DNA of 56,349 nt from Candidatus Natronoplasma sp. Its GTDB lineage: Archaea; Thermoplasmatota; Thermoplasmata; Halarchaeoplasmatales; Halarchaeoplasmataceae. The notes beneath the pieces were generated by a model. That model saw only the letters and a program-made list of their open reading frames with translations, was not told where the DNA came from and ran no database searches. This document shows, one piece after another, positions 1 to 56,349 of this stretch. Location of the stretch: contig JBMCEH010000001.1 in the NCBI GenBank assembly GCA_048620775.1, positions 1 through 56,349 on the forward strand. Direction: 5' to 3'. Numbering within the stretch: position 1 is the stretch's first letter; each line of letters starts with the position of its first letter. Both the position numbers and the translations under genes were made by a program.

Positions 1-159
1 GGCTTCCACATGGAGTGCCATCGAAACATTTTTTCCATCGAGATATCCGTTTTCTGACACCTCATGCTTTACTTTATCTATGACTGGCATGTGAGCTCGA
101 GCCCAGTCTAACCGTTTCTTTCCTTTAACTACCAAATCATTCATCATATCAAACAACAT
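1..159 (-). CDS. ahcY: S-adenosyl-L-homocysteine hydrolase, N-terminal fragment running off the left edge
   Basis: Absent from the ORF track because there is no stop in the window. Hand translation from the ATG at 157-159 gives MLFDMMNDLVVKGKKRLDWARAHMPVIDKVKHEVSENGYLDGKNVSMALHVEA. The 'WA..HMPV' and 'L.G..v..aLHvEA' pattern is typical of AhcY N-termini. Confidence 0.55.
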   Translation of the reverse strand, partial: MLFDMMNDLVVKGKKRLDWARAHMPVIDKVKHEVSENGYLDGKNVSMALHVEA

Positions 160-180
160 CTTGAGTAAAACAGGAGGTTC

Positions 181-903
181 TTATATTTCTTCGGATAAGG
201 TTTTTAAGCGTTTGGACATGAAAAGAAGGGTTTCTTTCAAATTTTCAGCATTATCAAACTCTTCATAAAGGGGCTCTAACTCGAGCATGTTCGGTACTGC
301 TCTAACTACATTATCAACTATGGTTATGTCCGCAGCCTTAGAGGTCCTAGAAAGCGGATTTAAATCGATGGTGATCACCGTTTTCCCCATCTCATTCAAA
401 GCCTGGGCTCGATCACCGTCTTCTAGAGGAACAAGAACCACATCCGATGTATAAATCCCGTCATGAGAACACAATGCTCTTTTGTGATCCAGCCCGGGGA
501 TCTCCTCTTCAGGATCTAGACCGTATACTTTCTCTGCGCCATTGAGTTCCAAAAATCGTTTGATCTTACTTATCCTCTCATTCGTTCGATGGAAAAGATT
601 TACTTCGAGTTTTGCATCTAATCTTTTTCCAAGTTCGACAATCTCCTCCGGAACAAGCGCGGCCACATTACCGTTGATGGATATGACGGGATTCTCTGCC
701 TCCATCATCTTAGCGATTGCTTTCCTCTCAGCCATTTTAGCAGTTTTTATGCTCTCTTCTCCGATAAGATAATCGAACATCTCTCCTCTCCCATGCGCTA
801 TCAAACCAGCCTTAGAAGTAATACCCTCTTCTACTCCCTCAACCAGAACTTCTCTCATCTTGAGAGAAAGATATCTAGGATGAGACTGTGGTATTTCGAC
901 CAT
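181..903 (-). CDS. archaeal phosphopantothenate synthetase (4-phosphopantoate--beta-alanine ligase, COG1701/DUF137 family)
   Basis: 240-aa ORF with motifs HPRY, HGRGEMFDYLIGE, ISINGNVAAL, VPLEDGDR and ITIDLNPLSR, recalled as characteristic of the archaeal CoA-pathway enzyme family. Confidence 0.65.
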   Translation of the reverse strand: MVEIPQSHPRYLSLKMREVLVEGVEEGITSKAGLIAHGRGEMFDYLIGEESIKTAKMAERKAIAKMMEAENPVISINGNVAALVPEEIVELGKRLDAKLEVNLFHRTNERISKIKRFLELNGAEKVYGLDPEEEIPGLDHKRALCSHDGIYTSDVVLVPLEDGDRAQALNEMGKTVITIDLNPLSRTSKAADITIVDNVVRAVPNMLELEPLYEEFDNAENLKETLLFMSKRLKTLSEEI

Positions 904-1003
904 ATTGTTAGAAGTTTAAGATGGGAACAATATTTATACCATTCGATTAAGATTACAGGATATAGTATAGATCTGAGCAAGATATCTCAAAGAGGAGAAA
1001 CAT

Positions 1004-1660
1004 ATGATCAAAAAAGACTACAAGCAAAGACGTGATGACTTGATAGATAGTCTAATTAGAAAAGGATACATTGAAAGCGATACTGTTGAAAAAGCAATGA
1101 GGAAAGTTCCTCGACATGAGTTCGTGCCAGAAAGAGTGAAGGATAGAGCATATATAGATTCACCCCAACCTATCGGTCATGGACAAACCATTTCAGCCCC
1201 TCATATGGTCGCTATGATGGTAGAAAACCTAGACCTTAAAGAAGGACAGAAAGTACTCGAAATAGGAGGAGGTATGGGTTATCACGCTGCAGTCATCGCT
1301 GAGATTGTAGGGGAAGAAGGTAGAGTCTATTCTATAGAATATGTTTCCAGTCTAGCCAAGTCAGCTCAAAAAAAATTAAAAAACGTAGGATATCATACTG
1401 TAAAAATAATTCATGGTGACGGATCTTCCGGGTATGAAAAAGGCGCCCCCTACCATCGGATTTCCGTAGCATGTGGGGCACCTAATATACCTTCACCAAT
1501 GATAGATCAATTGATCCTCGAAGGAAAGATATTGGTCCCTGTCGGAAATAAATTTTTTCAAACCCTTATAAAGGCAATTAAGAAAAAAGAAAATAAGATC
1601 GAAAAAAAAGATTTGGGCGGGGTAAGGTTCGTCCCGCTAAAGGGAAAATACGGATTCTAG
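1004..1660 (+). CDS. pcm: protein-L-isoaspartate O-methyltransferase
   Basis: VPRHEFVPE, GHGQTISAPHMVA, and the SAM motif VLEIGGGMGYHAAV. Length 218 aa. Confidence 0.9.
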   Translation: MIKKDYKQRRDDLIDSLIRKGYIESDTVEKAMRKVPRHEFVPERVKDRAYIDSPQPIGHGQTISAPHMVAMMVENLDLKEGQKVLEIGGGMGYHAAVIAEIVGEEGRVYSIEYVSSLAKSAQKKLKNVGYHTVKIIHGDGSSGYEKGAPYHRISVACGAPNIPSPMIDQLILEGKILVPVGNKFFQTLIKAIKKKENKIEKKDLGGVRFVPLKGKYGF

Positions 1661-3171
1661 ACTATCTGTTTAAGCCGTATGTATGGCGAGCCTTTTTCTT
1701 TGTCCGTGACTATCGCGTAAAGTCCGGTCTTAGGTTTAACACCATAGATACACGGCGTTTTGTTTATACTGAGAAGAACGAAGTAGTTGTCCGCCATGTT
1801 CTTTATCTCCTTCGAGAGATTCAGCCCAGGTTTTAGTATCCCCATGCCGATGTCGTCAGAGTTCTTCGTATTGGCTACACCACTGAGTAGCTCTTGTAGA
1901 GCCATCTCACCACCACGCATGTATTCGAGAGTATCCAAAGCATGGTAATCTAATATCCCACGGTCCTCTTCGCCTCTCAATTCTTTCATACTTTGATTGT
2001 ATATCTTCCTGTACTGCTTTGGATTCTTACCTGCAAGGGCGAGCTTGTAAGGCTTATCTGTCTGCGAGGTTAGATGATCCACTATTCTAAACTTCTGGTT
2101 GAATAATTCTTCTGGTACGAAGCGTACAAGATCATCTCTGAGATTGTCCGGATGGGTTCCTCCTGAAAGAACGGCGATAACACCTCTCTTTTGAGCGATA
2201 AAATTGAGAAAAAGCGGTCTTATAACTGAAAAAAATTCTTCATTGCTGACATTTTCTTGTATCTCAAAAACATTGTAACTACCGGCATCAAAACCGCCTC
2301 CTAACAATTCATCTATATCTTCTATACCAGTACTATACTTGCATTCAGGAGCTTCTATTGGCTCCCATTCTTTTCCACCTGATATCTGAAGTTCATAGGG
2401 ATCGAAGCATTTGAATCGACCGCCTTTTAGAGACATTAGATAAGAAGGCTGATTCAACTCAACCGCTCTCAATTTTTTAAGCATGATCTCTCTTACATCC
2501 CTACCTTCAAGTTGATAACGTTTTAGTTGGGCCACACCATCCGCCAAATATTCTAATTCCGGCGCCGATTTTTTTTCAAGTATCATCACAAGGTTAGTGT
2601 TTGAGTTCTCAACTAAATCTTTCTGCAAGGTCATGACAAAGGTTTCCATATCCAAACCGTATTTGTGGGTAAGCCCCTCTATACTATCTAGGACCAGCAA
2701 AGATCTATCAGGAAGTATCTCGTCTATCCTATCATATATCCTGTTAAGACTCGGTATATCTCTATCCAACTGTTGAAGACGAGTCCTGTCCACCTCTTCT
2801 GGGGGTCCTTCTTTTCTTATAGTACTCAAGAATTCTCTAGCCCCTTCTATTTTTTTCTTTTCTTCCTCAGGGACGGCTTCATCCGAATCATTTTCTTCAT
2901 CATATATTGCCTGTAAAAATACCTTGCTGGCATCCATTATCTGTGAACGCATCTCTTTTTCTTCCAACCAGGGAAATTGATTATAAAGAGCTTCGTCCGA
3001 GACTCTAGTCGATAAGTAGAAGCTTTTATCTTGATCGGCCATCTCTTCTATTATTTGAAGGCCTAAAGTTGTTTTCCCTGTGCCTGAAGACCCTTCTAAA
3101 AATATTGAAGAGCCGCCTTCTTTTTCCAAAAATTTTTTGATTTCAGTAGGGATGCTTTTTATTATCTTCAT
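1657..3171 (-). CDS. tandem KaiC/RecA-superfamily ATPase: N-terminal domain with Walker A, C-terminal domain degenerate
   Basis: N-terminal domain has GSSGTGKTTLGLQI (Walker A) and LLVLDSIEGL (Walker B-like). The second half starts with the KaiC/RadA-like STGIEDIDELLGGGFDAGSYNVFE but has no P-loop. Confidence 0.6.
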   Translation of the reverse strand: MKIIKSIPTEIKKFLEKEGGSSIFLEGSSGTGKTTLGLQIIEEMADQDKSFYLSTRVSDEALYNQFPWLEEKEMRSQIMDASKVFLQAIYDEENDSDEAVPEEEKKKIEGAREFLSTIRKEGPPEEVDRTRLQQLDRDIPSLNRIYDRIDEILPDRSLLVLDSIEGLTHKYGLDMETFVMTLQKDLVENSNTNLVMILEKKSAPELEYLADGVAQLKRYQLEGRDVREIMLKKLRAVELNQPSYLMSLKGGRFKCFDPYELQISGGKEWEPIEAPECKYSTGIEDIDELLGGGFDAGSYNVFEIQENVSNEEFFSVIRPLFLNFIAQKRGVIAVLSGGTHPDNLRDDLVRFVPEELFNQKFRIVDHLTSQTDKPYKLALAGKNPKQYRKIYNQSMKELRGEEDRGILDYHALDTLEYMRGGEMALQELLSGVANTKNSDDIGMGILKPGLNLSKEIKNMADNYFVLLSINKTPCIYGVKPKTGLYAIVTDKEKGSPYIRLKQIV

Positions 3172-3174
3172 GTT

Positions 3175-3558
3175 TTATAACCCCCTTATTTTATAAGCTT
3201 CTTTAAGATCGTCGATTTTAGATATCATCTCTTCTATATCCTTCTTCAACTTCTTTTCTTTATCATGATCACCAAGTAAGGATAAAGCCATGTCATTATC
3301 CACCCACTTTATTAGTAGTACAGTGTCTTCAGAGTGTGCAACTATTAAATCGGGATTCTTTTTTTCGAATCCTGAGAATATCACCTCAGTAGCTCCTAAC
3401 ATAGTTGCAGAAAGAGTGCTAAAACTCTCATTCTCTTTTTCCTTTTTAAGATGAGATGCTATAGGTATACCGTTCTTAGAAGTCAGGGCGATCGCATCAA
3501 CTTCTTTGTTAGAGCCATATTCCTTAAAAATTTCTTCGATTTTATTCTTTGCTTTGAT
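3175..3558 (-). CDS. Roadblock/LC7 (MglB-like) family protein; start codon unresolved
   Basis: The track ORF (3175-3402, ATG) covers only the C-terminal half. The frame stays open up to 3597 and encodes ...NKEVDAIALTSKNGIPIASHLKKEKENESFSTLSAT before the ATG, which is the typical Roadblock N-terminal strand-strand-helix. There is no ATG/GTG/TTG in that extension. ATC at 3556-3558 lies 9 nt after an AAGGAG. The stop lies 3 nt upstream of the KaiC-like start. Confidence 0.55.
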   Translation of the reverse strand: MKAKNKIEEIFKEYGSNKEVDAIALTSKNGIPIASHLKKEKENESFSTLSATMLGATEVIFSGFEKKNPDLIVAHSEDTVLLIKWVDNDMALSLLGDHDKEKKLKKDIEEMISKIDDLKEAYKIRGL

Positions 3559-3618
3559 ATTAACACTCTCCTTGTGTATTATGTTGGTAATCTCCTTTTA
3601 GGGGTTAATTAACTTTTA

Positions 3619-3629
3619 CATATTTAAAC
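3619..3629 (-). promoter_or_regulatory. possible TATA box for the Roadblock/KaiC-like pair
   Basis: The minus strand reads GTTTAAATATG, about 25-30 nt upstream of the beginning of the open Roadblock frame (3597). Confidence 0.3.
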
Positions 3630-3662
3630 TTTCACAGTAATTTATTTTTTAATTTGCTTTTT

Positions 3663-3899
3663 TTATAATTCTTCAAAAACGTCAGTCGATCTTTTAGCCT
3701 TCATATCTTTTTTCATATCTGAGACCAAAGATTCATAATATGAAAGATGTTCTCTGATTATCTCTAGTTCATCTTTCAGTTCTTCTTCTCTTTCTTCTAA
3801 TTCTTTTATCCTCCCCTGTATCTCCCAATATTTTTGCATATCTCTCCTGATTTGACCCCTAAGATTTTTTATCTCATCTCTTTTTGCCATACCCTCCAC
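3663..3899 (-). CDS. small charged coiled-coil protein, hypothetical
   Basis: 78-aa ORF (GTG at 3899, or ATG at 3890) with heptad-like K/E/R-rich sequence. It abuts the stop of the upstream ORF. Confidence 0.4.
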   Translation of the reverse strand: MEGMAKRDEIKNLRGQIRRDMQKYWEIQGRIKELEEREEELKDELEIIREHLSYYESLVSDMKKDMKAKRSTDVFEEL

Positions 3900-4142
3900 C
3901 TACATTCTTTTCATCTCTTCTGACAGGTTTATCTGAATTTCACTGGTGTCTTTGCCACTCATGCCTATTGCACGTAGGGCGCTTTCACAATCACTGATCC
4001 TTTTTTTTGTTTTTTTGATTTCTCTTTTCAACTCTTTCTTTTTCTTTTTTACTCGTTTCAATTCGTCCAAAATATTTTCTTCTCTATTCTCCCATTTTTC
4101 CTTTTCTTCGATAGCCATCAATGCCTTTTCGATATCTACCAA
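3900..4142 (-). CDS. small charged coiled-coil protein, hypothetical
   Basis: 80-aa ORF, K/E-rich (KRVKKKKKELKREIKKTKKRI). It lies 17 nt downstream of csl4 on the same strand. Confidence 0.4.
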   Translation of the reverse strand: MVDIEKALMAIEEKEKWENREENILDELKRVKKKKKELKREIKKTKKRISDCESALRAIGMSGKDTSEIQINLSEEMKRM

Positions 4143-4159
4143 GACAAATCACCTATGGT

Positions 4160-4741
4160 TCATTTATCTTTTCTCTTCAATTTTATCTTACCATATGCCT
4201 GCGAGATTTTCCTATTCTCGTATATGTCACAGCGAGGGCAATACAATTTATTCTTTTTATATTTCATATCCTTTCTGCACTGCGAACAATACCCTTTGAC
4301 GATGCCGTATTCGCCTCCAATCGTTGACAATCTGAAAGTAGGTTCTGCCTGGATAACTTTAGCCCTCACTATATCCCCAACCAAATATTCATCCTCCAGC
4401 TCATCAGTATAATCGTCAGATACTTTTGAGATGTGTATCGAAGCCTCTATATCTTCCTTTACTTCTCTGGAAGATCCTTCAACCATATCTATGCTGATAA
4501 CCACCATGGAATTTTTCCTAGCTTCTACCACACCATAGACTATATCGCCCTCTTTTACTTCAACGATCGAGTTTATCGCTTCAACTTTTGCCTCTAGATC
4601 GTCCTCGTCATATTTTACAATACCAAAATGGGCTGAAAGGATCTTGTCTTCATCTTCATAGGTTCCTTCGCCCGAGAGCCATTCTTCTGCCATTCCGACT
4701 TCATCTCCTGGAAACACGAGTCTTTCCTTATTTTCCGCCAT
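4160..4741 (-). CDS. csl4: exosome complex RNA-binding subunit Csl4
   Basis: S1-like core (GDIVYGVV..., ASIHISKV, GDIVRAKV) followed by a C-terminal zinc ribbon CSQC...CPRC. The ATG at 4741 leaves a 1-nt gap to the upstream stop; the track's longer start is 4759. Confidence 0.75.
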   Translation of the reverse strand: MAENKERLVFPGDEVGMAEEWLSGEGTYEDEDKILSAHFGIVKYDEDDLEAKVEAINSIVEVKEGDIVYGVVEARKNSMVVISIDMVEGSSREVKEDIEASIHISKVSDDYTDELEDEYLVGDIVRAKVIQAEPTFRLSTIGGEYGIVKGYCSQCRKDMKYKKNKLYCPRCDIYENRKISQAYGKIKLKRKDK

Positions 4742-4742
4742 A

Positions 4743-5372
4743 TTATTCCCTCTTAACATTTATTCCATACGATACAACTTCAAAACTTTTTCTTTCTTTT
4801 TCGTGGAATTCGAACATGTTAGCGATTTCAAACATATATCTTTTTTCCCAAAAGATACTGTGTCCTCTCTCTTTAATAAAGTTTTCCAAAAACCTTTCCG
4901 TTTCAGCGTTGTGTATTGTATAGATCACCTCAGAAATTTCGAAAGCCTTATTTAAAAAGGGTAAATCAGCCCCTCTCTTTTGTGATCCAAATGGTGGATT
5001 CATTATAACGGTGTCAACTTTCGTTTCAAAACCTTTAACGTCTTTAGTCTTAAAATCTATCATCTCTGAAATCGACCATTTTTTAGATTCTTTTCTCGCG
5101 ATTCTAATAACTTCCTCATCAACATCGATAGCTTCGACCGAGTTAGCCCCTAGATAAGCAGACCCTATCGAAAAAATCCCTGTCCCACAACCGAGATCGG
5201 CTATTTTTTTATTATTGATATGTCCATTTGAGAAGGCTCTAAAAAGAACATCTGAAGCAATAGGAGAAGGAGTGGTATATTGTTCCAAAGACGCTTTAGG
5301 CTCCGGATGAGCAGGTATAACTTCCAGTTTTATCTCCAAATCTTTCTTTTTTATTCCGTTCATATCAATCAA
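4743..5372 (-). CDS. METTL5-like SAM-dependent RNA methyltransferase (COG2263)
   Basis: LEQYTTP, DLGCGTGIFSIG, and the NPPFG catalytic motif. Its position next to csl4 matches the known archaeal exosome-neighbourhood arrangement. Confidence 0.75.
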   Translation of the reverse strand: MIDMNGIKKKDLEIKLEVIPAHPEPKASLEQYTTPSPIASDVLFRAFSNGHINNKKIADLGCGTGIFSIGSAYLGANSVEAIDVDEEVIRIARKESKKWSISEMIDFKTKDVKGFETKVDTVIMNPPFGSQKRGADLPFLNKAFEISEVIYTIHNAETERFLENFIKERGHSIFWEKRYMFEIANMFEFHEKERKSFEVVSYGINVKRE

Positions 5373-6540
5373 TTTTTACTCCCTTTCCTCTACAGGTCTT
5401 ACAGATGCCGCTGCCCTGACATTTTTTACAATTCCCGTTTCCACCACATCTTTGACAATCTCCAGTGCCGTCACATGTGATGCAATGACCGTAGCCCTCA
5501 CAAGTTTGACAAGTGCCTGTAGCTGAACATACATCACATTTACTGAACCACCCTGTTTTCCCATCACCATCACAATTTTGACAATCGCCAGAGCCATGAC
5601 AATCGAAACATTCTGAAGACCCATCACAGTCTAGACAATCCCCACTTCCCTCACAGCTAAGACAATCACCGGTACCACCACAGTCAGAACAAGTTCCGTC
5701 TCCTCCGCAATCAGGACAATCTAATGCTAGGTTAGATAACTCCCTGTAATCTTCTAATTTATCAGAGAGGCGCTCATCATCGAGATAGGTCAACGCTGTT
5801 TTCATCGTCTCTTTTGCTTTCTTATCTTCGTTGATTTTCCAATAGCATTCCGCCTTACCAAGCCATGCCTCTGGAACATTCTTATCCAATTTTAAGACCT
5901 TCTCGTATATGTCAGGAATCAGCTTTTTTTCTGCCTTCTCCATCAATTCTTTTATTTTTCTTTCTTTAGCATTGGTATCTAGGTTTAACTCTTCGGCTTT
6001 TCCATAAAGGGTTTTTGCTTCTTTTACCCTGCCTAATTCCACAAGCATGTCCGCTTTTTCAGCTAGTAGTTGCGCGCTATCCTCCCTCTCTAAAGCTTTA
6101 TCAATCACGCCTACGGCTCTTTCCAACATACCTCTCTCTTTTAGTGCCTTGTACTTGTATCGGTAGACTATCTTATTATCATCATATTTTAGCGCCTCGT
6201 CATACTCTCCAATAGCGCCCTTATAATCGTTCTTCTCTTGAAGAATCCTGCCTCTAGTCAGAAATCCAAGAAAACTATTTTTTAATTGAAGACTCTTTTT
6301 CACCCATGATTCCGCCTCATCCAATTTTTGGTTAGAAAAACATATGAATGATAATTTCAGATAGGCATCGGGATCATCTAGAGCTAATCTATAAGACTTA
6401 TCCGCTTTTTGGAGCTGATCCATTAATTGATCTATCTCTTCAGTAATCTCAAAGTTTTCGAAAAGAGAGTCTATATCGTTTTCAACACCGGAAAGCAATG
6501 CATCAGCTTTTTCTCTGATTTCATCCATTTTATCTTCCAT
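5365..6540 (-). CDS. TPR-repeat protein with a C-terminal array of DnaJ-type CxxCxGxG zinc-finger units
   Basis: The N-terminal ~270 aa have TPR-like helical repeats (AESWVKKSLQL, AIGEYDEALKYD, ...). The last 117 aa contain 24 Cys in 12 CxxCxGxG units. Confidence 0.7.
   Translation of the reverse strand: MEDKMDEIREKADALLSGVENDIDSLFENFEITEEIDQLMDQLQKADKSYRLALDDPDAYLKLSFICFSNQKLDEAESWVKKSLQLKNSFLGFLTRGRILQEKNDYKGAIGEYDEALKYDDNKIVYRYKYKALKERGMLERAVGVIDKALEREDSAQLLAEKADMLVELGRVKEAKTLYGKAEELNLDTNAKERKIKELMEKAEKKLIPDIYEKVLKLDKNVPEAWLGKAECYWKINEDKKAKETMKTALTYLDDERLSDKLEDYRELSNLALDCPDCGGDGTCSDCGGTGDCLSCEGSGDCLDCDGSSECFDCHGSGDCQNCDGDGKTGWFSKCDVCSATGTCQTCEGYGHCITCDGTGDCQRCGGNGNCKKCQGSGICKTCRGKGVKID
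5368..5718 (-). repeat. 12 tandem CxxCxGxG(x) coding units, mostly 27-nt period, inside the CDS
   Basis: Units read CPDCGGDGT CSDCGGTGD CLSCEGSGD CLDCDGSSE CFDCHGSGD CQNCDGDG(ktgwfsk) CDVCSATGT CQTCEGYGH CITCDGTGD CQRCGGNGN CKKCQGSGI CKTCRGKGV. Confidence 0.85.
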
Positions 6541-6577
6541 CCATTAAAAATAGTAGAAATAGATCATAGTTCGATTT

Positions 6578-6964
6578 TTAGGTACTCCCTCTCCCCCAAA
6601 CCTCGTCGGATAATTCGTCATAAATCGTTTTTTTCTCCTCGCCATCTTCATCTTCACCTTCATGCTCTTCCTTTAATAGATCATTTATCTTGCTTTCATT
6701 CAATACCCAATAATGTATTCTCCATTTCTTTCCGCTGGGGAGATTTGTGGTTTCTTCCTCCGTGAATAGTATGTCGAGATCTTCCAATTTATAAAAAATA
6801 TCTCTCTCGTCTGGGGAAAGAAGATTATCTGTTATGGTCTTATCATAGCCGAACAGATTCATAACTTTTTCTGCCATATCTTCAGCTCTCGCCGGTTCCA
6901 TATCATGTTCTTCCAAGACTATTTTAATTGCTTTTTCAAGATCCTCAAATGTTATTCTACTCAC
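6578..6964 (-). CDS. acidic hypothetical protein
   Basis: 128-aa ORF with coding-like composition and no overlapping alternative. No family recognised. Confidence 0.4.
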   Translation of the reverse strand: MSRITFEDLEKAIKIVLEEHDMEPARAEDMAEKVMNLFGYDKTITDNLLSPDERDIFYKLEDLDILFTEEETTNLPSGKKWRIHYWVLNESKINDLLKEEHEGEDEDGEEKKTIYDELSDEVWGRGST

Positions 6965-7157
6965 GCTAAATCACTTTCATTAGGGTCTATTTATCTATCT
7001 TCATGAGATTGCCGGAGTCCATTTCCCACCAACTTTCGGTTTCCTCAGTAATGATTCTTTATCCAATGCGGACAATTATAAATAAATCTTCCCCTGATTT
7101 TACTATTAGAAGTTTTCTCTGGTACTGGGTATGATCTAGTCTTGGCCTCTAAAAAAG

Positions 7158-7826
7158 TCAGAGCCGTTGGATGGTGATATCTAAACTGCTTATCAACTTT
7201 TCAGCCCATCTCAATTTCTTAAGTTTATCATGGTTCTCTGTTTTAAAGGGCTGACCGAAATCCCAGCCGTTCAACACTATCTTTTCAGCACCAAAGTGTT
7301 CTGCAATGAAGCAGGCTCTATCCCCATCAGTAAAGCCTCCGAAGTTGTAAATGCCATTCTTTGGAGGATTACACTGACATGTAGATATCACACTTCCTTC
7401 AAATTTTTTAGCCCATCTTTTAATCTGTTTTATATTATCACCGTGGGCATGAATAACGGCGGGTACGCCTTTCAAATTCAAATCCAATTGGAGTTCGTTA
7501 TCACCGTCTAAATCTGTAACCATAAGATCCGGTCTGACTCCCTCTTCTACTATCTGTCTAACAGATGATCCGGCTGCCACCGTGGTTCCGACATCGCTCT
7601 TGGAAAAATAGGGCCCACCTATCTCTAATACTTTGTTTTTTAATTCTCTAAGGGGAGATAAGCTATCTGTTCCTCTAACCTCGACCAATATCTCTGCGGA
7701 TTTCCTATCCTCCTCTTTAGAATAATCAAAATTCGATACTATCTTTTCATATATTGGTTCCCAATCTGCAAACTTCAAATCTCTCACCTTTTTAGCGCTG
7801 AAATATACTCTATTTGCAAATATCAA
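7158..7826 (-). CDS. mptE: 6-hydroxymethyl-7,8-dihydropterin pyrophosphokinase, archaeal MptE type (DUF115)
   Basis: Motifs VTDLDGD, IHAHGDN and GGFTDGDRA, recalled from the MptE/DUF115 family. Confidence 0.6.
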   Translation of the reverse strand: MIFANRVYFSAKKVRDLKFADWEPIYEKIVSNFDYSKEEDRKSAEILVEVRGTDSLSPLRELKNKVLEIGGPYFSKSDVGTTVAAGSSVRQIVEEGVRPDLMVTDLDGDNELQLDLNLKGVPAVIHAHGDNIKQIKRWAKKFEGSVISTCQCNPPKNGIYNFGGFTDGDRACFIAEHFGAEKIVLNGWDFGQPFKTENHDKLKKLRWAEKLISSLDITIQRL

Positions 7827-7829
7827 AAA

Positions 7830-8969
7830 TCAATCCGTTGTGTCTCCTGCTTTTTCTTCCTTTTTCTGCCGCTCCCTGAAACTCCTTTGAGTCAGTCCGG
7901 CTAAGATTCCTATCAACAGACCTAAAGTTATATTTATAGCCACCATAGGAAAGATCTGTTCGCTCTCCATACCCACTATACCTCTTATATAATCCAACGC
8001 ACCCCAGGATATGAAAGTCAATGCAAAAAGTGTGAGGAACACTGCCCAGAAAGACCATTTTACTCGTCCTTTCTTTATGTACGTATCGATCAACCTACCG
8101 AGTTCATGCAGGAATATGGCACCGATCCACCACCATATTACTGTAGATGAAAAACTCAATGCCATCTCTAAGGGCGAAGTTAAGTCCTCTTCGACAATCA
8201 CATTCCAACCTTGAAGAGAACTCCCTATAAGGATAAGGATAGAAACTGCCGTAAAAGGCAACCAAACAGATCCGCTAGCAATAGCCTCCTTGAGTTTATT
8301 ATAAGTCCCTAAAGCCTTTCTATCTAATTCATATATTCTCGCAAATATATATGCGCCTATAACGAAGAAAATTATACCTATCCCAAATCCAGGAAGGCCT
8401 GTTAGTGCACCGACGCCTTCAATGAACAGATTGCTCAATAAGGCTATGATCCTGAAAAAGCCGTAGACAAGGAGGGCCAAAGAGATAGGTAGCAGGAACT
8501 TCCTTTTAGATTTTTCTTCCTGAAAAGTTTTCACAAAGAGATAATAAAGATTTTCTACACTTTCACTCTGTTTGACATAAACAGTTCTTATATGAGATAT
8601 ATCTATTTTTGATGAAACGATTGGGCTTATATACTCATCTTCTGCACCGTCGGTTACAAAAATCGCAGAGTCTGCCTCAGTTTTTTCCAAGACATAGTCC
8701 AATTCTTTTCCAAGTGCTGTATCTGATGCGTAACCTATGGAAGATGCTCCACAGATAGTTGCTATCTCTACGTCTTCGCCATTTTCTTTTAAATCATCAT
8801 AAATTGAAATAGCTGAGAATATCGAATTGGTATCTGAATCTTCCGGATCTTCCAATCCCAATTTTATAGCTGCTTGTAGGTTTTCCTCTCTTCCGATTAT
8901 AGGAGTTTCTAAACCAGTTTTTTCGCCTATGTCGTCATCTCGATCTGCACATAATATGAGTTTTCGCAT
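7830..8969 (-). CDS. DUF373-family membrane protein
   Basis: Soluble N-terminal domain (LILCADRDDDIGEKTG, FVTDGAEDE) followed by about 6 hydrophobic helices, as in archaeal DUF373/COG2237. Confidence 0.55.
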   Translation of the reverse strand: MRKLILCADRDDDIGEKTGLETPIIGREENLQAAIKLGLEDPEDSDTNSIFSAISIYDDLKENGEDVEIATICGASSIGYASDTALGKELDYVLEKTEADSAIFVTDGAEDEYISPIVSSKIDISHIRTVYVKQSESVENLYYLFVKTFQEEKSKRKFLLPISLALLVYGFFRIIALLSNLFIEGVGALTGLPGFGIGIIFFVIGAYIFARIYELDRKALGTYNKLKEAIASGSVWLPFTAVSILILIGSSLQGWNVIVEEDLTSPLEMALSFSSTVIWWWIGAIFLHELGRLIDTYIKKGRVKWSFWAVFLTLFALTFISWGALDYIRGIVGMESEQIFPMVAINITLGLLIGILAGLTQRSFRERQKKEEKAGDTTD

Positions 8970-9060
8970 CTATCTCTCCTCGATATCCCGCGAGAGGGGT
9001 TGTTAATATTTTTATCACAATATTTAGTATTTGCCGATGTTTTTTGAGAAACCTGACCGT

Positions 9061-9579
9061 TCACCCCAATAAACGGGCAAGATAACCCAAAAATTCGCTC
9101 AGCGGCATGCCGTCCTCCCAGGGAAGTTTGTAATTGTCATGGACAGTTGTCCTGACACTCGGTAACTTTTTATTCAATACTCTGTACTTCTTGGACAAGC
9201 CCTCTATATCCATGGTAAATAATCTCCACTTATCGCCTCTGTGTCTCTTCAGTCTATAGGCATAGATAGGGAGTAATTTTGTGTCGGTGCAAATCTCCTC
9301 TATCTTTTCTGCCTGTTCCTTCAATCTCTTTTGATCGCTCAAATACAATACCTCCTTTTTAGAAGACTTCACCTCTATAAGAAAAGACACATCACCTCGA
9401 ACGGCGACGAGATCGACACCTAAACTTCCAGCTCCTCTCACCACCAAGAAAGGAATGTTTTGCACTCTGTAATAGTCCTCTTTCTGACCTTCAGTACAGG
9501 TCTTAGTTAGGCTTTCAATAACTTCTTCATCGCCGGAAAGAACGCTTTTCAGTTCTCTTTCATATTTCCCTTGCGCCAT
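9061..9579 (-). CDS. hjc: Holliday junction resolvase Hjc-like nuclease
   Basis: GKYERELK, VVRGAGSLGVDLVAV and IEVKSSKK give the E...D...E-x-K nuclease signature. At 172 aa it is longer than typical Hjc. Confidence 0.5.
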   Translation of the reverse strand: MAQGKYERELKSVLSGDEEVIESLTKTCTEGQKEDYYRVQNIPFLVVRGAGSLGVDLVAVRGDVSFLIEVKSSKKEVLYLSDQKRLKEQAEKIEEICTDTKLLPIYAYRLKRHRGDKWRLFTMDIEGLSKKYRVLNKKLPSVRTTVHDNYKLPWEDGMPLSEFLGYLARLLG

Positions 9580-9621
9580 TTTTTCAGAGCTCGATTTTTC
9601 AAATTATCCGGAAGACTCTTT

Positions 9622-10941
9622 TTATGGTTCCAATCTCTTAGGATCTCTAGGGAAGAGTATCCCCTCACGAACGTTATCCAAGTTCAAAAGTTGCTGAAGC
9701 AATCTGTCCACACCCAATCCTATTCCACCATGGGGAGGCATGCCATACTTAAATGGTTCTAAGTAGGAATTAAAGTTTTCTAAGTCTATTCCGATCTCCT
9801 CCATCTGATCCACAAGTATGTCATACCGGTGTTCTCTCTGACCGCCCGAAACTAGTTCTTGACCTTTGTATTCGAGATCGAAATAAGTCGTAAGTGAAGG
9901 GTCGTATTCCTTCCTCATAGCATAAAACGTACCCTCTTTGACTTTCGTCGGGAATTCAGTGATGAAGAAGAACTCTTTTCCGTATTCCTCTTCCATGTAC
10001 TCGCCTAGCATCTTTTCTTCTTCAGTACCTATCTCAGGTCCCTCTTCCCATTCCTTACCCAAATCCTCAAGGATTGCTATACATTCCCTATACGGTACTT
10101 TTTTGAACGGGTGTTGTGGAATATTCAATTCCACCCCCAATCTCTCGAGCTTTTCTTTCCCGTGTTCTTTTACATAAGAAAGAGCGTGCCTGATCATATA
10201 ACTTGTCATATCCATGATGTCCGCAGAACTTTCGATGAAAGATATCTCAAAATCCAAAGAGATGAATTCCGAGGTGTGTCTTACCGTGGCAAAATCTTCG
10301 GCTCTATAAGCGGGAGCTATCTCATAAACTCTTTCAAAACCCGATGCCATGAGCATCTGCTTATATAACTGGGGGCTCTGAGCCAGGTAGGCGTCTTGAT
10401 CATAGTAATCTAACTCGAAAAGAGTCGCTCCGCCTTCCGCTCCAGCCGCAACTATTTTTGGAGTATTGACCTCTATAAAATCTTCTTGATCAAAAAAATC
10501 TCTCAATCCCTCTAAAAGTATATCTCTGATTTCAAAAATTAATCTTTTTTCTTCCTTCCTCAAATCGAGAAAGCGATTATCGAATCGGGTACCCATCTCC
10601 GAATCTACTTTATCCACTACACCCAACGGAAGAGGTTTGGATGCCTCAGATTCTACTTTTATCGAAATTGGAATTATTTCAAAGCCCAGTTCCGTTTGAT
10701 CCGTAGTCTTCTTCTCACCTTCTATTATAACTACACTCTCTCTAGGTATCTCGATAGCCTCTTCGAAGGTTTCTTCCCCCATCTCGTCTTCCGAGAGAAC
10801 CACCTGAAATACGCCTGTTCTATCTCTGATCTTCAGAAAAGCTATGCCACCAAGTTTTTTAGTTTCCTGAAGCCATCCACCCAACTTGCATCTGCGACCC
10901 CCCTGGAGTTCAACAGCTTCTCTAGCATTGATCCTATTCAT
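9622..10941 (-). CDS. aspS: aspartyl-tRNA synthetase, archaeal type
   Basis: Class II motifs (FRAEDS-like YRAEDFATVRHTSEF, GGIGLGVDRL) and the C-terminal FPRDPKRLEP. The start is placed at MNRINAREAV (ATG 10939-10941), not the track's 21-aa extension. Confidence 0.9.
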   Translation of the reverse strand: MNRINAREAVELQGGRRCKLGGWLQETKKLGGIAFLKIRDRTGVFQVVLSEDEMGEETFEEAIEIPRESVVIIEGEKKTTDQTELGFEIIPISIKVESEASKPLPLGVVDKVDSEMGTRFDNRFLDLRKEEKRLIFEIRDILLEGLRDFFDQEDFIEVNTPKIVAAGAEGGATLFELDYYDQDAYLAQSPQLYKQMLMASGFERVYEIAPAYRAEDFATVRHTSEFISLDFEISFIESSADIMDMTSYMIRHALSYVKEHGKEKLERLGVELNIPQHPFKKVPYRECIAILEDLGKEWEEGPEIGTEEEKMLGEYMEEEYGKEFFFITEFPTKVKEGTFYAMRKEYDPSLTTYFDLEYKGQELVSGGQREHRYDILVDQMEEIGIDLENFNSYLEPFKYGMPPHGGIGLGVDRLLQQLLNLDNVREGILFPRDPKRLEP

Positions 10942-11042
10942 AATAAAGGTGAATAAGGGAGGGATATAAAAGAGTTCAGGATAGAGATATTGACTTCTAC
11001 CCAAAACTCAAATAAACCTAATAGATATTTATCAGCGATACT

Positions 11043-11369
11043 ATGGGTAAAAATCGTTATGATGTAAAAAGAGGTCATTTTGAGAATATCGAGGGCGAGA
11101 AACTGAAAAAGTTGTTGGAAGAGAAGTTCGGTGAGGTTAAGGAAGAAGGAGAAAAACTTATAGTCAATGACGAGGGGGCCATAAGTCATCTTGAAGTCTG
11201 GACAGAAGGTAGAACCGGATTGTGGGTGAACTTACAGATGAATGATGATGTAGAGAACGAGGTCGCCTCCAATACCATATCCCTATGGAACGACTTTCTC
11301 GAAGAGGCGACCGGCTTCACCGCAAAAAAGAGGAGAGAAAGGGCGAAAAAGAAAGCGAAAGAAAAGTAA
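11043..11369 (+). CDS. small conserved-looking hypothetical protein with a basic tail
   Basis: 108-aa ORF, divergent from aspS, with a C-terminal KKRRERAKKKAKEK. Family not recognised with confidence. Confidence 0.4.
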   Translation: MGKNRYDVKRGHFENIEGEKLKKLLEEKFGEVKEEGEKLIVNDEGAISHLEVWTEGRTGLWVNLQMNDDVENEVASNTISLWNDFLEEATGFTAKKRRERAKKKAKEK

Positions 11370-11503
11370 TAGATGGTGACAAATCTTCAAACATCTGTTT
11401 TTTCTAATTTCTTCCATTTTATATATAACTTTGATAGATCCTTCAGTATTATTTATTAAGATTTTCAAAAGATATATATAGTTTCTGACTATACCTCCAA
11501 AAA

Positions 11504-12088
11504 GTGATCGCAATGTCTGAGGAAAATAAGCTCGCAAATCCCGCCCCCTTGGGTCTGATGGGCTTCGGAATGACTACTGTACTACTGAACATCTACAACG
11601 CGATGAACTGGAGTCCCAGCAGTATGATTCTTGCTATGGGGATATTCTATGGTGGTTTCGCTCAGTTGATCGCAGGTTGGTGGGAAATGAAATACGGTAA
11701 TACTTTCCCCGCTGTAGCTTTCAGTTCATATGGCTTATTTTGGTTGAGCTTCGTCGGGTTGAATATCATACCTAATGTTGTTGAAGGTATACCCGAGCCA
11801 AACCTTACAGCAATGGCTGCTTATCTAGCGATGTGGGGTCTTTTCACCGGATGGATGTTCCTCTCGACACTTAAAATAAATAGAGCCCTGCAAGTGGTAT
11901 TTGGAACATTGACGATACTGTTCTTCCTGTTAGCTATCGGAGATGCGCTAAACTCAAGTACAATAATTATGATAGCAGGGATCGAAGGGATCATCTGTGG
12001 ATTCAGCGCCGTATATACTGCTCTAGCCGAAGTAACTAACGAGTACTACGAAAAGACGATATTCCCAATCGGACCAGTAGAAGGTTGA
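11504..12088 (+). CDS. GPR1/FUN34/YaaH (SatP-type) acetate/succinate channel
   Basis: N-terminal signature [14 protein letters not shown] followed by six hydrophobic segments. Confidence 0.85.
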
Positions 12089-12164
12089 GAAAGGTGATCA
12101 AAGAGAAAAATTTCTTGGCCTCTAGATAAACCTTTTCATTACGTCTTTTCTTTCTTTTTGCATA

Positions 12165-12183
12165 TTTTCCACCGGAAAACGAA
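12165..12183 (+). repeat. ORB-like element 1 (mini-ORB)
   Basis: TTTTCCACCGGAAAACGAA, with dyad TTTTCC-acc-GGAAAA. It resembles the archaeal ORB core TTCCA-N-TGGAAAC-GAA. Confidence 0.5.
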
Positions 12184-12471
12184 TTTGAAAAATAGTTAAC
12201 CGGATATTCGGCGAACTTTTCGGCTCGATTACCGAAAGGATTAGGTTATTTATTCATGGAATTTATTATAAATACGGCTTATTTTAGTTTATAAAGGTAC
12301 TTAAAGCGTCATACAAAATCTTTTTAAACTCGCCTCTACAAAACCCCAAAAATCGTCTGACGAAAGCTTTTTAATGTTATAGATAATCCTAATTTCCCTA
12401 ATAGCGAACCCCGAATAACCGAGTGAAAGTAGATAAGAAGCGCATATCACCCAAATCAGATTGCGGTGGAG

Positions 12472-12495
12472 TTTTCCACCTGAAACGAAGGGGTG
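12472..12495 (+). repeat. ORB-like element 2 with G-string
   Basis: TTTTCCACCTGAAACGAAGGGGTG, preceded by GGTGGA, which forms a dyad with TCCACC. It shares TTTTCCACC..GAAA(A)CGAA with element 1. Confidence 0.55.
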
Positions 12496-12524
12496 TTACC
12501 GGGGCGCTAAAGGAGGAAAGACAG

Positions 12525-13814
12525 ATGATAGGTCAGGAAAACGTATTCAAATCCTATATGGACTCAAGTTCCCTATTCAAAGGGGACCGAGATATATTAC
12601 GCCCCTCTTACGTTCCTGAAGAATTACCGCATAGAAAAGAACAGATAAATGATCTTGCTTCTATTATGGTTACGGCTCTAAGAGGAAACCGGCCTTCGAA
12701 TGTACTCATCTTCGGTAAAACAGGAACAGGTAAGACCGCGGTAGTTAGATATCTAGAAAGAGAAATCAACCGATTGAAAAGAGAAAAACAGGAGAGCAAA
12801 CTGAACACAGAATTTAGCGATTTTGATATCGATAGAGTAGAATATGTATATATAAACTGTGAGGTCGTAGATACCCATTATGGGGTCATGAAAAACATAG
12901 GGAACAAATTCGTTGAGGATTGGGACGAACAGATACCTTTCACCGGGTGGCCGATGGAAAAAGTTTATGAATCCCTTAAAGACCGAATAGAAGAAGAAAA
13001 AAGGGTTGTAGTAATAATCCTCGATGAGCTGGACAAATTGGTGACAAAAAGTGGTGACAGCGTCCTGTATCATCTCTCAAAGATAAACTCTGAATTGGAA
13101 AAAAGTAAAGTCAGCCTCATAGGTATTTCGAATAATCTAAAGTTCACTGAATTTTTAGACCCTAGAGTCAAAAGCAGACTCGGCGAAGAAAAGATGATAT
13201 TCCCACCATACAATGCTGATCAACTAAAGGATATCCTCGGGGATAGGGCTAGGAAGGCTTTTGAACCAGATATATTGGGCAATGATGTTACCTCACTCTG
13301 TGCGGCTTTAGCCGCCCAGGAACACGGGGACGCAAGGAGAGCACTTGATCTCCTCCGTGTTTCTACGGAGATCGCAGAACGGGATGATGATGCCTCAGTA
13401 AATACCAATCATGTGTATAAAGCAAAAAACAAAATAGAACAAGATTGTGTGAGAGAAGCAGTCAACACATTACCAACTCATTCAAAAATCGTACTCTACT
13501 CAATACTCCTTATGCATGAAAATGGGAGGGATAAACTGACTACTGGAGAGGTCTATTCGGGCTATAAACAGTTGAGCAAAAAGTCAGGCATGGATCCTCT
13601 TACACAAAGAAGGATAACCGATCTGATTTCTGAATTGGATATGCTGGGACTGATAAATGCTAGAGTCAAATCTTTCGGTAGAAGAGGCAGGACTAAAGAG
13701 ATCCAAGCTTCCGTACCCAAATCAGATATCATAGACTTGATAGAGGACGACAAAAGCATAGAAACTGTCAAAAATCTCAATTCTCACAATCCTAAACAAA
13801 CCACGCTGATATGA
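12525..13814 (+). CDS. cdc6: Orc1/Cdc6 replication initiator
   Basis: PEELPHRKEQI, Walker A GKTGTGKT, Walker B VVIILDELD and a C-terminal winged-helix region. The ATG at 12525 is preceded by AGGAGG at 12511-12516. The track's GTG extension would run through ORB element 2. Confidence 0.9.
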   Translation: MIGQENVFKSYMDSSSLFKGDRDILRPSYVPEELPHRKEQINDLASIMVTALRGNRPSNVLIFGKTGTGKTAVVRYLEREINRLKREKQESKLNTEFSDFDIDRVEYVYINCEVVDTHYGVMKNIGNKFVEDWDEQIPFTGWPMEKVYESLKDRIEEEKRVVVIILDELDKLVTKSGDSVLYHLSKINSELEKSKVSLIGISNNLKFTEFLDPRVKSRLGEEKMIFPPYNADQLKDILGDRARKAFEPDILGNDVTSLCAALAAQEHGDARRALDLLRVSTEIAERDDDASVNTNHVYKAKNKIEQDCVREAVNTLPTHSKIVLYSILLMHENGRDKLTTGEVYSGYKQLSKKSGMDPLTQRRITDLISELDMLGLINARVKSFGRRGRTKEIQASVPKSDIIDLIEDDKSIETVKNLNSHNPKQTTLI

Positions 13815-13834
13815 TATCAAAATAATAGGATAGT

Positions 13835-14767
13835 CTATTCTTCCCTCTCTTGACCCCTATCTGAGTTCAAATCTCTTCCGTTTCTGCTCTCGATTTGCGG
13901 ACTTTTACCTTTATCAACATCTTGTTTTTGGCCTATATCTTTAGAAGAATTTTTGTCTATCTCCTTCTCATATCCGCCCGTCATCTCAGAGTGAATTTTT
14001 GATCCGATCTCTACTATCATCGGTAGGAGTAAAATGATGGCAAGAGATATCGCAAAATTGTTCCAGCTGTTTCTTGGGATATGCTCCGTCCTGCCTATGT
14101 AAGCTAATTTGATTATTCCAAACCAGGGCAATTCTCCTGTAGCTCTACCTTTTATCCATTCTTCCTTTACAGGCGGAGATAATTGACGGGTAGATGTTTG
14201 ATCAATCTCATCATTATTATCTCCTCTTGTTATATATCCTCCGTGACTTAATTCCGAAAGATCTATTTCCAAATCGTCATCCTGGTGGCCATAATTATAG
14301 AGAGTTATTTTGCCATCTATGCCATAATAGGTCCCGTCTTCACTATCCCAGTCAGTACCATGTTCTAGATCCTGAAGACTAGGTATATCAAAAGTACCTT
14401 CTGCACTAGCGTTTTCCTCCAAGTACAAAACAGCCCGGTGTATTATCGGAGTTTCTTGTCTATCCCCATCAGGTTCAAATATTATCACGTCTCCGTATTG
14501 ACCGTACTTTCTGTAACCCGACGCTCTTCCCTCCACATAGGTCGTGATATCTTCTTTATCACTTTCCTGAACGATCACTATATCTCCAGGATCTATCACC
14601 CCTATTTGACTTTCCTGGCTATGCATCATACTCCCTGATTCGATAACTACCATGGGAGGCCATCTACCGCTAAAAGCATAAAGCGAACCTAAGATTATAC
14701 TTAATATAATGAGTGATATCAAGACGTCTTTTCCGATCCCTATGATTGTTTCTTCTATATCGGCCAT
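13835..14767 (-). CDS. signal peptidase I, archaeal/Sec11 type, with large insertions
   Basis: N-terminal TM helix, catalytic SGSMMH, PIIHRAV and ITRGDNN motifs, plus a second C-terminal TM helix. 310 aa. Confidence 0.7.
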   Translation of the reverse strand: MADIEETIIGIGKDVLISLIILSIILGSLYAFSGRWPPMVVIESGSMMHSQESQIGVIDPGDIVIVQESDKEDITTYVEGRASGYRKYGQYGDVIIFEPDGDRQETPIIHRAVLYLEENASAEGTFDIPSLQDLEHGTDWDSEDGTYYGIDGKITLYNYGHQDDDLEIDLSELSHGGYITRGDNNDEIDQTSTRQLSPPVKEEWIKGRATGELPWFGIIKLAYIGRTEHIPRNSWNNFAISLAIILLLPMIVEIGSKIHSEMTGGYEKEIDKNSSKDIGQKQDVDKGKSPQIESRNGRDLNSDRGQEREE

Positions 14768-14952
14768 GTTATCTTTCTCACTTCAGATCGTCTTTATTGA
14801 ACAAGGTACTGGTATACCTCACAATGTCAACCACATATAAACATGTATTTACTATTTCCCATATCATGAGTGAGAGAAAAGGAAAAACCTATGAAAGTAA
14901 TTACCTTAGATTTGAGAAAAAATAAAATAAATGTGTGTACACTTGCAGTCAC

Positions 14953-15564
14953 ATGAATCGACCAACCATAGACGAGTATTTTATGTCCATGGCACATCTA
15001 GTTTCCGAGAGATCTACATGCCTTCGAAGAAAGGTCGGTGCGGTAATGGTGAAAAACAAGCAAGTTTTGAGCACTGGATACAACGGCGCGCCAAAAGGTC
15101 TGCCTCATTGTGAGGAGTTGGGGGGATGTATGCGCCGGGGGGATATACATCCACCTTACATAGACATATTTTTAGAACAATACAAAGAAAACGAAGATAT
15201 CGATAAAAAAAAGATGTTAGAAGATATCGACTTTTTTCCCAAAAAAGGCGAGGGGGTAAAATCCGGACGAAGACATGAACTCTGTCGTGCGGTCCATGCT
15301 GAACAAAATGCAGTCATCCAAGCTGCTGTTTCTGGCGCAAGTATCAAAGGAAGCACCCTCTATTGTACCACCTACCCATGTGTTGTATGTGGTAAAATGC
15401 TGATAAATTCAGAAATAAAGGAGATCGTCTATGATGGGGAATATACGGATTCACTCTCTGAAAATATGCTAAATCAGAGCGATATAAAAATTAGGAGATT
15501 TGAAGGAAACAAGAGAGATGTACAGGAAACTATTGCAAGTTATATAAAAAATAAAGAAAAATAA
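14953..15564 (+). CDS. dCMP (deoxycytidylate) deaminase
   Basis: RSTCLRRKVGAV, GYNGAPKGLPHC, zinc motifs HAEQNAV and YPCVVCGKMLIN. It carries about a 40-aa acidic insertion before the HAE motif. Confidence 0.85.
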   Translation: MNRPTIDEYFMSMAHLVSERSTCLRRKVGAVMVKNKQVLSTGYNGAPKGLPHCEELGGCMRRGDIHPPYIDIFLEQYKENEDIDKKKMLEDIDFFPKKGEGVKSGRRHELCRAVHAEQNAVIQAAVSGASIKGSTLYCTTYPCVVCGKMLINSEIKEIVYDGEYTDSLSENMLNQSDIKIRRFEGNKRDVQETIASYIKNKEK

Positions 15565-15591
15565 AGAAGTTATTCGAGAGGTTTTTAGTCT

Positions 15592-15759
15592 TTAAAGACT
15601 CAGTGCATCAACGGGACAGACCTCTATACAGTTCCCACAGTCGATACATGTATCCTCGTCTACAACCGCTACTTCCTCAACGACGAAAGCATCTACAGGG
15701 CACTCTTCCTCGCATTGGGCGCACGCTATGCACGCATCTTCATCTACTTCAACTGGCAT
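15592..15759 (-). CDS. 2x[4Fe-4S] ferredoxin, 55 aa
   Basis: Below the track cutoff. Hand translation gives MPVEVDEDACIACAQCEEECPVDAFVVEEVAVVDEDTCIDCGNCIEVCPVDALSL, with two CxxCxxCxxxCP motifs. Confidence 0.75.
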   Translation of the reverse strand: MPVEVDEDACIACAQCEEECPVDAFVVEEVAVVDEDTCIDCGNCIEVCPVDALSL

Positions 15760-15809
15760 ATTACCATTTTTGGGAGTAGCGCCCTTTATAAAAATTTTAC
15801 TCTCGTATC

Positions 15810-15977
15810 TCAGAGCGATAGTGCGTCCACAGGACAGACCTCAACGCATTTGCCAATGTCTTCACATAATTCTTCGTCTACTATAGCCACGTCCTCAACA
15901 GTCATCGCATCGACCGGACACTCCTCCTCACACATCCCACATGCTATGCACGTATCTTCATCTATTTTTACTACCAT
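15810..15977 (-). CDS. ferredoxin paralogue, 55 aa, second cluster motif lacks one Cys
   Basis: Hand translation gives MVVKIDEDTCIACGMCEEECPVDAMTVEDVAIVDEELCEDIGKCVEVCPVDALSL. The first motif is CxxCxxCxxxCP; the second is CxxIxxCxxxCP. Confidence 0.7.
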   Translation of the reverse strand: MVVKIDEDTCIACGMCEEECPVDAMTVEDVAIVDEELCEDIGKCVEVCPVDALSL

Positions 15978-16086
15978 TTTAGTCACCTAGTGGTAAAATG
16001 GTCCCAATTCTTAAAAACTTTTCTATCCTATTTTTGAGTTATTCTTTGAGGAAAATTATATTAAATAGTGCTCGAAATCAAAGAGT

Positions 16087-16557
16087 ATGAAGATAATACT
16101 GGATGAAAATCTTCCTTCAAAGGTCAAGGAAGATATAGAAAAGATGCAGAGATGTAAGAACATATTAGACGTGAACGAGCATTATAAGGGCATTTTAGAT
16201 TTTGAGCTGGTTGATAAGATGAAAGAAGAAGATATAATGGTGACAAGAGATATTGAACTCCACGAAAATCTACTTAATTTAGGTAAGAAAAGCGTCTATT
16301 ACGATATCGAGCAGGGCAATTTGACCGAAGTGCAAATCAAACTAACTCATTATTTAAAAGGGTATGATCTGGATAGTGTTAATGCAGAATCTGGAGAAAA
16401 CGAACACGTGCCGAAAAACGTCAGTTCCCAATTGAGAAAAAGGTTCGATGAACTCAAAAAAGAGAATTCGAATCTGAAATCTAGAATAAATGTTTTAGAA
16501 GGAAAACTCAAATCGGTACTTAAAACCGCAGAATCGGCTTTAGATGATACAGATTAG
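16087..16557 (+). CDS. PIN-like (DUF5615/Mut7-C-like) domain protein with a C-terminal coiled coil
   Basis: An N-terminal MKIILDENLP...VTRDIEL pattern resembles DUF5615-type PIN-like domains. The C-terminus (LRKRFDELKKENSNLKSRINVLEGKLKSVL) is heptad-like. Confidence 0.35.
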   Translation: MKIILDENLPSKVKEDIEKMQRCKNILDVNEHYKGILDFELVDKMKEEDIMVTRDIELHENLLNLGKKSVYYDIEQGNLTEVQIKLTHYLKGYDLDSVNAESGENEHVPKNVSSQLRKRFDELKKENSNLKSRINVLEGKLKSVLKTAESALDDTD

Positions 16558-16567
16558 TTCACCAAGG

Positions 16568-17590
16568 TCAATTCTTTCTTTTTATCTCTTCTATTTTTTT
16601 CTCCAGTTCTGCACGCATTTTTTCTCCCCTATACTCTCCGTCGAAGTAATCTATACGAGCTGCTATAGCTATCTTATTAGCAAAAGTTCTCGCTATCTTA
16701 CCCCTTAAAGATTGGGGAGCCCTATGTACATAGGGATGCTGCAATATCAATCCATGTTTGGGAGGTTTGGTCCCCTTATCGAGATGCCTGAAAAGAGACT
16801 TTTCGGCACCAAGTACCTGTATAGTACTAGCGGGCTGTTTCGCTAGGCTTTCTAAGGAACCTTGTTTCGCTATCAGCTCTCCCCCCAATTTCGGACCGGT
16901 GAGCGCAGTAAGGTTCGGAGCGTACTCCTGCATCTTACTTTTCACATATTTTTCAAGTTCTTCACGAAACTCCATCTCATCTCTTATCGACCTTGCAAAC
17001 TTTTTGAAGTGCTTCATCTCCTGATCTGTGACTTCTTGGCCAGTAAATTCCTCCCGAAAATCTATCTTTTCCCTTATTTCGCCTCTATCACCGTAATCTA
17101 TAATCAACTCGAGGTATCTCTCATCATTGACCTCTCCATCTAATTCCGAAAAATACAGGGAATACCATGTCTTCAACCTTTCCAACTTTATGTTGATAGT
17201 TTCGTTGAGGTCTTGGATGGTCTCCACCGCTCTAGCTAGATGCTCCCCAAAATCGATGGATTCCCTGATATTTATCCTGCCTAATTCCCTGAGGGCTTCC
17301 TGGAGAATATCATCAGTGTATGAATAATCCTGCGGATCTATTTCTATCTCTTCAATATATTTAACGTCTGCAAAATCGGATAACCTCTCTGTAGACACTG
17401 ATATTTCATTCTCATGCCTATCCATCAATTTCTTTTCTTCCTTCAGTACTTCTCCTTTATCCATCTGAGACTTCCTTTTTGCTATCTCAGAGGGGCGTTT
17501 GGGAAAAAGCTCTTTGTCTATCACATCTCCATCCTCTATGATAAAACTACCGAACCAAGTCGTGTGGAGAATCTTATCTCTACCGTTCAT
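16568..17590 (-). CDS. nop5: box C/D sRNP core protein Nop5 (Nop56/58)
   Basis: NOP domain: APNLTALTGPKLGGELIAKQGSLESLAKQPASTIQVLGAEKSLFRH...KPPKHGLILQHP. Confidence 0.9.
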   Translation of the reverse strand: MNGRDKILHTTWFGSFIIEDGDVIDKELFPKRPSEIAKRKSQMDKGEVLKEEKKLMDRHENEISVSTERLSDFADVKYIEEIEIDPQDYSYTDDILQEALRELGRINIRESIDFGEHLARAVETIQDLNETINIKLERLKTWYSLYFSELDGEVNDERYLELIIDYGDRGEIREKIDFREEFTGQEVTDQEMKHFKKFARSIRDEMEFREELEKYVKSKMQEYAPNLTALTGPKLGGELIAKQGSLESLAKQPASTIQVLGAEKSLFRHLDKGTKPPKHGLILQHPYVHRAPQSLRGKIARTFANKIAIAARIDYFDGEYRGEKMRAELEKKIEEIKRKN

Positions 17591-17624
17591 AGGAAAAAGA
17601 ACGATTTATCAGGTATAAATCTTA

Positions 17625-18671
17625 TCAATCGGGATTTTCAGGAAGAAGGTGAAGGCGCTGCTTTATCCTCACAACTTCTACTTCATCTTTATTTCCTGTA
17701 AATCCTTCCGGCTTCAAAAGAGTCATAGTTTCGTAAGTTTCAGGATCCATGATCTGGATCTCCTTCTTTTCTTCAGAAACGACGACTGCTTTTTCTACCA
17801 ATTCCTCACCACCATAGATTATTGCATCATTCATATTTTCTTTAGAAATAGTTGTGTCTTTGTTCTCTTCCAAGTCATGGACAACGATCGGTCCACTCCC
17901 TCTTTTCGTCTTCCTTATTCGATAAATCTTGTCTTCAAACTCGATGAAATCTCCTTTCTCATAAGGAGGGAGTCTAACGGAGTATGTCATCCTGTAGACA
18001 TTCTGACCATCTTTTCTGCCGGCGAGTTCTGACGTTTCTTTAACATCACCTCCCAAAAGATCTGCTATATCATAAGAGAGGTTCCTAGTAACTCTTCTAT
18101 CGCTCAAATAAAAGTCTAGGCCACCATGAATTTCCCTTTCAAGCGTTATGAAGACTTTTTTTTCCTTACCCCTGTCTACCTTGATCCTTTTATGGACCAT
18201 ACTACTCACTTCACTCTTCTGCTCTTCAGTCATCTCTTCTTCTGTAGGCCTAACCTGTAGAATCGCCTCGTAGTAATCTCCTTCCTTTTTGCTACAGTTC
18301 TTGCACTGTCCTTTTTTCAAAACGATGTGTGTAGAAAGATGCTTTTTTTTCTCCACCCCTTTAGTCGTTAATTCAACTATCAAATCCGCTTCTATGTTTT
18401 TAGGGTCACTTTCGTCAAATTCGACCTGAAATGAAAATTTTTCTACTGAAGATGAAATCGAGAGTGAATCTTCTATCCTATCAAGCATCACGGTCTCAAA
18501 GTCTGGCCTCTCTAGCCATTTATCACCCTTTCTAACACTGCCACATTTAGAACATATCTCGATCTCGATCGGATCCTCTACTTCTACAGAGACCTTCTTA
18601 TCCACATAACAGTCTATACACATCCCGTCATGAAGTTCAGGAACTTCAGCCCCACATTCAACACATAGCAT
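17625..18671 (-). CDS. NMD3-family ribosomal large-subunit biogenesis/export factor homologue
   Basis: N-terminal Cys clusters CVECG...CIDC and CSKCG, then CKNC. The length and layout match archaeal NMD3. Confidence 0.7.
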   Translation of the reverse strand: MLCVECGAEVPELHDGMCIDCYVDKKVSVEVEDPIEIEICSKCGSVRKGDKWLERPDFETVMLDRIEDSLSISSSVEKFSFQVEFDESDPKNIEADLIVELTTKGVEKKKHLSTHIVLKKGQCKNCSKKEGDYYEAILQVRPTEEEMTEEQKSEVSSMVHKRIKVDRGKEKKVFITLEREIHGGLDFYLSDRRVTRNLSYDIADLLGGDVKETSELAGRKDGQNVYRMTYSVRLPPYEKGDFIEFEDKIYRIRKTKRGSGPIVVHDLEENKDTTISKENMNDAIIYGGEELVEKAVVVSEEKKEIQIMDPETYETMTLLKPEGFTGNKDEVEVVRIKQRLHLLPENPD

Positions 18672-18682
18672 ATTCGATCACC

Positions 18683-18988
18683 TTATATCCTGACTATCTG
18701 TAGATGGGGGATACCTTCAATAATCATCAAGTCTTCCTCCCGACCAAAACCCGCCTCTATCGCCGAATTAACGACTTTTTCACCTACCAAGTTCGCTATA
18801 GTGCTTCTTTTAAATTCCTTTTTCAATCTTTCTATCTCTATCTTCTGGCCTCCATAAAAGCTTTCTTTCACTTCGAGGTTTATATCACCATCTTGTAAGG
18901 TTCTGCCTAACACATCATCATCACAGGCAGCGAGAAGGACTTCATCTCCTTGATCATAGATCTGATAGTTCACTTTCATTTCGCTCAC
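18683..18988 (-). CDS. DUF424-family protein
   Basis: 101 aa with LLAACDDDVLGRTL...GE, recalled as the DUF424/COG2412 pattern. It overlaps the mcm stop by 4 nt. Confidence 0.5.
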   Translation of the reverse strand: MSEMKVNYQIYDQGDEVLLAACDDDVLGRTLQDGDINLEVKESFYGGQKIEIERLKKEFKRSTIANLVGEKVVNSAIEAGFGREEDLMIIEGIPHLQIVRI

Positions 18989-21057
18989 ATTTTAACCAGA
19001 TTATATTTCCCTTCTACCGGGCTATATATTTCACCACCGCTCCTCATCCTATCGAGTTCCTTTCTGACCTCTTCGCGGGAGAACCCCCTTGATTCCGCCT
19101 CTTCAAGGAGTTCATCCTCAGGAACGCCGCCCTCATGGATTTCAGATTTGTTTCTGATTATATCTCTGATCTGGCTCATCAAAGTTCTTTCACTGTGGGA
19201 GACACTAGCTGAAACCATATCTATATCCAATTCTCCGGACTCTGTCGAAGCCACCTTTTTTAGAAAATGATTGGTGACGCTTATTGCCCGCTCGGCGTCT
19301 TCGATAGTAACTTGATCTCTAAGATGAGCTCTAGCACTGGCCTCTGAAAGACGGACCAAAGATTCCAATTGTCTCGCAGTGACCGGTATAGAATCTTCAC
19401 TGCCCGTATCCCTCAATTCAAGATAGAAGTCTTCGAGCTTCTCAATAGCCTTTTCTGTCATGATGGGGGTTTTAGTCTTGGCATGGGCGATATATTTCCT
19501 CAAAAATTCCTTATCAAATTCAGGTACGAAATCCTTCTCTATATCCATACCTTCTTTTTCTATCCTTTCCCCCTCTTCATGAAGGCTCAATATATGGTGG
19601 GCTATCTTTGAATCTTTTTTCTTATCTGGTTGATCGATAAGTGCAAATATTAGATCAAACCTCGATATAAGAGGAGGAGGTAGGGCGATCTGCTGAGATA
19701 TGTTCTCATGAACTTCAAATCTTCCGTATTCTGGATTTGCTGCACCTAGAACAGCACATCTAGAATTCAGAGTTGCGTTAATACCCGCCTTCGCAACCGA
19801 GATCCTCTGCTGTTCCATAGCTTCGTGCATCGCACTACGATCCTCTGAACGCATCTTATCCAATTCGTCTACACAAGCGATCCCTCCGTCTGCTAGGACC
19901 AACGTACCCGCTTCTAAGACCCATTGACTCTCTCCCATAACATCTTCACGTACAGCTGCGGCGGTCAACCCAGCTCCTGTTGAGCCCTTACCGGAGGCAT
20001 ACATACCCCTGGGTGAAAGTTCCGAGATATACCTCAGAAGCTGTGATTTTGCAGTGCCTGGATCACCAACAAGCAGGATGTGTATATCTCCTCTAGTTAT
20101 AGTACCGTCCGGCATCTCCTTTCTTACACCGCTGAAAAGTTGAAGTGCGAGTCCTATCTTTTCCGTGTTGAGGCCATGAATGCTAGGAGCTATGGAATTG
20201 ACTATCCTAGCAAATATCCGGGGATCTTCAGACGCTTCCTCTATCTTTTTTCTGTCTTCTTCAGATAATTCAAGGTCTTCGAATTCATATTCCTTCACCT
20301 CGATACCGTTCACGTCCATGTAGATATCAAAGACTCTGCTCTGAGAAGTCCTCCCTTTTCTTTTCGGTCTTCCCTCTAGAACGCCGTTTATAGTGATCCT
20401 ATCTCCAGGAGAAACCTTGCCTACGAGATCATGTTTTACCCAGCCTTTCAAACGCTGTGGCTGTTCCCCTCCCCTCAACTCTTCAGGGCTCTCCTGTATC
20501 TCTATATTCTGAAAATCTCTAAATTCTGACTTATCTTTGAGTAATAAAAAATTCGTTTTGTTCGAAGATTTACCACATCCTGCACATTCCATCGGTTCGT
20601 CTATATCTCCACCGTTCTGTTCTTTCCCGAATTCATATCCACAGCTCATGCAGCGAAAGATCGCTTTAGAGATCCTCGGTCTCACTTCGGTTGTCTTCCG
20701 GACCAAACCATCGATTGCCAGATATCTAACAAGATCGTCGGACCGGAGGTCCCTTATCATCCTTTTCCTTGACCCCGAGAGATCCGTAATCCTGAGATAG
20801 ATATGCACGTCTTGGTAGGCGCCTCCCAACACTTCTTTTATAGCTTCTTCACCTATCTGAAGACAGCGTTTAGGATTTTTCATTACATATCTTGGAAAAT
20901 CTACACCAAAAAAGAGAGTCAGATCATTGTAAGTGATGAAAACTGATTTTTCATCAGGATAATTGTCTGCAATTTTGATCAACTCTGAGTGATATTCGTC
21001 TTCCTCAAAGAAATCTACAAATTTTTCTCGAATCTCATCATCCGTGTATTCAGCCAT
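18985..21057 (-). CDS. mcm: MCM replicative helicase
   Basis: Zinc motif CMSCGYE...CAGCG, Walker A GDPGTAKSQLL, Walker B CVDELDKM and arginine finger SRFDLIF. 690 aa with no intein. Confidence 0.95.
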   Translation of the reverse strand: MAEYTDDEIREKFVDFFEEDEYHSELIKIADNYPDEKSVFITYNDLTLFFGVDFPRYVMKNPKRCLQIGEEAIKEVLGGAYQDVHIYLRITDLSGSRKRMIRDLRSDDLVRYLAIDGLVRKTTEVRPRISKAIFRCMSCGYEFGKEQNGGDIDEPMECAGCGKSSNKTNFLLLKDKSEFRDFQNIEIQESPEELRGGEQPQRLKGWVKHDLVGKVSPGDRITINGVLEGRPKRKGRTSQSRVFDIYMDVNGIEVKEYEFEDLELSEEDRKKIEEASEDPRIFARIVNSIAPSIHGLNTEKIGLALQLFSGVRKEMPDGTITRGDIHILLVGDPGTAKSQLLRYISELSPRGMYASGKGSTGAGLTAAAVREDVMGESQWVLEAGTLVLADGGIACVDELDKMRSEDRSAMHEAMEQQRISVAKAGINATLNSRCAVLGAANPEYGRFEVHENISQQIALPPPLISRFDLIFALIDQPDKKKDSKIAHHILSLHEEGERIEKEGMDIEKDFVPEFDKEFLRKYIAHAKTKTPIMTEKAIEKLEDFYLELRDTGSEDSIPVTARQLESLVRLSEASARAHLRDQVTIEDAERAISVTNHFLKKVASTESGELDIDMVSASVSHSERTLMSQIRDIIRNKSEIHEGGVPEDELLEEAESRGFSREEVRKELDRMRSGGEIYSPVEGKYNLVKM

Positions 21058-21179
21058 CTATATCTCCGGATTCTAAGGATTAGATTTCGATGTAAATAAA
21101 ACTATTCATCGATCAAGAAAAGTCGAAAACAAAATACCCTTTCAATCAAAAGAAGCTGTCCAGGATAGAATACAAAACC

Positions 21180-21187
21180 ATATATAA
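21180..21187 (+). promoter_or_regulatory. possible TATA box for thi4
   Basis: ATATATAA is centred about 26 nt upstream of the thi4 ATG (21210), implying a leaderless or near-leaderless mRNA. Confidence 0.35.
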
Positions 21188-21209
21188 CACCGTCATATGT
21201 TGGGATAAT

Positions 21210-21980
21210 ATGTTCAAAAAAGCTAGCAAAAGTGAGGTGACGCGGGCTATAGTGAAACAATTCGGTAAAAAATTAGATGAATTTGCAGACTCCGAAGTTA
21301 TTATTATCGGAGCTGGGCCTAGCGGATTGATGGCTGCTAGAGATCTGGCTATGAAAGGAAGAAAAGTGCTTGTCGTAGAGCGAAACAATTATCTCGGCGG
21401 CGGATTTTGGCTCGGAGGCTACCTGATGAATACGGTGACGGTTCGTCCGCCCGGCGAAGAGATATTGGATGAATTGGATATCCCTTACGAAGAAGACGGT
21501 GACCTTTACACTGCGATGGGACCTCATGCCTGCTCTAAACTCATCTCAAAAGCTTGTGACGAGGGAATACAGATACTCAACATGACTGAGTTCGAGGACG
21601 TGGTTCTTAGAGAGAATGATAGAGTCGGAGGCGTAGTTATCAATTGGACTCCGGTATCTGAACTTCCTAGACAGATCACCTGTGTCGATCCTATTTCTTT
21701 GGAAGCGAAGATAGTCATAGACGCTACTGGACATGACGCCTGTGTGGTCAGCAAACTAGAAGAAAGAGGTATGGTAGAAACAACCGGCTTCGGTGGGATG
21801 TGGGTAGACGAATCTGAAGACCTTGTGGTGGAACATACGGGAAAAGTTCATGATGGTGTCGTAGCCACAGGCATGGCCGTTTCAACGACCTATGGACTTC
21901 CGAGGATGGGTCCGACCTTCGGTTCAATGCTTCTCTCTGGTAGAAAAGGAGCTGAAATTACGGATGAGCTTCTCGGCTGA
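21210..21980 (+). CDS. thi4: thiamine thiazole synthase Thi4
   Basis: FAD-binding [37 protein letters not shown] and GMAV...[10 protein letters not shown]. Confidence 0.9.
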
Positions 21981-22728
21981 ATTCTCCTTCTCAAAAATCT
22001 TTCTTTATATCGACAGTAGTATAAAGACGATCGAACAGAAAAATCTTAAGAACTTTCTCGAGGAAAGAACAGGGGTAGAAGTCCACATAAAAAAAGATTT
22101 TCTCAAAGCGAAGAACGAGGAGGATTTAGAGAAAAAAATAGCCAAAACAAAAGTCAGAAATAAAAGGAAAAAAGAGTTCAAAGAACCACTGCTAAAGGAG
22201 GTCGAGATCGAAAAGAAAATCATTCAGGGGGATAAAGACCTGCTTGGAATAATCTATGGTAGGCATCAACTGGTAAAACTCCTTCAAAAACTGCTCGATC
22301 AAAAAGAAAAAAAAGATCATACAATAATAATAACGAAAAGACTGATCGGGACCTTGGAAAAGAACGAATCGCGATACCACATCAGAACAGTAATAAACAC
22401 TATCCCTTCAGTAATCTCTGTTTCTGGAATAGTAGAAGGCCCCGCTAAACCGAGAAGATATTACTTTACTGATGATAACGAGAAAGAAAATGTTCTCGAT
22501 TTTGATCCGATGCAGCATTCTGACGAGAGGATAGAAAGTGCTGTCAGGTCATATATTTTACAGACTGTCTTTTGGCGGCTTGAAGGCTATCCTTTCTGTG
22601 ATAAAGAAGGATGCTGCCTCAATAACTCGCATTGGCAGAAAGATGTGATCAAAAATCAAGTCAATGGTGAACTATGTAAGGAACATGAGGAGATACTAGA
22701 GAAGTTCAAAAAAGAAAGTTCTGTTTAA
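21964..22728 (+). CDS. hypothetical protein with a C-terminal Cys/His cluster
   Basis: The in-frame ATG at 21964 overlaps the thi4 end by 17 nt. The C-terminus [14 protein letters not shown]...CKEHE resembles the distal zinc site of archaemetzincin-like proteins, but no HExxH is present. Confidence 0.35.
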
Positions 22729-22874
22729 TAACATCGTTATTTTTATATGTCTTGTATGAGATGTGATAGTATCTCACTCTTATCGAGTGCAACGAAGGGT
22801 ATAAATTAATAAACGATAAATCATAGGTAATGATGTAGGATCCTAGACAAAAATGTAGAGCGATCAAGAGGCAA

Positions 22875-24059
22875 ATGATGGATGTTGAAAAGATAAGGAA
22901 AGATTTCCCAGTTGTAGATGATTATATCTACTTCGACAGTGCCTGTTTGAGTTTGAAACCTCAACCAGTGATAGATGCTGTTCAAAGGTATTATTCTGAA
23001 TTTCCCGTCTGTGAAGGCAAAAGGAGTGCCCATACTCTCTCGACCCAGTTGACTAAAGAGATTAAGAAAGGAAGAGAGAGCGTTAAAGATCTCTTGAAAG
23101 CTTCGGGAACTGACGAGATAGCTTTCACGAAAAACACTACTGAAGCGATAAACACTGTTGCACGAGGACTGACTCTAAAAAAAGGCGAAAAGGTCCTCAC
23201 TACCGATAAAGAGCACAACAGCAATCTAGTACCTTGGATAAAGATGAAAGAGAAAAGAGGGATCGGATACGAACAGATTTCTACGGATAATAACGGTCAA
23301 TTGAATTTAGAGGATCTGAAGGAAAAGATGGATGACGACGTAAAGATAGTTTCTATGGTCCATACCTCTAATCTAGACGGCACAACCATCCCCGCTTCTG
23401 AAGTCTGTGATATAGTCCACGAATATGACGCCTATTTTATGCTCGACGGGGCCCAAAGCGTTCCTCATCGACCTGTAGATGTGAAGGAGATAGGAGTGGA
23501 TTTTTTGGCATTTTCTGTTCATAAAATGTTGGGACCTACAGGCGTCGGAGTTCTTTACGGGAGAAAGAAACTGTTAGAAGAGCTCGATCCTCTCACCTAT
23601 GGGGGAGGGGGAGTAAAATCCACTAAATATGACGAAGCAACGCTGCAGGAATCTCCAGAGAAATTCGAAGCTGGCCTTCAAAATTTTGCTAGCCTCGCTG
23701 CAGTTAAACCTGCGGTGGATTACATCAGAGAAATAGGTTTAGAAAACATCGAAAAACATGAAACTAAGTTGAATGGGATCGCAACAGAAGAATTGAAAGA
23801 TATGGTCGAAATAATCGGACCTGAAGATGCAGAAAAAAGATCCGGAATATTTAATTTTCTTTTAAAAAAATTGGGATGCCATGAGATAACCCTTTTGATG
23901 GACGAAGAAAACATATTACTCAGAGGTGGTCAACAATGCGTTCATTCCTGGTACAGTTTTCACGGCCTTGAAGGAGGAAACAGAGCTTCCTTTTACTTAT
24001 ACAATACTGAAAAGGAGGTCAAGAAGTTCGTAGAAGTTATCAAATCACTGGTGGGTTAA
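22875..24059 (+). CDS. sufS: cysteine desulfurase, class V aminotransferase (SufS/CsdA-like)
   Basis: IYFDSACLSLKP, TTEAIN, DGAQSVPH, and PLP-lysine context FSVHKMLGPTGVGVLYG. Confidence 0.85.
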   Translation: MMDVEKIRKDFPVVDDYIYFDSACLSLKPQPVIDAVQRYYSEFPVCEGKRSAHTLSTQLTKEIKKGRESVKDLLKASGTDEIAFTKNTTEAINTVARGLTLKKGEKVLTTDKEHNSNLVPWIKMKEKRGIGYEQISTDNNGQLNLEDLKEKMDDDVKIVSMVHTSNLDGTTIPASEVCDIVHEYDAYFMLDGAQSVPHRPVDVKEIGVDFLAFSVHKMLGPTGVGVLYGRKKLLEELDPLTYGGGGVKSTKYDEATLQESPEKFEAGLQNFASLAAVKPAVDYIREIGLENIEKHETKLNGIATEELKDMVEIIGPEDAEKRSGIFNFLLKKLGCHEITLLMDEENILLRGGQQCVHSWYSFHGLEGGNRASFYLYNTEKEVKKFVEVIKSLVG

Positions 24060-24340
24060 GTACTTTTGAAATTTTTGATCAATTTGGTAAACTCTTCAAA
24101 TAGTTCATCGACTACTTCTTTTTCAGTGGTCTTGAATAATAATTTTCCTGAAGGGTAGATACCAACCTCGACGTCAGATTCTAGATGAAGAACTAGCAAT
24201 ATGATTTCAGAAGAAAATTCTATTTTAAATTCCTTTTTTGTTAGATACTTCTCGAGTTCTTCAAGGTCTATCCTGGTTTCCCTTTTTGGTTCCGCTCTGT
24301 ATGCACCAGAATCGGAACATGGTTCTACCACATCGTACAT
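24056..24340 (-). CDS. small hypothetical alpha/beta protein
   Basis: 94-aa ORF, convergent with sufS with a TTAA stop/stop overlap. There is a faint resemblance to C-terminal modules of ThiF/MoeB-like proteins (VGIYPSGKLLFKTT), but I do not consider it reliable. Confidence 0.3.
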   Translation of the reverse strand: MYDVVEPCSDSGAYRAEPKRETRIDLEELEKYLTKKEFKIEFSSEIILLVLHLESDVEVGIYPSGKLLFKTTEKEVVDELFEEFTKLIKNFKST

Positions 24341-24400
24341 CTCTGCTTATCATTAAAGCCTAAGTCGTATTTATATCATTTTGACTTGATTGAGATGAAG

Positions 24401-24434
24401 CATAACAGGGATAGGTTAATAAGTTACTGTTATG
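24401..24434. promoter_or_regulatory. perfect 8-bp inverted repeat upstream of the HTH regulator gene
   Basis: CATAACAG-(18 nt)-CTGTTATG ends 11 nt before the ATG at 24446. Confidence 0.25.
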
Positions 24435-24445
24435 TTTAAAGAAAC

Positions 24446-24742
24446 ATGCGCTGTGAAGAATTCGTTAATGAATATATGCCCACAGTAAAAGCCCATATAG
24501 CTTACATATTGTATAATAATTACGAGTTGAAACAGATCGAAATATCTGAAATATTGGATATCACCCAGCCCGGAGTCTCTCAATACATCAGGGGAAGCAG
24601 GGGTAAAACCACAGAACTGTCCAAAGAGATAGAAAAAACAATAGAAGTTGTCGCTGAAGAGATTTATAATTCTAACGAAGAGGGTAAACTCACTAAAGAA
24701 AAAGTAGATGATCTGATGTGTGAGATCTGCAAAAAAATTTGA
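24446..24742 (+). CDS. small HTH transcriptional regulator
   Basis: LKQIEISEILDITQPGVSQYIRG is an XRE/COG2522-like helix-turn-helix. There is a C-terminal CEIC pair. Confidence 0.5.
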   Translation: MRCEEFVNEYMPTVKAHIAYILYNNYELKQIEISEILDITQPGVSQYIRGSRGKTTELSKEIEKTIEVVAEEIYNSNEEGKLTKEKVDDLMCEICKKI

Positions 24743-24797
24743 ACTTATAAACTCGAAAAGTTTTTTATTCTTTTATGTATCTGTAAGACCGATCGAT

Positions 24798-25664
24798 ATG
24801 AATAAAACAGAGCTTGAGGAGAGTCTAGTCGAAGGAATCCAAAAGGCCGTGACTAGCGTGACTGAAGAAACAGAAAGAGCGCTACGTGAGGCAAAAGATA
24901 AGGAAGAAGAGGAAGGAGCTAATGTACAATTGGAAGCTATTTTGGAAAACATCGACGTAGGAAAGAGTGAAAAAAGACCGATCTGTCAGGATACTGGAAC
25001 CCAAACTTTTTTCATAGAGGTAGGTGAAGATTTCAAATGGCTAGGATCTCTAAAAAGAATCATAAACGGATCAGTGAAAAAAGCTACTGAGAAGATCCCT
25101 CTAAGACCTAACGCTATCGATCCTATCAGCGATAAAAACAGCGGTGATAACACGGGTCGCTTCATCCCGTCGATACACTGGGATATAGTTGAAGGTGACG
25201 AAGCAGTCATACATATTATTCCGAAGGGAGGAGGTAGTGAAAACATGAGTAAACTAGAGATGATGACTCCAGGGAGAGGTTTAAAAGGAGTAAAAGAGAT
25301 AGTCCTAGATCAGATAGCTGAGATGGCTGGCAAACCCTGTCCTCCTACTATCGTTGGTATTGGTTTGGGTGGAGGTGCAGATCTCGCTATGGAACTGGCA
25401 AAAAAGGCTCTATTACGACCTGTCGGCGAAAGACATGCCGAAAAGAAGATCGCTGAAATGGAAAAGGAATTACTTGAGAAAGCAAATGAACTAGGCGTGG
25501 GTCCGATGGGCGTAGGAGGAAAGACTACAGTTCTTGATATCAAGATCGAATATGCTCATCGTCATCCAGCTTCGTTTCCTGTAGCGGTTTTACCTCAGTG
25601 TTGGGCAAATAGACAGTCCCTGATCAAGGTCAATCCTAAAGGTGAAGTAGAGGTGGTAAGATGA
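24798..25664 (+). CDS. class I fumarate hydratase (tartrate dehydratase-like), alpha subunit
   Basis: PICQDTGT, IPKGGGSENMS and VGIGLGG motifs. The start is taken at MNKTELEE (24798); the track extension overlaps the upstream gene. Confidence 0.85.
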   Translation: MNKTELEESLVEGIQKAVTSVTEETERALREAKDKEEEEGANVQLEAILENIDVGKSEKRPICQDTGTQTFFIEVGEDFKWLGSLKRIINGSVKKATEKIPLRPNAIDPISDKNSGDNTGRFIPSIHWDIVEGDEAVIHIIPKGGGSENMSKLEMMTPGRGLKGVKEIVLDQIAEMAGKPCPPTIVGIGLGGGADLAMELAKKALLRPVGERHAEKKIAEMEKELLEKANELGVGPMGVGGKTTVLDIKIEYAHRHPASFPVAVLPQCWANRQSLIKVNPKGEVEVVR

Positions 25665-26245
25665 AAGTTTTTGAAACGCCTCTTGACCATGAAAAAGTAA
25701 AAGAGCTTAGAGTTGGAGACGCATTTTACATAACGGGTACAATTTTCACTGCTCGAGACGCCGCCCACGAAAAACTTCTAGAGATCGACGACGAAGATGT
25801 GCCCTTTGATCCTTCAAAATACGCTATGTTTCACTGCGGACCTGCAATACATAAAAAAGAGGGTGAATGGAAGGTCGTATCTGCAGGACCCACCACTAGT
25901 ATCAGAATGGAGATTTTCGAGGATGATTTCATCGAAAGGTTCGGAACCAAGATCATTATAGGAAAAGGCGGCATGGCAGATAGGACCCTGAAAGCTTTAG
26001 AGAAACACGGCGCTGTTTATTGCCAGTATACAGGTGGCGCAGGAGCATTGATGGCCAATGCGATAAAGGAGGTCGAGGACGTATACTTCTTGGAGGAACT
26101 CGGTATACCTGAAGCTTTTTGGATGTTCAGAGTCGAAGAAGCCGGGCCTTTTCTGGTAACCATGGACTCCGCCGGAAACAGTATACATGATGATGTAGCG
26201 AAAGAAGTCTCTAAGAACCTTGAAATGGTGAAATCTGAGCTTTAA
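25661..26245 (+). CDS. class I fumarate hydratase, beta subunit
   Basis: GDAFYITGTIFTARDAAHEKL, HCGP and IGKGGM motifs. ATGA overlap with the alpha subunit. Confidence 0.85.
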   Translation: MKVFETPLDHEKVKELRVGDAFYITGTIFTARDAAHEKLLEIDDEDVPFDPSKYAMFHCGPAIHKKEGEWKVVSAGPTTSIRMEIFEDDFIERFGTKIIIGKGGMADRTLKALEKHGAVYCQYTGGAGALMANAIKEVEDVYFLEELGIPEAFWMFRVEEAGPFLVTMDSAGNSIHDDVAKEVSKNLEMVKSEL

Positions 26246-26267
26246 AACCCTTCTTTCTTTTTTTGAT

Positions 26268-26993
26268 ATGGACGAAATAATTGAAGAGATAAGAGAAGCA
26301 GGAAGAATCACAGCCTTCACCGGGGCGGGCATGTCAGTAGAAAGCGGCATCGCTCCTTTTAGAGGAGAAGATGGTCTTTGGAACAAATTTGACCCTCAAG
26401 AAGTTGCTAGTGCTTCCGCATTTTCTGAAGACCCCAAGAAATGCTGGAAATTATTCAAACTCCAGATCGAAGAGAGTTTAGAAGGAGATCCACATAAAGG
26501 TTACTATTCTCTCGTAGAACTTGAAGATCATGGATTGAGATCCGTGATAACCCAGAATGTTGACGGACTTCATCAAAGAGCGGGGAGTGATGATGTACTA
26601 GAACTGCACGGATCGCTTGAGCGATTGGTTTGTCAATCATGTCAAAGTAGCTTTAAAACGGAAGGATTCTTAGATGAAATAAAAGAGGGATGTATCCCTC
26701 GGTGTGATTGTGATGAAATACTGAAACCGGGCGTGGTGCTTTTCGGGGAGGCGCTTCCGCGCAGGATATTACAGCAAGCATGGAAAGAAGCCGAGAACTG
26801 TGATCTCCTGTTCTCAATGGGGACCTCTAGTCTAGTCCAACCCGCAGCTTCGATACCGGCTGTAGCGAAAAAATCTGAAGCGAAGGTCGTCGAGATAAAC
26901 CTCGAGAGAACACCGATCACCGATGATGTTTCAGATTACTTCTTGAAGGGAAAGGTTGGAGAGAAGTTACCGGAAATTATAGATCGGCTTTGA
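26268..26993 (+). CDS. cobB: NAD-dependent protein deacylase, Sir2 family
   Basis: FTGAGMSVESGIAPFRG, ITQNVDGLHQRAGS, LELHGS, zinc ribbon CQSC...CDCD, and GTSSLVQPAA. Confidence 0.9.
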   Translation: MDEIIEEIREAGRITAFTGAGMSVESGIAPFRGEDGLWNKFDPQEVASASAFSEDPKKCWKLFKLQIEESLEGDPHKGYYSLVELEDHGLRSVITQNVDGLHQRAGSDDVLELHGSLERLVCQSCQSSFKTEGFLDEIKEGCIPRCDCDEILKPGVVLFGEALPRRILQQAWKEAENCDLLFSMGTSSLVQPAASIPAVAKKSEAKVVEINLERTPITDDVSDYFLKGKVGEKLPEIIDRL

Positions 26994-27052
26994 GTACACT
27001 TGTAGTTATCCTTAGTCAAAAGTGTATTAAGATTACATAGAACGGTTTGGTC

Positions 27053-30000
27053 TTAATCCTTCGAGTATTTTTCCCAGTCCCCAGATCTGTATTTTCCCCG
27101 GCTTTCATGCAGGGCTTCGAGCATCTCTGTTATATCGGAGACGTCTTTCAGACCGCCTGGCCAGTCTTTGATATCTTCACCATACCTTTCTTCAATATCA
27201 GAGACTAAATTTTTCATCCCTTCCAAAGCCCATTTTGGCTCATCGCCGGATATGAAAACAGCCAAGATTACACTATCACCTTTATGCACTAGTACTTTTT
27301 TGTCGCCATACTCCATCCTCTTTAAGACCTCGTCGTCCTCTTCGGCGAAGGCATCATCTACAAAATTTTGTACGGCTGTGAACATGCCTGCTAGTATATC
27401 TTCATCCCTTTCCTCATTTACCGTTCTAGCGATGTGTTTGATCAACCCACCGGAATCATGGATGAGGAATATGTCTTCGATGGTATATTCTCCTCTTTTC
27501 ACATAAAAAGCTACTCCTATCAATCCGAGGGATGTCAATCCAAATAAAAGTACTATATTGTTTGAATACCAAGGACCAGTTTTCGGTTGCTCGACAATTA
27601 CTTCGATGCTGTCCGTAGTTGTATCCAAGCCATCACTCACCTCTACCGTCACATTGTAATCTCCGGACTCATCATACCCAAAAAATAGTTTTTGTCCGTA
27701 GACCTCTACGTTAGGACTTTGAACTATGATTTCTAACTCATTTTTATTATTATCTACGTCGGATATGTAATCCCCCATATCCAAGATCCAATTTTCACCC
27801 ACCTCGCCTTCCTGTTTTGGGATATCAGATACCACGGGAGGATCATTGACAGGCGTTACTGTGACGTTCAGTGAATCTTCCATCAGCGCTCCTGCGCTGT
27901 TATTAGCCCGTAAAGTTATCAATTCTTGACCATACCAGTTATCTGGAGCGGAAAAATCAACAGAGCTGTTTTCGTGTATCTCGACGTCGATATACTCGTT
28001 TCCCGAGGAGTAGTATATGGTGTCGTTTTGTCTGTCGATAAAATGATTATCAAGGTGAAAAGCGTTGGTCAATTGATCGTCCTCTTTGAAAGCCACATCA
28101 TGAAGAGGTATGACTAGTTCAGGAGGATATACGTCAGTTACATTGACAGTGGTGATCTCAGAGGTAGTTTCTAAACCGTCAGAAACGAAGATCTCTATAG
28201 GTATGGTCTGGTTGTACATCTCCTCTGGAAACACCATAATCAATTCGGTGCCATCAACAGAAACATATTCAGAATCAGTGGATATCGAGAGGTCGTGGGT
28301 CTCGTTATCTCGGTCAGAGATATAGTACTCCAAATCGAATTCGTAGGACTCTTCATAATGGACCACGAACTCGGGAAGTTCTTTGATCTCAGGGGGATAA
28401 TTGATAGGGATCACAGTAACTTCTATCGTTTGTTCTATCAACGCACCTTCTGAATCCTCTGCTCTGAAAGTCACCGTTTCCACACCGTGCCAATCGACGT
28501 CTGCTTCCACATCCACTGTATTGTTCGCATGGAGGGTGATACTCAGGTAAGTGTAACCATAACTCATGTAAAGCGGTTCGTCTTCAGGATCGAAAAAATA
28601 GTCATCGAGGTCGAAAACGTTCTCTTTTAGTTCGCCCTGCTTTATCTCAAGGTCCGGCAGTTCCTCTTTTTCATCAGGCGGATCGTTCGAAGTCACTTCG
28701 ACATTTATAGCCGTGTGATCACTGTTTTCCCCATCAGAAACTGTGAGAACGACCAAGACCTCCTCTCCGAGCATATCCTCAGGATATTCATAGGTGACGT
28801 TCAACCCTTGAACCTCAGTATGATCAGGATCATCGGTCTCCAGCTCGAGTTCGTCCATCCGTTCCTCGTCATAGGTGATGTAGGGCAAGTAATCGAATTT
28901 GTAAGGCTTATCGTAGTGGACTTTCAAATCCGGAGGAGTATCGAACTCCGGAGATTGGTAATCAGCTGTTAAGTTTATCCACGCCTTTTGAGAGACCTCA
29001 TTATCGGCGCTGTTTACAAGATGATACATGACCCGCATAGAACCTTGTGCATTTTCCTCGGATAGAAGAGTCAAAATGTGATTTCCAGTATTGTTCTCCC
29101 CTAAAACCTCGATCACATCTGGGTCTTGACCGGTGAGATACCAACTCAAATCACTCAGGTCGTCGTACTCGTCATCTGCATGCTCGGTCAGATTTATCTC
29201 ATATATTCCAAAGTCTTTTTCAAGCTCGATATCAGGAATATCTCCTTTAATCGTTGGTTCACCATCATAGGCCACACTGAACTCAGACGAACTTTCGAAC
29301 TGATCGGTTATGGCGGTCACGTTGCATATCCCTTCGCTTAGACCGTGAAGGGTAGTTGTAGTTCCGTTATCCTCGTCTATCTCCCCTACATCTTCTGAAT
29401 CTAGGTCCCACTCGACCTCTAGATTACTCACGAAACCTGCCGTTTCATTATAGCCAGCAGCATACAGATCGATGGTTTCGTCGAGTCCCAAACTCTCCTT
29501 GTCGATGATATCTCCGGCTCCGTCAGGCTGGCTCCTGATGTTTATCCCATCGATCTCGGGTTCTTTGACAGAGAACTGGACTGAATCCATTTTCCCCTCG
29601 TAACTTGCATTTAGCCACACCTTCTCTGGTATCGTACCTACATCTATCCCATTCTCCACACCGCTATCGGTTTCCAAGAGTTGAGCACCGCCTCCGTCGA
29701 CATTCCACTCCGCCTCGACAAGATCTACGTACCCTGCAGTCTCATTGTATCCGGAGGCATTACCCCAGATCCTTTCTCCAACCGGGACATTCCCACCTTC
29801 CAAAGCATTACCACCAGGTGTTTCGGTGATATTTATGCTGTCTACCGTAGGTGAACGTACTTCGAACTTTACACTATCATGGAAAGTACTACCTGAGGAA
29901 TTCTCGTATGTAAGGTTGAACCAAACGTCACCGGCCTCATCTCCAACTTCTATAACGTTCGACTCGTTATAGCTGTCTTCCGAAAGAGAAGAACCTCCAC

Positions 30001-30880
30001 CCTCTGCAGACCAGTTCCCTGAGACGGTATAAAGGTATTCGCCATCTTCATTATAAACGGAACAATATCCTCTTACTTGATGACCGACTTCCACGGTTTC
30101 GTTATCCAACGGTTCACCACCGGGTGAGTCCGTGATCTTGACATGATCTACATCATCTGTTACAACGGTATATTTTACACTATCTTGATAATCATCACGT
30201 ATGGAGGTAACGTTAAACCAAACGTCGCCTGCAGTTTCTCCAACGTTTATAACGTTAAAAGAATTCTCTTCCGCATATAAAAGGCTCGCATCACCAGTAA
30301 CATTCCACTCACCAAATGGATTATCAAAAAAACCGTAGGTGTCATTATAAGTTGAAAGATATCCTCCTTCCTCATAATTTGGAGGGACCTCTTTATCGGA
30401 CAAGGCCGTACCGTTCACTTCATCGGTGATCTTAACATAATCGACCCCGGCTGTCGTAAAATTCCAGGGACCTCCTTCAGTTTGGTTCTCTACGACAACA
30501 TGCCAAGAATAATTTTTATTTGGATCTAAACTCTCCCATACCACTTCAGCCCTCTCTCCGCTGGTAACATTTTCTGCACTATCAATTTCACTCTCTGTCT
30601 CGTTATCATAAAATGAAACGTCCATTTCCTGCTCTTCAGTATGATTGACCAATACGGATAATTTCGGAGTTGAATTCAAGCCTTCTTGACCGTCAGAAGG
30701 TATTGGATCCTTGATATCGATCGATGATTCCAGTATATCCTCTTCAGACTTTTCTAAGGATCCTTCTTCAAATTCGATGTCTTCTTTCCGATCTTGAAGA
30801 TGACCATATCCTAAAGCATCGGCTACAGAAAAAAGTAGGAGGCAGATCAAACACATAGAGATGACATCGTATTTATTCAT
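27053..30880 (-). CDS. giant single-pass surface protein: signal peptide, Ig-like and cadherin-like repeat arrays, TM helix, cytoplasmic Roadblock/longin-like tail
   Basis: Signal peptide MNKYDVISMCLICLLLFSVADA. There are four ~95-aa repeats with VD.VKITD/.....GDVWFN.T, then alternating ~100-aa domains ending in ...VTV.P(V/I)N(D/Y)PP. The TM helix is IVLLFGLTSLGLIGVAFYV, followed by a 148-aa tail. I counted about three dozen N-x-S/T sequons by hand. Confidence 0.75.
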   Translation of the reverse strand: MNKYDVISMCLICLLLFSVADALGYGHLQDRKEDIEFEEGSLEKSEEDILESSIDIKDPIPSDGQEGLNSTPKLSVLVNHTEEQEMDVSFYDNETESEIDSAENVTSGERAEVVWESLDPNKNYSWHVVVENQTEGGPWNFTTAGVDYVKITDEVNGTALSDKEVPPNYEEGGYLSTYNDTYGFFDNPFGEWNVTGDASLLYAEENSFNVINVGETAGDVWFNVTSIRDDYQDSVKYTVVTDDVDHVKITDSPGGEPLDNETVEVGHQVRGYCSVYNEDGEYLYTVSGNWSAEGGGSSLSEDSYNESNVIEVGDEAGDVWFNLTYENSSGSTFHDSVKFEVRSPTVDSINITETPGGNALEGGNVPVGERIWGNASGYNETAGYVDLVEAEWNVDGGGAQLLETDSGVENGIDVGTIPEKVWLNASYEGKMDSVQFSVKEPEIDGINIRSQPDGAGDIIDKESLGLDETIDLYAAGYNETAGFVSNLEVEWDLDSEDVGEIDEDNGTTTTLHGLSEGICNVTAITDQFESSSEFSVAYDGEPTIKGDIPDIELEKDFGIYEINLTEHADDEYDDLSDLSWYLTGQDPDVIEVLGENNTGNHILTLLSEENAQGSMRVMYHLVNSADNEVSQKAWINLTADYQSPEFDTPPDLKVHYDKPYKFDYLPYITYDEERMDELELETDDPDHTEVQGLNVTYEYPEDMLGEEVLVVLTVSDGENSDHTAINVEVTSNDPPDEKEELPDLEIKQGELKENVFDLDDYFFDPEDEPLYMSYGYTYLSITLHANNTVDVEADVDWHGVETVTFRAEDSEGALIEQTIEVTVIPINYPPEIKELPEFVVHYEESYEFDLEYYISDRDNETHDLSISTDSEYVSVDGTELIMVFPEEMYNQTIPIEIFVSDGLETTSEITTVNVTDVYPPELVIPLHDVAFKEDDQLTNAFHLDNHFIDRQNDTIYYSSGNEYIDVEIHENSSVDFSAPDNWYGQELITLRANNSAGALMEDSLNVTVTPVNDPPVVSDIPKQEGEVGENWILDMGDYISDVDNNKNELEIIVQSPNVEVYGQKLFFGYDESGDYNVTVEVSDGLDTTTDSIEVIVEQPKTGPWYSNNIVLLFGLTSLGLIGVAFYVKRGEYTIEDIFLIHDSGGLIKHIARTVNEERDEDILAGMFTAVQNFVDDAFAEEDDEVLKRMEYGDKKVLVHKGDSVILAVFISGDEPKWALEGMKNLVSDIEERYGEDIKDWPGGLKDVSDITEMLEALHESRGKYRSGDWEKYSKD

Positions 30881-31050
30881 ACAAGTGAACCCCTGCTTTA
30901 TGTGATGTAAAATAAAACTTGTAGAGAGATATACTTAACCCTTTTGTCGATTTAGTGATTTTGTTGTGATGATATACGCCCATATCTTGTTCTCCTTAGA
31001 TTTCGTGAGAGAGAGTATCCTAGGTCAGCCCACTCATCACCAGAAGAGCT

Positions 31051-33345
31051 TTATCCGATTTCAACGGTTTCTTCTAAAATTGTAACACTACCATATTCTA
31101 GTGTAACTGTAAGTGTGATATCGTAAACACCAGGTGACGAATATTCATGAGAGGTATTTCTACTCTCACACGTATTTCCGTCTCCGAAGTCCCACTCATA
31201 AGATAAGATATCGTCCTCATCAAAATTCCCAACTGCCGAAAAATGTACCGTTCTAGATTCGGAGACCATATCACCGATCTCCTCATTTATATCATATGAT
31301 AACTCATGTTCTTCTGAGTTATGTTTAAAATTGTTGAAGAGAGTACTATAATTATCTCCACAAGTGAAATTTACCCATACTGGATTAGCTCCTCTCCCCT
31401 CAGACTCATAGTACAGGTCAAGGGTGTAGTTCCCCGTCATCCTGTATTTCATCTCTACCGTTTCGACCTGGGGTTTACCCGGCTCTCTTACCAGTTCGAT
31501 ACTTTCGATTACTTCACCGTCCTCCTGGAGCACAGCCGTTATGCTGTTACCTTTTCTCCCGGCTATCCTAACTGACATCTCCACCTCTCTCCATTTATCT
31601 ATCTCAAGGTCGATATCTGGAGTTTCTACTGTGACAGTAACAATAGGAGAAGTCACTTCTTGGTAGGTCGCTTTCACGTCGTATTCTCCTGTCGCAGTCT
31701 CCTCAAACAGGCCATCTTCTGTCGTATTCTCCCACATGAAGTTCGTATCTTCATCTTCAATAAGATTATCGTATTGATCGTAAGCTTCCGCGGAGAAGTC
31801 TATCGTTTCGCCTGCCGTGATCGTCTGGTCTGTTACTGGATCTATATCAACGTAATCAACTTCAGCTGGTTCCACATCGAATTCGTTGTTTGTACCCTCT
31901 ACAGTTTCATCGTCTTGATCCGTGGCCGTGATCGTGATATCTTCATCGGCCTCAGTGATGGTCACGGTGCCCGACCATTCCCCTTCTGTGAAAGTAGCCT
32001 CAACTGGATCTATAGTTCCCGTGGTATCTGTTAGATCGACAGTTCCTTCATATCCTGTAGCTACGTTACCATCGTCATCATAAGCCGTTATAGTTATGTC
32101 AAATGATTCACCGGCCGTTTGAGTTACTATATCATCAAACCTGAATTCGACCGCCTCTCCAGGCCCGCCGAATGAATACATCTTTCCGTTCACTGAACCT
32201 ACGTAAATTTTTCCGTCCTCGCCTATTGCCGGAGATGAATAAACATCATCGCCTGCTTCATAGGTCCATACCTTTTCACCATCAGTATTCAAAGCGTAGA
32301 GATTTCCATCATCAGATCCAACATATAGATATCCATCAGCGCTCACCGCAGGTGACGATCTTACTCTATCACCGGTTTCAAAAGTCCATTCTTCTGTTCC
32401 TTCTTTCACGCCGTAAACGTTACCGTTCCTAGCACCAAAATAAATCGTGCCATCTTGATCGACTGCTGGTGAAGTGCGTATTTGTGCGCCACTATCATAA
32501 TTCCATTTCAAATTACCTTCTTTATCTAAAGCGTAAAGATAACCGTCATAAGAACCAAAATATATTCCATCCTCCCCGATAGATGGTGAGGAATAGATAT
32601 CATCTCCGGTAGCATAATTCCACAGCTCAGTACCATCTGTTTTGTCTATGGCATAAAGGTTATTATCTCCTGAGCCCACGTAAACCACACCTTCTTCGGA
32701 TATCGAAGGCGACGACCATAACCAAGAATCAGAGCTAAATTCCCAGTTCAAATTCCCGTCTTTATCGATAGAATAAAGGTTACCATCATAGGACCCAACG
32801 TACACATTACCATCTTCATCCAAAGTAGGGGAAGAAAAAACTGCACCATCTGTCTCATATCTCCATCTTAAAGACCCATCCGGATTGAGTGCATAAATAT
32901 GTTCATCGCCAGATCCAAAATAGATTATCTCTTCTTCCGAAACAGCCGGCGAAGATATGATCATTTCATCCGTATTAAAAGTCCACTGCTCCTCGCCATC
33001 CTCTACATCGACCGCGTATAGATTGCTGTCTATAGAACCAAAATACATCACGCCTTCAGAACCTATAGCAGGGGATGACCTTACCGCTGATCCAGCATCG
33101 TGAGTCCAGTCAAGAGAGCTGTCTATGTGACCAGTATCGTATGGACTCAGCCGAGTATTCCGTTCATCTCTACCAAAGGATGGCCACGGTCCTTCAGATA
33201 GACTCTTTATTTCATCGTCTACTTCATCATCAACCTCATCTTCCTGGACCCCCGCAGGAGAAATATAAGCTGAGCTAACTGATAACCCTAACAATATTGT
33301 TCCCGAGATCAGGACCGCGATATATTTTCCGCTTTTTTTATTCAT
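31051..33345 (-). CDS. secreted PQQ-like beta-propeller protein with Ig-like domains and a C-terminal PKD domain
   Basis: Signal/anchor YIAVLISGTILLGLSVSSA. Eight repeats of the (L/I)YA(L/V/I)..DG...W.. type, two Ig-like modules (ITITAYDDDGN..., DFSAEAYDQYDN...), and PKD signature YEWDFGDGN. The start is placed at MNKKSGKY (33345). Confidence 0.75.
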   Translation of the reverse strand: MNKKSGKYIAVLISGTILLGLSVSSAYISPAGVQEDEVDDEVDDEIKSLSEGPWPSFGRDERNTRLSPYDTGHIDSSLDWTHDAGSAVRSSPAIGSEGVMYFGSIDSNLYAVDVEDGEEQWTFNTDEMIISSPAVSEEEIIYFGSGDEHIYALNPDGSLRWRYETDGAVFSSPTLDEDGNVYVGSYDGNLYSIDKDGNLNWEFSSDSWLWSSPSISEEGVVYVGSGDNNLYAIDKTDGTELWNYATGDDIYSSPSIGEDGIYFGSYDGYLYALDKEGNLKWNYDSGAQIRTSPAVDQDGTIYFGARNGNVYGVKEGTEEWTFETGDRVRSSPAVSADGYLYVGSDDGNLYALNTDGEKVWTYEAGDDVYSSPAIGEDGKIYVGSVNGKMYSFGGPGEAVEFRFDDIVTQTAGESFDITITAYDDDGNVATGYEGTVDLTDTTGTIDPVEATFTEGEWSGTVTITEADEDITITATDQDDETVEGTNNEFDVEPAEVDYVDIDPVTDQTITAGETIDFSAEAYDQYDNLIEDEDTNFMWENTTEDGLFEETATGEYDVKATYQEVTSPIVTVTVETPDIDLEIDKWREVEMSVRIAGRKGNSITAVLQEDGEVIESIELVREPGKPQVETVEMKYRMTGNYTLDLYYESEGRGANPVWVNFTCGDNYSTLFNNFKHNSEEHELSYDINEEIGDMVSESRTVHFSAVGNFDEDDILSYEWDFGDGNTCESRNTSHEYSSPGVYDITLTVTLEYGSVTILEETVEIG

Positions 33346-33362
33346 GCCCTTCTCTTGCTTAG

Positions 33363-33372
33363 TAATATATAT
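33363..33372 (-). promoter_or_regulatory. possible TATA box for the PQQ-propeller gene
   Basis: The minus strand reads ATATATATTA, about 23 nt upstream of the ATG at 33345. Confidence 0.3.
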
Positions 33373-33507
33373 GAGAGTATTAGTCATAAATAACTTTTGC
33401 CCGCCTATCAAGAAAATAACTTTTTTGCCCTTATATTCATATTTATCCCTATCTTTAATTCGCTACATTTCCACTCCTTATCCTCTCATTAAGAAATCAA
33501 ACATACC

Positions 33508-33516
33508 TTTTTATAT
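33508..33516 (+). promoter_or_regulatory. possible TATA box for the GTPase/V4R-DUF835 pair
   Basis: TTTTTATAT is centred about 26 nt upstream of the ATG at 33538. Confidence 0.35.
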
Positions 33517-33537
33517 CGTTTCTATTGTTGTTATACC

Positions 33538-34167
33538 ATGGCTCTGAGATCGATGAAGATCTTACTTCTGGGAGACGGAGCTGTTGGGAAGACCTCCCTG
33601 GTAAGGAGATTCGTAGAACAAAAATTCGACGACCGATATATAGCAACGATAGGGGTCAATGTCAAAAAGAAAAGACTGCCCGAGCTAGGTATCAAGATGA
33701 TGCTCTGGGATATCTACGGGCAGAAGATGAACAAGAACCTTCACGCATCCCATTATTCGGGGGCGGATGGAGCTATAATAGTATACGATCTCACACGCTA
33801 CGATACTTTTTTGAGCCTGAATGGCTGGATAGACGAGGTGTTCTCAGTCACAGGTAAGATCCCTTTAGTTATTTTAGGAAATAAATTAGATCTCATCGAG
33901 AAGTATGAAAGTAGCAGATACGATGATTTTGACTCGTTCATAAAAAGAGAACAAAGTCATATTGTCGATTTTTATAAGAAAGTTTATGAAGAAGTACCCG
34001 ATTTTTCCATGGTATCTCCAGATGAACAATCTAGATGGGCTGAAGACAAAAGAGCTGAGATAGAATCCGAGTTCTCATGTTACTTAACTAGTGCAAAAAC
34101 TGGAGAGAATGTGGAAGAAGCTTTCCGTAAAATAGGAGAAATATTATTAGAGGAGGAGATAAAATGA
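33538..34167 (+). CDS. Ras/Rab-like small GTPase
   Basis: G1 GDGAVGKT, switch-I Thr in YIATIGV, G3 WDIYGQ, G4 GNKLDL, G5 TSAKTG. There is no C-terminal Cys. Confidence 0.85.
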   Translation: MALRSMKILLLGDGAVGKTSLVRRFVEQKFDDRYIATIGVNVKKKRLPELGIKMMLWDIYGQKMNKNLHASHYSGADGAIIVYDLTRYDTFLSLNGWIDEVFSVTGKIPLVILGNKLDLIEKYESSRYDDFDSFIKREQSHIVDFYKKVYEEVPDFSMVSPDEQSRWAEDKRAEIESEFSCYLTSAKTGENVEEAFRKIGEILLEEEIK

Positions 34168-35072
34168 CCGACCTTGTGTCTATGCCTATAAAAATCATAC
34201 CACACTTGAGGACCACTATCGAGCAGATGGGGGGTAAAAACGAAGGAAATTTCGCTATATACCATCTAGGGTTTGAATGGGGTAAAGAAACAGTAGAGAT
34301 AAGTGGTGAAAAGAGCGACCTCGACGAATTGAAAACTAAAACTGTTTTGACTGCTATCCATTCTGGGATAACGAACTTCGAAGTGGAGATCAATGAATCC
34401 ATCAAGATAAAACCATATGAAACCAATATAGATGATGATTACTTTTTGGCGGGTTACGCAGCAGGTGTGGTATCGGAGCTCATGGGAGAATATCATATCG
34501 CCAGGATCAAAGATGGACAATACGAGGTGGTCAAGTCTGAAAATAAGATAGACGGTGAAATGTTTAGAGTGAGAGGAGAAAGGGAAAAAGTTGAATTAGA
34601 AAACCTAGAAAGCGGAGGATCATACCTTATAGCTGAGGAGGCGAAAGAAGCCCAGAGAAGCTTCGAAACATTTGTGAACGCTTTTAAAGAAGGTATGCCC
34701 GGATTGTGTTTTACAAGAAAGTTCCCCTCAAAATTAAAAGAAAAGTATCCTGATATCAACTGCCCGATATTCTGGCTCAGTATAGTGGATTCAACGGAGG
34801 ACGTAAAAACGATCAAACCTGAAAATTTAGATAATGAGATGATCAAAATCCTAAAAGCTTTTTTGAAGATGAATCAGGGTATAGTCATAATACACGGTAT
34901 AGAATTCCTGATTTCCTACATGGAATTTGATGATCTCTTAAATACACTTCAAAAGACGCGGGAACTGGTCTCAGAGGAAGGTGGCATCTTACTTTTACCT
35001 GCCAATACAGAATCGCTCAATGAAGACGATTTCAACACATTGAAAACCGAGTTTAAAATGTTCGTTCTATGA
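34164..35072 (+). CDS. V4R-like N-terminal domain fused to a DUF835-like C-terminal domain
   Basis: N-terminus: YHLGFEWGKE...FLAGYAAGVVSELMG, which is V4R-like. C-terminus: GMPGLCFTRKFPSKLKEKY...PIFWLS...IKPENL...VIIHGIEFLISYMEFDDLLNTLQ...LLLPANTESLNEDDFNTLKTEF, the DUF835 layout. ATGA overlap with the GTPase stop. Confidence 0.6.
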   Translation: MTDLVSMPIKIIPHLRTTIEQMGGKNEGNFAIYHLGFEWGKETVEISGEKSDLDELKTKTVLTAIHSGITNFEVEINESIKIKPYETNIDDDYFLAGYAAGVVSELMGEYHIARIKDGQYEVVKSENKIDGEMFRVRGEREKVELENLESGGSYLIAEEAKEAQRSFETFVNAFKEGMPGLCFTRKFPSKLKEKYPDINCPIFWLSIVDSTEDVKTIKPENLDNEMIKILKAFLKMNQGIVIIHGIEFLISYMEFDDLLNTLQKTRELVSEEGGILLLPANTESLNEDDFNTLKTEFKMFVL

Positions 35073-35123
35073 TATCATATATCAAACTTGGGCCAATTTT
35101 TACCGTGCTGTTCCATACTTCGC

Positions 35124-35993
35124 TTAAGCCTTCTCTCTCAATATATCTCCGATCTCGGTAGGCATCTTCGCAACAGAAACACCTGCATCTTCAAGCGCAT
35201 CTATCTTTGATTCCGCAGTTCCAGTTCCACCCTCAGAGACTATCGCACCTGCGTGTCCCATCCTCTTGCCTTCCGGTGCGGTTCTTCCCGCAATGTAAGC
35301 GACTACAGGCTTAGCGTATCCTTTTTTTATGTATTTGGCGGCATTTTCCTCAGCACTACCTCCGATCTCACCTATCATGATGACGGCATCAGTCTCAGGA
35401 TCTTCTTCATAAAGTTCGAGTGCATCTATAAAATCTAAGCCGACTATAGGATCGCCTCCCAAACCGAAGGCTGTAGATTGACCATATCCCTTTTCCGTGA
35501 TAGTGTTAACGATCTCATAGGTCAAAGTACCGCTCCTTGAAACCAGCCCTATGTTACCTTCTTCAAATATATGATTAGGCATTATGCCCACTTTGCTCTT
35601 TCCGGGTGAGATTATTCCCGGCGTATTAGGACCTATCACAGTGGTGTCATTCATCTCCGCAAGACGCATTATCTTCGCTGAATCTTGGACTGGTATATTT
35701 TCAGTTATTATCACAACGGGATCCATCCCGGCCTCAACCGCTTCGAAAGCCGCATCTTTAGCAAAGGGCGCCGGTACAAATATGATCGATGCATTTCCGC
35801 CTACTTCTTCTTTAGCGCTTTCAACAGTATTGAAAACTGGAATTCCTTTTACCTCTTTTCCGCCCTTTCCAGGAGTCACGCCAGCGACTATGTTCGTTCC
35901 GTATTCTTTCATATATTCAGTGTGAAAGATCCCCTGCTGACCGGTGATACCCTGAACGATCACTTCCGTATCTTCATCTACTAATATTCCCAT
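35124..35993 (-). CDS. sucD: succinyl-CoA synthetase (ADP-forming), alpha subunit
   Basis: VQGITGQQG, GVTPGKGG, SRSGTLTYE and phospho-His loop MGHAGAIV. Confidence 0.85.
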   Translation of the reverse strand: MGILVDEDTEVIVQGITGQQGIFHTEYMKEYGTNIVAGVTPGKGGKEVKGIPVFNTVESAKEEVGGNASIIFVPAPFAKDAAFEAVEAGMDPVVIITENIPVQDSAKIMRLAEMNDTTVIGPNTPGIISPGKSKVGIMPNHIFEEGNIGLVSRSGTLTYEIVNTITEKGYGQSTAFGLGGDPIVGLDFIDALELYEEDPETDAVIMIGEIGGSAEENAAKYIKKGYAKPVVAYIAGRTAPEGKRMGHAGAIVSEGGTGTAESKIDALEDAGVSVAKMPTEIGDILREKA

Positions 35994-36135
35994 ATTTTCG
36001 GTGATTAAGTAGATATTATTAAATGCTTTGTTTCGCTGAGAAAGTTCAAAGCGAACTAAATCTTTCTAGATCGGACCTGATTATCAAAATTGTTTTAAAC
36101 TCATCTAACGTAACAAAAACTACACTGATCAAAAA

Positions 36136-36696
36136 ATGTTCGACAAAATAGCTACAGTATATGACCACATTTCATGGTTATTCCTACCAAATGTGAAAAG
36201 AGATATTTTAGACCATATTCAACTGAAAGAAAACGATAAAGTTTTAGACGTGGGAGGAGGGACCGGGAAACTTATAGACACAGTCTTGAGAGAAAACCCT
36301 AACGTGAAAGGATATGTACTAGACAGATCAAGAAGCATGCTGAGAAAAGCTCCTTCAAAAGAGGAGGTAATCTTGGGAGATTCAGCCATGCTACCTTTCT
36401 GCTCTAACTGCTTCGATTTCGTTTTCTGTGTCGACGCTCTGCATCATTTTGAAGATAAAAATAAAAGCTTGGCCGAGATGATCAGGGTTTCAAAAATGGA
36501 TGGTGAAATAATAATATTAGAACTAGATCCAAACAACTACATGACAAAATTTGTAGAATTTGGAGAAAGGATTTTAGGAGAACCTTCAAAGTTTTATGAG
36601 GATAAATGTCTCAAAAGAGTATTTCTTAAGAAGGGTTTTAGAGTGAGAATCGAAAAAATTAATTTTTTCCAGTACCTACTTCAGGCTAAAAGGTGA
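36136..36696 (+). CDS. class I SAM-dependent methyltransferase
   Basis: VLDVGGGTGKL motif I, with FDFVFCVDALHHF downstream. Confidence 0.75.
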   Translation: MFDKIATVYDHISWLFLPNVKRDILDHIQLKENDKVLDVGGGTGKLIDTVLRENPNVKGYVLDRSRSMLRKAPSKEEVILGDSAMLPFCSNCFDFVFCVDALHHFEDKNKSLAEMIRVSKMDGEIIILELDPNNYMTKFVEFGERILGEPSKFYEDKCLKRVFLKKGFRVRIEKINFFQYLLQAKR

Positions 36697-36702
36697 AGTA
36701 TT

Positions 36703-37032
36703 ATGTACAAGGGGCTAGCGATCATATTCGGTTTTTATTTTTTAGGGGAAGTGACGATGGAATTAATTAATCTTCCAATCCCGGGCAGCGTGCTAGGGAT
36801 GATCTTATTGGCATTGGCACTAGCAGGAGATATGATTGACTTAAAAGATGTCGAAAGAGAAGCAGAATTCTTCGTAGATAACATGAGTATTATGTTCATA
36901 CCACCTGGAGTCGGAGTGATGCTTTACTTCGGGTTGTTGAGAGATGAATTTATCCCAGTCATCGGAGCACTTGTATTGAGCTTCGTGATCACGATCGTAG
37001 TCACAGGTAAGATCGTAGAGGTGTTGAGATGA
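36703..37032 (+). CDS. lrgA: CidA/LrgA-family holin-like membrane protein
   Basis: 109 aa with four hydrophobic segments and LPIPGSVLGMILL...MFIPPGVGVM. Confidence 0.8.
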   Translation: MYKGLAIIFGFYFLGEVTMELINLPIPGSVLGMILLALALAGDMIDLKDVEREAEFFVDNMSIMFIPPGVGVMLYFGLLRDEFIPVIGALVLSFVITIVVTGKIVEVLR

Positions 37033-37709
37033 ACGGTTTAGGGATATTTTTGACAATTTCCATTTATTTTATCTTCGATAAACTATATCAGATCAAAAAG
37101 AAATTCTATCTAAATCCAGTGATGCTTTCTATTTCATCTATAATTATCCTACTTTTTTTCGCTGATATAGAATATCAGGTGTATATGGAAAGTGCAAGGA
37201 TACTGACTTTTCTGCTAGGTCCGGCGGTAGTAAGTTTAGCTATACCGCTCTACAAAAAAAGAGAGATCGTTATAGATTATTCAACACAGATCTCAAGTGG
37301 AGTCGTAATGGGCGGACTGATAGCTATATTGAGTGCCTTTTTCATAGCTCATCTACTCGGTGGAAGCGGAGACCTCCTTTTGAGCATATCTCCTAAAAGC
37401 GTTACTACCCCGATAGCTATCGGCGTTAGTGAGCAGATAGATGGAATCCCATCTTTAACCGCAATACTAGTGATAATAACGGGTATAATGGGGAACTCGA
37501 TCGGTGTTCCTATATTAGATTTCTTTAAAGTTAAAGATCAGGTAGCGAGAGGATTAGCCATGGGAGTCACTTCTCACGGATTAGGGACTGCAAAGATAAT
37601 CCAAGAAGATAAATTGAGCGGTGCAGTGAGCGGGCTAGGCATGGCTCTTAATGGCGTCTTCACCTCTTTCATCCTTTATCACCTGATACAGATCCTGATG
37701 AGCATATGA
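37029..37709 (+). CDS. lrgB: LrgB/CidB-family membrane protein
   Basis: 226-aa polytopic protein, ATGA-coupled to lrgA, with KSVTTPIAIGVSE and GVTSHGLGTA motifs. Confidence 0.8.
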   Translation: MNGLGIFLTISIYFIFDKLYQIKKKFYLNPVMLSISSIIILLFFADIEYQVYMESARILTFLLGPAVVSLAIPLYKKREIVIDYSTQISSGVVMGGLIAILSAFFIAHLLGGSGDLLLSISPKSVTTPIAIGVSEQIDGIPSLTAILVIITGIMGNSIGVPILDFFKVKDQVARGLAMGVTSHGLGTAKIIQEDKLSGAVSGLGMALNGVFTSFILYHLIQILMSI

Positions 37710-37810
37710 TCTCTAGGTTTTATACAGTGTTAAAGCAGAAAACTCCATGGCTCTGCCGTGGGGGTGAATGCTACTTTCACTGACCTCTCCCCCTAGTAGA
37801 TGTCTAAATA

Positions 37811-38110
37811 GTGTGTAAACGTTGGATATACAAGGAGATGGAAGCCGAGAAAACTGTCAAATCAGCTGTTGTTGAGCTTACAAACATCAAGCGAAAACAG
37901 CTTGAACGGATGTGGTCTAACTACCAGCGGTGGTTGCATACTAAGGAAGGAGCGAACGGAGTGTACAGTGCACACAAACAACAGGCCGACAGGAATCTTG
38001 ATCTAGATGACCTGAAGGACGGGAAAGCATATCCGATATTTCTCCGTGAAGACCTAAACCGTCGTAGGATGCACCTTGAAAGTCCCTATCTCAACGTAAA
38101 GCATTTATAA
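37811..38110 (+). pseudogene. possible N-terminal remnant of an IS200/IS605-family TnpB/OrfB-like gene (tentative)
   Basis: About a 90-aa basic ORF (MEAEKTVKSAVVELTNIKRKQLERMWSNYQRWL...) whose opening resembles TnpB/OrfB N-termini. It stops far short of a full-length gene. My hand count gives 133 G+C in 290 nt (about 46%), visibly higher than flanking DNA. Confidence 0.3.
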
Positions 38111-38153
38111 TCCTCTTTGGCTCTAAGGCAAAACAGGAAAGAGGTGCTCTTGA

Positions 38154-40088
38154 TTGGCAAAAGATTCCAAAGAACGCTGTCCAATCTGTGATTCTGGTCT
38201 TCTCGAAGAGGTTGAGGAATGTCCTAATTGTGGAGCTGTATTGAAACTGTTCGATATCGATGTGGACGTAGAAAACGGCATCTCAAAAGAGGCATTCGAA
38301 AAAGTCAAGAATTTGATCCTAGAAGAAGGGGAGGATGAAGAACTACTTGAAAAAATCGGAGAGATGGAGTTCTCTGCTATAGTGAATGAAGATGATGAAA
38401 CAATTTCGACCGAGGAAACAGAAGATTTTGAAGAAATCGTGACTTTCGCCTGTCCCATCTGCGACAGTGAAGTAGGTGAAAATGACTCTCAATGTCCTAA
38501 CTGTGGAGCTATATTTGAAGTAGAAAGTGATGAAGAAGAGGAGCCCCTAGTGGATTTTCAAGATGAGATAGACCTTTATCAAAAGAAAATAAAGCAATTC
38601 GAACGTTCGGGATTGGGGATTAAATACCTGAAAAAAGAAGTGAGCAAATTAGAGGAGGCTCAGAACAAAGGCGATGAAAAGAGGGGTGAAATACTTTTGG
38701 AGGAAATACAAGATAAAATAGAGCACGTAGAAAACATCATGAGGATCACAACTAAATGTGAAAATTTTTTAAGTGTTCTCTCTGAAAAATTAGATGTTTC
38801 AGATTTGGAAAAAAAGGTGGATAAAATATATGAGGGCTGTGACATCGGTGAATATCAGGTAGCCTCCAAAAGGGGCGATAAGATACAAAAGGAAATAGTA
38901 GAGAAGCTAAATGGGCTAGAAGAGAAAAAATGGTTGAGAGACCTGATCGAAGAAAAGAGCGAAGAGGCAAGGGAATTGATATCTGAGATAAAATCCGACG
39001 TTGATATAGACCGAGTTGAAGAGAAAATCGGTGAGGCTCTATCAGCCAAAAACGATGGAGACCTAGAAGACGGATTACATAACGTCACGGAGGCATTAAA
39101 CTCCGCTTCGAACATCTTAGAGATATCGGAGAATATTGAAGAAGCAAACAAATATTTGGAAGATATAAAACAAAAAGGGATAGATGCTTCAGAATATGAA
39201 GAAGAAATAGATAACACTATAAGAGATATAGAAACGGGTGAAGAATTAGCTGCCTTTGAAATCATTGAAAGAACGATAGAAGATATGCAGAACAGTTTGG
39301 AAAAATACGAGGAGGAAAGAGAAAAACAAGAACTTGAAGAACTCAGTGAAAAAATAGAAGAAGAGATATCTCAGATGGAGGCCCTTTTGGAACAAGCTAA
39401 AAAGTTCGATATTGGGGTGATCGAAGGAGAAGAAAAGATAGACGAAGCTTTAACTCACGCTGAAGAGGATGAATATGAGGAAGGTCTTACTAAATTAGAA
39501 GAAGTTGATGAAACGTATCGAGGAAAAGTGGAAGATGAGATAGACCGAAAGATCGATTCGATGAAGGAAGGTATGAACGAAAACGTATCCGAAGAAGCGT
39601 CACCTTTTGAAAAGATCGAAGAACTAAAAGATAAAGGTGATTATGAAAAAATTTTAGAGCTTCTTGAAGATATGGAGAAAGAGATGGAGAGCCAAAAAGA
39701 AATCAAAGATGGCCTGACCGAATTTGTTTCGGAGATCGAAAGGATCATTGGTTACAGTGAAAATCTAGATTTTGATATGAAAGATGTTAGGGACCTCCTA
39801 GAAGATACGGAGGAACAAATCGAAAAGGGAGACTGGTCTGAGGCCGAAGATCATCTGAAAAGTTGTCGGAAAAAAATAAGGAAAAAACTATTACATTACC
39901 TGAAAGGGGAATACAAAAGTGCTAAGAAAAAACTTAAAGGGATCGATAGAGAAGATATCGACGTTAAAAAACCGGTTGAACTTATAAAAAAGGCGAATCG
40001 AGCTAGAAAAGAAAATAGACTAAAGGAAAGCTTCGAGACTTTGAACGATTACAAAGAAGAGATGGACAAAATCGATGAAAAAATATGA
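38154..40088 (+). CDS. double zinc-ribbon protein with a ~520-aa acidic coiled-coil region
   Basis: TTG start at 38154, 7 nt after GAGGTG. Two copies of CPICDS-x(9-10)-CPNCGA(V/I) are followed by E/K/D-rich heptad-like sequence to the end. Confidence 0.6.
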   Translation: MAKDSKERCPICDSGLLEEVEECPNCGAVLKLFDIDVDVENGISKEAFEKVKNLILEEGEDEELLEKIGEMEFSAIVNEDDETISTEETEDFEEIVTFACPICDSEVGENDSQCPNCGAIFEVESDEEEEPLVDFQDEIDLYQKKIKQFERSGLGIKYLKKEVSKLEEAQNKGDEKRGEILLEEIQDKIEHVENIMRITTKCENFLSVLSEKLDVSDLEKKVDKIYEGCDIGEYQVASKRGDKIQKEIVEKLNGLEEKKWLRDLIEEKSEEARELISEIKSDVDIDRVEEKIGEALSAKNDGDLEDGLHNVTEALNSASNILEISENIEEANKYLEDIKQKGIDASEYEEEIDNTIRDIETGEELAAFEIIERTIEDMQNSLEKYEEEREKQELEELSEKIEEEISQMEALLEQAKKFDIGVIEGEEKIDEALTHAEEDEYEEGLTKLEEVDETYRGKVEDEIDRKIDSMKEGMNENVSEEASPFEKIEELKDKGDYEKILELLEDMEKEMESQKEIKDGLTEFVSEIERIIGYSENLDFDMKDVRDLLEDTEEQIEKGDWSEAEDHLKSCRKKIRKKLLHYLKGEYKSAKKKLKGIDREDIDVKKPVELIKKANRARKENRLKESFETLNDYKEEMDKIDEKI

Positions 40089-40720
40089 CTTCTAAGTTAG
40101 AGCTTGTAGTTTTTGATATGGACGGAGTTCTTGTAGATGTTTGTAGTTCATGGGCTTGGATCCATGACTACTTTGGAGTAAATAACGAGGATTCTTTAGA
40201 GGCGTATCTTAACGGTGAGATAGACGATTTGGAATTTATCAGGAGAGATATCGATCTTTGGAAAAGCGTCGATACATACATTTGCAGAGACGATGTAATC
40301 GATATACTGCAAGACGTGCCCCTGATGAAGGGTTTTGGGGAATGTATCCCTGCCATCAGCGAGGATTACACAACCGCGATCATAAGTGGAGGACTAAAAC
40401 CTTTAGCGAAACATATCGGGAGCGATTATTTCGATAGAATCATGGCTAACGATGTAGAAGAAGTCGATGGGATATTGACAGGAGAAGGCATTTTAGAGGT
40501 TGAACTGAAGGACAAAGGTAAGGCTTATGATAGACTATTATTAGAGATGGGCGTTGAAAAGAGAAGTACCGCAGCCATAGGAAATAGTCATATTGATGCC
40601 CCTATGTTGAAAAAAGCGGGAAAGGGGATAGCGTTCAACCCAACTGATGAAGAGATCAAAGAAGCGGCAGACAAGATCATCGATAAAAAGGATTTGACTT
40701 TGTTGCTGGATGAACTATAG
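40085..40720 (+). CDS. HAD-superfamily (subfamily IB, SerB-like) phosphatase
   Basis: Motif I VVFDMDGVLV, motif II IISGG, and a late K...GNSHIDAPML motif. ATGA overlap with the upstream gene. Confidence 0.7.
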   Translation: MTSKLELVVFDMDGVLVDVCSSWAWIHDYFGVNNEDSLEAYLNGEIDDLEFIRRDIDLWKSVDTYICRDDVIDILQDVPLMKGFGECIPAISEDYTTAIISGGLKPLAKHIGSDYFDRIMANDVEEVDGILTGEGILEVELKDKGKAYDRLLLEMGVEKRSTAAIGNSHIDAPMLKKAGKGIAFNPTDEEIKEAADKIIDKKDLTLLLDEL

Positions 40721-40808
40721 AAAAAAGCTTACGATTTCGCTCCTCCAAATTGACCGACCTCGATTTACAAAAATATTTTATGCTTTGATGAGTATTAAAC
40801 ATAACATA

Positions 40809-41726
40809 ATGGAACTAGATGAATTAGAGGGCGAAGATTTAGAAGATATAGCCCAGAATATCCAAAAAATGGAGATAAGAGGAGCAGCTAAAATCGCTAG
40901 AGCGGGAGCCTTAGCTCTCAAAATGGTCGTTGAGGATTACCAAGGAGATAGCATTGAAGAACTTGAGTCCGAGCTCGAGAAAGGTGTTAAAAGACTCCGC
41001 TCTACTAGGCCTACAGCAGTCTCACTGGAAAACGCGATAAATAAGGTTATGATAGAGGAGTATGAAGGTTTGGATGAATTGAAGAAGAGAATATCTAACA
41101 GAGCATCAAATTTCATCAAGAAATCACTTGAAGCAAAGGACAATATCTCTGAATATGGAGGTAAGAGAATAGCCGAGGGGGATGTTATTCTCACCCACTG
41201 TAACAGCTCTATGGCCTTAGGAGCGATAAAATATGCATGGGATCAGGGGAAAAACATAGAGGCGATAGCCACAGAGTCCCGACCGAAAAAACAGGGATAC
41301 ATCACCGTCAAAGAACTCTCTGAATACGGCCTACCTGTTACTCTTATAGTCGATTCGGCTGTGAGACACAAGATGAAAGATGTCGATAAAGTGTACGTAG
41401 GCGCGGATACTATAGCTTCTAATGGAGCTGTGATAAACAAGATCGGGACTTCTCAGGTCGCTCTGTGCGCTCATGAAAGTAGAGTTCCACTAACAGTTTG
41501 TGCTGAAACCTACAAATTTTCAAGTAAAACCGCGGTTGGAGATCTTGTAAAAATAGAAGAGCGTGATCCCTCAGAAATAGTAGAGCCTTCTGATTTTCCA
41601 AACGTCAAGATCAGTAATCCTGTTTTTGACGCTACACCCTCTAAATATATCGATTCGATCATAACTGAGGAGGGAGTGATTTCGCCTGAAGGAGCTTATA
41701 GAGTGATAGAGGAGATGGAAAAATGA
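40809..41726 (+). CDS. ribose-1,5-bisphosphate isomerase (e2b2 / eIF-2B alpha-beta-delta-like family)
   Basis: IRGAAKIARAGALAL, ILTHCNSS, VGADTIASNGAVINKIGT and ESRPKKQG. The start is placed at MELDELEG (40809). Confidence 0.8.
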   Translation: MELDELEGEDLEDIAQNIQKMEIRGAAKIARAGALALKMVVEDYQGDSIEELESELEKGVKRLRSTRPTAVSLENAINKVMIEEYEGLDELKKRISNRASNFIKKSLEAKDNISEYGGKRIAEGDVILTHCNSSMALGAIKYAWDQGKNIEAIATESRPKKQGYITVKELSEYGLPVTLIVDSAVRHKMKDVDKVYVGADTIASNGAVINKIGTSQVALCAHESRVPLTVCAETYKFSSKTAVGDLVKIEERDPSEIVEPSDFPNVKISNPVFDATPSKYIDSIITEEGVISPEGAYRVIEEMEK

Positions 41727-42952
41727 GTATAGATTATCTTGCTTTAGGTGAAGAATTAGATGAAGAGGAATATATAATATGCGAATACACTGTAAAGAGT
41801 GATCTAGATATAAAAACAGCGGGAAAAAGGATAGCAGAAGAAGAATCTACCGGTACGTGGACACATCCCACGACACTGTCGGAAGAAATATTCAAAAATT
41901 ACGGAGCCAAGGTGATCGAAGCCTCTGGTAATAAAGCAAAGATAGGATATCCCGTTATAGATTTCTCCGGAGATATCGGTGAAATACCTCAGATATTGAG
42001 CATAATCGCAGGTAATTTATTCGGTTTAGATTCTTTAGACGGTGTAAGATTAGTCGATCTAGAAATACCCTCTGAGATAATAGATGAATATCCTGGACCA
42101 CAGTTCGGTATAAAGGGTCTAAGAGAGATATTAGATAGGCCTGAGAGACCTCTCGTCGGGACCATCGTAAAACCGAAGATAGGACTACCCCCTGAAGAAT
42201 TCGCCGACTATGTTTATCAGGCCGGAAAGGGAGGCCTCACCAATTCTAAGGATGACGAGACCTTAGTGGATCAAGATTTTTGTCCGCTTGAAGAGAGAGT
42301 GAGTAAAGTCAGCGAAAAATTAGACCTGCTCGAAGAAGAAGGACACAAAATGATCCATGCCCACAACATAAGTACTTCCGTCCATCGTATTTTGGAAGCA
42401 GCAGACCTCGCCTTAGAGAACGGCGCGAGGCAATTGATGATCGATGTGCTGACAGTCGGATTTTCCGGTCTGCAAGCACTTGCTGAAGACCCATCGGTAG
42501 ATGTGCCCATACACGTTCACAGGGCGATGCATGGAGCTATCACTAAGAATCCTGATCATGGGATATCTATGCCTGTAATAGCCAAGATAGTGAGGATGAC
42601 AGGTGGGGATGCCCTTCACATAGGAACCTATGGGGCAGGAAAAATGCATGCTGATGTGGATGAAGAACTCAAATCTAAAAAGACTCTATTAGGAGACATG
42701 CACGACACTCCAAAAATGATGCCAGTATCGAGCGGAGGACTTCATCCGGGTCTAGTTCCAGAATTGATCAAGATGAGCGGTATGGATGTTCAGATACAAG
42801 CAGGTGGCGGGGTATCAGGACATCCTGATGGAGTCAGGTGCGGAGCTAAAGCACTAAAACAAGCCGTAGATGCTGTTTTCGAAGGTGTAGATTTGAAAAA
42901 TTATGCAGAGGAGCATGAGGAATTAAAAAGGGCGTTGGAGAAATGGATGTGA
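41723..42952 (+). CDS. rbcL: RuBisCO large subunit, form III
   Basis: Catalytic motifs are intact: GTIVKPKIGL, SKDDETL, IHVHRAMHGA, SSGGLHPG and QAGGGVSGHPDG. 409 aa. ATGA overlap with e2b2. Confidence 0.9.
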   Translation: MSIDYLALGEELDEEEYIICEYTVKSDLDIKTAGKRIAEEESTGTWTHPTTLSEEIFKNYGAKVIEASGNKAKIGYPVIDFSGDIGEIPQILSIIAGNLFGLDSLDGVRLVDLEIPSEIIDEYPGPQFGIKGLREILDRPERPLVGTIVKPKIGLPPEEFADYVYQAGKGGLTNSKDDETLVDQDFCPLEERVSKVSEKLDLLEEEGHKMIHAHNISTSVHRILEAADLALENGARQLMIDVLTVGFSGLQALAEDPSVDVPIHVHRAMHGAITKNPDHGISMPVIAKIVRMTGGDALHIGTYGAGKMHADVDEELKSKKTLLGDMHDTPKMMPVSSGGLHPGLVPELIKMSGMDVQIQAGGGVSGHPDGVRCGAKALKQAVDAVFEGVDLKNYAEEHEELKRALEKWM

Positions 42953-42958
42953 CTTTTT

Positions 42959-44473
42959 ATGAAACTCAATGCAAAAAGGATCGATATAGAAGCACGTGAC
43001 CAGATGGTTATCTTGAATAGTAATGATGCGGATGAGATCGGTCTTAGAAGCCAAGACAGAGTGAGTGTCAACCATACTGAAAACACCTGTTCCGCCGTAG
43101 TCGAGACTTCAAAGAGCTTGGTAAAAAAAGGAGATATAGGTCTTGTAGAGAAGGTTATGGAAAGTCTCAATATAGATGAGGGTGCAGAGATCACAGTTAA
43201 ACCCACAGGAAGACCGGAATCCGTGGAGCACATAAAAGAAAAGTTAGAGGGAAAGGAACTTTCAGAACACGGAATAAGAGAGGTAATCCAAGACATTGTT
43301 AACCAACGTCTTTCCGATATAGAACTCTCAGCTTATGTTTCAGGCATATATTCCCAGGGTATGAATAACCGGGAGATAAAACATCTTATCAACGCCATGA
43401 TAGAGACGGGAGAAACCATCGAATACGATAGACATCCAGTATTCGATCATCACAGCATAGGGGGAGTCCCCGGCAACAAGATAACCCTGCTGATCGTCCC
43501 GATCGTGGCTTCCGCGGGGCTGATGATACCTAAAACAAGTTCTCGAGCGATCTCTAGTGCTGGAGGAACCGCCGATATATTCGAGACCCTCGCCGATGTA
43601 GAGCTCAGCATGGGAAAGCTCAAAGAGATCGCAGAAGACGTCGGAGGAACTATCGCCTGGGGAGGAGCGATGAATCTAGCACCCAGCGACGACATGATAA
43701 TAAGGGCTGAGTACCCATTGAGGATTGACCCATATCCCCAAGTCTTGGCTTCGGTACTCTCGAAGAAAAAATCAGCTGGTGCGGAATATCTCGTTATGGA
43801 TATACCTGTTGGAGCTAACACGAAAGTAGAAACCATCGAACTCGGTCGAAAGTACGCTCGAGACTTCATTTCTCTAGGAGAAGAAATAGGTATCGAGACC
43901 TCCTGCGCTCTAAGTTACGGAGGACAGCCGATAGGAAATACTATCGGTCCTGCTATCGAGGCTAAAGAAGCGTTGATGGCTCTAGAAGGCAAGGAAGTGC
44001 CCTCGAGTCTTATAGAAAAATCTACCACCTTAGCAGGGATGGTGCTTGAACAGGGAGGCATAAGAAACGGAAAAAAGGAAGCAAAAAAACTCTTAGAAAA
44101 TGGCAAAGCTCTTGATAAGATGAAACAGATAATAGACAGACAGAATGGTGATCCAGAGGTGACTTCAGAAGATATCGAGATAGGTAAATATTCAAAGGAT
44201 ATCTATTCGGATGAAGAGGGATATGTAGATAGTATAAACAACGATGAAATAATCAAGATCGTTAGAGCCGCCGGTGGGCCTAACAGCAAAAAGGCAGGCA
44301 TACTGTTAAAAAAGAAAAAGGGTGATAAAGTCGAAAAGGACGAGGTAAAATACACGATATACTCAGAATACGAATCGAAATTGAAGGAATCTGTAGACAT
44401 CGCTAACCATCTAAAGCCGCTAAAAGTCGAAGGGATGATCCTTGAAACACATCCAGACATAAAAAAGATATGA
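42959..44473 (+). CDS. deoA: AMP phosphorylase (thymidine phosphorylase family)
   Basis: An N-terminal extra domain precedes the glycosyltransferase core. HHSIGGVPGNKITLLIVPIVASAG and SSRAISSAGGTAD are present. 504 aa. Confidence 0.85.
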   Translation: MKLNAKRIDIEARDQMVILNSNDADEIGLRSQDRVSVNHTENTCSAVVETSKSLVKKGDIGLVEKVMESLNIDEGAEITVKPTGRPESVEHIKEKLEGKELSEHGIREVIQDIVNQRLSDIELSAYVSGIYSQGMNNREIKHLINAMIETGETIEYDRHPVFDHHSIGGVPGNKITLLIVPIVASAGLMIPKTSSRAISSAGGTADIFETLADVELSMGKLKEIAEDVGGTIAWGGAMNLAPSDDMIIRAEYPLRIDPYPQVLASVLSKKKSAGAEYLVMDIPVGANTKVETIELGRKYARDFISLGEEIGIETSCALSYGGQPIGNTIGPAIEAKEALMALEGKEVPSSLIEKSTTLAGMVLEQGGIRNGKKEAKKLLENGKALDKMKQIIDRQNGDPEVTSEDIEIGKYSKDIYSDEEGYVDSINNDEIIKIVRAAGGPNSKKAGILLKKKKGDKVEKDEVKYTIYSEYESKLKESVDIANHLKPLKVEGMILETHPDIKKI

Positions 44474-44483
44474 ATATCTTGAC

Positions 44484-46163
44484 TCAGAGGTGGTGGCGAA
44501 GGCGGACTGCTTCACCTTTGTTAGCTTCTTCCATCTCCTCTCCAAACATAACAGAAGGTCCTATACCTCTCAATTCATCTTCGTGGACCACTATCGCCTC
44601 GTCCTCCGGTTTTATACTCTCATCAGCATCCCTAACCCCCACTGCAAAGATGCTGCCTTTAGGGATGAAATCATCTATCTCAACAAGGTTGATCTCCATT
44701 TGCTTTAATATCTTTGCCCCTTCCAGAGTCAGAGATATCAATCCCCTTTCAGGCACCAGCATGCCGCGTTGGGCATCCCCGTCCATTATCTTGTACCACG
44801 GATATTTTCCCTTGATATTTGCACCTTTCAAAAGCTGTTCACTGCCCTCCCCGAACTGGAACCTTGCAAAAGATCTTAAATTTTCCATCAAAAACTCCTG
44901 AACACTGCCCTTTTGTTTTTTTATGAGCTCCTTAAGAGTTTCGGCTAATCTATCAATAGCTTGATTGGAGGTTGGGTGAGAACTTTTTGCAGTGTCGATG
45001 CACTCGATCTCTTCACCAACAAATGACATATCTGGAGGAAGATGAGAGATCACATGATCGTAATCACCTTTATCAATAACGTGATTGAGCTGGTCTAGGA
45101 TGATCTGCTTCACCTCTTCAAACCATTTATGGGTTACCGGTATATCATATTGCTGGGCCGGATAAAATAACTCTAGTTCTCTCGGGACCGCACCTAGTGG
45201 AGATGTCAACGATACTTCGTGAATATTGGTCCAGTTCACCTGCTGAGTGGCATCTCTGAATCTTTTGTGAGATCTCGATTGAAAGTAGGGTTTTCTCGCG
45301 GAACAAGGAAGTAAGAGGAGAACGTCTCTTTCTGGCGGTTCGTATCTCTTCCTGACCCTCTTCCTAAATCTCTCGATATCGGGTCGATTAAGACTTTCTC
45401 TCGTGGTTACGGAAAAATCATCTCCTGTAACAGGTGTGCCCTTCGAAAAGAGTTCGTAATTCTCGTCACAATGTCTCAGCACTTCTACCATCCAGGGTTC
45501 AGACCTAATACGAGACTCAGCAAGCTCTCTAATCCGACCCTTTTTTATACTCTTTCTGATAAGTTCGAGTTCGTCCAAAAGATGTCTTGAGTTGTTCTCG
45601 ATTTTCCCAGGAAATCCAATCCAATCGAATAGTTCCACACCGTGAACAGACATCATCTCTGAAAAAGAAGAATCAAAGAGATCAACCCCTAGATAAGCTA
45701 GTAATGCCATATTTTTCGGTTGGGCTATACCCGGGACGTAGATCAATTTGTGATAATCTATCTCTTTTCTCAACTCAATTGTTTTATCGTACAACATCTC
45801 GCTTCTCTTCAACAACTGTGGGGCATTACCAATGATATAAAGTTCCGCCTCAGGATCAGGATCTTGATCGAATACAACTTGTATTTTTTCATTCCCTACT
45901 TTCTCTTCGATTAAACTATCTGATAATCCTTCAGGATAAGCGAATGTAGACGGTAAATCATGTTCTTTACTGTCCTCTTCAAAAAAAGAAGCAGGAATTC
46001 GGAAGTGGGAGCCTAGGTCAGTAGATATGGTTATCTCAGCAGAATCTGGCGAGTCAAATGAATCCCCCTCAAGAAAAAATACATTAGGTACGGTAATCAC
46101 TTCATCTTTTATATTCCACTTTCCTAGTTTAGCTAGCCCCCATCTATCTGTGATCTCGATCAT
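44484..46163 (-). CDS. arcS: archaeosine synthase ArcS
   Basis: Contains the ArcS-specific PC-x3-KPY-x2-S-x2-H motif (LPCSARKPYFQSRSHKRF) and a C-terminal PUA-like domain. Confidence 0.85.
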   Translation of the reverse strand: MIEITDRWGLAKLGKWNIKDEVITVPNVFFLEGDSFDSPDSAEITISTDLGSHFRIPASFFEEDSKEHDLPSTFAYPEGLSDSLIEEKVGNEKIQVVFDQDPDPEAELYIIGNAPQLLKRSEMLYDKTIELRKEIDYHKLIYVPGIAQPKNMALLAYLGVDLFDSSFSEMMSVHGVELFDWIGFPGKIENNSRHLLDELELIRKSIKKGRIRELAESRIRSEPWMVEVLRHCDENYELFSKGTPVTGDDFSVTTRESLNRPDIERFRKRVRKRYEPPERDVLLLLPCSARKPYFQSRSHKRFRDATQQVNWTNIHEVSLTSPLGAVPRELELFYPAQQYDIPVTHKWFEEVKQIILDQLNHVIDKGDYDHVISHLPPDMSFVGEEIECIDTAKSSHPTSNQAIDRLAETLKELIKKQKGSVQEFLMENLRSFARFQFGEGSEQLLKGANIKGKYPWYKIMDGDAQRGMLVPERGLISLTLEGAKILKQMEINLVEIDDFIPKGSIFAVGVRDADESIKPEDEAIVVHEDELRGIGPSVMFGEEMEEANKGEAVRLRHHL

Positions 46164-46259
46164 CTAGTTTAGTACAAAGAGTTGAAGTAAAAAAGATTTG
46201 TCTTGAGTTAAATTAGAAAAAAAATAAAAAGAAAAGGACCGAGTTTTACTCAGCCCTCT

Positions 46260-46481
46260 TTACTCTTCGCTCATTATCTTCATCCAGCCGCCGGACTCGA
46301 AAACTGCAAGATCTCTTTCATCGAGTTTCTCTTCGAATTCGCTCCAAGAGATCGTTTCTATCCTGTCGTTGTTGCCCTTGGTGAACTGGATACCATCAGT
46401 ACCCTTCACCAAACCAGGTTTGAGATTCTTGTTCTCCGCGATCTCTTTTGCTTTTCTTACGCTTATTTTTTCCATGCTCAT
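46260..46481 (-). CDS. small hypothetical protein
   Basis: 73-aa ORF preceded by AAGGAGG. Family not recognised. Confidence 0.4.
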   Translation of the reverse strand: MSMEKISVRKAKEIAENKNLKPGLVKGTDGIQFTKGNNDRIETISWSEFEEKLDERDLAVFESGGWMKIMSEE

Positions 46482-46743
46482 ATTTTTTCCTCCTTATTTT
46501 AGGGAGGGTGTCATACCCTCATCCCAGTCCCATAATAGACTATTAATATAAATATGTTTCGTTAATATCCAGGTAAAATCGACGGAAAATGGACTTTTTT
46601 CGACCTTGAACAGCAATATCGTCTGACGATTTTTCACGAAAAAAAGGGATTATCTAGCTCGGCGTTCCAAATTGCATTTAGATGAAAAGCCCGATACTCC
46701 CATAAGCAAAAGTATTTAATGAGACATTTAATGAGTGATAAGT

Positions 46744-48576
46744 ATGAAGATCGTTCCTGACACTAGCGTCATCGTCGACGGGCGCATCACGAGCAAATTA
46801 GAAAACGGCGAATACAGAGATGCTGATATAATCATACCTGAAGCTGTAATATTTGAACTTGAATCGCAGGCTAATAAAGGCCAGGAGACAGGCATGAGCG
46901 GATTAGAAGAAATACAAGAGATCAAGGAATTCTCTAAAGCGGGAAAAATCAACCTTTTGTTCAAAGGTGAAAGGCCAAAACGGGATGAGCAAAGGCTCGC
47001 GGATCAGGGGGAGATAGATTCTATAATACGTTCTATCGCACTTGACGAAAGCGCATTATTAGTGACGAGCGATCTGATACAATCAGAAGTTGCTAAGGCA
47101 AAAGGAGTAGAGGTGGAGTATCTCAGGCCTGTTATAGAGGAAGAAAAAGAAGGAAACAAGATACTAGATTATTTTACTAAAGATACGATGTCAGTGCATT
47201 TGAGAGATGGAACGAAACCTACCGCCAAAAAAGGGACTCCCGGCAACATTCTAACGGAAACCATTCAAGAGAAAAAATCTACTAATGAAGAATTACAAGC
47301 CCTAGCTCACAATATCATCGAAAATGCTAAGAGATCCTCTAAAGGTTTCATAGAGGTGGATAAAGGTGGAGCTACAGTAGTCCAATTGGAAAATATCCGG
47401 ATAGTGATAGCTAGACCCCCTTTCTCTGACGGCTTTGAGATCACCGCGGTTAGGCCTGTAGCTAAAGTCGACTTAGAAGAATATAAGTTATCTGAAAAGT
47501 TGAAGGAAAGATTTACAGAACGGCAGAGAGGCGTACTATTAGCTGGTTCACCCGGCGCCGGAAAAAGCACATTGGCCCAGGCAATAGCGGATTACCTCCG
47601 AAAAGGTGAATTCACGATCAAAACCATGGAGGATCCTAGAGACCTACAAGTAGGAGATGAGATAACCCAATACAGTAAGTTAGAAGGTAAGATGGATGAC
47701 ACAGGCGATATTTTACTTTTAGTCAGACCTGATTACACGATATTTGACGAAGTGAGAAAAACACCTGACTTTGAGACGTTCGCGGATATGAGACTCGCAG
47801 GGGTAGGAATGATAGGAGTCACTCATGCAAACCGCGCCATAGATGCACTTCAGAGGCTCATCGGTAGAGTCGAGTTGGGGATGGTACCGCAGGTAGTCGA
47901 CACTATAGTTTTTGTCGAGGAAGCTCAGATCAAAAAGGTGTACGACATCACATATACCGTGAAAGTTCCTGAAGGGATGGTTGAAGAGGACCTAGCCAGG
48001 CCTGTTATAGAAGTTAAAGATTTTGAGACAGGTATTCCAGAATACGAAGTGTATTCATACGGAGAACAAGTCGTCGTTATGCCTGTTGAAGGACAAAAAA
48101 GAAGCAAACCCGTCCATGACATAGCCCAAAAAGAGATACAAAGAGAGATAAATAGATACGTTTCCGGCAGGGTTGAAGTCGAAGTAGAAAGTTCTGATAG
48201 AGTAAAAGTTTATGTCCCAGACAGTCAAATACCTAGACTTTTAGGAAAGAATGGAAAAAATATCTCGCGGATAGAAGATCAGCTTGGTCTTAGGATAGAT
48301 GTACAGCCTTTAGAGGAAGCAAGTGGAAGAGAAAAATTGATTGATAATAAAATCAAAGGTAAGAACGTCGACGTTTTGATCGGAGAGGAAAAAGTGATAA
48401 TCGAAGCCGGAAGAGATAAAATAGGAAAAACAGTAGACCTGTTTTCAGGTAACGAATATCTCTCCACAGTAACCGTTGGTCAAGACGGTTCTATAAAGGT
48501 AAGAAAAGGTACTAGAGTCGCGAGGAAACTAATCCGAGATGTGAATGCAGGAAAAAACGTAAAGATAGTCGATTGA
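46744..48576 (+). CDS. PIN domain + PilT-like ATPase + KH domain protein (COG1855 type)
   Basis: N-terminal [13 protein letters not shown] (PIN), Walker [10 protein letters not shown], and C-terminal KH signature [22 protein letters not shown]. Confidence 0.8.
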
Positions 48577-49797
48577 TCAGAACAGCGTTACAGAGATCTT
48601 TTCTCCCTTTTCCACCAATTCTACATTTTCCGGGATCTCAAAATAACCATCTGCCTGAGCCATACTAGTGATAGCTCCAGATTGCTTGTAAACAGGATGA
48701 GCTTTCTCGTTTTCCAGTCTAACTGTCATATACTGCTGTCTACCTAATGAGGATGTGATCCTCTTCGCTAGGACCGCATCTGTCTTTCTTTCAGATGGTT
48801 CTGGAAGTCTAGCCATCTTTCTCAATCCAGGTGTGATCAACTGCTGAGCGGTGTTCAAACAAGAAGTGGGATATCCAGGCATGCCGACCACTAGAGTATC
48901 ATCAACTTTTCCGAACAATGTCGGTTTACCCGGCTTGAGCTTCACACCGTGAAATATAACCTCACCGATAGAATCTAAAGCGTCGATCAGTATGTCTTTA
49001 TCTCCTACTGAGCTACCTCCAGAAAAAAGGACCATATCTTTATCTTTTACTTCCTTCGCTATTCCCTCTTTTAAACTTTCGATGGTGTCGTGCACGACGT
49101 CTTTTCTCCAAGCGTCACAGCGGTTCTTCTCTACTACGCTTTTCAAAGTATGAGAATTAACGTCATAGATCTGACCCGGTTTCAATTCTTTTCTGACCGG
49201 AACTACTTCGTCCCCGGTTGGAATAACGCTGACCTTCGGCTTTTCATATACTTTAACTTTATCTTTTCCCATAGCCGCTAATGCACCTATTTTTGCGGAA
49301 GTTAGAAATGAACCTTTCTTTACCACCGTCTCTCCTTTTTCAATATCTTCCCCTTTTGGAGATACATTCTCTCCTGGATGCACTGGTTTATGTATTTTCA
49401 CCTTATCGCCTTCTTTCTCCGTGACCTCGACTTTAACGACGGCATTAGCTCCTTCAGGCATCGGTGCGCCGGTAGCTATCTGCACACATTCCTCTTTTCC
49501 AATCTCCTTCTCAGGAGGATCACCAGCATGTAGAATCCCTATATTCTTCAATTCGATCGGGTCAAATTTTCCCGCCTCAAAAGTATCTTCAGCCTTTACA
49601 GCGAATCCGTCCATAGCTCCTCTATCGAAAGGTGGAACGAACATGTCGCTCTCTGCATCTTCCGCAAGAACTCTCTCAAAAGCGTCATCTAGATCCACAG
49701 TCTCTTTCCTTTCTATAGGCTGAGTCTCTTCTAAAATAGTGGTAAGTGCATCGGTGTAAGTTATGAGTTCACCAAACGGCCTCTGTTCTTCCATCAC
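48577..49797 (-). CDS. moeA: molybdopterin molybdenumtransferase MoeA
   Basis: Typical MoeA layout with RGAMDGFAV, IATGAPMP, SGGSSVGDKD and PGKPT. Confidence 0.9.
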   Translation of the reverse strand: MMEEQRPFGELITYTDALTTILEETQPIERKETVDLDDAFERVLAEDAESDMFVPPFDRGAMDGFAVKAEDTFEAGKFDPIELKNIGILHAGDPPEKEIGKEECVQIATGAPMPEGANAVVKVEVTEKEGDKVKIHKPVHPGENVSPKGEDIEKGETVVKKGSFLTSAKIGALAAMGKDKVKVYEKPKVSVIPTGDEVVPVRKELKPGQIYDVNSHTLKSVVEKNRCDAWRKDVVHDTIESLKEGIAKEVKDKDMVLFSGGSSVGDKDILIDALDSIGEVIFHGVKLKPGKPTLFGKVDDTLVVGMPGYPTSCLNTAQQLITPGLRKMARLPEPSERKTDAVLAKRITSSLGRQQYMTVRLENEKAHPVYKQSGAITSMAQADGYFEIPENVELVEKGEKISVTLF

Positions 49798-50291
49798 TTG
49801 TTCACCTCGAAAACGATATGCCCTAATTCTGGCAAAATGAGTTCTTTCATAGCCAACTCAACTGCCGAAGTAGAGCCAGGAAGAGCAAAGTATATCTCTT
49901 TACCAGTTACACCTGCTAGAGCTCGGCTCAATATCGCTGCCGAGCCAATCTCTTCAAAACTTAATCTTCGGAATGCTTCTCCAAATCCTGGAAGCTCTTT
50001 ATCTATAACTTCTCCGAGAACATCTGATGTCACATCTCTGTTGCTGATTCCAGTTCCACCATTCAGTATATAGGCCTCAGCATCTATGGATTCGATAACC
50101 CTCTTTATCTCGTCTGGATCATCCTTAACTATCTCATATCCAACTATCTCGTGTTCCTCTTCCATCAACATCTCGCGTATCTTCTTCCCGGATTCATCAC
50201 TTTTTAAAGCTCGTGTATCACTGACTGTTATAACTCCGATTTTCACATGATCAGGAGCATTCTGTTTGTGCTTTTCATGACTCATCCTCAT
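49794..50291 (-). CDS. moaB: molybdenum cofactor biosynthesis protein MoaB/Mog-type
   Basis: IGVITVSDT, LNGGTGISNRDVT and LPGSTSAV. Confidence 0.85.
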   Translation of the reverse strand: MRMSHEKHKQNAPDHVKIGVITVSDTRALKSDESGKKIREMLMEEEHEIVGYEIVKDDPDEIKRVIESIDAEAYILNGGTGISNRDVTSDVLGEVIDKELPGFGEAFRRLSFEEIGSAAILSRALAGVTGKEIYFALPGSTSAVELAMKELILPELGHIVFEVNK

Positions 50292-50721
50292 CTACCTTCT
50301 CTTTTTTTAAAACTGAAACATTTTTTATCTTTGTTTCAGGATACTGACCATTCTCATCTTTTTCCAAGTATTTCACCATGTCCCAGATGGTCAATAGAGC
50401 CGCGTTTACACCTGAGAGAGCTTCCATTTCGACACCAGTCTTGTAAACTGCTTTGACTTCACATTCGACCTTCAAGGTATCATCGGTTAGATCGAATTTT
50501 ACATCCACGCTCTCGATCGGTATTGGATGACAGTGAGGTAGAGCTTCGGGAGTCTTTTTTACAGCCTGGATCGCTGATATCTCAGCGACTTGAAAAACGT
50601 TTCCTTTTTTGATCTCATCATTTTGAATAGCTTTTATACTTTTTTTAGTAAGTACGATCTCTCCTGCAGCTCTAGCCATCCGCGGAATTTTTTCCTTCCC
50701 ACCTATATCTATCATACCCAT
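50275..50721 (-). CDS. moaC: cyclic pyranopterin monophosphate synthase MoaC
   Basis: KGNVFQVAEISAIQAVKKT, LPHCHPIPI and GVEMEAL. Confidence 0.9.
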   Translation of the reverse strand: MGMIDIGGKEKIPRMARAAGEIVLTKKSIKAIQNDEIKKGNVFQVAEISAIQAVKKTPEALPHCHPIPIESVDVKFDLTDDTLKVECEVKAVYKTGVEMEALSGVNAALLTIWDMVKYLEKDENGQYPETKIKNVSVLKKEKVDEDES

Positions 50722-50723
50722 GT

Positions 50724-51164
50724 TCAGTCAACCTCTTTCCTATCAAGCCACTTAGATTTTCCCCCTTTTGTTGTCTCTCTTTTCCACAATGGAACTTTCT
50801 CCTTTATCCGGTCTATAGTATATTTACAGGCTTCGAATGCATCTTCACGATGGGGGGCCGCTGCAACGATACCGACTATGTTTTCACCTATGTTCAATTC
50901 GCCATATCTATGAACCACTACAAGATCACTTATCTCAAAATTGTTCAGAGCTTCATCCTTCACCCTTTCCAGCTCACGTTCGGTCATACCTTCATATCTC
51001 TGTAATTCCAATTTTTCTACTTCCTCCCCTTCATTTTTCGATCTGACAACACCGTTGAAAACAACAACTGCTCCATCCTCGTCTAATCTAACAAGTTCTT
51101 TCAACTCATCTATCGTAAAATCTTCTTCAGTCACTAACGCTTTTTTTCCAACCATCTCACTCAC
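50724..51164 (-). CDS. moaE: molybdopterin synthase catalytic subunit MoaE
   Basis: GAVVVFNGVVR, VVVHRYGELNIGE, AAPHREDAF and KEKVPLWKRE. Confidence 0.85.
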   Translation of the reverse strand: MSEMVGKKALVTEEDFTIDELKELVRLDEDGAVVVFNGVVRSKNEGEEVEKLELQRYEGMTERELERVKDEALNNFEISDLVVVHRYGELNIGENIVGIVAAAPHREDAFEACKYTIDRIKEKVPLWKRETTKGGKSKWLDRKEVD

Positions 51165-52071
51165 ACCAATACGGTTCTCTTTCCTCTATAGCTTCTATGA
51201 ACTTATCTTTTACGTTGCCTTCCCTCTTCAAAACTTCTTTTGCAGGGACGTGATTATCAGTTCTTAACAAACACGGTTTCAATTCACCCTTCGATGTTAC
51301 TCTTAAACGGGTACAGTTCTGACAAAAGGTTGAATTATGCATCGTCCTCACCAGTTCTACGACTACCTCCGGATTCTCTAGAAAATATTTCTTTCTCGCG
51401 TGCATCCTTCTAGTTTTTGTCCTCACCGCTCTCTTTTCCAACTCCGAAGCCAACTCTTCCAAAGAGATATGATAATCTCGATAGAACTCTCTATCGATTT
51501 CTTCCTCGTTACACGTCATCTCTATTATCTGTAAGATCGAGCCGGTTTCACCAGCAAACTCGATCATATCTTCTATGGAGTTCTCATTCAAACCCTCCAT
51601 CAAAAGCATGTTTATCTTTACAGGGAAGAGCCCAACCTCATTAGCTCTCTCTATACCCTTCTTGACTTTGAATAACTTAGGTTCCCCAGTTATTTCTTCA
51701 TAGGTCTCCGGATCGATGACGTCTAGACTCACATTTACTCTGTCCAGTCCTGCATCCCTCAACTTTTTCGCATTTCGATCGAGAAGAACTCCGTTAGTCG
51801 TCAAAGAAACATCTTCCATGAGATCGGAGGAATATTCTATTATTTTTTCTATTTCAGGGTGAAGCAGAGGCTCGCCACCTGAATACTTTACTTTGTACAT
51901 CCCCAGCTCTGATGCTGTCTCCAATAGCCGTTTTATTTCAACCAGCCTAAGGCTCGTATTCTGGAGCCCTTGTTCTTCCCCCTCATTATGACAATAGAAA
52001 CATCTTAGATTACACTCCTGCGTGAGAGAAATGCGAAGATTAGTTACGTCTCTTCCATAGGGATCTTTCAT
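51157..52071 (-). CDS. moaA: GTP 3',8-cyclase MoaA (radical SAM)
   Basis: Radical-SAM CNLRCFYCH near the N-terminus and the C-terminal cluster motif CQNCTRLRVTSKGELKPCL. Confidence 0.9.
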   Translation of the reverse strand: MKDPYGRDVTNLRISLTQECNLRCFYCHNEGEEQGLQNTSLRLVEIKRLLETASELGMYKVKYSGGEPLLHPEIEKIIEYSSDLMEDVSLTTNGVLLDRNAKKLRDAGLDRVNVSLDVIDPETYEEITGEPKLFKVKKGIERANEVGLFPVKINMLLMEGLNENSIEDMIEFAGETGSILQIIEMTCNEEEIDREFYRDYHISLEELASELEKRAVRTKTRRMHARKKYFLENPEVVVELVRTMHNSTFCQNCTRLRVTSKGELKPCLLRTDNHVPAKEVLKREGNVKDKFIEAIEEREPYWCE

Positions 52072-52148
52072 TCAAGATGTTTAACTAAACATATGGGATT
52101 TAATATTTGCCCTTCAAGATGATGTTTAAAGTTTATGAACATATAAAT

Positions 52149-52958
52149 TCATTTCTGAGCTAGGACTATCAATCTGCTGGCATCTTCATCATATCTATCG
52201 CCGTCAAGATTTCCATAGGTCTCTACCTCTTTAAAGCCGACATCTTTCAAGAGGTTTTTGAGCTCTTTCTCAGTATAAAGTTTGTACATGAATCTGTGTT
52301 CCTTCACTTCGCCGTCGTCTCCTATCAATTTCCAACTGCTCTCTAACATATTGATGTCCTCTTTGATCATTCTTTCTTCTAGAAAATATCCCTCATCTAT
52401 TCTCCATAAGTCCTCATCGGTGTATATCTTATCCAACACTTCTTTTCCCATAACATCTAACAAAAACCCTCCCTCCGGTTTTAAAGATGAATAAACGTTC
52501 TCGATCACCTTGATATTTTCATCTTCAGACGGGGAGTAACCAAAAGAGGTGTAAAAATTAATACATGCATTATAAAAATCATCTCTCTTGAACTCTCTGA
52601 TATCTGCTTTTATGAACTCAACATCTAATTTCTCTTTTCGGGCTTCTTCTCGAGCCTCTTCTAAATATTTCCTTGTGATGTCAACACCGGTCACTTCATA
52701 TCCTCTCCTAGCAAGCTCTAGGGAATGACGCCCTATTCCACAGCACTGGTCTAGAATCTTGTTCCCTTTCTTCAAATCGAGGAGATCGACGAATCTATCC
52801 ACCTGATAGGGCGTTTTTTTTATCCTTTCCTCCGAAAAAAGGATCTGCTTGAACTCTTCCCAAAAAGATTCGTCTTCGAACCATCTATCCATATAACTAG
52901 AGACCTCCAAATCATGATTATTAAGATCCTTTGACAGATCATCAAAGTATACGTTCAT
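52149..52958 (-). CDS. class I SAM-dependent methyltransferase
   Basis: ILDQCCGIGRHSLELARRGYEVTGVD motif I/II. 269 aa. Confidence 0.75.
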   Translation of the reverse strand: MNVYFDDLSKDLNNHDLEVSSYMDRWFEDESFWEEFKQILFSEERIKKTPYQVDRFVDLLDLKKGNKILDQCCGIGRHSLELARRGYEVTGVDITRKYLEEAREEARKEKLDVEFIKADIREFKRDDFYNACINFYTSFGYSPSEDENIKVIENVYSSLKPEGGFLLDVMGKEVLDKIYTDEDLWRIDEGYFLEERMIKEDINMLESSWKLIGDDGEVKEHRFMYKLYTEKELKNLLKDVGFKEVETYGNLDGDRYDEDASRLIVLAQK

Positions 52959-53970
52959 AGCCTTCTACGAGCCTCATCATCCAATCCGTTAAATCCTTCT
53001 TATCTTTCAATATCTCTTTTCGGACACGTTCAAAATTCGGATCGATCTCCTCCGCCAATATCATATCTGCAAGTTCTTCTGCTTCCTCTATATCGGTCAC
53101 CTGAGTGCCGATTTCATAATGAACCTCCTGCTCTTCGAGAGTTGGTGATGTAGAGTCAGATATTAAAATCCAGGGCACACCTAATACCCCAGCTTCGGAG
53201 GATACGATCGGATCGTCGCCCAAAGCCAATTTTGCATTAGCTATGAGATGATTATAGTCAACTATAGAGATGGAAGGTGTGTACTCTTCTAACGGTTCAG
53301 GGACAGAACCTCTCCCATCGACCAACACTTCACAATGGTCCTCTAAAGATCTAACGATATCCATCTTTTCTCTCCTCTGGAGTGAATTATTATCTTCATC
53401 TTTTATCCAATCCCCTCTCGCAAAACTCACGAAAACATAATTTTTCGGTTCGATAGAAAGTTTGTCTAGTATCTGAAAATCTGGTTCAAATCTACTTGGA
53501 TGAAGGTATGCAAGAGAATGATAACTTGGATGAGAGAGGTGTTTTTTAGAGGGCACATCAAAGGGATAACAATCAGGGGTGACTATCTTGTCCGCATAAT
53601 TGAATAAGTTTCTTTCATCTTTTTTTCTGAGTTTATAATCTAAGAAGACAACGGAGATCGTATTAAATATTGAATTGAAAGGTGATAGTGGAAGACTGTT
53701 GACCGATAAGGTGAGATCCGGTCTGAAAGTTAAATGTTTACTGATCAAAGAAATCTTGTTTCGTGTATAAGGAACAAATTTAGGAAGATGAGCTTCAGGT
53801 TGATTCCCAAAGAGACTATATTTAATATCGAGTTTTGAAAGATAACGTCTATTTATCTCATCGCCTCTGGCCAAACACCAGACTTTATGACCCTCTTCCT
53901 CCAACTCATGGAATAGATTTTTGAAGAAGTCTATATGATGTGGTTGAAGAACCAATAGGGAAATTTTCAC
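52942..53970 (-). CDS. DUF354-family (glycosyltransferase-fold) protein
   Basis: The N-terminus MKISLLVLQPHHIDFFKNLFHELEEEGHKV matches my recollection of DUF354/COG1817 openings. 17-nt overlap with the downstream methyltransferase. Confidence 0.5.
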   Translation of the reverse strand: MKISLLVLQPHHIDFFKNLFHELEEEGHKVWCLARGDEINRRYLSKLDIKYSLFGNQPEAHLPKFVPYTRNKISLISKHLTFRPDLTLSVNSLPLSPFNSIFNTISVVFLDYKLRKKDERNLFNYADKIVTPDCYPFDVPSKKHLSHPSYHSLAYLHPSRFEPDFQILDKLSIEPKNYVFVSFARGDWIKDEDNNSLQRREKMDIVRSLEDHCEVLVDGRGSVPEPLEEYTPSISIVDYNHLIANAKLALGDDPIVSSEAGVLGVPWILISDSTSPTLEEQEVHYEIGTQVTDIEEAEELADMILAEEIDPNFERVRKEILKDKKDLTDWMMRLVEGYERIL

Positions 53971-54081
53971 GGTTTACACAGCTATATCTAAATGCTCTTC
54001 CGATATAAATCTAATGTGGAGAAAATGTTCAGGGCAAAACATCCATTTGGTTTAAATTAACAAAGTTAAACAAACAAAAGG

Positions 54082-54090
54082 TATTTATAT
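54082..54090 (+). promoter_or_regulatory. possible TATA box for the GDT1-family gene
   Basis: TATTTATAT is centred about 26 nt upstream of the ATG at 54112. Confidence 0.35.
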
Positions 54091-54111
54091 TTTGAAATTG
54101 AAGAGATTCTG

Positions 54112-54687
54112 ATGCTTTGGTTATTTATAATCGGTGTAGCATTTTCATCCGTGTTCATTGCGGAAATAGGTGATAAGAGTCAGCTGATCACTATCTCACT
54201 AGCTTCAAAATATGAGAACAGAAGCGTTTTTTTAGGTATTTTTTCAGGAATAGCACTAATAACACTCCTAGCGGTAGCTGTAGGAACCATCATTTTCCAA
54301 TTCATACCAGTGACATATGTGAAAATCGGTGCCTCTATGATCTTCATATCCTTCGGTATTTGGACTCTTCGTTGCCAAGAAAAAGAAAAAATAGAAATCG
54401 AAGAAAAAAAAGAAAATGTGTTAGCAAGTTCATTTTTATTTTCGATATTCGCTGAATTTGGCGATAAAACACAATTGGTAATTATAGCATTGACTGCAGG
54501 ATACAGTTCCCCTTTTTTAGTTCTCGCCGGGGCTCTAGCAGGGATGGGGACTATAATTGGTATGGGTGTCCTGTTGGGTTCTAAAATCGGTGAAATTTTC
54601 AAGAGTGAAAAGATAGACCTCATATCAGGTAGTCTCTTTATAATTATAGGATGCGTTTTTCTCCTCGAAGCCCTCCATTTTGGATAA
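54112..54687 (+). CDS. UPF0016 / GDT1-TMEM165 family cation (Ca2+/Mn2+) transporter
   Basis: Two copies of the E-x-G-D-K-(S/T) signature (AEIGDKSQL and AEFGDKTQL), one in each three-helix half. Confidence 0.9.
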   Translation: MLWLFIIGVAFSSVFIAEIGDKSQLITISLASKYENRSVFLGIFSGIALITLLAVAVGTIIFQFIPVTYVKIGASMIFISFGIWTLRCQEKEKIEIEEKKENVLASSFLFSIFAEFGDKTQLVIIALTAGYSSPFLVLAGALAGMGTIIGMGVLLGSKIGEIFKSEKIDLISGSLFIIIGCVFLLEALHFG

Positions 54688-54720
54688 TTAAAAAATATAC
54701 CCTGCTGTTTTACTGTTACC

Positions 54721-55257
54721 ATGTCCCGATGGGAAAAAAAGGAATCTCGGAAAATCGCTGAATCTACACTTTTCACCTTGATAGAGGACGATGTAATCTT
54801 ACCGAACGGAAAGGAAAAAACCTACACCATGCTTGACTTACCCGATTTTGCAGGAGTCCTCCCTCTCACAGGAGAGCGGATGATCCTGATTAAAAATTAT
54901 AGATATCCGATCGATGAAAAAGTTATCGAATTTCCAGCAGGATTCATCGACGAAGGAGAGACCCCTAAAGAGGCAGCGAAAAGAGAATTAGAAGAGGAAA
55001 CTGGATATGTCCTCAAAAGTTGCAAAAAATTGTGTGAGTACCATCCTGTTGCGAGTCTGAATGATCAAAAGGCACATCTTTTTGTGGGAAAGGTCGAAAA
55101 AGGTGGAAAAATAAATCACGAGATGGGGGAAGATATAGAAGTTATGACTATATCGATAGAGAAGGCTTATGAAATGTTGAGAAAAAATGAGATCACCCAT
55201 CCACACACGGCCATCGCATTATATAAAGCTGAGAAATTTCTGATTAAAAAGGTATAA
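54721..55257 (+). CDS. NUDIX hydrolase (ADP-ribose pyrophosphatase-like)
   Basis: Nudix box GFIDEGETPKEAAKRELEEETGY. Confidence 0.9.
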   Translation: MSRWEKKESRKIAESTLFTLIEDDVILPNGKEKTYTMLDLPDFAGVLPLTGERMILIKNYRYPIDEKVIEFPAGFIDEGETPKEAAKRELEEETGYVLKSCKKLCEYHPVASLNDQKAHLFVGKVEKGGKINHEMGEDIEVMTISIEKAYEMLRKNEITHPHTAIALYKAEKFLIKKV

Positions 55258-55374
55258 AATAGCAAAAAGCTTTTTCGGCTATACCCATCTATCTGGAAAT
55301 TAACCGAAACTTCTATATGATTTAGTCTATTCATATAAGATAGAAATATCTCGAGAAGCAGGAGGATTTCGATA

Positions 55375-56349
55375 ATGGAAATACCGGCTGGAAAAAGGAT
55401 AATCACCTCTTTAGGGGGTGAAGGTCCTTTGAAAAAGCTGATCGAGGAGGCAAAAAAACAAAACATCGATGGATACATGAAGCTTATCTATGAATCTAGC
55501 GACTCTCAGTTTGAAGGTAAGATCGTTTTTAAAAATGCTAGTCCGACAGCCGCGGAATTGGAAAAACCTAGCAAAGTACTCAAGGGGCGAGAAGCGTTAA
55601 ATGAAATAGCTTATCTCTCTTCAGATGAAGAGAACGTTTTAGAACTTTATTCTTATTCTCATTCCACTTCGAATTTTTATATCGATCAGATCATTTCCAA
55701 GTTTGAAGATTGTGAAATCACGGACAATATCGACATCGATCTGATTTTAGAATTAGGTTCTAGCAAAAAAGAAGCACAAGATGAAGAGAGTGATTATGAA
55801 ATAGAAAAGGACCGCTTGAAGGATGAATATGAAGCTAGAGAATCATATGAGGAAAAAACGGTAAGGGAATTGATCGAAGAAGACGGAATAAACCTCCAAG
55901 ATCTTGAGAGAGGGGGAGTAGAGATGGAAGGAGATGCAGAGGAAGATATAAACGAGTTATTGAAAAGACTTTTGAGAAAAGAGAAGGATCTTGAAAAAAA
56001 AGAAAATCGATTGAAGCGGCTTGAAAAAGAGCTTGAGGAATGGGAAGAAAAACACGAGAAAAAGCGACCTGAGATGAGAAATCTAGAAAAAAGGAGAGAA
56101 GAGATAGAAAAAGAAAGAAATTTATTAGAAAAGAAAAAAGAAGAGATAGAAAAAAGAGAACGAGAGATAGAAGAACGGGAAAAAAAGACTAAGAAAAGAG
56201 AAGAAAATTTAGATCAAATCAAAAAAAGCATTGGAAAGAAAGAGAAAAAATTAAAATCTGGACTCGCTGAGAAAGAAAAAAAGAGAGAAAGTCTTGAGGA
56301 AATTAGGGAGAAAATCGAGGAGGAAAAGGAGGCGGTACAAGAAGAGAAA
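55375..56349 (+). CDS. protein with a small N-terminal alpha/beta domain and a long K/E/R coiled coil; 3' end beyond the window
   Basis: Absent from the track because there is no stop. The ATG at 55375 lies 8 nt after GGAGGA, and the frame stays open for 325 codons to the window edge. N-terminus: ...IDGYMKLIYESSDSQFEGKIVFKNASPTAAE...LKGREALNEI. It is then highly charged (KRLEKELEEWEEKHEKK...). Confidence 0.6.
   Translation, partial: MEIPAGKRIITSLGGEGPLKKLIEEAKKQNIDGYMKLIYESSDSQFEGKIVFKNASPTAAELEKPSKVLKGREALNEIAYLSSDEENVLELYSYSHSTSNFYIDQIISKFEDCEITDNIDIDLILELGSSKKEAQDEESDYEIEKDRLKDEYEARESYEEKTVRELIEEDGINLQDLERGGVEMEGDAEEDINELLKRLLRKEKDLEKKENRLKRLEKELEEWEEKHEKKRPEMRNLEKRREEIEKERNLLEKKKEEIEKREREIEEREKKTKKREENLDQIKKSIGKKEKKLKSGLAEKEKKRESLEEIREKIEEEKEAVQEEK

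Follow-up and report, generated by a model that had tools for sequence, protein, structure and literature searches.

A conserved Roadblock/LC7 and GvpD-family ATPase gene pair in one branch of the archaeal Thermoplasmatota, probably an ATP-dependent switch

Roadblock/LC7 proteins act as platforms, both for dynein and for small GTPases. A signalling-hub role in archaea has been suggested for KaiC-like ATPases, of which few partners are known. In the GvpD–GvpE system (Halobacterium salinarum, Haloferax mediterranei), GvpD binds GvpE and reduces its amount, for which the P-loop of GvpD is required (PMC4390858). A role as GAP/GEF platform for NTPases is well established for Roadblock/MglB proteins (PMC4316618, PMC11016934). 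In MglA–MglB and other Roadblock–GTPase modules (Myxococcus, Thermus, Streptomyces conservons, Asgard Rag-like), a small Roadblock/LC7 gene lies beside a P-loop NTPase gene. KaiC domains that have lost nucleotide binding (iKaiC domains: DUF835, MEDS) are present in archaeal signalling proteins, and DUF835 has been described as an inactivated KaiC domain (PMC5847659). No description of a Roadblock protein paired with KaiC or GvpD was found in the literature covered.

The locus presented here is on the minus strand of the window, that is the whole stretch of 56,349 nucleotides of Candidatus Natronoplasma sp. that was analysed. Two small K/E-rich ORFs are followed by a 65-nt spacer, a Roadblock/LC7 gene and an ATPase gene. 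The sequence-only reading had described two abutting K/E-rich ORFs of ~80 aa, a 65-nt gap with a TATA-like element, a Roadblock/LC7 ORF and, 3 nt further, a 504-aa ATPase; the ORFs were found at 4142–3900 and 3899–3663, the gap at 3662–3598 and the ATPase at 3171–1657. The features are as follows.

3900–4142, minus strand: CC1, K/E-rich helical ORF of 80 aa with a TTG start, adjacent to the module and outside it
3663–3899, minus strand: CC2, K/E-rich helical ORF of 78 aa from a GTG, or 75 aa from an ATG at 3890, outside the module
3621–3633, minus strand: BRE/TATA element GAAAG-TTTAAATA, predicted promoter of the Roadblock–ATPase operon
3568–3573, minus strand: Shine-Dalgarno-like AAGGAG, preceding the proposed ATC start by 9 nt
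3175–3558, minus strand: Roadblock/LC7 gene, 127 aa, proposed ATC start at 3558–3556, stop TAA at 3177–3175
1657–3171, minus strand: GvpD-family two-domain ATPase, 504 aa, from Pfam, the GvpD alignment and the AF2 model
2386–3171, minus strand: N-terminal RecA/KaiC-like domain, aa 1–262, with Walker A, S-T-R-V, Walker B and KxR
2809–2943, minus strand: charged insertion, aa 77–121, modelled with low confidence and containing invariant residues
1660–2343, minus strand: C-terminal inactivated KaiC-like domain, aa 277–504, from the AF2 model, without P-loop

The ATG of the ATPase (3171) is 3 nt past the Roadblock stop, and the two are in frame in the window (TAA AAC ATG). A fusion by readthrough was discarded and no meaning is given to the shared frame, because the genes of relatives overlap out of frame. 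The only other neighbour of the ATPase gene in the window is a convergent PIMT gene.

The assignment of the ATPase to the KaiC superfamily, proposed from the sequence, holds and can be narrowed to the GvpD family. The Pfam model GvpD_P-loop (PF07088) matches aa 11–230 with 65.8 bits (cut-off 24) over model positions 1–187 of 189, and the KaiC model scores 40.7 bits. The second model, GvpD_bR2 (PF20440), is matched with 47.7 bits (cut-off 27.9) at model positions 2–90 of 254 only, versus 458 bits for Halobacterium GvpD. Where GvpD has the arginine-rich basic regions that repression requires, the two proteins align poorly. Residues 4–504 were aligned to Halobacterium GvpD by tblastn (pNRC200 gvpD) with ~25.3% identity (E 1e-27 to 3e-27), the alignment spanning 99% of the length of GvpD. 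Relatives are named "gas vesicle protein GvpD P-loop domain-containing protein" by NCBI. By these matches, the ATPase is a full-length GvpD homologue of the KaiC/RecA superfamily, collinear with GvpD and carrying both Pfam GvpD domains. The AF2 model of the whole protein has a pLDDT of 82.7, and its top 50 Foldseek matches in the PDB are all full-length KaiC (E 1e-20, ~520 columns).

A first domain with a P-loop and a second, KaiC-like domain without one had been read from the sequence, and this division is confirmed. The N-terminal domain contains a Walker A motif (GSSGTGKTT, aa 27–35, 3093–3067), a Walker B motif (LLVLDS, aa 157–163, 2703–2683) and a K233-x-R235 arginine-finger motif (2475–2467). 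The site of the catalytic Glu pair is occupied by an S-T-R-V motif (3012–3001). In the alignment with SSO2452, T55-R56 are opposite E-E, and KLR is opposite KMR. The STRV motif is common to the ATPase and Halobacterium GvpD, as are the P-loop, the LEYxxDGV and KLR motifs and a C-terminal domain without P-loop. Across the family, 84 of 85 members have Arg or Lys where the second catalytic Glu would be aligned, and EE is present in none (0/85). Since Walker A, Walker B and KxR are kept and an Arg stands at the catalytic Glu pair, a slow switch fits better than a motor.

The charged insertion, most of which is absent from GvpD, has a pLDDT below 50 at aa 77–105 and 109–121. Within it or just after it are residues that hardly vary: A111, F114 and L115 (inside) and R129 (after) are invariant in 58 sequences, and P124, V127 and L132 (after) are at least 90% conserved.

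YSTGIEDIDELLGGGFDAGS opens the second half of the ATPase, in which there is no GK[ST] motif; a second Walker A is absent from all 85 family members. Modelled alone, aa 271–504 reach a pLDDT of 90.6, with PH0284, SSO2452, KaiC CI and FlaH as top PDB matches (TM 0.65–0.71, E ~1e-8). The tandem RecA-like domains resemble those of cyanobacterial KaiC, the best structural match at full length, and the alignment of the ATPase profile with KaiC runs through the CI/CII junction (E 3.6e-10). The differences from KaiC are the missing P-loop in the second domain, the missing catalytic Glu pair, another orientation of the domains in the model (whole-chain TM 0.33–0.35) and, judged from the flanking genes, the lack of a kaiB or kaiA neighbour. 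The C-terminal domain is like iKaiC domains in having a KaiC fold without nucleotide binding, but its fusion partner is an active GvpD-type domain ahead of it, in place of sensor or receiver domains. The sequence-only reading had heard in this pairing an echo of the GTPase–DUF835 locus of the same window. The echo is weakly supported: it agrees with the published view of DUF835, but profile comparison of the ATPase with the DUF835 protein of the window gave no significant match (hhalign probability 0.08%), and a similarity between these two proteins was discarded.

The Roadblock/LC7 assignment was upheld by the score against Pfam Robl_LC7 (PF03259, 26.1–26.5 bits, cut-off 23) and by the profile of the orthologues, one of which (locus L087) has a precomputed PF03259 match. 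This profile matches the solved Roadblock proteins 9jue_D (E 2.4e-9, positions 5–120) and 7f8m_A (1.1e-7), and also the dynein LC roadblock and MglB. As in the MglA–MglB and Roadblock–GTPase modules, the Roadblock protein is probably a dimeric platform. Unlike in these modules, the NTPase encoded beside it has a RecA/KaiC fold of ~500 aa and is not a Ras-like GTPase, and the operon contains no GTPase. The Ras-like GTPase of the window is at 33538–34167, 30 kb from the Roadblock gene, and in each of the 30 family loci Roadblock has the 504-aa GvpD-like ATPase as its neighbour. Elsewhere in the genome, the Roadblock genes of contigs C11 and C25 do not adjoin KaiC-like genes.

The promoter element GAAAGTTTAAATA is found at 3633–3621, inside the 65-nt spacer. 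GAAAG-TTTAAATA has no other exact copy in the window. In five genomes with ATPases 79–99% identical, GTGAAAGTTTAAATATGTAAA is invariant while the surrounding spacer diverges, and BRE/TATA variants are present in the loci of relatives L008, L018 and L089. Transcription would start at ~3600–3595. The Roadblock open frame is 3597–3175, position 3597 simply marking where the frame opens behind a stop codon. The earliest ATG, GTG or TTG in this frame is the ATG at 3402–3400, a start at which would yield a 75-aa product. From comparison with relatives, the true start is most likely the ATC at 3558–3556, led by the Shine-Dalgarno-like sequence and giving the 127-aa protein. The spacing GGAG-N9-start is kept in the 30 family loci. 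In six of them an in-frame TAG directly precedes the GAG, which rules out coding through the Shine-Dalgarno sequence in those loci. Between the ATC and the first ATG, pN/pS is 0.14–0.22. In 7 relatives an ATG is aligned at the start position; the others have ATC, ATT or ATA there.

The Roadblock and GvpD-like ATPase genes are a tightly coupled, conserved pair in one branch of the Thermoplasmatota. Roadblock is immediately upstream of the ATPase on the same strand, often overlapping its start, in 30/30 family loci. When metagenomes were searched with the Roadblock profile, 38 of 55 loci had the ATPase downstream, at −37 to +152 nt; the 17 loci without ATPase match Roadblock residues 5–84 (or 5–85) or 26–84 only, with 29–39% identity. 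The adjacency noticed in the single sequence is therefore not a chance arrangement, as it recurs in 30/30 family genomes and 38 metagenome loci; profiles support both gene assignments and the pair is conserved. No neighbour besides Roadblock is conserved beyond the family among the orthologous ATPase loci. In a tree of 83 ATPase homologues, all 16 Roadblock-linked sequences fall in one clade of 21 rows (SH-aLRT 98–99), and two changes, including one loss, explain the linkage. A second, paralogous Roadblock and GvpD-like pair, with genes overlapping by 8 nt, is present in a 99%-complete relative.

Other members of the GvpD family have other partner genes. In Halobacterium, gvpD is followed by gvpE, and in two paralogue clades of the ATPase a winged-helix gene is directly downstream in 17 of 18 loci. 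The ATPase gene abuts a small partner gene here as in the GvpD–GvpE system, with the difference that the partner is a Roadblock gene upstream and not an activator gene downstream. Two traits of the GvpD family, its clade-specific partners (GvpE, winged-helix, Roadblock) and the loss of the catalytic glutamates throughout, suggest nucleotide-gated binders rather than motors.

The explanation preferred here, with a probability of about 0.55 for the whole, is that the segment 3633–1657 is a predicted two-gene operon with its own archaeal promoter, and that its products may form an ATP-dependent switch. The Roadblock protein and the ATPase would assemble into a complex, in which the nucleotide state of the N-terminal domain would control binding of the Roadblock dimer. 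The ATPase would thereby set the amount of free, active Roadblock, analogous to GvpD acting on GvpE, and Roadblock would serve as the output adaptor for a target. The comparisons establish the identities of the genes, the folds of the domains, the conserved coupling, the conservation of promoter and start site and the partner genes particular to each GvpD-family clade; the physical interaction, the oligomeric state and the output of the pair are what we infer. That control runs from the ATPase to Roadblock is put at somewhat less than even odds. Several observations count against the switch. The adjacency is lost in one subclade (5 of 21 rows), in the genomes of which Roadblock matches are weak only (48–55 bits versus 135 bits); this partner is thus apparently dispensable for the working of the ATPase. 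The sister clades of the ATPase have no Roadblock neighbour. Hydrolysis of ATP must be regarded as unproven from the sequence, because the catalytic Glu pair is missing. To our knowledge, the partners of Roadblock proteins are GTPases or dynein and not RecA-type ATPases. Roadblock is also not a transcription factor, and the GvpD–GvpE analogy may for this reason not carry over.

It is possible, if rather doubtful, that the roles are the other way round, Roadblock being the regulator and the ATPase the regulated switch, with stimulation of hydrolysis or of nucleotide exchange on the N-terminal domain in the manner of MglB on MglA. The GAP/GEF activity of Roadblock/MglB platforms on NTPases (PMC4316618, PMC11016934) gives this a precedent, and the replacement of the catalytic Glu pair by T55-R56 is in line with it. 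The Roadblock gene also comes first in the pair, and from its weak, conserved AUH start the protein would be made in small amounts, as expected of a regulator. However, the loss of the Glu pair is family-wide and includes GvpD and the winged-helix-linked clades; being common to members without a Roadblock partner, it was not shaped by Roadblock. Moreover, we know of no Roadblock protein that acts on a RecA-fold ATPase.

It is improbable that the two proteins are simply expressed together as parts of a larger assembly or pathway, such as a membrane or cytoskeletal complex, in which neither regulates the other and adjacency reflects co-regulation alone. The tight operon coupling indicates co-expression and not direct contact, and the invariant residues at aa 111–132, in and after the disordered insertion, could bind a third partner. 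Against this, no third gene is conserved beside the pair outside the family, and the two genes were duplicated, or recruited a second time, together.

Two readings drawn from annotation and from gene order have very little left in their favour. That the ATPase is a true GvpD, a gas-vesicle repressor, accords with the scores of both Pfam GvpD models above cut-off and with the NCBI names of relatives, but is highly unlikely given the 25% identity, the partial bR2 match and the lack of gvpE or any other gvp gene nearby. A gas-vesicle role was discarded, as there are no gvp neighbours in the window and no match to the GvpA family (PF00741) in this genome and 20 relatives, in a search where no control genome matched either.

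A link to RNA processing through csl4 and the upstream METTL5-like methylase, conceived in the sequence-only reading, is just as improbable. The closest relatives share the order DUF6015, (TPR protein), methylase, csl4, CC1, CC2, Roadblock, ATPase, but a separate conserved promoter precedes Roadblock, and this synteny does not extend beyond one family. In other families the pair adjoins unrelated genes (an MFS transporter, an NcsA-like gene, ftsZ/secE/nusG); this lack of conserved linkage already contradicts the link, which was discarded. The two coiled-coil ORFs, formerly counted in the module, are likewise removed from it. CC1 begins 17 nt after csl4 and has no Pfam family above cut-off. CC2 has a conserved motif (...SYYESLxSDMKK...); it occurs in 12/12 family genomes, and other families of the class have it as small ORFs. 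No mutual similarity between CC1 and CC2 was detectable. CC1–CC2 is a separate cassette, since the conserved promoter separates it from Roadblock and the two ORFs occur together in other families without csl4, Roadblock or ATPase.

The Roadblock–GvpD-like pair is probably an ATP-dependent regulatory switch that has so far gone unstudied, and sequence comparison suggests that it may be partner-specific. The conserved pair provides a concrete, testable partner for both protein families and extends the GvpD–GvpE logic beyond gas vesicles. More tentatively, archaea may use the GvpD family generally as ATP-gated "anti-factor" switches, partner-specific in that each clade is tied by adjacency to one small dimeric client. 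If so, the client would be GvpE where gas-vesicle clusters are concerned, a winged-helix regulator for the paralogue clades, and Roadblock here and in the second paralogous pair. The conserved AUC/AUU/AUA start codon would set the dosage of Roadblock, and this would be the first Roadblock platform that controls, or is controlled by, a RecA-fold ATPase and not a GTPase or dynein.

The Roadblock/LC7 gene and the gene for a 504-residue ATPase form a real, conserved two-gene operon. All the elements listed in the sequence-only reading are present in the window, in the following order on the minus strand, with a convergent gene at the end:

6964-6578, minus strand, DUF6015 protein
6540-5365, minus strand, TPR protein with a CxxC-rich tail
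5372-4743, minus strand, METTL5-like methylase
4759-4160, minus strand, csl4
4142-3900, minus strand, CC1, small K/E-rich coiled-coil ORF
3899-3663, minus strand, CC2, second such ORF
minus strand, 65-nt spacer between CC2 and the Roadblock frame
3633-3621, minus strand, BRE plus TATA, GTGAAAGTTTAAATATGTAAA, 5' of the Roadblock-ATPase pair
3597-3175, minus strand, Roadblock open frame
3556-3573, minus strand, GGAG motif and putative non-canonical Roadblock start (ATC), from aligned loci L197-L225
3171-1657, minus strand, ATPase, 504 aa
2809-2943, charged insertion in the ATPase (aa 77-121), modelled with low confidence as disordered
1004-1660, PIMT gene, convergent with the ATPase gene and overlapping its stop

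The host MAG measures 1.06 Mb with a completeness of 54%, and the window is its contig C1. It is most closely related to Thermoplasmatota recovered from soda-lake and hypersaline sediments; the named ones, Candidatus Natronoplasma and Saliniplasma, have ATPases sharing 64-77% identity. The BRE/TATA element is the sole exact copy in the window and is invariant in five genomes despite divergence of the flanking spacer, with variants in more distant relatives. Given the distance typical of archaeal promoters, transcription is inferred to start near 3598. At the other end, the stop codons of the ATPase and PIMT genes overlap at 1657-1660, leaving no space for an intergenic terminator.

The coiled-coil ORFs had been read as members of the module, which they are not, as elsewhere they are found away from Roadblock and ATPase. 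CC1 lies 17 nt from the end of csl4 and CC2 abuts CC1, so that both probably belong to the csl4 transcript. CC2, which keeps the motif SYY(E/D)SLxSDMKK, is present in 12/12 family genomes, and several further families of the class have weaker matches, as ORFs of 74-95 aa. Six loci were retrieved from families of the class other than that of the host. In all of them CC2 is remote from csl4, Roadblock and the ATPase, and in two CC1 can be recognised immediately 5' of CC2. Three loci were inspected for context; in each, the cassette was directly 5' of an MtnA/aIF-2B-like gene, with nop5 as the next gene in two of them. Loci L191-L194 show this recurrence outside the family at about 3700-4200 in each. 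CC1 and CC2 are thus an independent small-gene cassette.

The Roadblock frame passed the Pfam Robl_LC7 cut-off (26.1 bits versus 23). Solved Roadblock proteins were matched by a profile built from ten orthologues at E-values down to 2.4e-9 (positions 5-120), as were dynein light chain roadblock and MglB. The frame contains no in-frame ATG, GTG or TTG 5' of the ATG at 3402-3400, and the stretch ahead of this ATG is under purifying selection (pN/pS 0.14-0.22, synonymous sites nearly saturated). In-frame alignment revealed GGAG, about nine bases and then a candidate start codon in all 30 family loci: ATG in seven genomes, and one of ATC, ATT and ATA elsewhere. The same 9-nt spacing separates AGGGGG from the ATPase's own ATG. 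Six genomes have an in-frame TAG within the AGGAG motif, which excludes a start further upstream there. From these alignments, we conclude that the window Roadblock would start at ATC 3558-3556, yielding a 127-aa product. The start appears to be conserved as non-canonical, with ATT or ATA in relatives. The stop of Roadblock is in frame with the start of the ATPase (TAA AAC ATG, 3171-3177), and a single readthrough would yield a fusion; this looks accidental, because relatives overlap out of frame.

The ATPase belongs to the GvpD family by Pfam (GvpD_P-loop 65.8 bits, GvpD_bR2 47.7 bits, KaiC 40.7 bits). A tblastn search against plasmids matched gvpD of Halobacterium salinarum over aa 4-504 (25% identity, E about 1e-27), within the classical gvpACNO / gvpDEFGHIJKLM cluster. 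The Walker A motif is GSSGTGKTT (aa 27-35) and Walker B is LLVLDS (aa 157-163); the second half begins with YSTGIEDIDELLGGGFDAGS and lacks a P-loop. A second Walker A was found in none of the 85 GvpD-like family members examined. The AlphaFold2 model (58 homologues; pLDDT 82.7, pTM 0.79) had full-length KaiC as its best 50 PDB matches (E 1e-20, about 520 aligned columns) with a TM of only 0.33-0.35, because the two domains differ in relative orientation. Folded separately, aa 271-504 (pLDDT 90.6) match PH0284, SSO2452, KaiC CI and FlaH with a TM of 0.65-0.71. The proposed pairing of an active and a degenerate RecA-like domain is therefore correct, and the KaiC-like label holds for the fold, GvpD-like being the more precise name.

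The window's other Roadblock module combines a Ras-family GTPase with a DUF835 protein. The suggested echo between the two modules has weak support: DUF835 has been described as an inactivated KaiC domain (PMC5847659), but hhalign of the GvpD-like ATPase against the window's DUF835 protein found no significant similarity. Host contig C50 has a neighbouring pair of single-domain KaiC-like genes beside FEN1 (locus L002, 1378-2962, minus strand). They encode 290 aa with a degenerate P-loop and 236 aa with an intact P-loop and a canonical LEE motif, so that the active and inactive domains are divided between two genes.

A pair of catalytic glutamates follows strand 2 in KaiC-type ATPases. In the alignment with SSO2452, this pair faces T55-R56 of the ATPase, whereas the K-M-R arginine-finger motif faces K233-L-R235. 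The sequence S-T-R-V is common to the ATPase and Halobacterium GvpD; an Arg or Lys is opposite the second Glu in 84 of 85 family members and E-E in none. The N-domain thus has nucleotide-binding and oligomeric-site elements without the usual catalytic base, a hint that the ATPase may be a slow, switch-like NTPase. The charged insertion, most of which is missing from Halobacterium GvpD, contains A111, F114 and L115, and P124, V127, R129 and L132 come just after it. Of these, A111, F114, L115 and R129 do not vary among 58 sequences, and the other three are conserved in at least 90%. This region may be a partner-binding site.

The ATPase was found in 36/40 family genomes (23/23 of high quality). 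Adjacency of the pair is conserved: in all 30 family loci retrieved, Roadblock is directly 5' of the ATPase and in the same orientation, and in many it overlaps the start of the ATPase gene. Comparison of orthologous loci gave no other conserved neighbour beyond the host family. In a tree of 83 homologues, all 16 Roadblock-linked ATPases fall within one 21-member clade (SH-aLRT 98), where Roadblock is missing in a single 5-member subclade; two changes account for this pattern, and a second, GvpD-rooted tree gave the same picture. Genomes of the subclade have weak Roadblock matches (48-55 versus 135 bits), and the ATPase can apparently function without this partner. In one Thermoplasmata genome (L009, 4347-7500), the orthologous ATPase without Roadblock faces an opposite-strand GvpD-like paralogue. 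When metagenomes were scanned with the Roadblock profile, 55 loci were retrieved, of which 38 carry the ATPase at a distance of -37 to +152 nt. Matches in the other 17 are confined to residues 5-84 (or 5-85) or 26-84 with 29-39% identity, and these loci probably belong to a separate Roadblock family. A 99%-complete relative from the host's own family carries another, divergent pair (L127, G096:C6, 3090-5040, minus strand) of a 129-aa Roadblock and a 522-aa GvpD-like ATPase overlapping by 8 nt; it falls outside the main Roadblock-linked clade, on a branch that is long and unresolved.

Partner genes recur in the GvpD family. In the H. salinarum cluster, gvpD is followed by gvpE. In two Thermoplasmatota paralogue clades (7 and 11 members; 28-33% identical ATPases), a same-strand winged-helix gene (Pfam HTH_20, about 125 aa, duplicated in some cases) lies directly 3' in 17 of 18 loci (L020, L026, L031-L036, L038, L041, L042, L044, L046, L048, L049, L052, L058), an order resembling gvpD-gvpE. 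Each clade thus has one small partner gene. No GvpA-family gene was matched in the host genome or 20 relatives, nor in any control genome, so this search is of unproven sensitivity. GvpD binds the activator GvpE and reduces its amount, which requires a functional P-loop (PMC4390858).

Roadblock could conversely be a GAP/GEF-like regulator of the ATPase. This is the less favoured direction, and the GAP idea is weakened by the missing glutamates, a family trait independent of Roadblock. No Roadblock-KaiC or Roadblock-GvpD pair was described in the literature searched. The closest known regulatory pairs are GvpD-GvpE and MglA-MglB, among which Roadblock and ATPase are a new variant. The mode of action shared across the GvpD family would be nucleotide-dependent binding of a cognate partner, and action of the ATPase on Roadblock is tentatively preferred on this analogy, with a probability of about 0.4.

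Follow-up and report, generated by a model that had tools for sequence, protein, structure and literature searches.

Roadblock and longin GTPase platforms are central to eukaryotic membrane identity, as in Ragulator–Rag, TRAPP and Mon1–Ccz1, and their prokaryotic counterparts are understood mainly through the soluble protein MglB. In solved Roadblock complexes, the GTPase is seated on a dimer platform. Longin domains, which adopt a three-layer α/β sandwich with a five-stranded antiparallel sheet in the order β-β-α-β-β-β-α-α, also serve GTPase-independent roles, for example in SNAREs and as adaptor sigma subunits. In the SRP receptor, the longin-like SRX domain of SR-alpha binds the Arf-like SR-beta at the membrane. 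Streptomyces conservons encode a membrane histidine kinase (CvnA), a Roadblock protein (CvnB), CvnC, and a GTPase (CvnD) (PMC4316618). Rab-like GTPases and Roadblock, longin, and TRAPPC3/V4R proteins are present in Asgard archaea (Tran et al. 2024, PMC10933270), where regulators and GTPases are not matchable from gene order. Single Rab-like genes were recorded earlier in Thermoplasmatales and Aciduliprofundum, without context (PMC4915359).

Here we analyze a four-gene locus from Candidatus Natronoplasma sp., a member of the Thermoplasmatota, located in the first 56,349 nucleotides of contig JBMCEH010000001.1 (hereafter, the window). The locus encodes a giant surface protein with a cytoplasmic tail of predicted longin/Roadblock fold, an exported PQQ-type protein, a Rab-like GTPase, and a two-domain DUF835 protein. 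As in the bacterial MglA–MglB system of Myxococcus and Thermus, where a Roadblock dimer acts as GAP/GEF on a Ras-like GTPase, a small Ras-superfamily GTPase gene is found beside a gene of the Roadblock/longin class, and the platform domain of MglB, an α/β sandwich, is among the Foldseek matches of the tail. However, MglB is a soluble, stand-alone Roadblock protein with an N-terminal helix, whereas the tail is predicted to follow the longin order, lacking an N-terminal helix and ending in two helices, and a transmembrane (TM) helix in front of it joins it to an ectodomain of 1100 residues. The GTPases also differ, as that of the window resembles Rabs and has an ordinary DxxGQ G3 motif.

Ragulator (LAMTOR1–5), which acts with the Rags at the lysosome, is likewise a membrane-anchored Roadblock platform recruiting small GTPases. 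LAMTOR2/3 are structural matches of the tail, and some related loci have two tandem GTPase genes. In contrast, the anchor of Ragulator is the lipidation of LAMTOR1 and not a TM helix with an ectodomain, and the Rags have their own C-terminal Roadblock domain, which is absent from the GTPases described here, whose extensions, where present, look helical. A longin-fold domain and a Rab-like GTPase are also shared with the TRAPP core (the longins TRAPPC1/C4 plus Bet3-family/V4R-related subunits) and with Mon1–Ccz1/Fuzzy–Inturned. The likeness extends to sedlin and TRAPP subunits among the Foldseek matches, to a possible V4R-like (Bet3-superfamily) domain in the locus, and to a weak HMM similarity of the tail family that points in particular to longin domain 1 of MON1/FUZ/HPS1. 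These longin-domain Rab GEFs are nevertheless soluble eukaryotic multi-subunit complexes, whereas the host here is a non-Asgard archaeon.

The conservon resembles the locus in that a prokaryotic operon brings a Ras-like GTPase and a protein of the Roadblock class together with a sensor in the membrane, but this sensor is a histidine kinase and the Roadblock protein is separate and soluble; here the putative platform is the surface protein's own tail, and no kinase is present. In the SRP receptor, a longin-like domain and a small GTPase meet at the membrane, but there the GTPase bears the TM anchor, the soluble partner contributes the longin-like domain, and the role is protein targeting. The Asgard proteins show that the same folds occur in archaea: a Thorarchaeota Rab is the best solved match of the window GTPase, and an Asgard Roadblock protein is among the fold matches of the tail. 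The present case differs from that set in its conserved operonic linkage, its putative platform tethered by a TM helix, and its host lineage, Thermoplasmatota. The literature searched contains no description of this arrangement of a surface-protein tail and a GTPase, and the locus is a real variant of the Roadblock/longin–GTPase modules, apparently one not described before.

Organization of the locus

Two genes are located on the minus strand, that of the giant surface protein (27053–30880, 1275 residues) and, upstream of it in the same orientation, that of the PQQ-type propeller protein (31051–33345, 764 residues counted from the ATG; an alternative TTG start at 33411 yields 786 residues). 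An AT-rich divergent intergenic region of 192 nt (33346–33537) separates them from two plus-strand genes, encoding the Rab-like GTPase (33538–34167, 209 residues) and the two-domain DUF835 protein (34164–35072, 302 residues). The stop codon of the GTPase gene and the start codon of the DUF835 gene overlap by 4 nt (ATGA), which couples the two genes translationally; the overlap is kept in orthologous loci. The four open reading frames, the gap, and the overlap are all as described in an earlier note on this DNA.

Reading of the gap sequence reveals TATA-like elements ~25–30 nt 5′ of both start codons, which we infer to be promoter elements: the minus-strand gene has catatatatta and the GTPase gene tttttatatc. 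A sigma-70 promoter scan of the gap is uninformative for archaea. The locus is embedded in a stable housekeeping context (sucCD, an aminotransferase gene, and the like), with vertical conservation throughout Thermoplasmatota.

The two surface proteins

The giant protein starts with a hydrophobic stretch at residues 4–28, the signal peptide. Its sole other hydrophobic segment in a Kyte–Doolittle scan, residues 1106–1128 (27497–27565, minus strand), defines a TM helix that is followed by KRGE on the cytoplasmic side and by a tail of 148 residues (1128–1275; 27056–27499, minus strand). The signal peptide, single TM helix, and tail proposed in the earlier note are thus confirmed by hydrophobicity. 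All 36 N-x-S/T sequons are located in the acidic, sequon-rich ectodomain of ~1100 residues and none in the tail, which fits the outside/inside topology. The Ig/cadherin-like character previously ascribed to the ectodomain is moderately supported: a Pfam search returned Big_9 (1.3e-8), whereas Cadherin_4, Big_2, and PKD remain under threshold and a tandem-95 repeat falls under its own cutoff in spite of a value of 5e-14. We read the giant protein as a surface glycoprotein of type I that probably serves as an adhesin or a ligand-binding array.

The description of the second protein as an exported PQQ propeller with Ig-like and PKD domains is borne out by Pfam models that all score above cutoff, Beta-prop_ACSF4 (3.5e-83, 280 bits), PQQ_2 (5e-42, 144 bits), and PKD_4 (4e-18, 65.6 bits), and by its only hydrophobic segment, an N-terminal export signal at residues 8–29. 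In the window this protein has no TM helix or tail; paralogues in other genomes do have them, in loci L020, L028, L032, and L033.

The cytoplasmic tail

The core of the tail domain spans ~27104–27484 on the minus strand. Its signature, IEDIFLIH..G.LIKH...DEDILAGMFTAVQNFV...W.G, includes the stretch quoted in the earlier note, which is present in the sequence. The window tail has no match in Pfam or NCBIfam (E ≤ 1) and no sequence match in the PDB. An AlphaFold2 (AF2) model built from 5 sequences (pLDDT 79, with 62–67 in some segments; pTM 0.77) shows the topology ββ-α-βββ-α-α, with strands at residues 6–14, 19–24, 59–64, 67–73, and 77–84 of the tail and helices at 32–50, 89–111, and 121–132. 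This predicted arrangement follows the longin order.

A Foldseek search of the PDB with this model yielded 37 matches at E ≤ 1e-3, and every one of the best 50 (to E 1.5e-3) is a longin or a Roadblock protein. The former comprise zeta-COP (5e-6), the AP1/2/4 sigma subunits (AP2 sigma, TM score 0.65), Sec22b (TM scores 0.65/0.73), sedlin, and Ykt6, and rank ahead of the latter, which comprise LAMTOR2/3, Ego3, dynein LC7, MglB (3t1s, 1j3w), and an Asgard Roadblock protein. Searches with 24 diverse members of the tail family give just two recurring Pfam families, both sub-threshold. Robl_LC7 (PF03259) is matched by 5 members, at best with 0.0014, and Fuz_longin_1, which models longin domain 1 of MON1/FUZ/HPS1, also by 5, at best with 0.0071. 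The family consensus likewise stays below cutoff with Robl_LC7 (0.023, 14.9 bits against 23) and Fuz_longin_1 (0.014, 16.1 bits against 26.1). One member of the family bears the JGI name 'predicted regulator of Ras-like GTPase activity (Roadblock/LC7/MglB family)'.

The most conserved stretch of the tail, DEDILAGMFTAVQNFV, corresponds in the model to the helix that lies alone on one side of the sheet; the matching region of Roadblock proteins mediates dimerization (PMC10933270). The model and its structural matches predict a domain of longin/Roadblock fold that had no annotation before, with a modeled topology nearer to longin than to Roadblock/MglB. The earlier assignment of a Roadblock/LC7–longin-like tail therefore holds at the level of the predicted fold, but curated HMMs give it no score and the topology is shifted toward longin.

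The GTPase and the DUF835 protein

The GTPase is matched by Pfam Ras (5.6e-33, 114.3 bits against a cutoff of 21.6) and contains the full G1–G5 set, GDGAVGKT, T37, DIYGQ with the catalytic Gln, NKLD, and SAK, with an insert of ~40 residues between G4 and G5. Both the Ras/Rab-like identity and the complete motifs proposed before are thereby substantiated. Its best PDB sequence matches are the Thorarchaeota Rab (1.6e-27) and then Rab21/18/6/7. The C-terminus, ...EILLEEEIK, contains no cysteine and hence no Rab prenylation motif, so the protein is Rab-like and not a bona fide Rab. MglA-type proteins have a G3 motif without the conserved Asp (TxxGQ-type); an MglA-type identity was rejected, as the Asp is present in DIYGQ.

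In a neighbor-joining tree, the window GTPase falls in a clade paired with DUF835 proteins. Close relatives have a second GTPase in the same orientation as the PQQ and giant genes, and it comes from a different clade, clade B (270–298 residues, DIMGE). Neither this window nor L005 has a member of that clade. The divergent GTPase of the window is therefore not necessarily the only or primary partner of the tail.

The partner protein is composed of an N-terminal domain (residues 1–125, ~34164–34538, plus strand), with the AF2 topology ααα-ββ-α-ββ, and a C-terminal DUF835 domain (~34611–35069, plus strand; PF05763 at residues 165–297, 3.4e-23, 82.4 bits against a cutoff of 33.1). Foldseek matches of the AF2 model (pLDDT 86.7) include KaiC, FlaH, PH0284, and RecA, with KaiC-type matches filling the list, and no Walker A motif (GxxxxGK[ST]) is found anywhere in the sequence. 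The model thus indicates a KaiC/RecA-like fold without Walker A for this domain; DUF835 is listed as iKaiC by Galperin et al. 2018 (PMC5847659).

The DUF835 half of the V4R–DUF835 label given earlier is secure, while the V4R half is unconfirmed. The N-domain of the window has no Pfam V4R (PF02830) match. Among 15 orthologues a single one attains E = 0.0042, and the consensus scores 12.3–13.1 bits, where the cutoff is 31, over no more than the motif FLAGYxAGVVSELLG; a profile search of PDB sequences found no V4R structure. The predicted topology is compatible with a V4R/Bet3-type fold, a fold marked by a Cys/Zn site or a ligand cavity; the motif region has no cysteines, and the domain is possibly V4R-like.

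Conserved linkage of tail and GTPase genes

We collected loci from 80 genome matches, nearly all Thermoplasmatota (MAGs), and from metagenome contigs, and restricted the count to 60 loci whose upstream flank measures 1 kb or more. A Ras-family GTPase gene is located within 4 kb of the tail gene in 49 of the 60, and within 300 nt in 34. GTPase genes number 62 in 470 kb near tail genes and 2 in 347 kb farther out, a 23-fold difference in density, and they represent the sole neighbor family conserved across sub-lineages. Eleven loci have no nearby GTPase, and neither have two further stand-alone or split tail forms.

The GTPases so linked fall into several clades, and both gene order and tail architecture vary. 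In L002, L085, and L087 a stand-alone TM+tail gene is followed by a gene for a 270-residue GTPase, and in L086 three tail genes are followed by two GTPase genes. A giant gene with the GTPase–DUF835 pair at its side is found in 13 other loci, where tail identity goes as low as ~56–59%. In L090 the pair occurs with no tail gene nearby, and an integrase gene adjoins it. The adjacency is hence not unique to this genome, a possibility raised in the earlier note, but is conserved across Thermoplasmatota.

A proposed membrane-tethered GTPase module

The predicted longin/Roadblock tail and the conserved GTPase adjacency point to an undescribed membrane-tethered GTPase switch. Our main reading, with a probability of about 0.55, is that the locus encodes a membrane-tethered small-GTPase module in which the tail is the docking platform and the cell surface is coupled to the switch. 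By analogy with all characterized members of the class that act with GTPases, namely MglB, LAMTOR/Ragulator, TRAPP longins, and Mon1–Ccz1, the tail, probably dimeric, would bring a Rab-like GTPase to the membrane where the surface protein sits, and may also set its nucleotide state as a GEF or GAP. Events at the cell surface would then be coupled to a cytoplasmic switch, or the reverse, and for this clade of GTPases the likeliest effector or co-regulator would be the DUF835 protein. The analysis shows the gene structure, the topology signals, the predicted fold, the size of the family, and the conserved gene linkage; from these we infer physical binding, GEF or GAP action, the signaling direction, and the biological output.

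The same parts and contacts could operate with the causal direction reversed, the GTPase and the DUF835 protein acting through the tail on the clustering, polar localization, turnover, or adhesiveness of the surface protein, as MglA/MglB do in motility/adhesion complexes, and the ectodomain sending no inward signal. We regard this as somewhat unlikely, although the evidence from linkage and fold applies to it equally. Ectodomains of the family are adhesin-like repeat arrays and not recognizable small-ligand sensors, and several tail-bearing paralogues have no GTPase of their own, as one would expect of a single switch shared by many of these proteins; on the other hand, the PQQ-propeller partner could be a ligand-binding module, and the sequence does not discriminate direction. 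That the tail is a dimerization or anchoring module making no direct contact with the GTPase appears less probable still. The GTPase genes would then be adjacent through co-regulation in an envelope-related process, and the pair in the window would be an independent two-gene switch. In line with this, the sigma-adaptin and zeta-COP longins at the top of the Foldseek matches are themselves not GTPase binders, the pair in L090 stands apart from any tail gene, the co-oriented clade-B GTPase is missing from the window, and the 11 loci mentioned above have no GTPase. Tight operonic linkage in 34 loci, across GTPase clades, gene orders, and architectures, speaks against it, as this linkage includes minimal TM+tail proteins with no ectodomain to anchor, and the sub-threshold HMM matches are to Roadblock and the Rab-binding MON1/FUZ longin, not to SNARE longins.

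A conflict or defense system, with a surface receptor and an NTPase switch sensing attack by phage or competitors, is very improbable. The tail domain does occur in the STAND-type protein P0142, and the pair in L090 has its integrase neighbor, but none of the four locus proteins matches a PADLOC model at E ≤ 0.01, Pfam and NCBIfam searches reveal no effector nuclease, protease, or toxin domain, and the locus is vertically inherited within housekeeping synteny.

If the locus is the docking module of our main reading, it suggests how wall-less or S-layer archaea could, with no histidine kinase involved, link adhesion or sensing at the surface to a switch inside the cell. The tail–GTPase operons provide concrete cognate pairs for biochemistry and a non-Asgard data point for the debate on the origin of longin–Rab coupling. 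A more specific proposal, which we put forward as doubtful, is that Thermoplasmatota, although not Asgard archaea, carry a widespread, operon-encoded, receptor-coupled Rab-regulating module of TRAPP or Mon1–Ccz1 type at the plasma membrane, built from parts that are otherwise seen as membrane-trafficking regulators of eukaryotic or Asgard kind: a TM-tethered longin GEF/GAP platform and a Rab-like GTPase, with a Bet3/V4R-related domain in the Natronoplasma/Saliniplasma clade. Longin–Rab coupling would in that case predate the Asgard–eukaryote lineage or have arisen independently of it, and a genetically paired, hence testable, longin–GTPase system would be at hand.

Distribution of the tail domain

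The tail family counts 5,425 representatives at 50% identity, in which this region is without annotation, and it merits a domain model of its own. In most cases the domain forms the cytoplasmic end of large single-pass proteins, C-terminal to the TM helix, with diverse ectodomains of Big_9, cadherin-like, FG-GAP, PKD, CARDB, or PQQ type. It is also found in P0142, which combines it with AAA_16 and TPR.

Genes of the window locus

ORF calling returned the four genes proposed in the earlier note at exactly the positions claimed, and the 192-nt divergent gap and the ATGA overlap described there are both real, as read from the sequence. A sigma-70 promoter scan of the divergent region was uninformative, the model being unsuited to an archaeon. 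The giant protein (27053-30880, minus strand, 1275 aa) has a hydrophobic N-terminus (residues 4-28) and one more hydrophobic segment (residues 1106-1128), which is followed by KRGE and a C-terminal tail of 148 aa. All N-x-S/T sequons lie ahead of the TM helix (36/36), with none in the tail, and the ectodomain is extremely acidic (D+E = 22%). Judged by its sequence, the protein presents the picture expected for a type-I surface glycoprotein of a halophilic archaeon. In its ectodomain, the curated models gave a Big_9 match (1.3e-8), a tandem-95 repeat match under its cutoff (5e-14), weak cadherin/PKD signals and nothing else, so that describing it as Ig/cadherin-like repeats is reasonable but loosely supported. 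The co-oriented gene upstream (31051-33345, minus strand) encodes a PQQ-type beta-propeller and PKD protein (Beta-prop_ACSF4 3.5e-83, PKD_4 4e-18).

A predicted longin/Roadblock-type fold for the tail

Searched alone against Pfam, NCBIfam and PDB sequences, the tail gave no match. An AlphaFold2 model built on a 5-sequence alignment (pLDDT 79, pTM 0.77) has the order b-b-a-b-b-b-a-a (b, strand; a, helix). This predicted order is the longin arrangement; longin domains differ from Roadblock domains in having no N-terminal helix and an extra C-terminal helix (PMC10933270). A Foldseek search of the model against the PDB yielded 37 matches at E <= 1e-3. Ranked first are longin proteins, namely zeta-COP (5e-6), AP-2 sigma (TM 0.65), Sec22b (TM 0.65/0.73), sedlin and Ykt6, followed by the Roadblock proteins LAMTOR2/3, Ego3, dynein LC7 and an Asgard Roadblock; MglB falls just over the cutoff (E 1.4e-3).

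When 24 diverse members of the tail family were scanned against Pfam at relaxed thresholds, the only families matched by more than one member were Robl_LC7 (5 of 24, best 0.0014) and Fuz_longin_1, the first longin domain of MON1/FUZ/HPS1 (also 5 of 24, best 0.0071). The family consensus aligned nearly full-length with both (0.023 and 0.014, respectively), and one member has been named by JGI as a Roadblock/LC7/MglB-family regulator. The sequence-level signal is thus weak but specific. Because the model, the Foldseek matches and these sub-threshold HMM signals agree, we accept the longin/Roadblock reading of the tail as a fold-class assignment, without placing the tail in any curated family.

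A large family of mostly membrane-anchored tails

A word-indexed homologue search retrieved 4 relatives of the tail only and, with a profile, short proteins only; an exhaustive profile search was needed to reveal the family. The domain is carried by 5,425 representatives at 50% identity at E <= 1e-3, and by 3,653 at E <= 1e-10. Most are proteins of 500-2600 aa in which the domain forms the very C-terminus and comes straight after a hydrophobic helix; their ectodomains include Big_9, cadherin-like, FG-GAP + He_PIG, PKD, CARDB or PQQ propellers. Minimal forms consist of a TM helix and the domain alone (~195 aa), while rarer forms have 2-3 domain copies or carry the domain within a cytosolic AAA_16+TPR protein.

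Among these architectures are proteins of 1100-2400 aa with 2-3 internal copies, CARDB and a C-terminal DUF5915 (P0005, P0014, P0026 and similar). In the cytosolic AAA_16+TPR protein (P0142, 1725 aa), which is STAND-type, the domain is N-terminal, and in P0085 (2049 aa) it follows an integrin-like ectodomain of FG-GAP + He_PIG/cadherin-like type. Split versions occur at two loci (L004:33-1736 and L091:1454-5525), where a separate TM+tail gene lies 0-20 nt after the ectodomain gene, a pattern pointing to fission or fusion of genes, or to frameshifts in the assembly.

The family signature is [IV]E[DE][IV]FL[IV]..G.LI.H.TR.L..D.DEDIL[AS]GM[LF]TAVQ.FVKDSF ... W.GD, and D32, W113 and G115 (tail numbering) are invariant in 24 diverse sequences. 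According to the alignment and the AlphaFold2 model, the most conserved block is a long helix, the only one on its face of the sheet. In MglA–MglB and Ypt1–TRAPP, the same helix region contributes to the GTPase platform. It also mediates dimerization in Roadblock proteins (PMC10933270).

Tail genes are linked to Ras-family GTPase genes

Scanning one genome for each GTDB species yielded 210 confirmed tail matches, of which the best 80 were used. They are almost all from Thermoplasmata/Thermoplasmatota MAGs, the closest genomes being Saliniplasma-like and from hypersaline and soda lakes; the scan used alignment A1 and not the more diverse A2, a choice that favors DEDILAGM-type Thermoplasmatota members among the loci. 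ORFs were called in all loci and then searched with the window proteins. Among the 60 loci with at least 1 kb of upstream flank, a Ras-family GTPase gene lies within 4 kb of the tail gene in 49 and within 300 nt in 34, usually on the same strand and directly upstream, sometimes as two genes in tandem. All ten neighbor GTPases sampled match Pfam Ras (1e-30 to 1e-38). As an internal control, GTPase genes were counted across the same loci: 62 lie no more than 4 kb from a tail gene (470 kb of sequence), versus 2 in the 347 kb beyond. Clustering of all neighbors identified the GTPase as the only family kept across sub-lineages, the others being local synteny.

The linkage extends to independent architectures: on three metagenomic contigs a minimal TM+tail gene precedes, beside sucCD, a gene for a GTPase of 270 aa (in L002 the pair measures 197 aa and 271 aa), and on another, three tail genes precede two GTPase genes. 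The adjacency is therefore not unique to this genome. About 1 in 5 loci have no GTPase gene nearby, and the paralogous tail proteins encoded there may act in trans or have another role.

Three GTPase clades and a reduced module in the window

The Ras/Rab-like GTPase recognized earlier (33538-34167, plus strand, 209 aa) matches Pfam Ras at 5.6e-33 and contains GDGAVGKT, DIYGQ, NKLD and SAK; its best solved relatives are a Thorarchaeota Rab and Rab21/18/6/7. An NJ tree divides the locus GTPases into three groups. Clade A, which includes the window gene, is always paired with a DUF835 gene, usually with a 4-nt overlap, and is nearest to the GTPase partner of the minimal TM+tail proteins. Clade B GTPases (270-298 aa) have DIMGE as G3, without the catalytic Gln, and a helical C-extension of ~95 aa. 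Clade C comprises the 180-aa operonic GTPases of other Thermoplasmata. The DUF835-paired GTPases have an acidic insert of ~40 aa between G4 (NKLD) and G5 (SAK), in the region of residues ~120-183 of the window GTPase; it sits at the position of the Rho insert and is missing from the 180-aa operonic GTPases. For the 270-aa GTPases, a Rag-like make-up of GTPase plus Roadblock was considered and rejected, as the C-extension matches neither Pfam nor the tail HMM and reads as helical.

In Saliniplasma-like relatives, the full locus order is DUF835 ← GTPase-A ← / → GTPase-B → PQQ → giant. The second gene, GTPase-B, is co-oriented with and upstream of the PQQ and giant genes (L006:2302-3150, L010:1398-2210, L012:3203-4015, L014:3193-4005, L027:3447-4337). 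The window (divergent gap 33346-33537) and L005, its closest relative, have both lost it, and their divergent gaps measure only 185-192 nt. Another 13 loci combine the giant gene with the GTPase-A–DUF835 pair, the position of the PQQ gene varying among them, and in L090 the pair stands without a nearby tail gene. The window therefore holds a reduced version of the module. The partnership proposed between the tail and the window GTPase is plausible but not exclusive.

At L090:4658-15092, integrase and Cdc6-like genes lie between the GTPase–DUF835 pair and a large surface-protein gene. Nearby, a second 270-aa Ras gene adjoins a DnaA-like AAA–DUF835 fusion, followed by a Robl_LC7 gene, so the GTPase–DUF835 pairing recurs there in another form.

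The DUF835 protein

The DUF835 assignment of the partner protein (34164-35072, plus strand, 302 aa) is borne out by Pfam (3.4e-23). AlphaFold2 on 24 orthologues predicts two domains (pLDDT 86.7). The C-domain matches KaiC, FlaH, PH0284 and RecA in Foldseek, and no Walker A motif was found in the protein. This predicted KaiC-like fold without Walker A agrees with the published label of DUF835, ‘iKaiC’, a domain that response regulators of Methanomicrobia and Thermoplasmata also use for output (PMC5847659). The N-domain has a predicted aaa-bb-a-bb topology, which is compatible with a V4R/Bet3-type fold; against Pfam V4R, the short motif FLAGYxAGVVSELLG alone aligns, far under threshold. V4R was not confirmed by Pfam searches of 15 orthologues, their consensus and its C-terminal half, by a profile search of PDB sequences or by a transitive search of all locus ORFs. 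In Foldseek on the full-length model, the KaiC-like domain dominates the matches.

A putative membrane-tethered GTPase platform

The fold prediction, the family and the gene linkage of the tail are shown above, and the reading they best support, by analogy, is a platform tethered to the membrane. Wherever a surface adhesin or sensor sits, dimers of its tail would recruit a Rab-like GTPase and perhaps also regulate it, with the two-domain iKaiC protein as a candidate effector or co-regulator of clade A GTPases. Binding of the GTPase by the tail, GEF or GAP activity and the direction of signaling are inferred from what is known of MglB, Ragulator, TRAPP and Mon1–Ccz1. The present evidence does not separate this reading from inside-out control, in which the GTPase acts on the surface protein. 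A tail that makes no contact with a GTPase is disfavored by a linkage that is tight and spans several architectures. A role in defense is likewise disfavored, as PADLOC returned no matches and the synteny is stable.

The logic of a Roadblock/longin platform acting with a small GTPase is already known. What appears new is that a TM helix joins it to giant ectodomains, together with the tail family itself and a conserved operonic pairing outside the Asgard lineage. Asgard GTPases, as Tran et al. (PMC10933270) stress, generally do not share operons with Roadblock, longin or TRAPPC3 genes. The literature searched contains no account of a longin/Roadblock-like tail that is TM-tethered and has links to GTPases in Thermoplasmatota. 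Single divergent Rab-like genes were reported in Thermoplasmatales and Aciduliprofundum without genomic context (Surkont and Pereira-Leal, PMC4915359), and Wuichet and Sogaard-Andersen (PMC4316618) describe the conservon and Rup neighborhoods but no arrangement of this kind.

Further genes at the module loci

At four loci, a PQQ-propeller paralogue of 953-968 aa with its own TM+tail directly follows the giant tail-bearing gene (L020:3529-6387, L028:10541-13414, L032:7571-10456, L033:584-3487); the two tandem tail proteins possibly form a heterodimeric platform. A succinyl-CoA ligase gene lies beside the module in the window (35124-35993, sucD only), as does sucCD beside minimal TM+tail and GTPase loci (L002:2766-4737, L085:3879-5849, L087:3871-5844), which may be a remnant of ancestral synteny. 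Further along, at 38154-40088, the window encodes a coiled-coil-like protein of 644 aa that is extremely acidic and has two CPxC...CPNCG zinc-ribbon motifs close to the N-terminus. Ten loci, all from one sub-lineage, have an exosortase/archaeosortase-like gene that is convergent with the tail-bearing gene and touches its 3' end (L004:1768-2643, matching Pfam Exosortase_EpsH; L036:7495-8364; L048:10419-11363; L059:10419-11345; L068:10417-11298; and five more).
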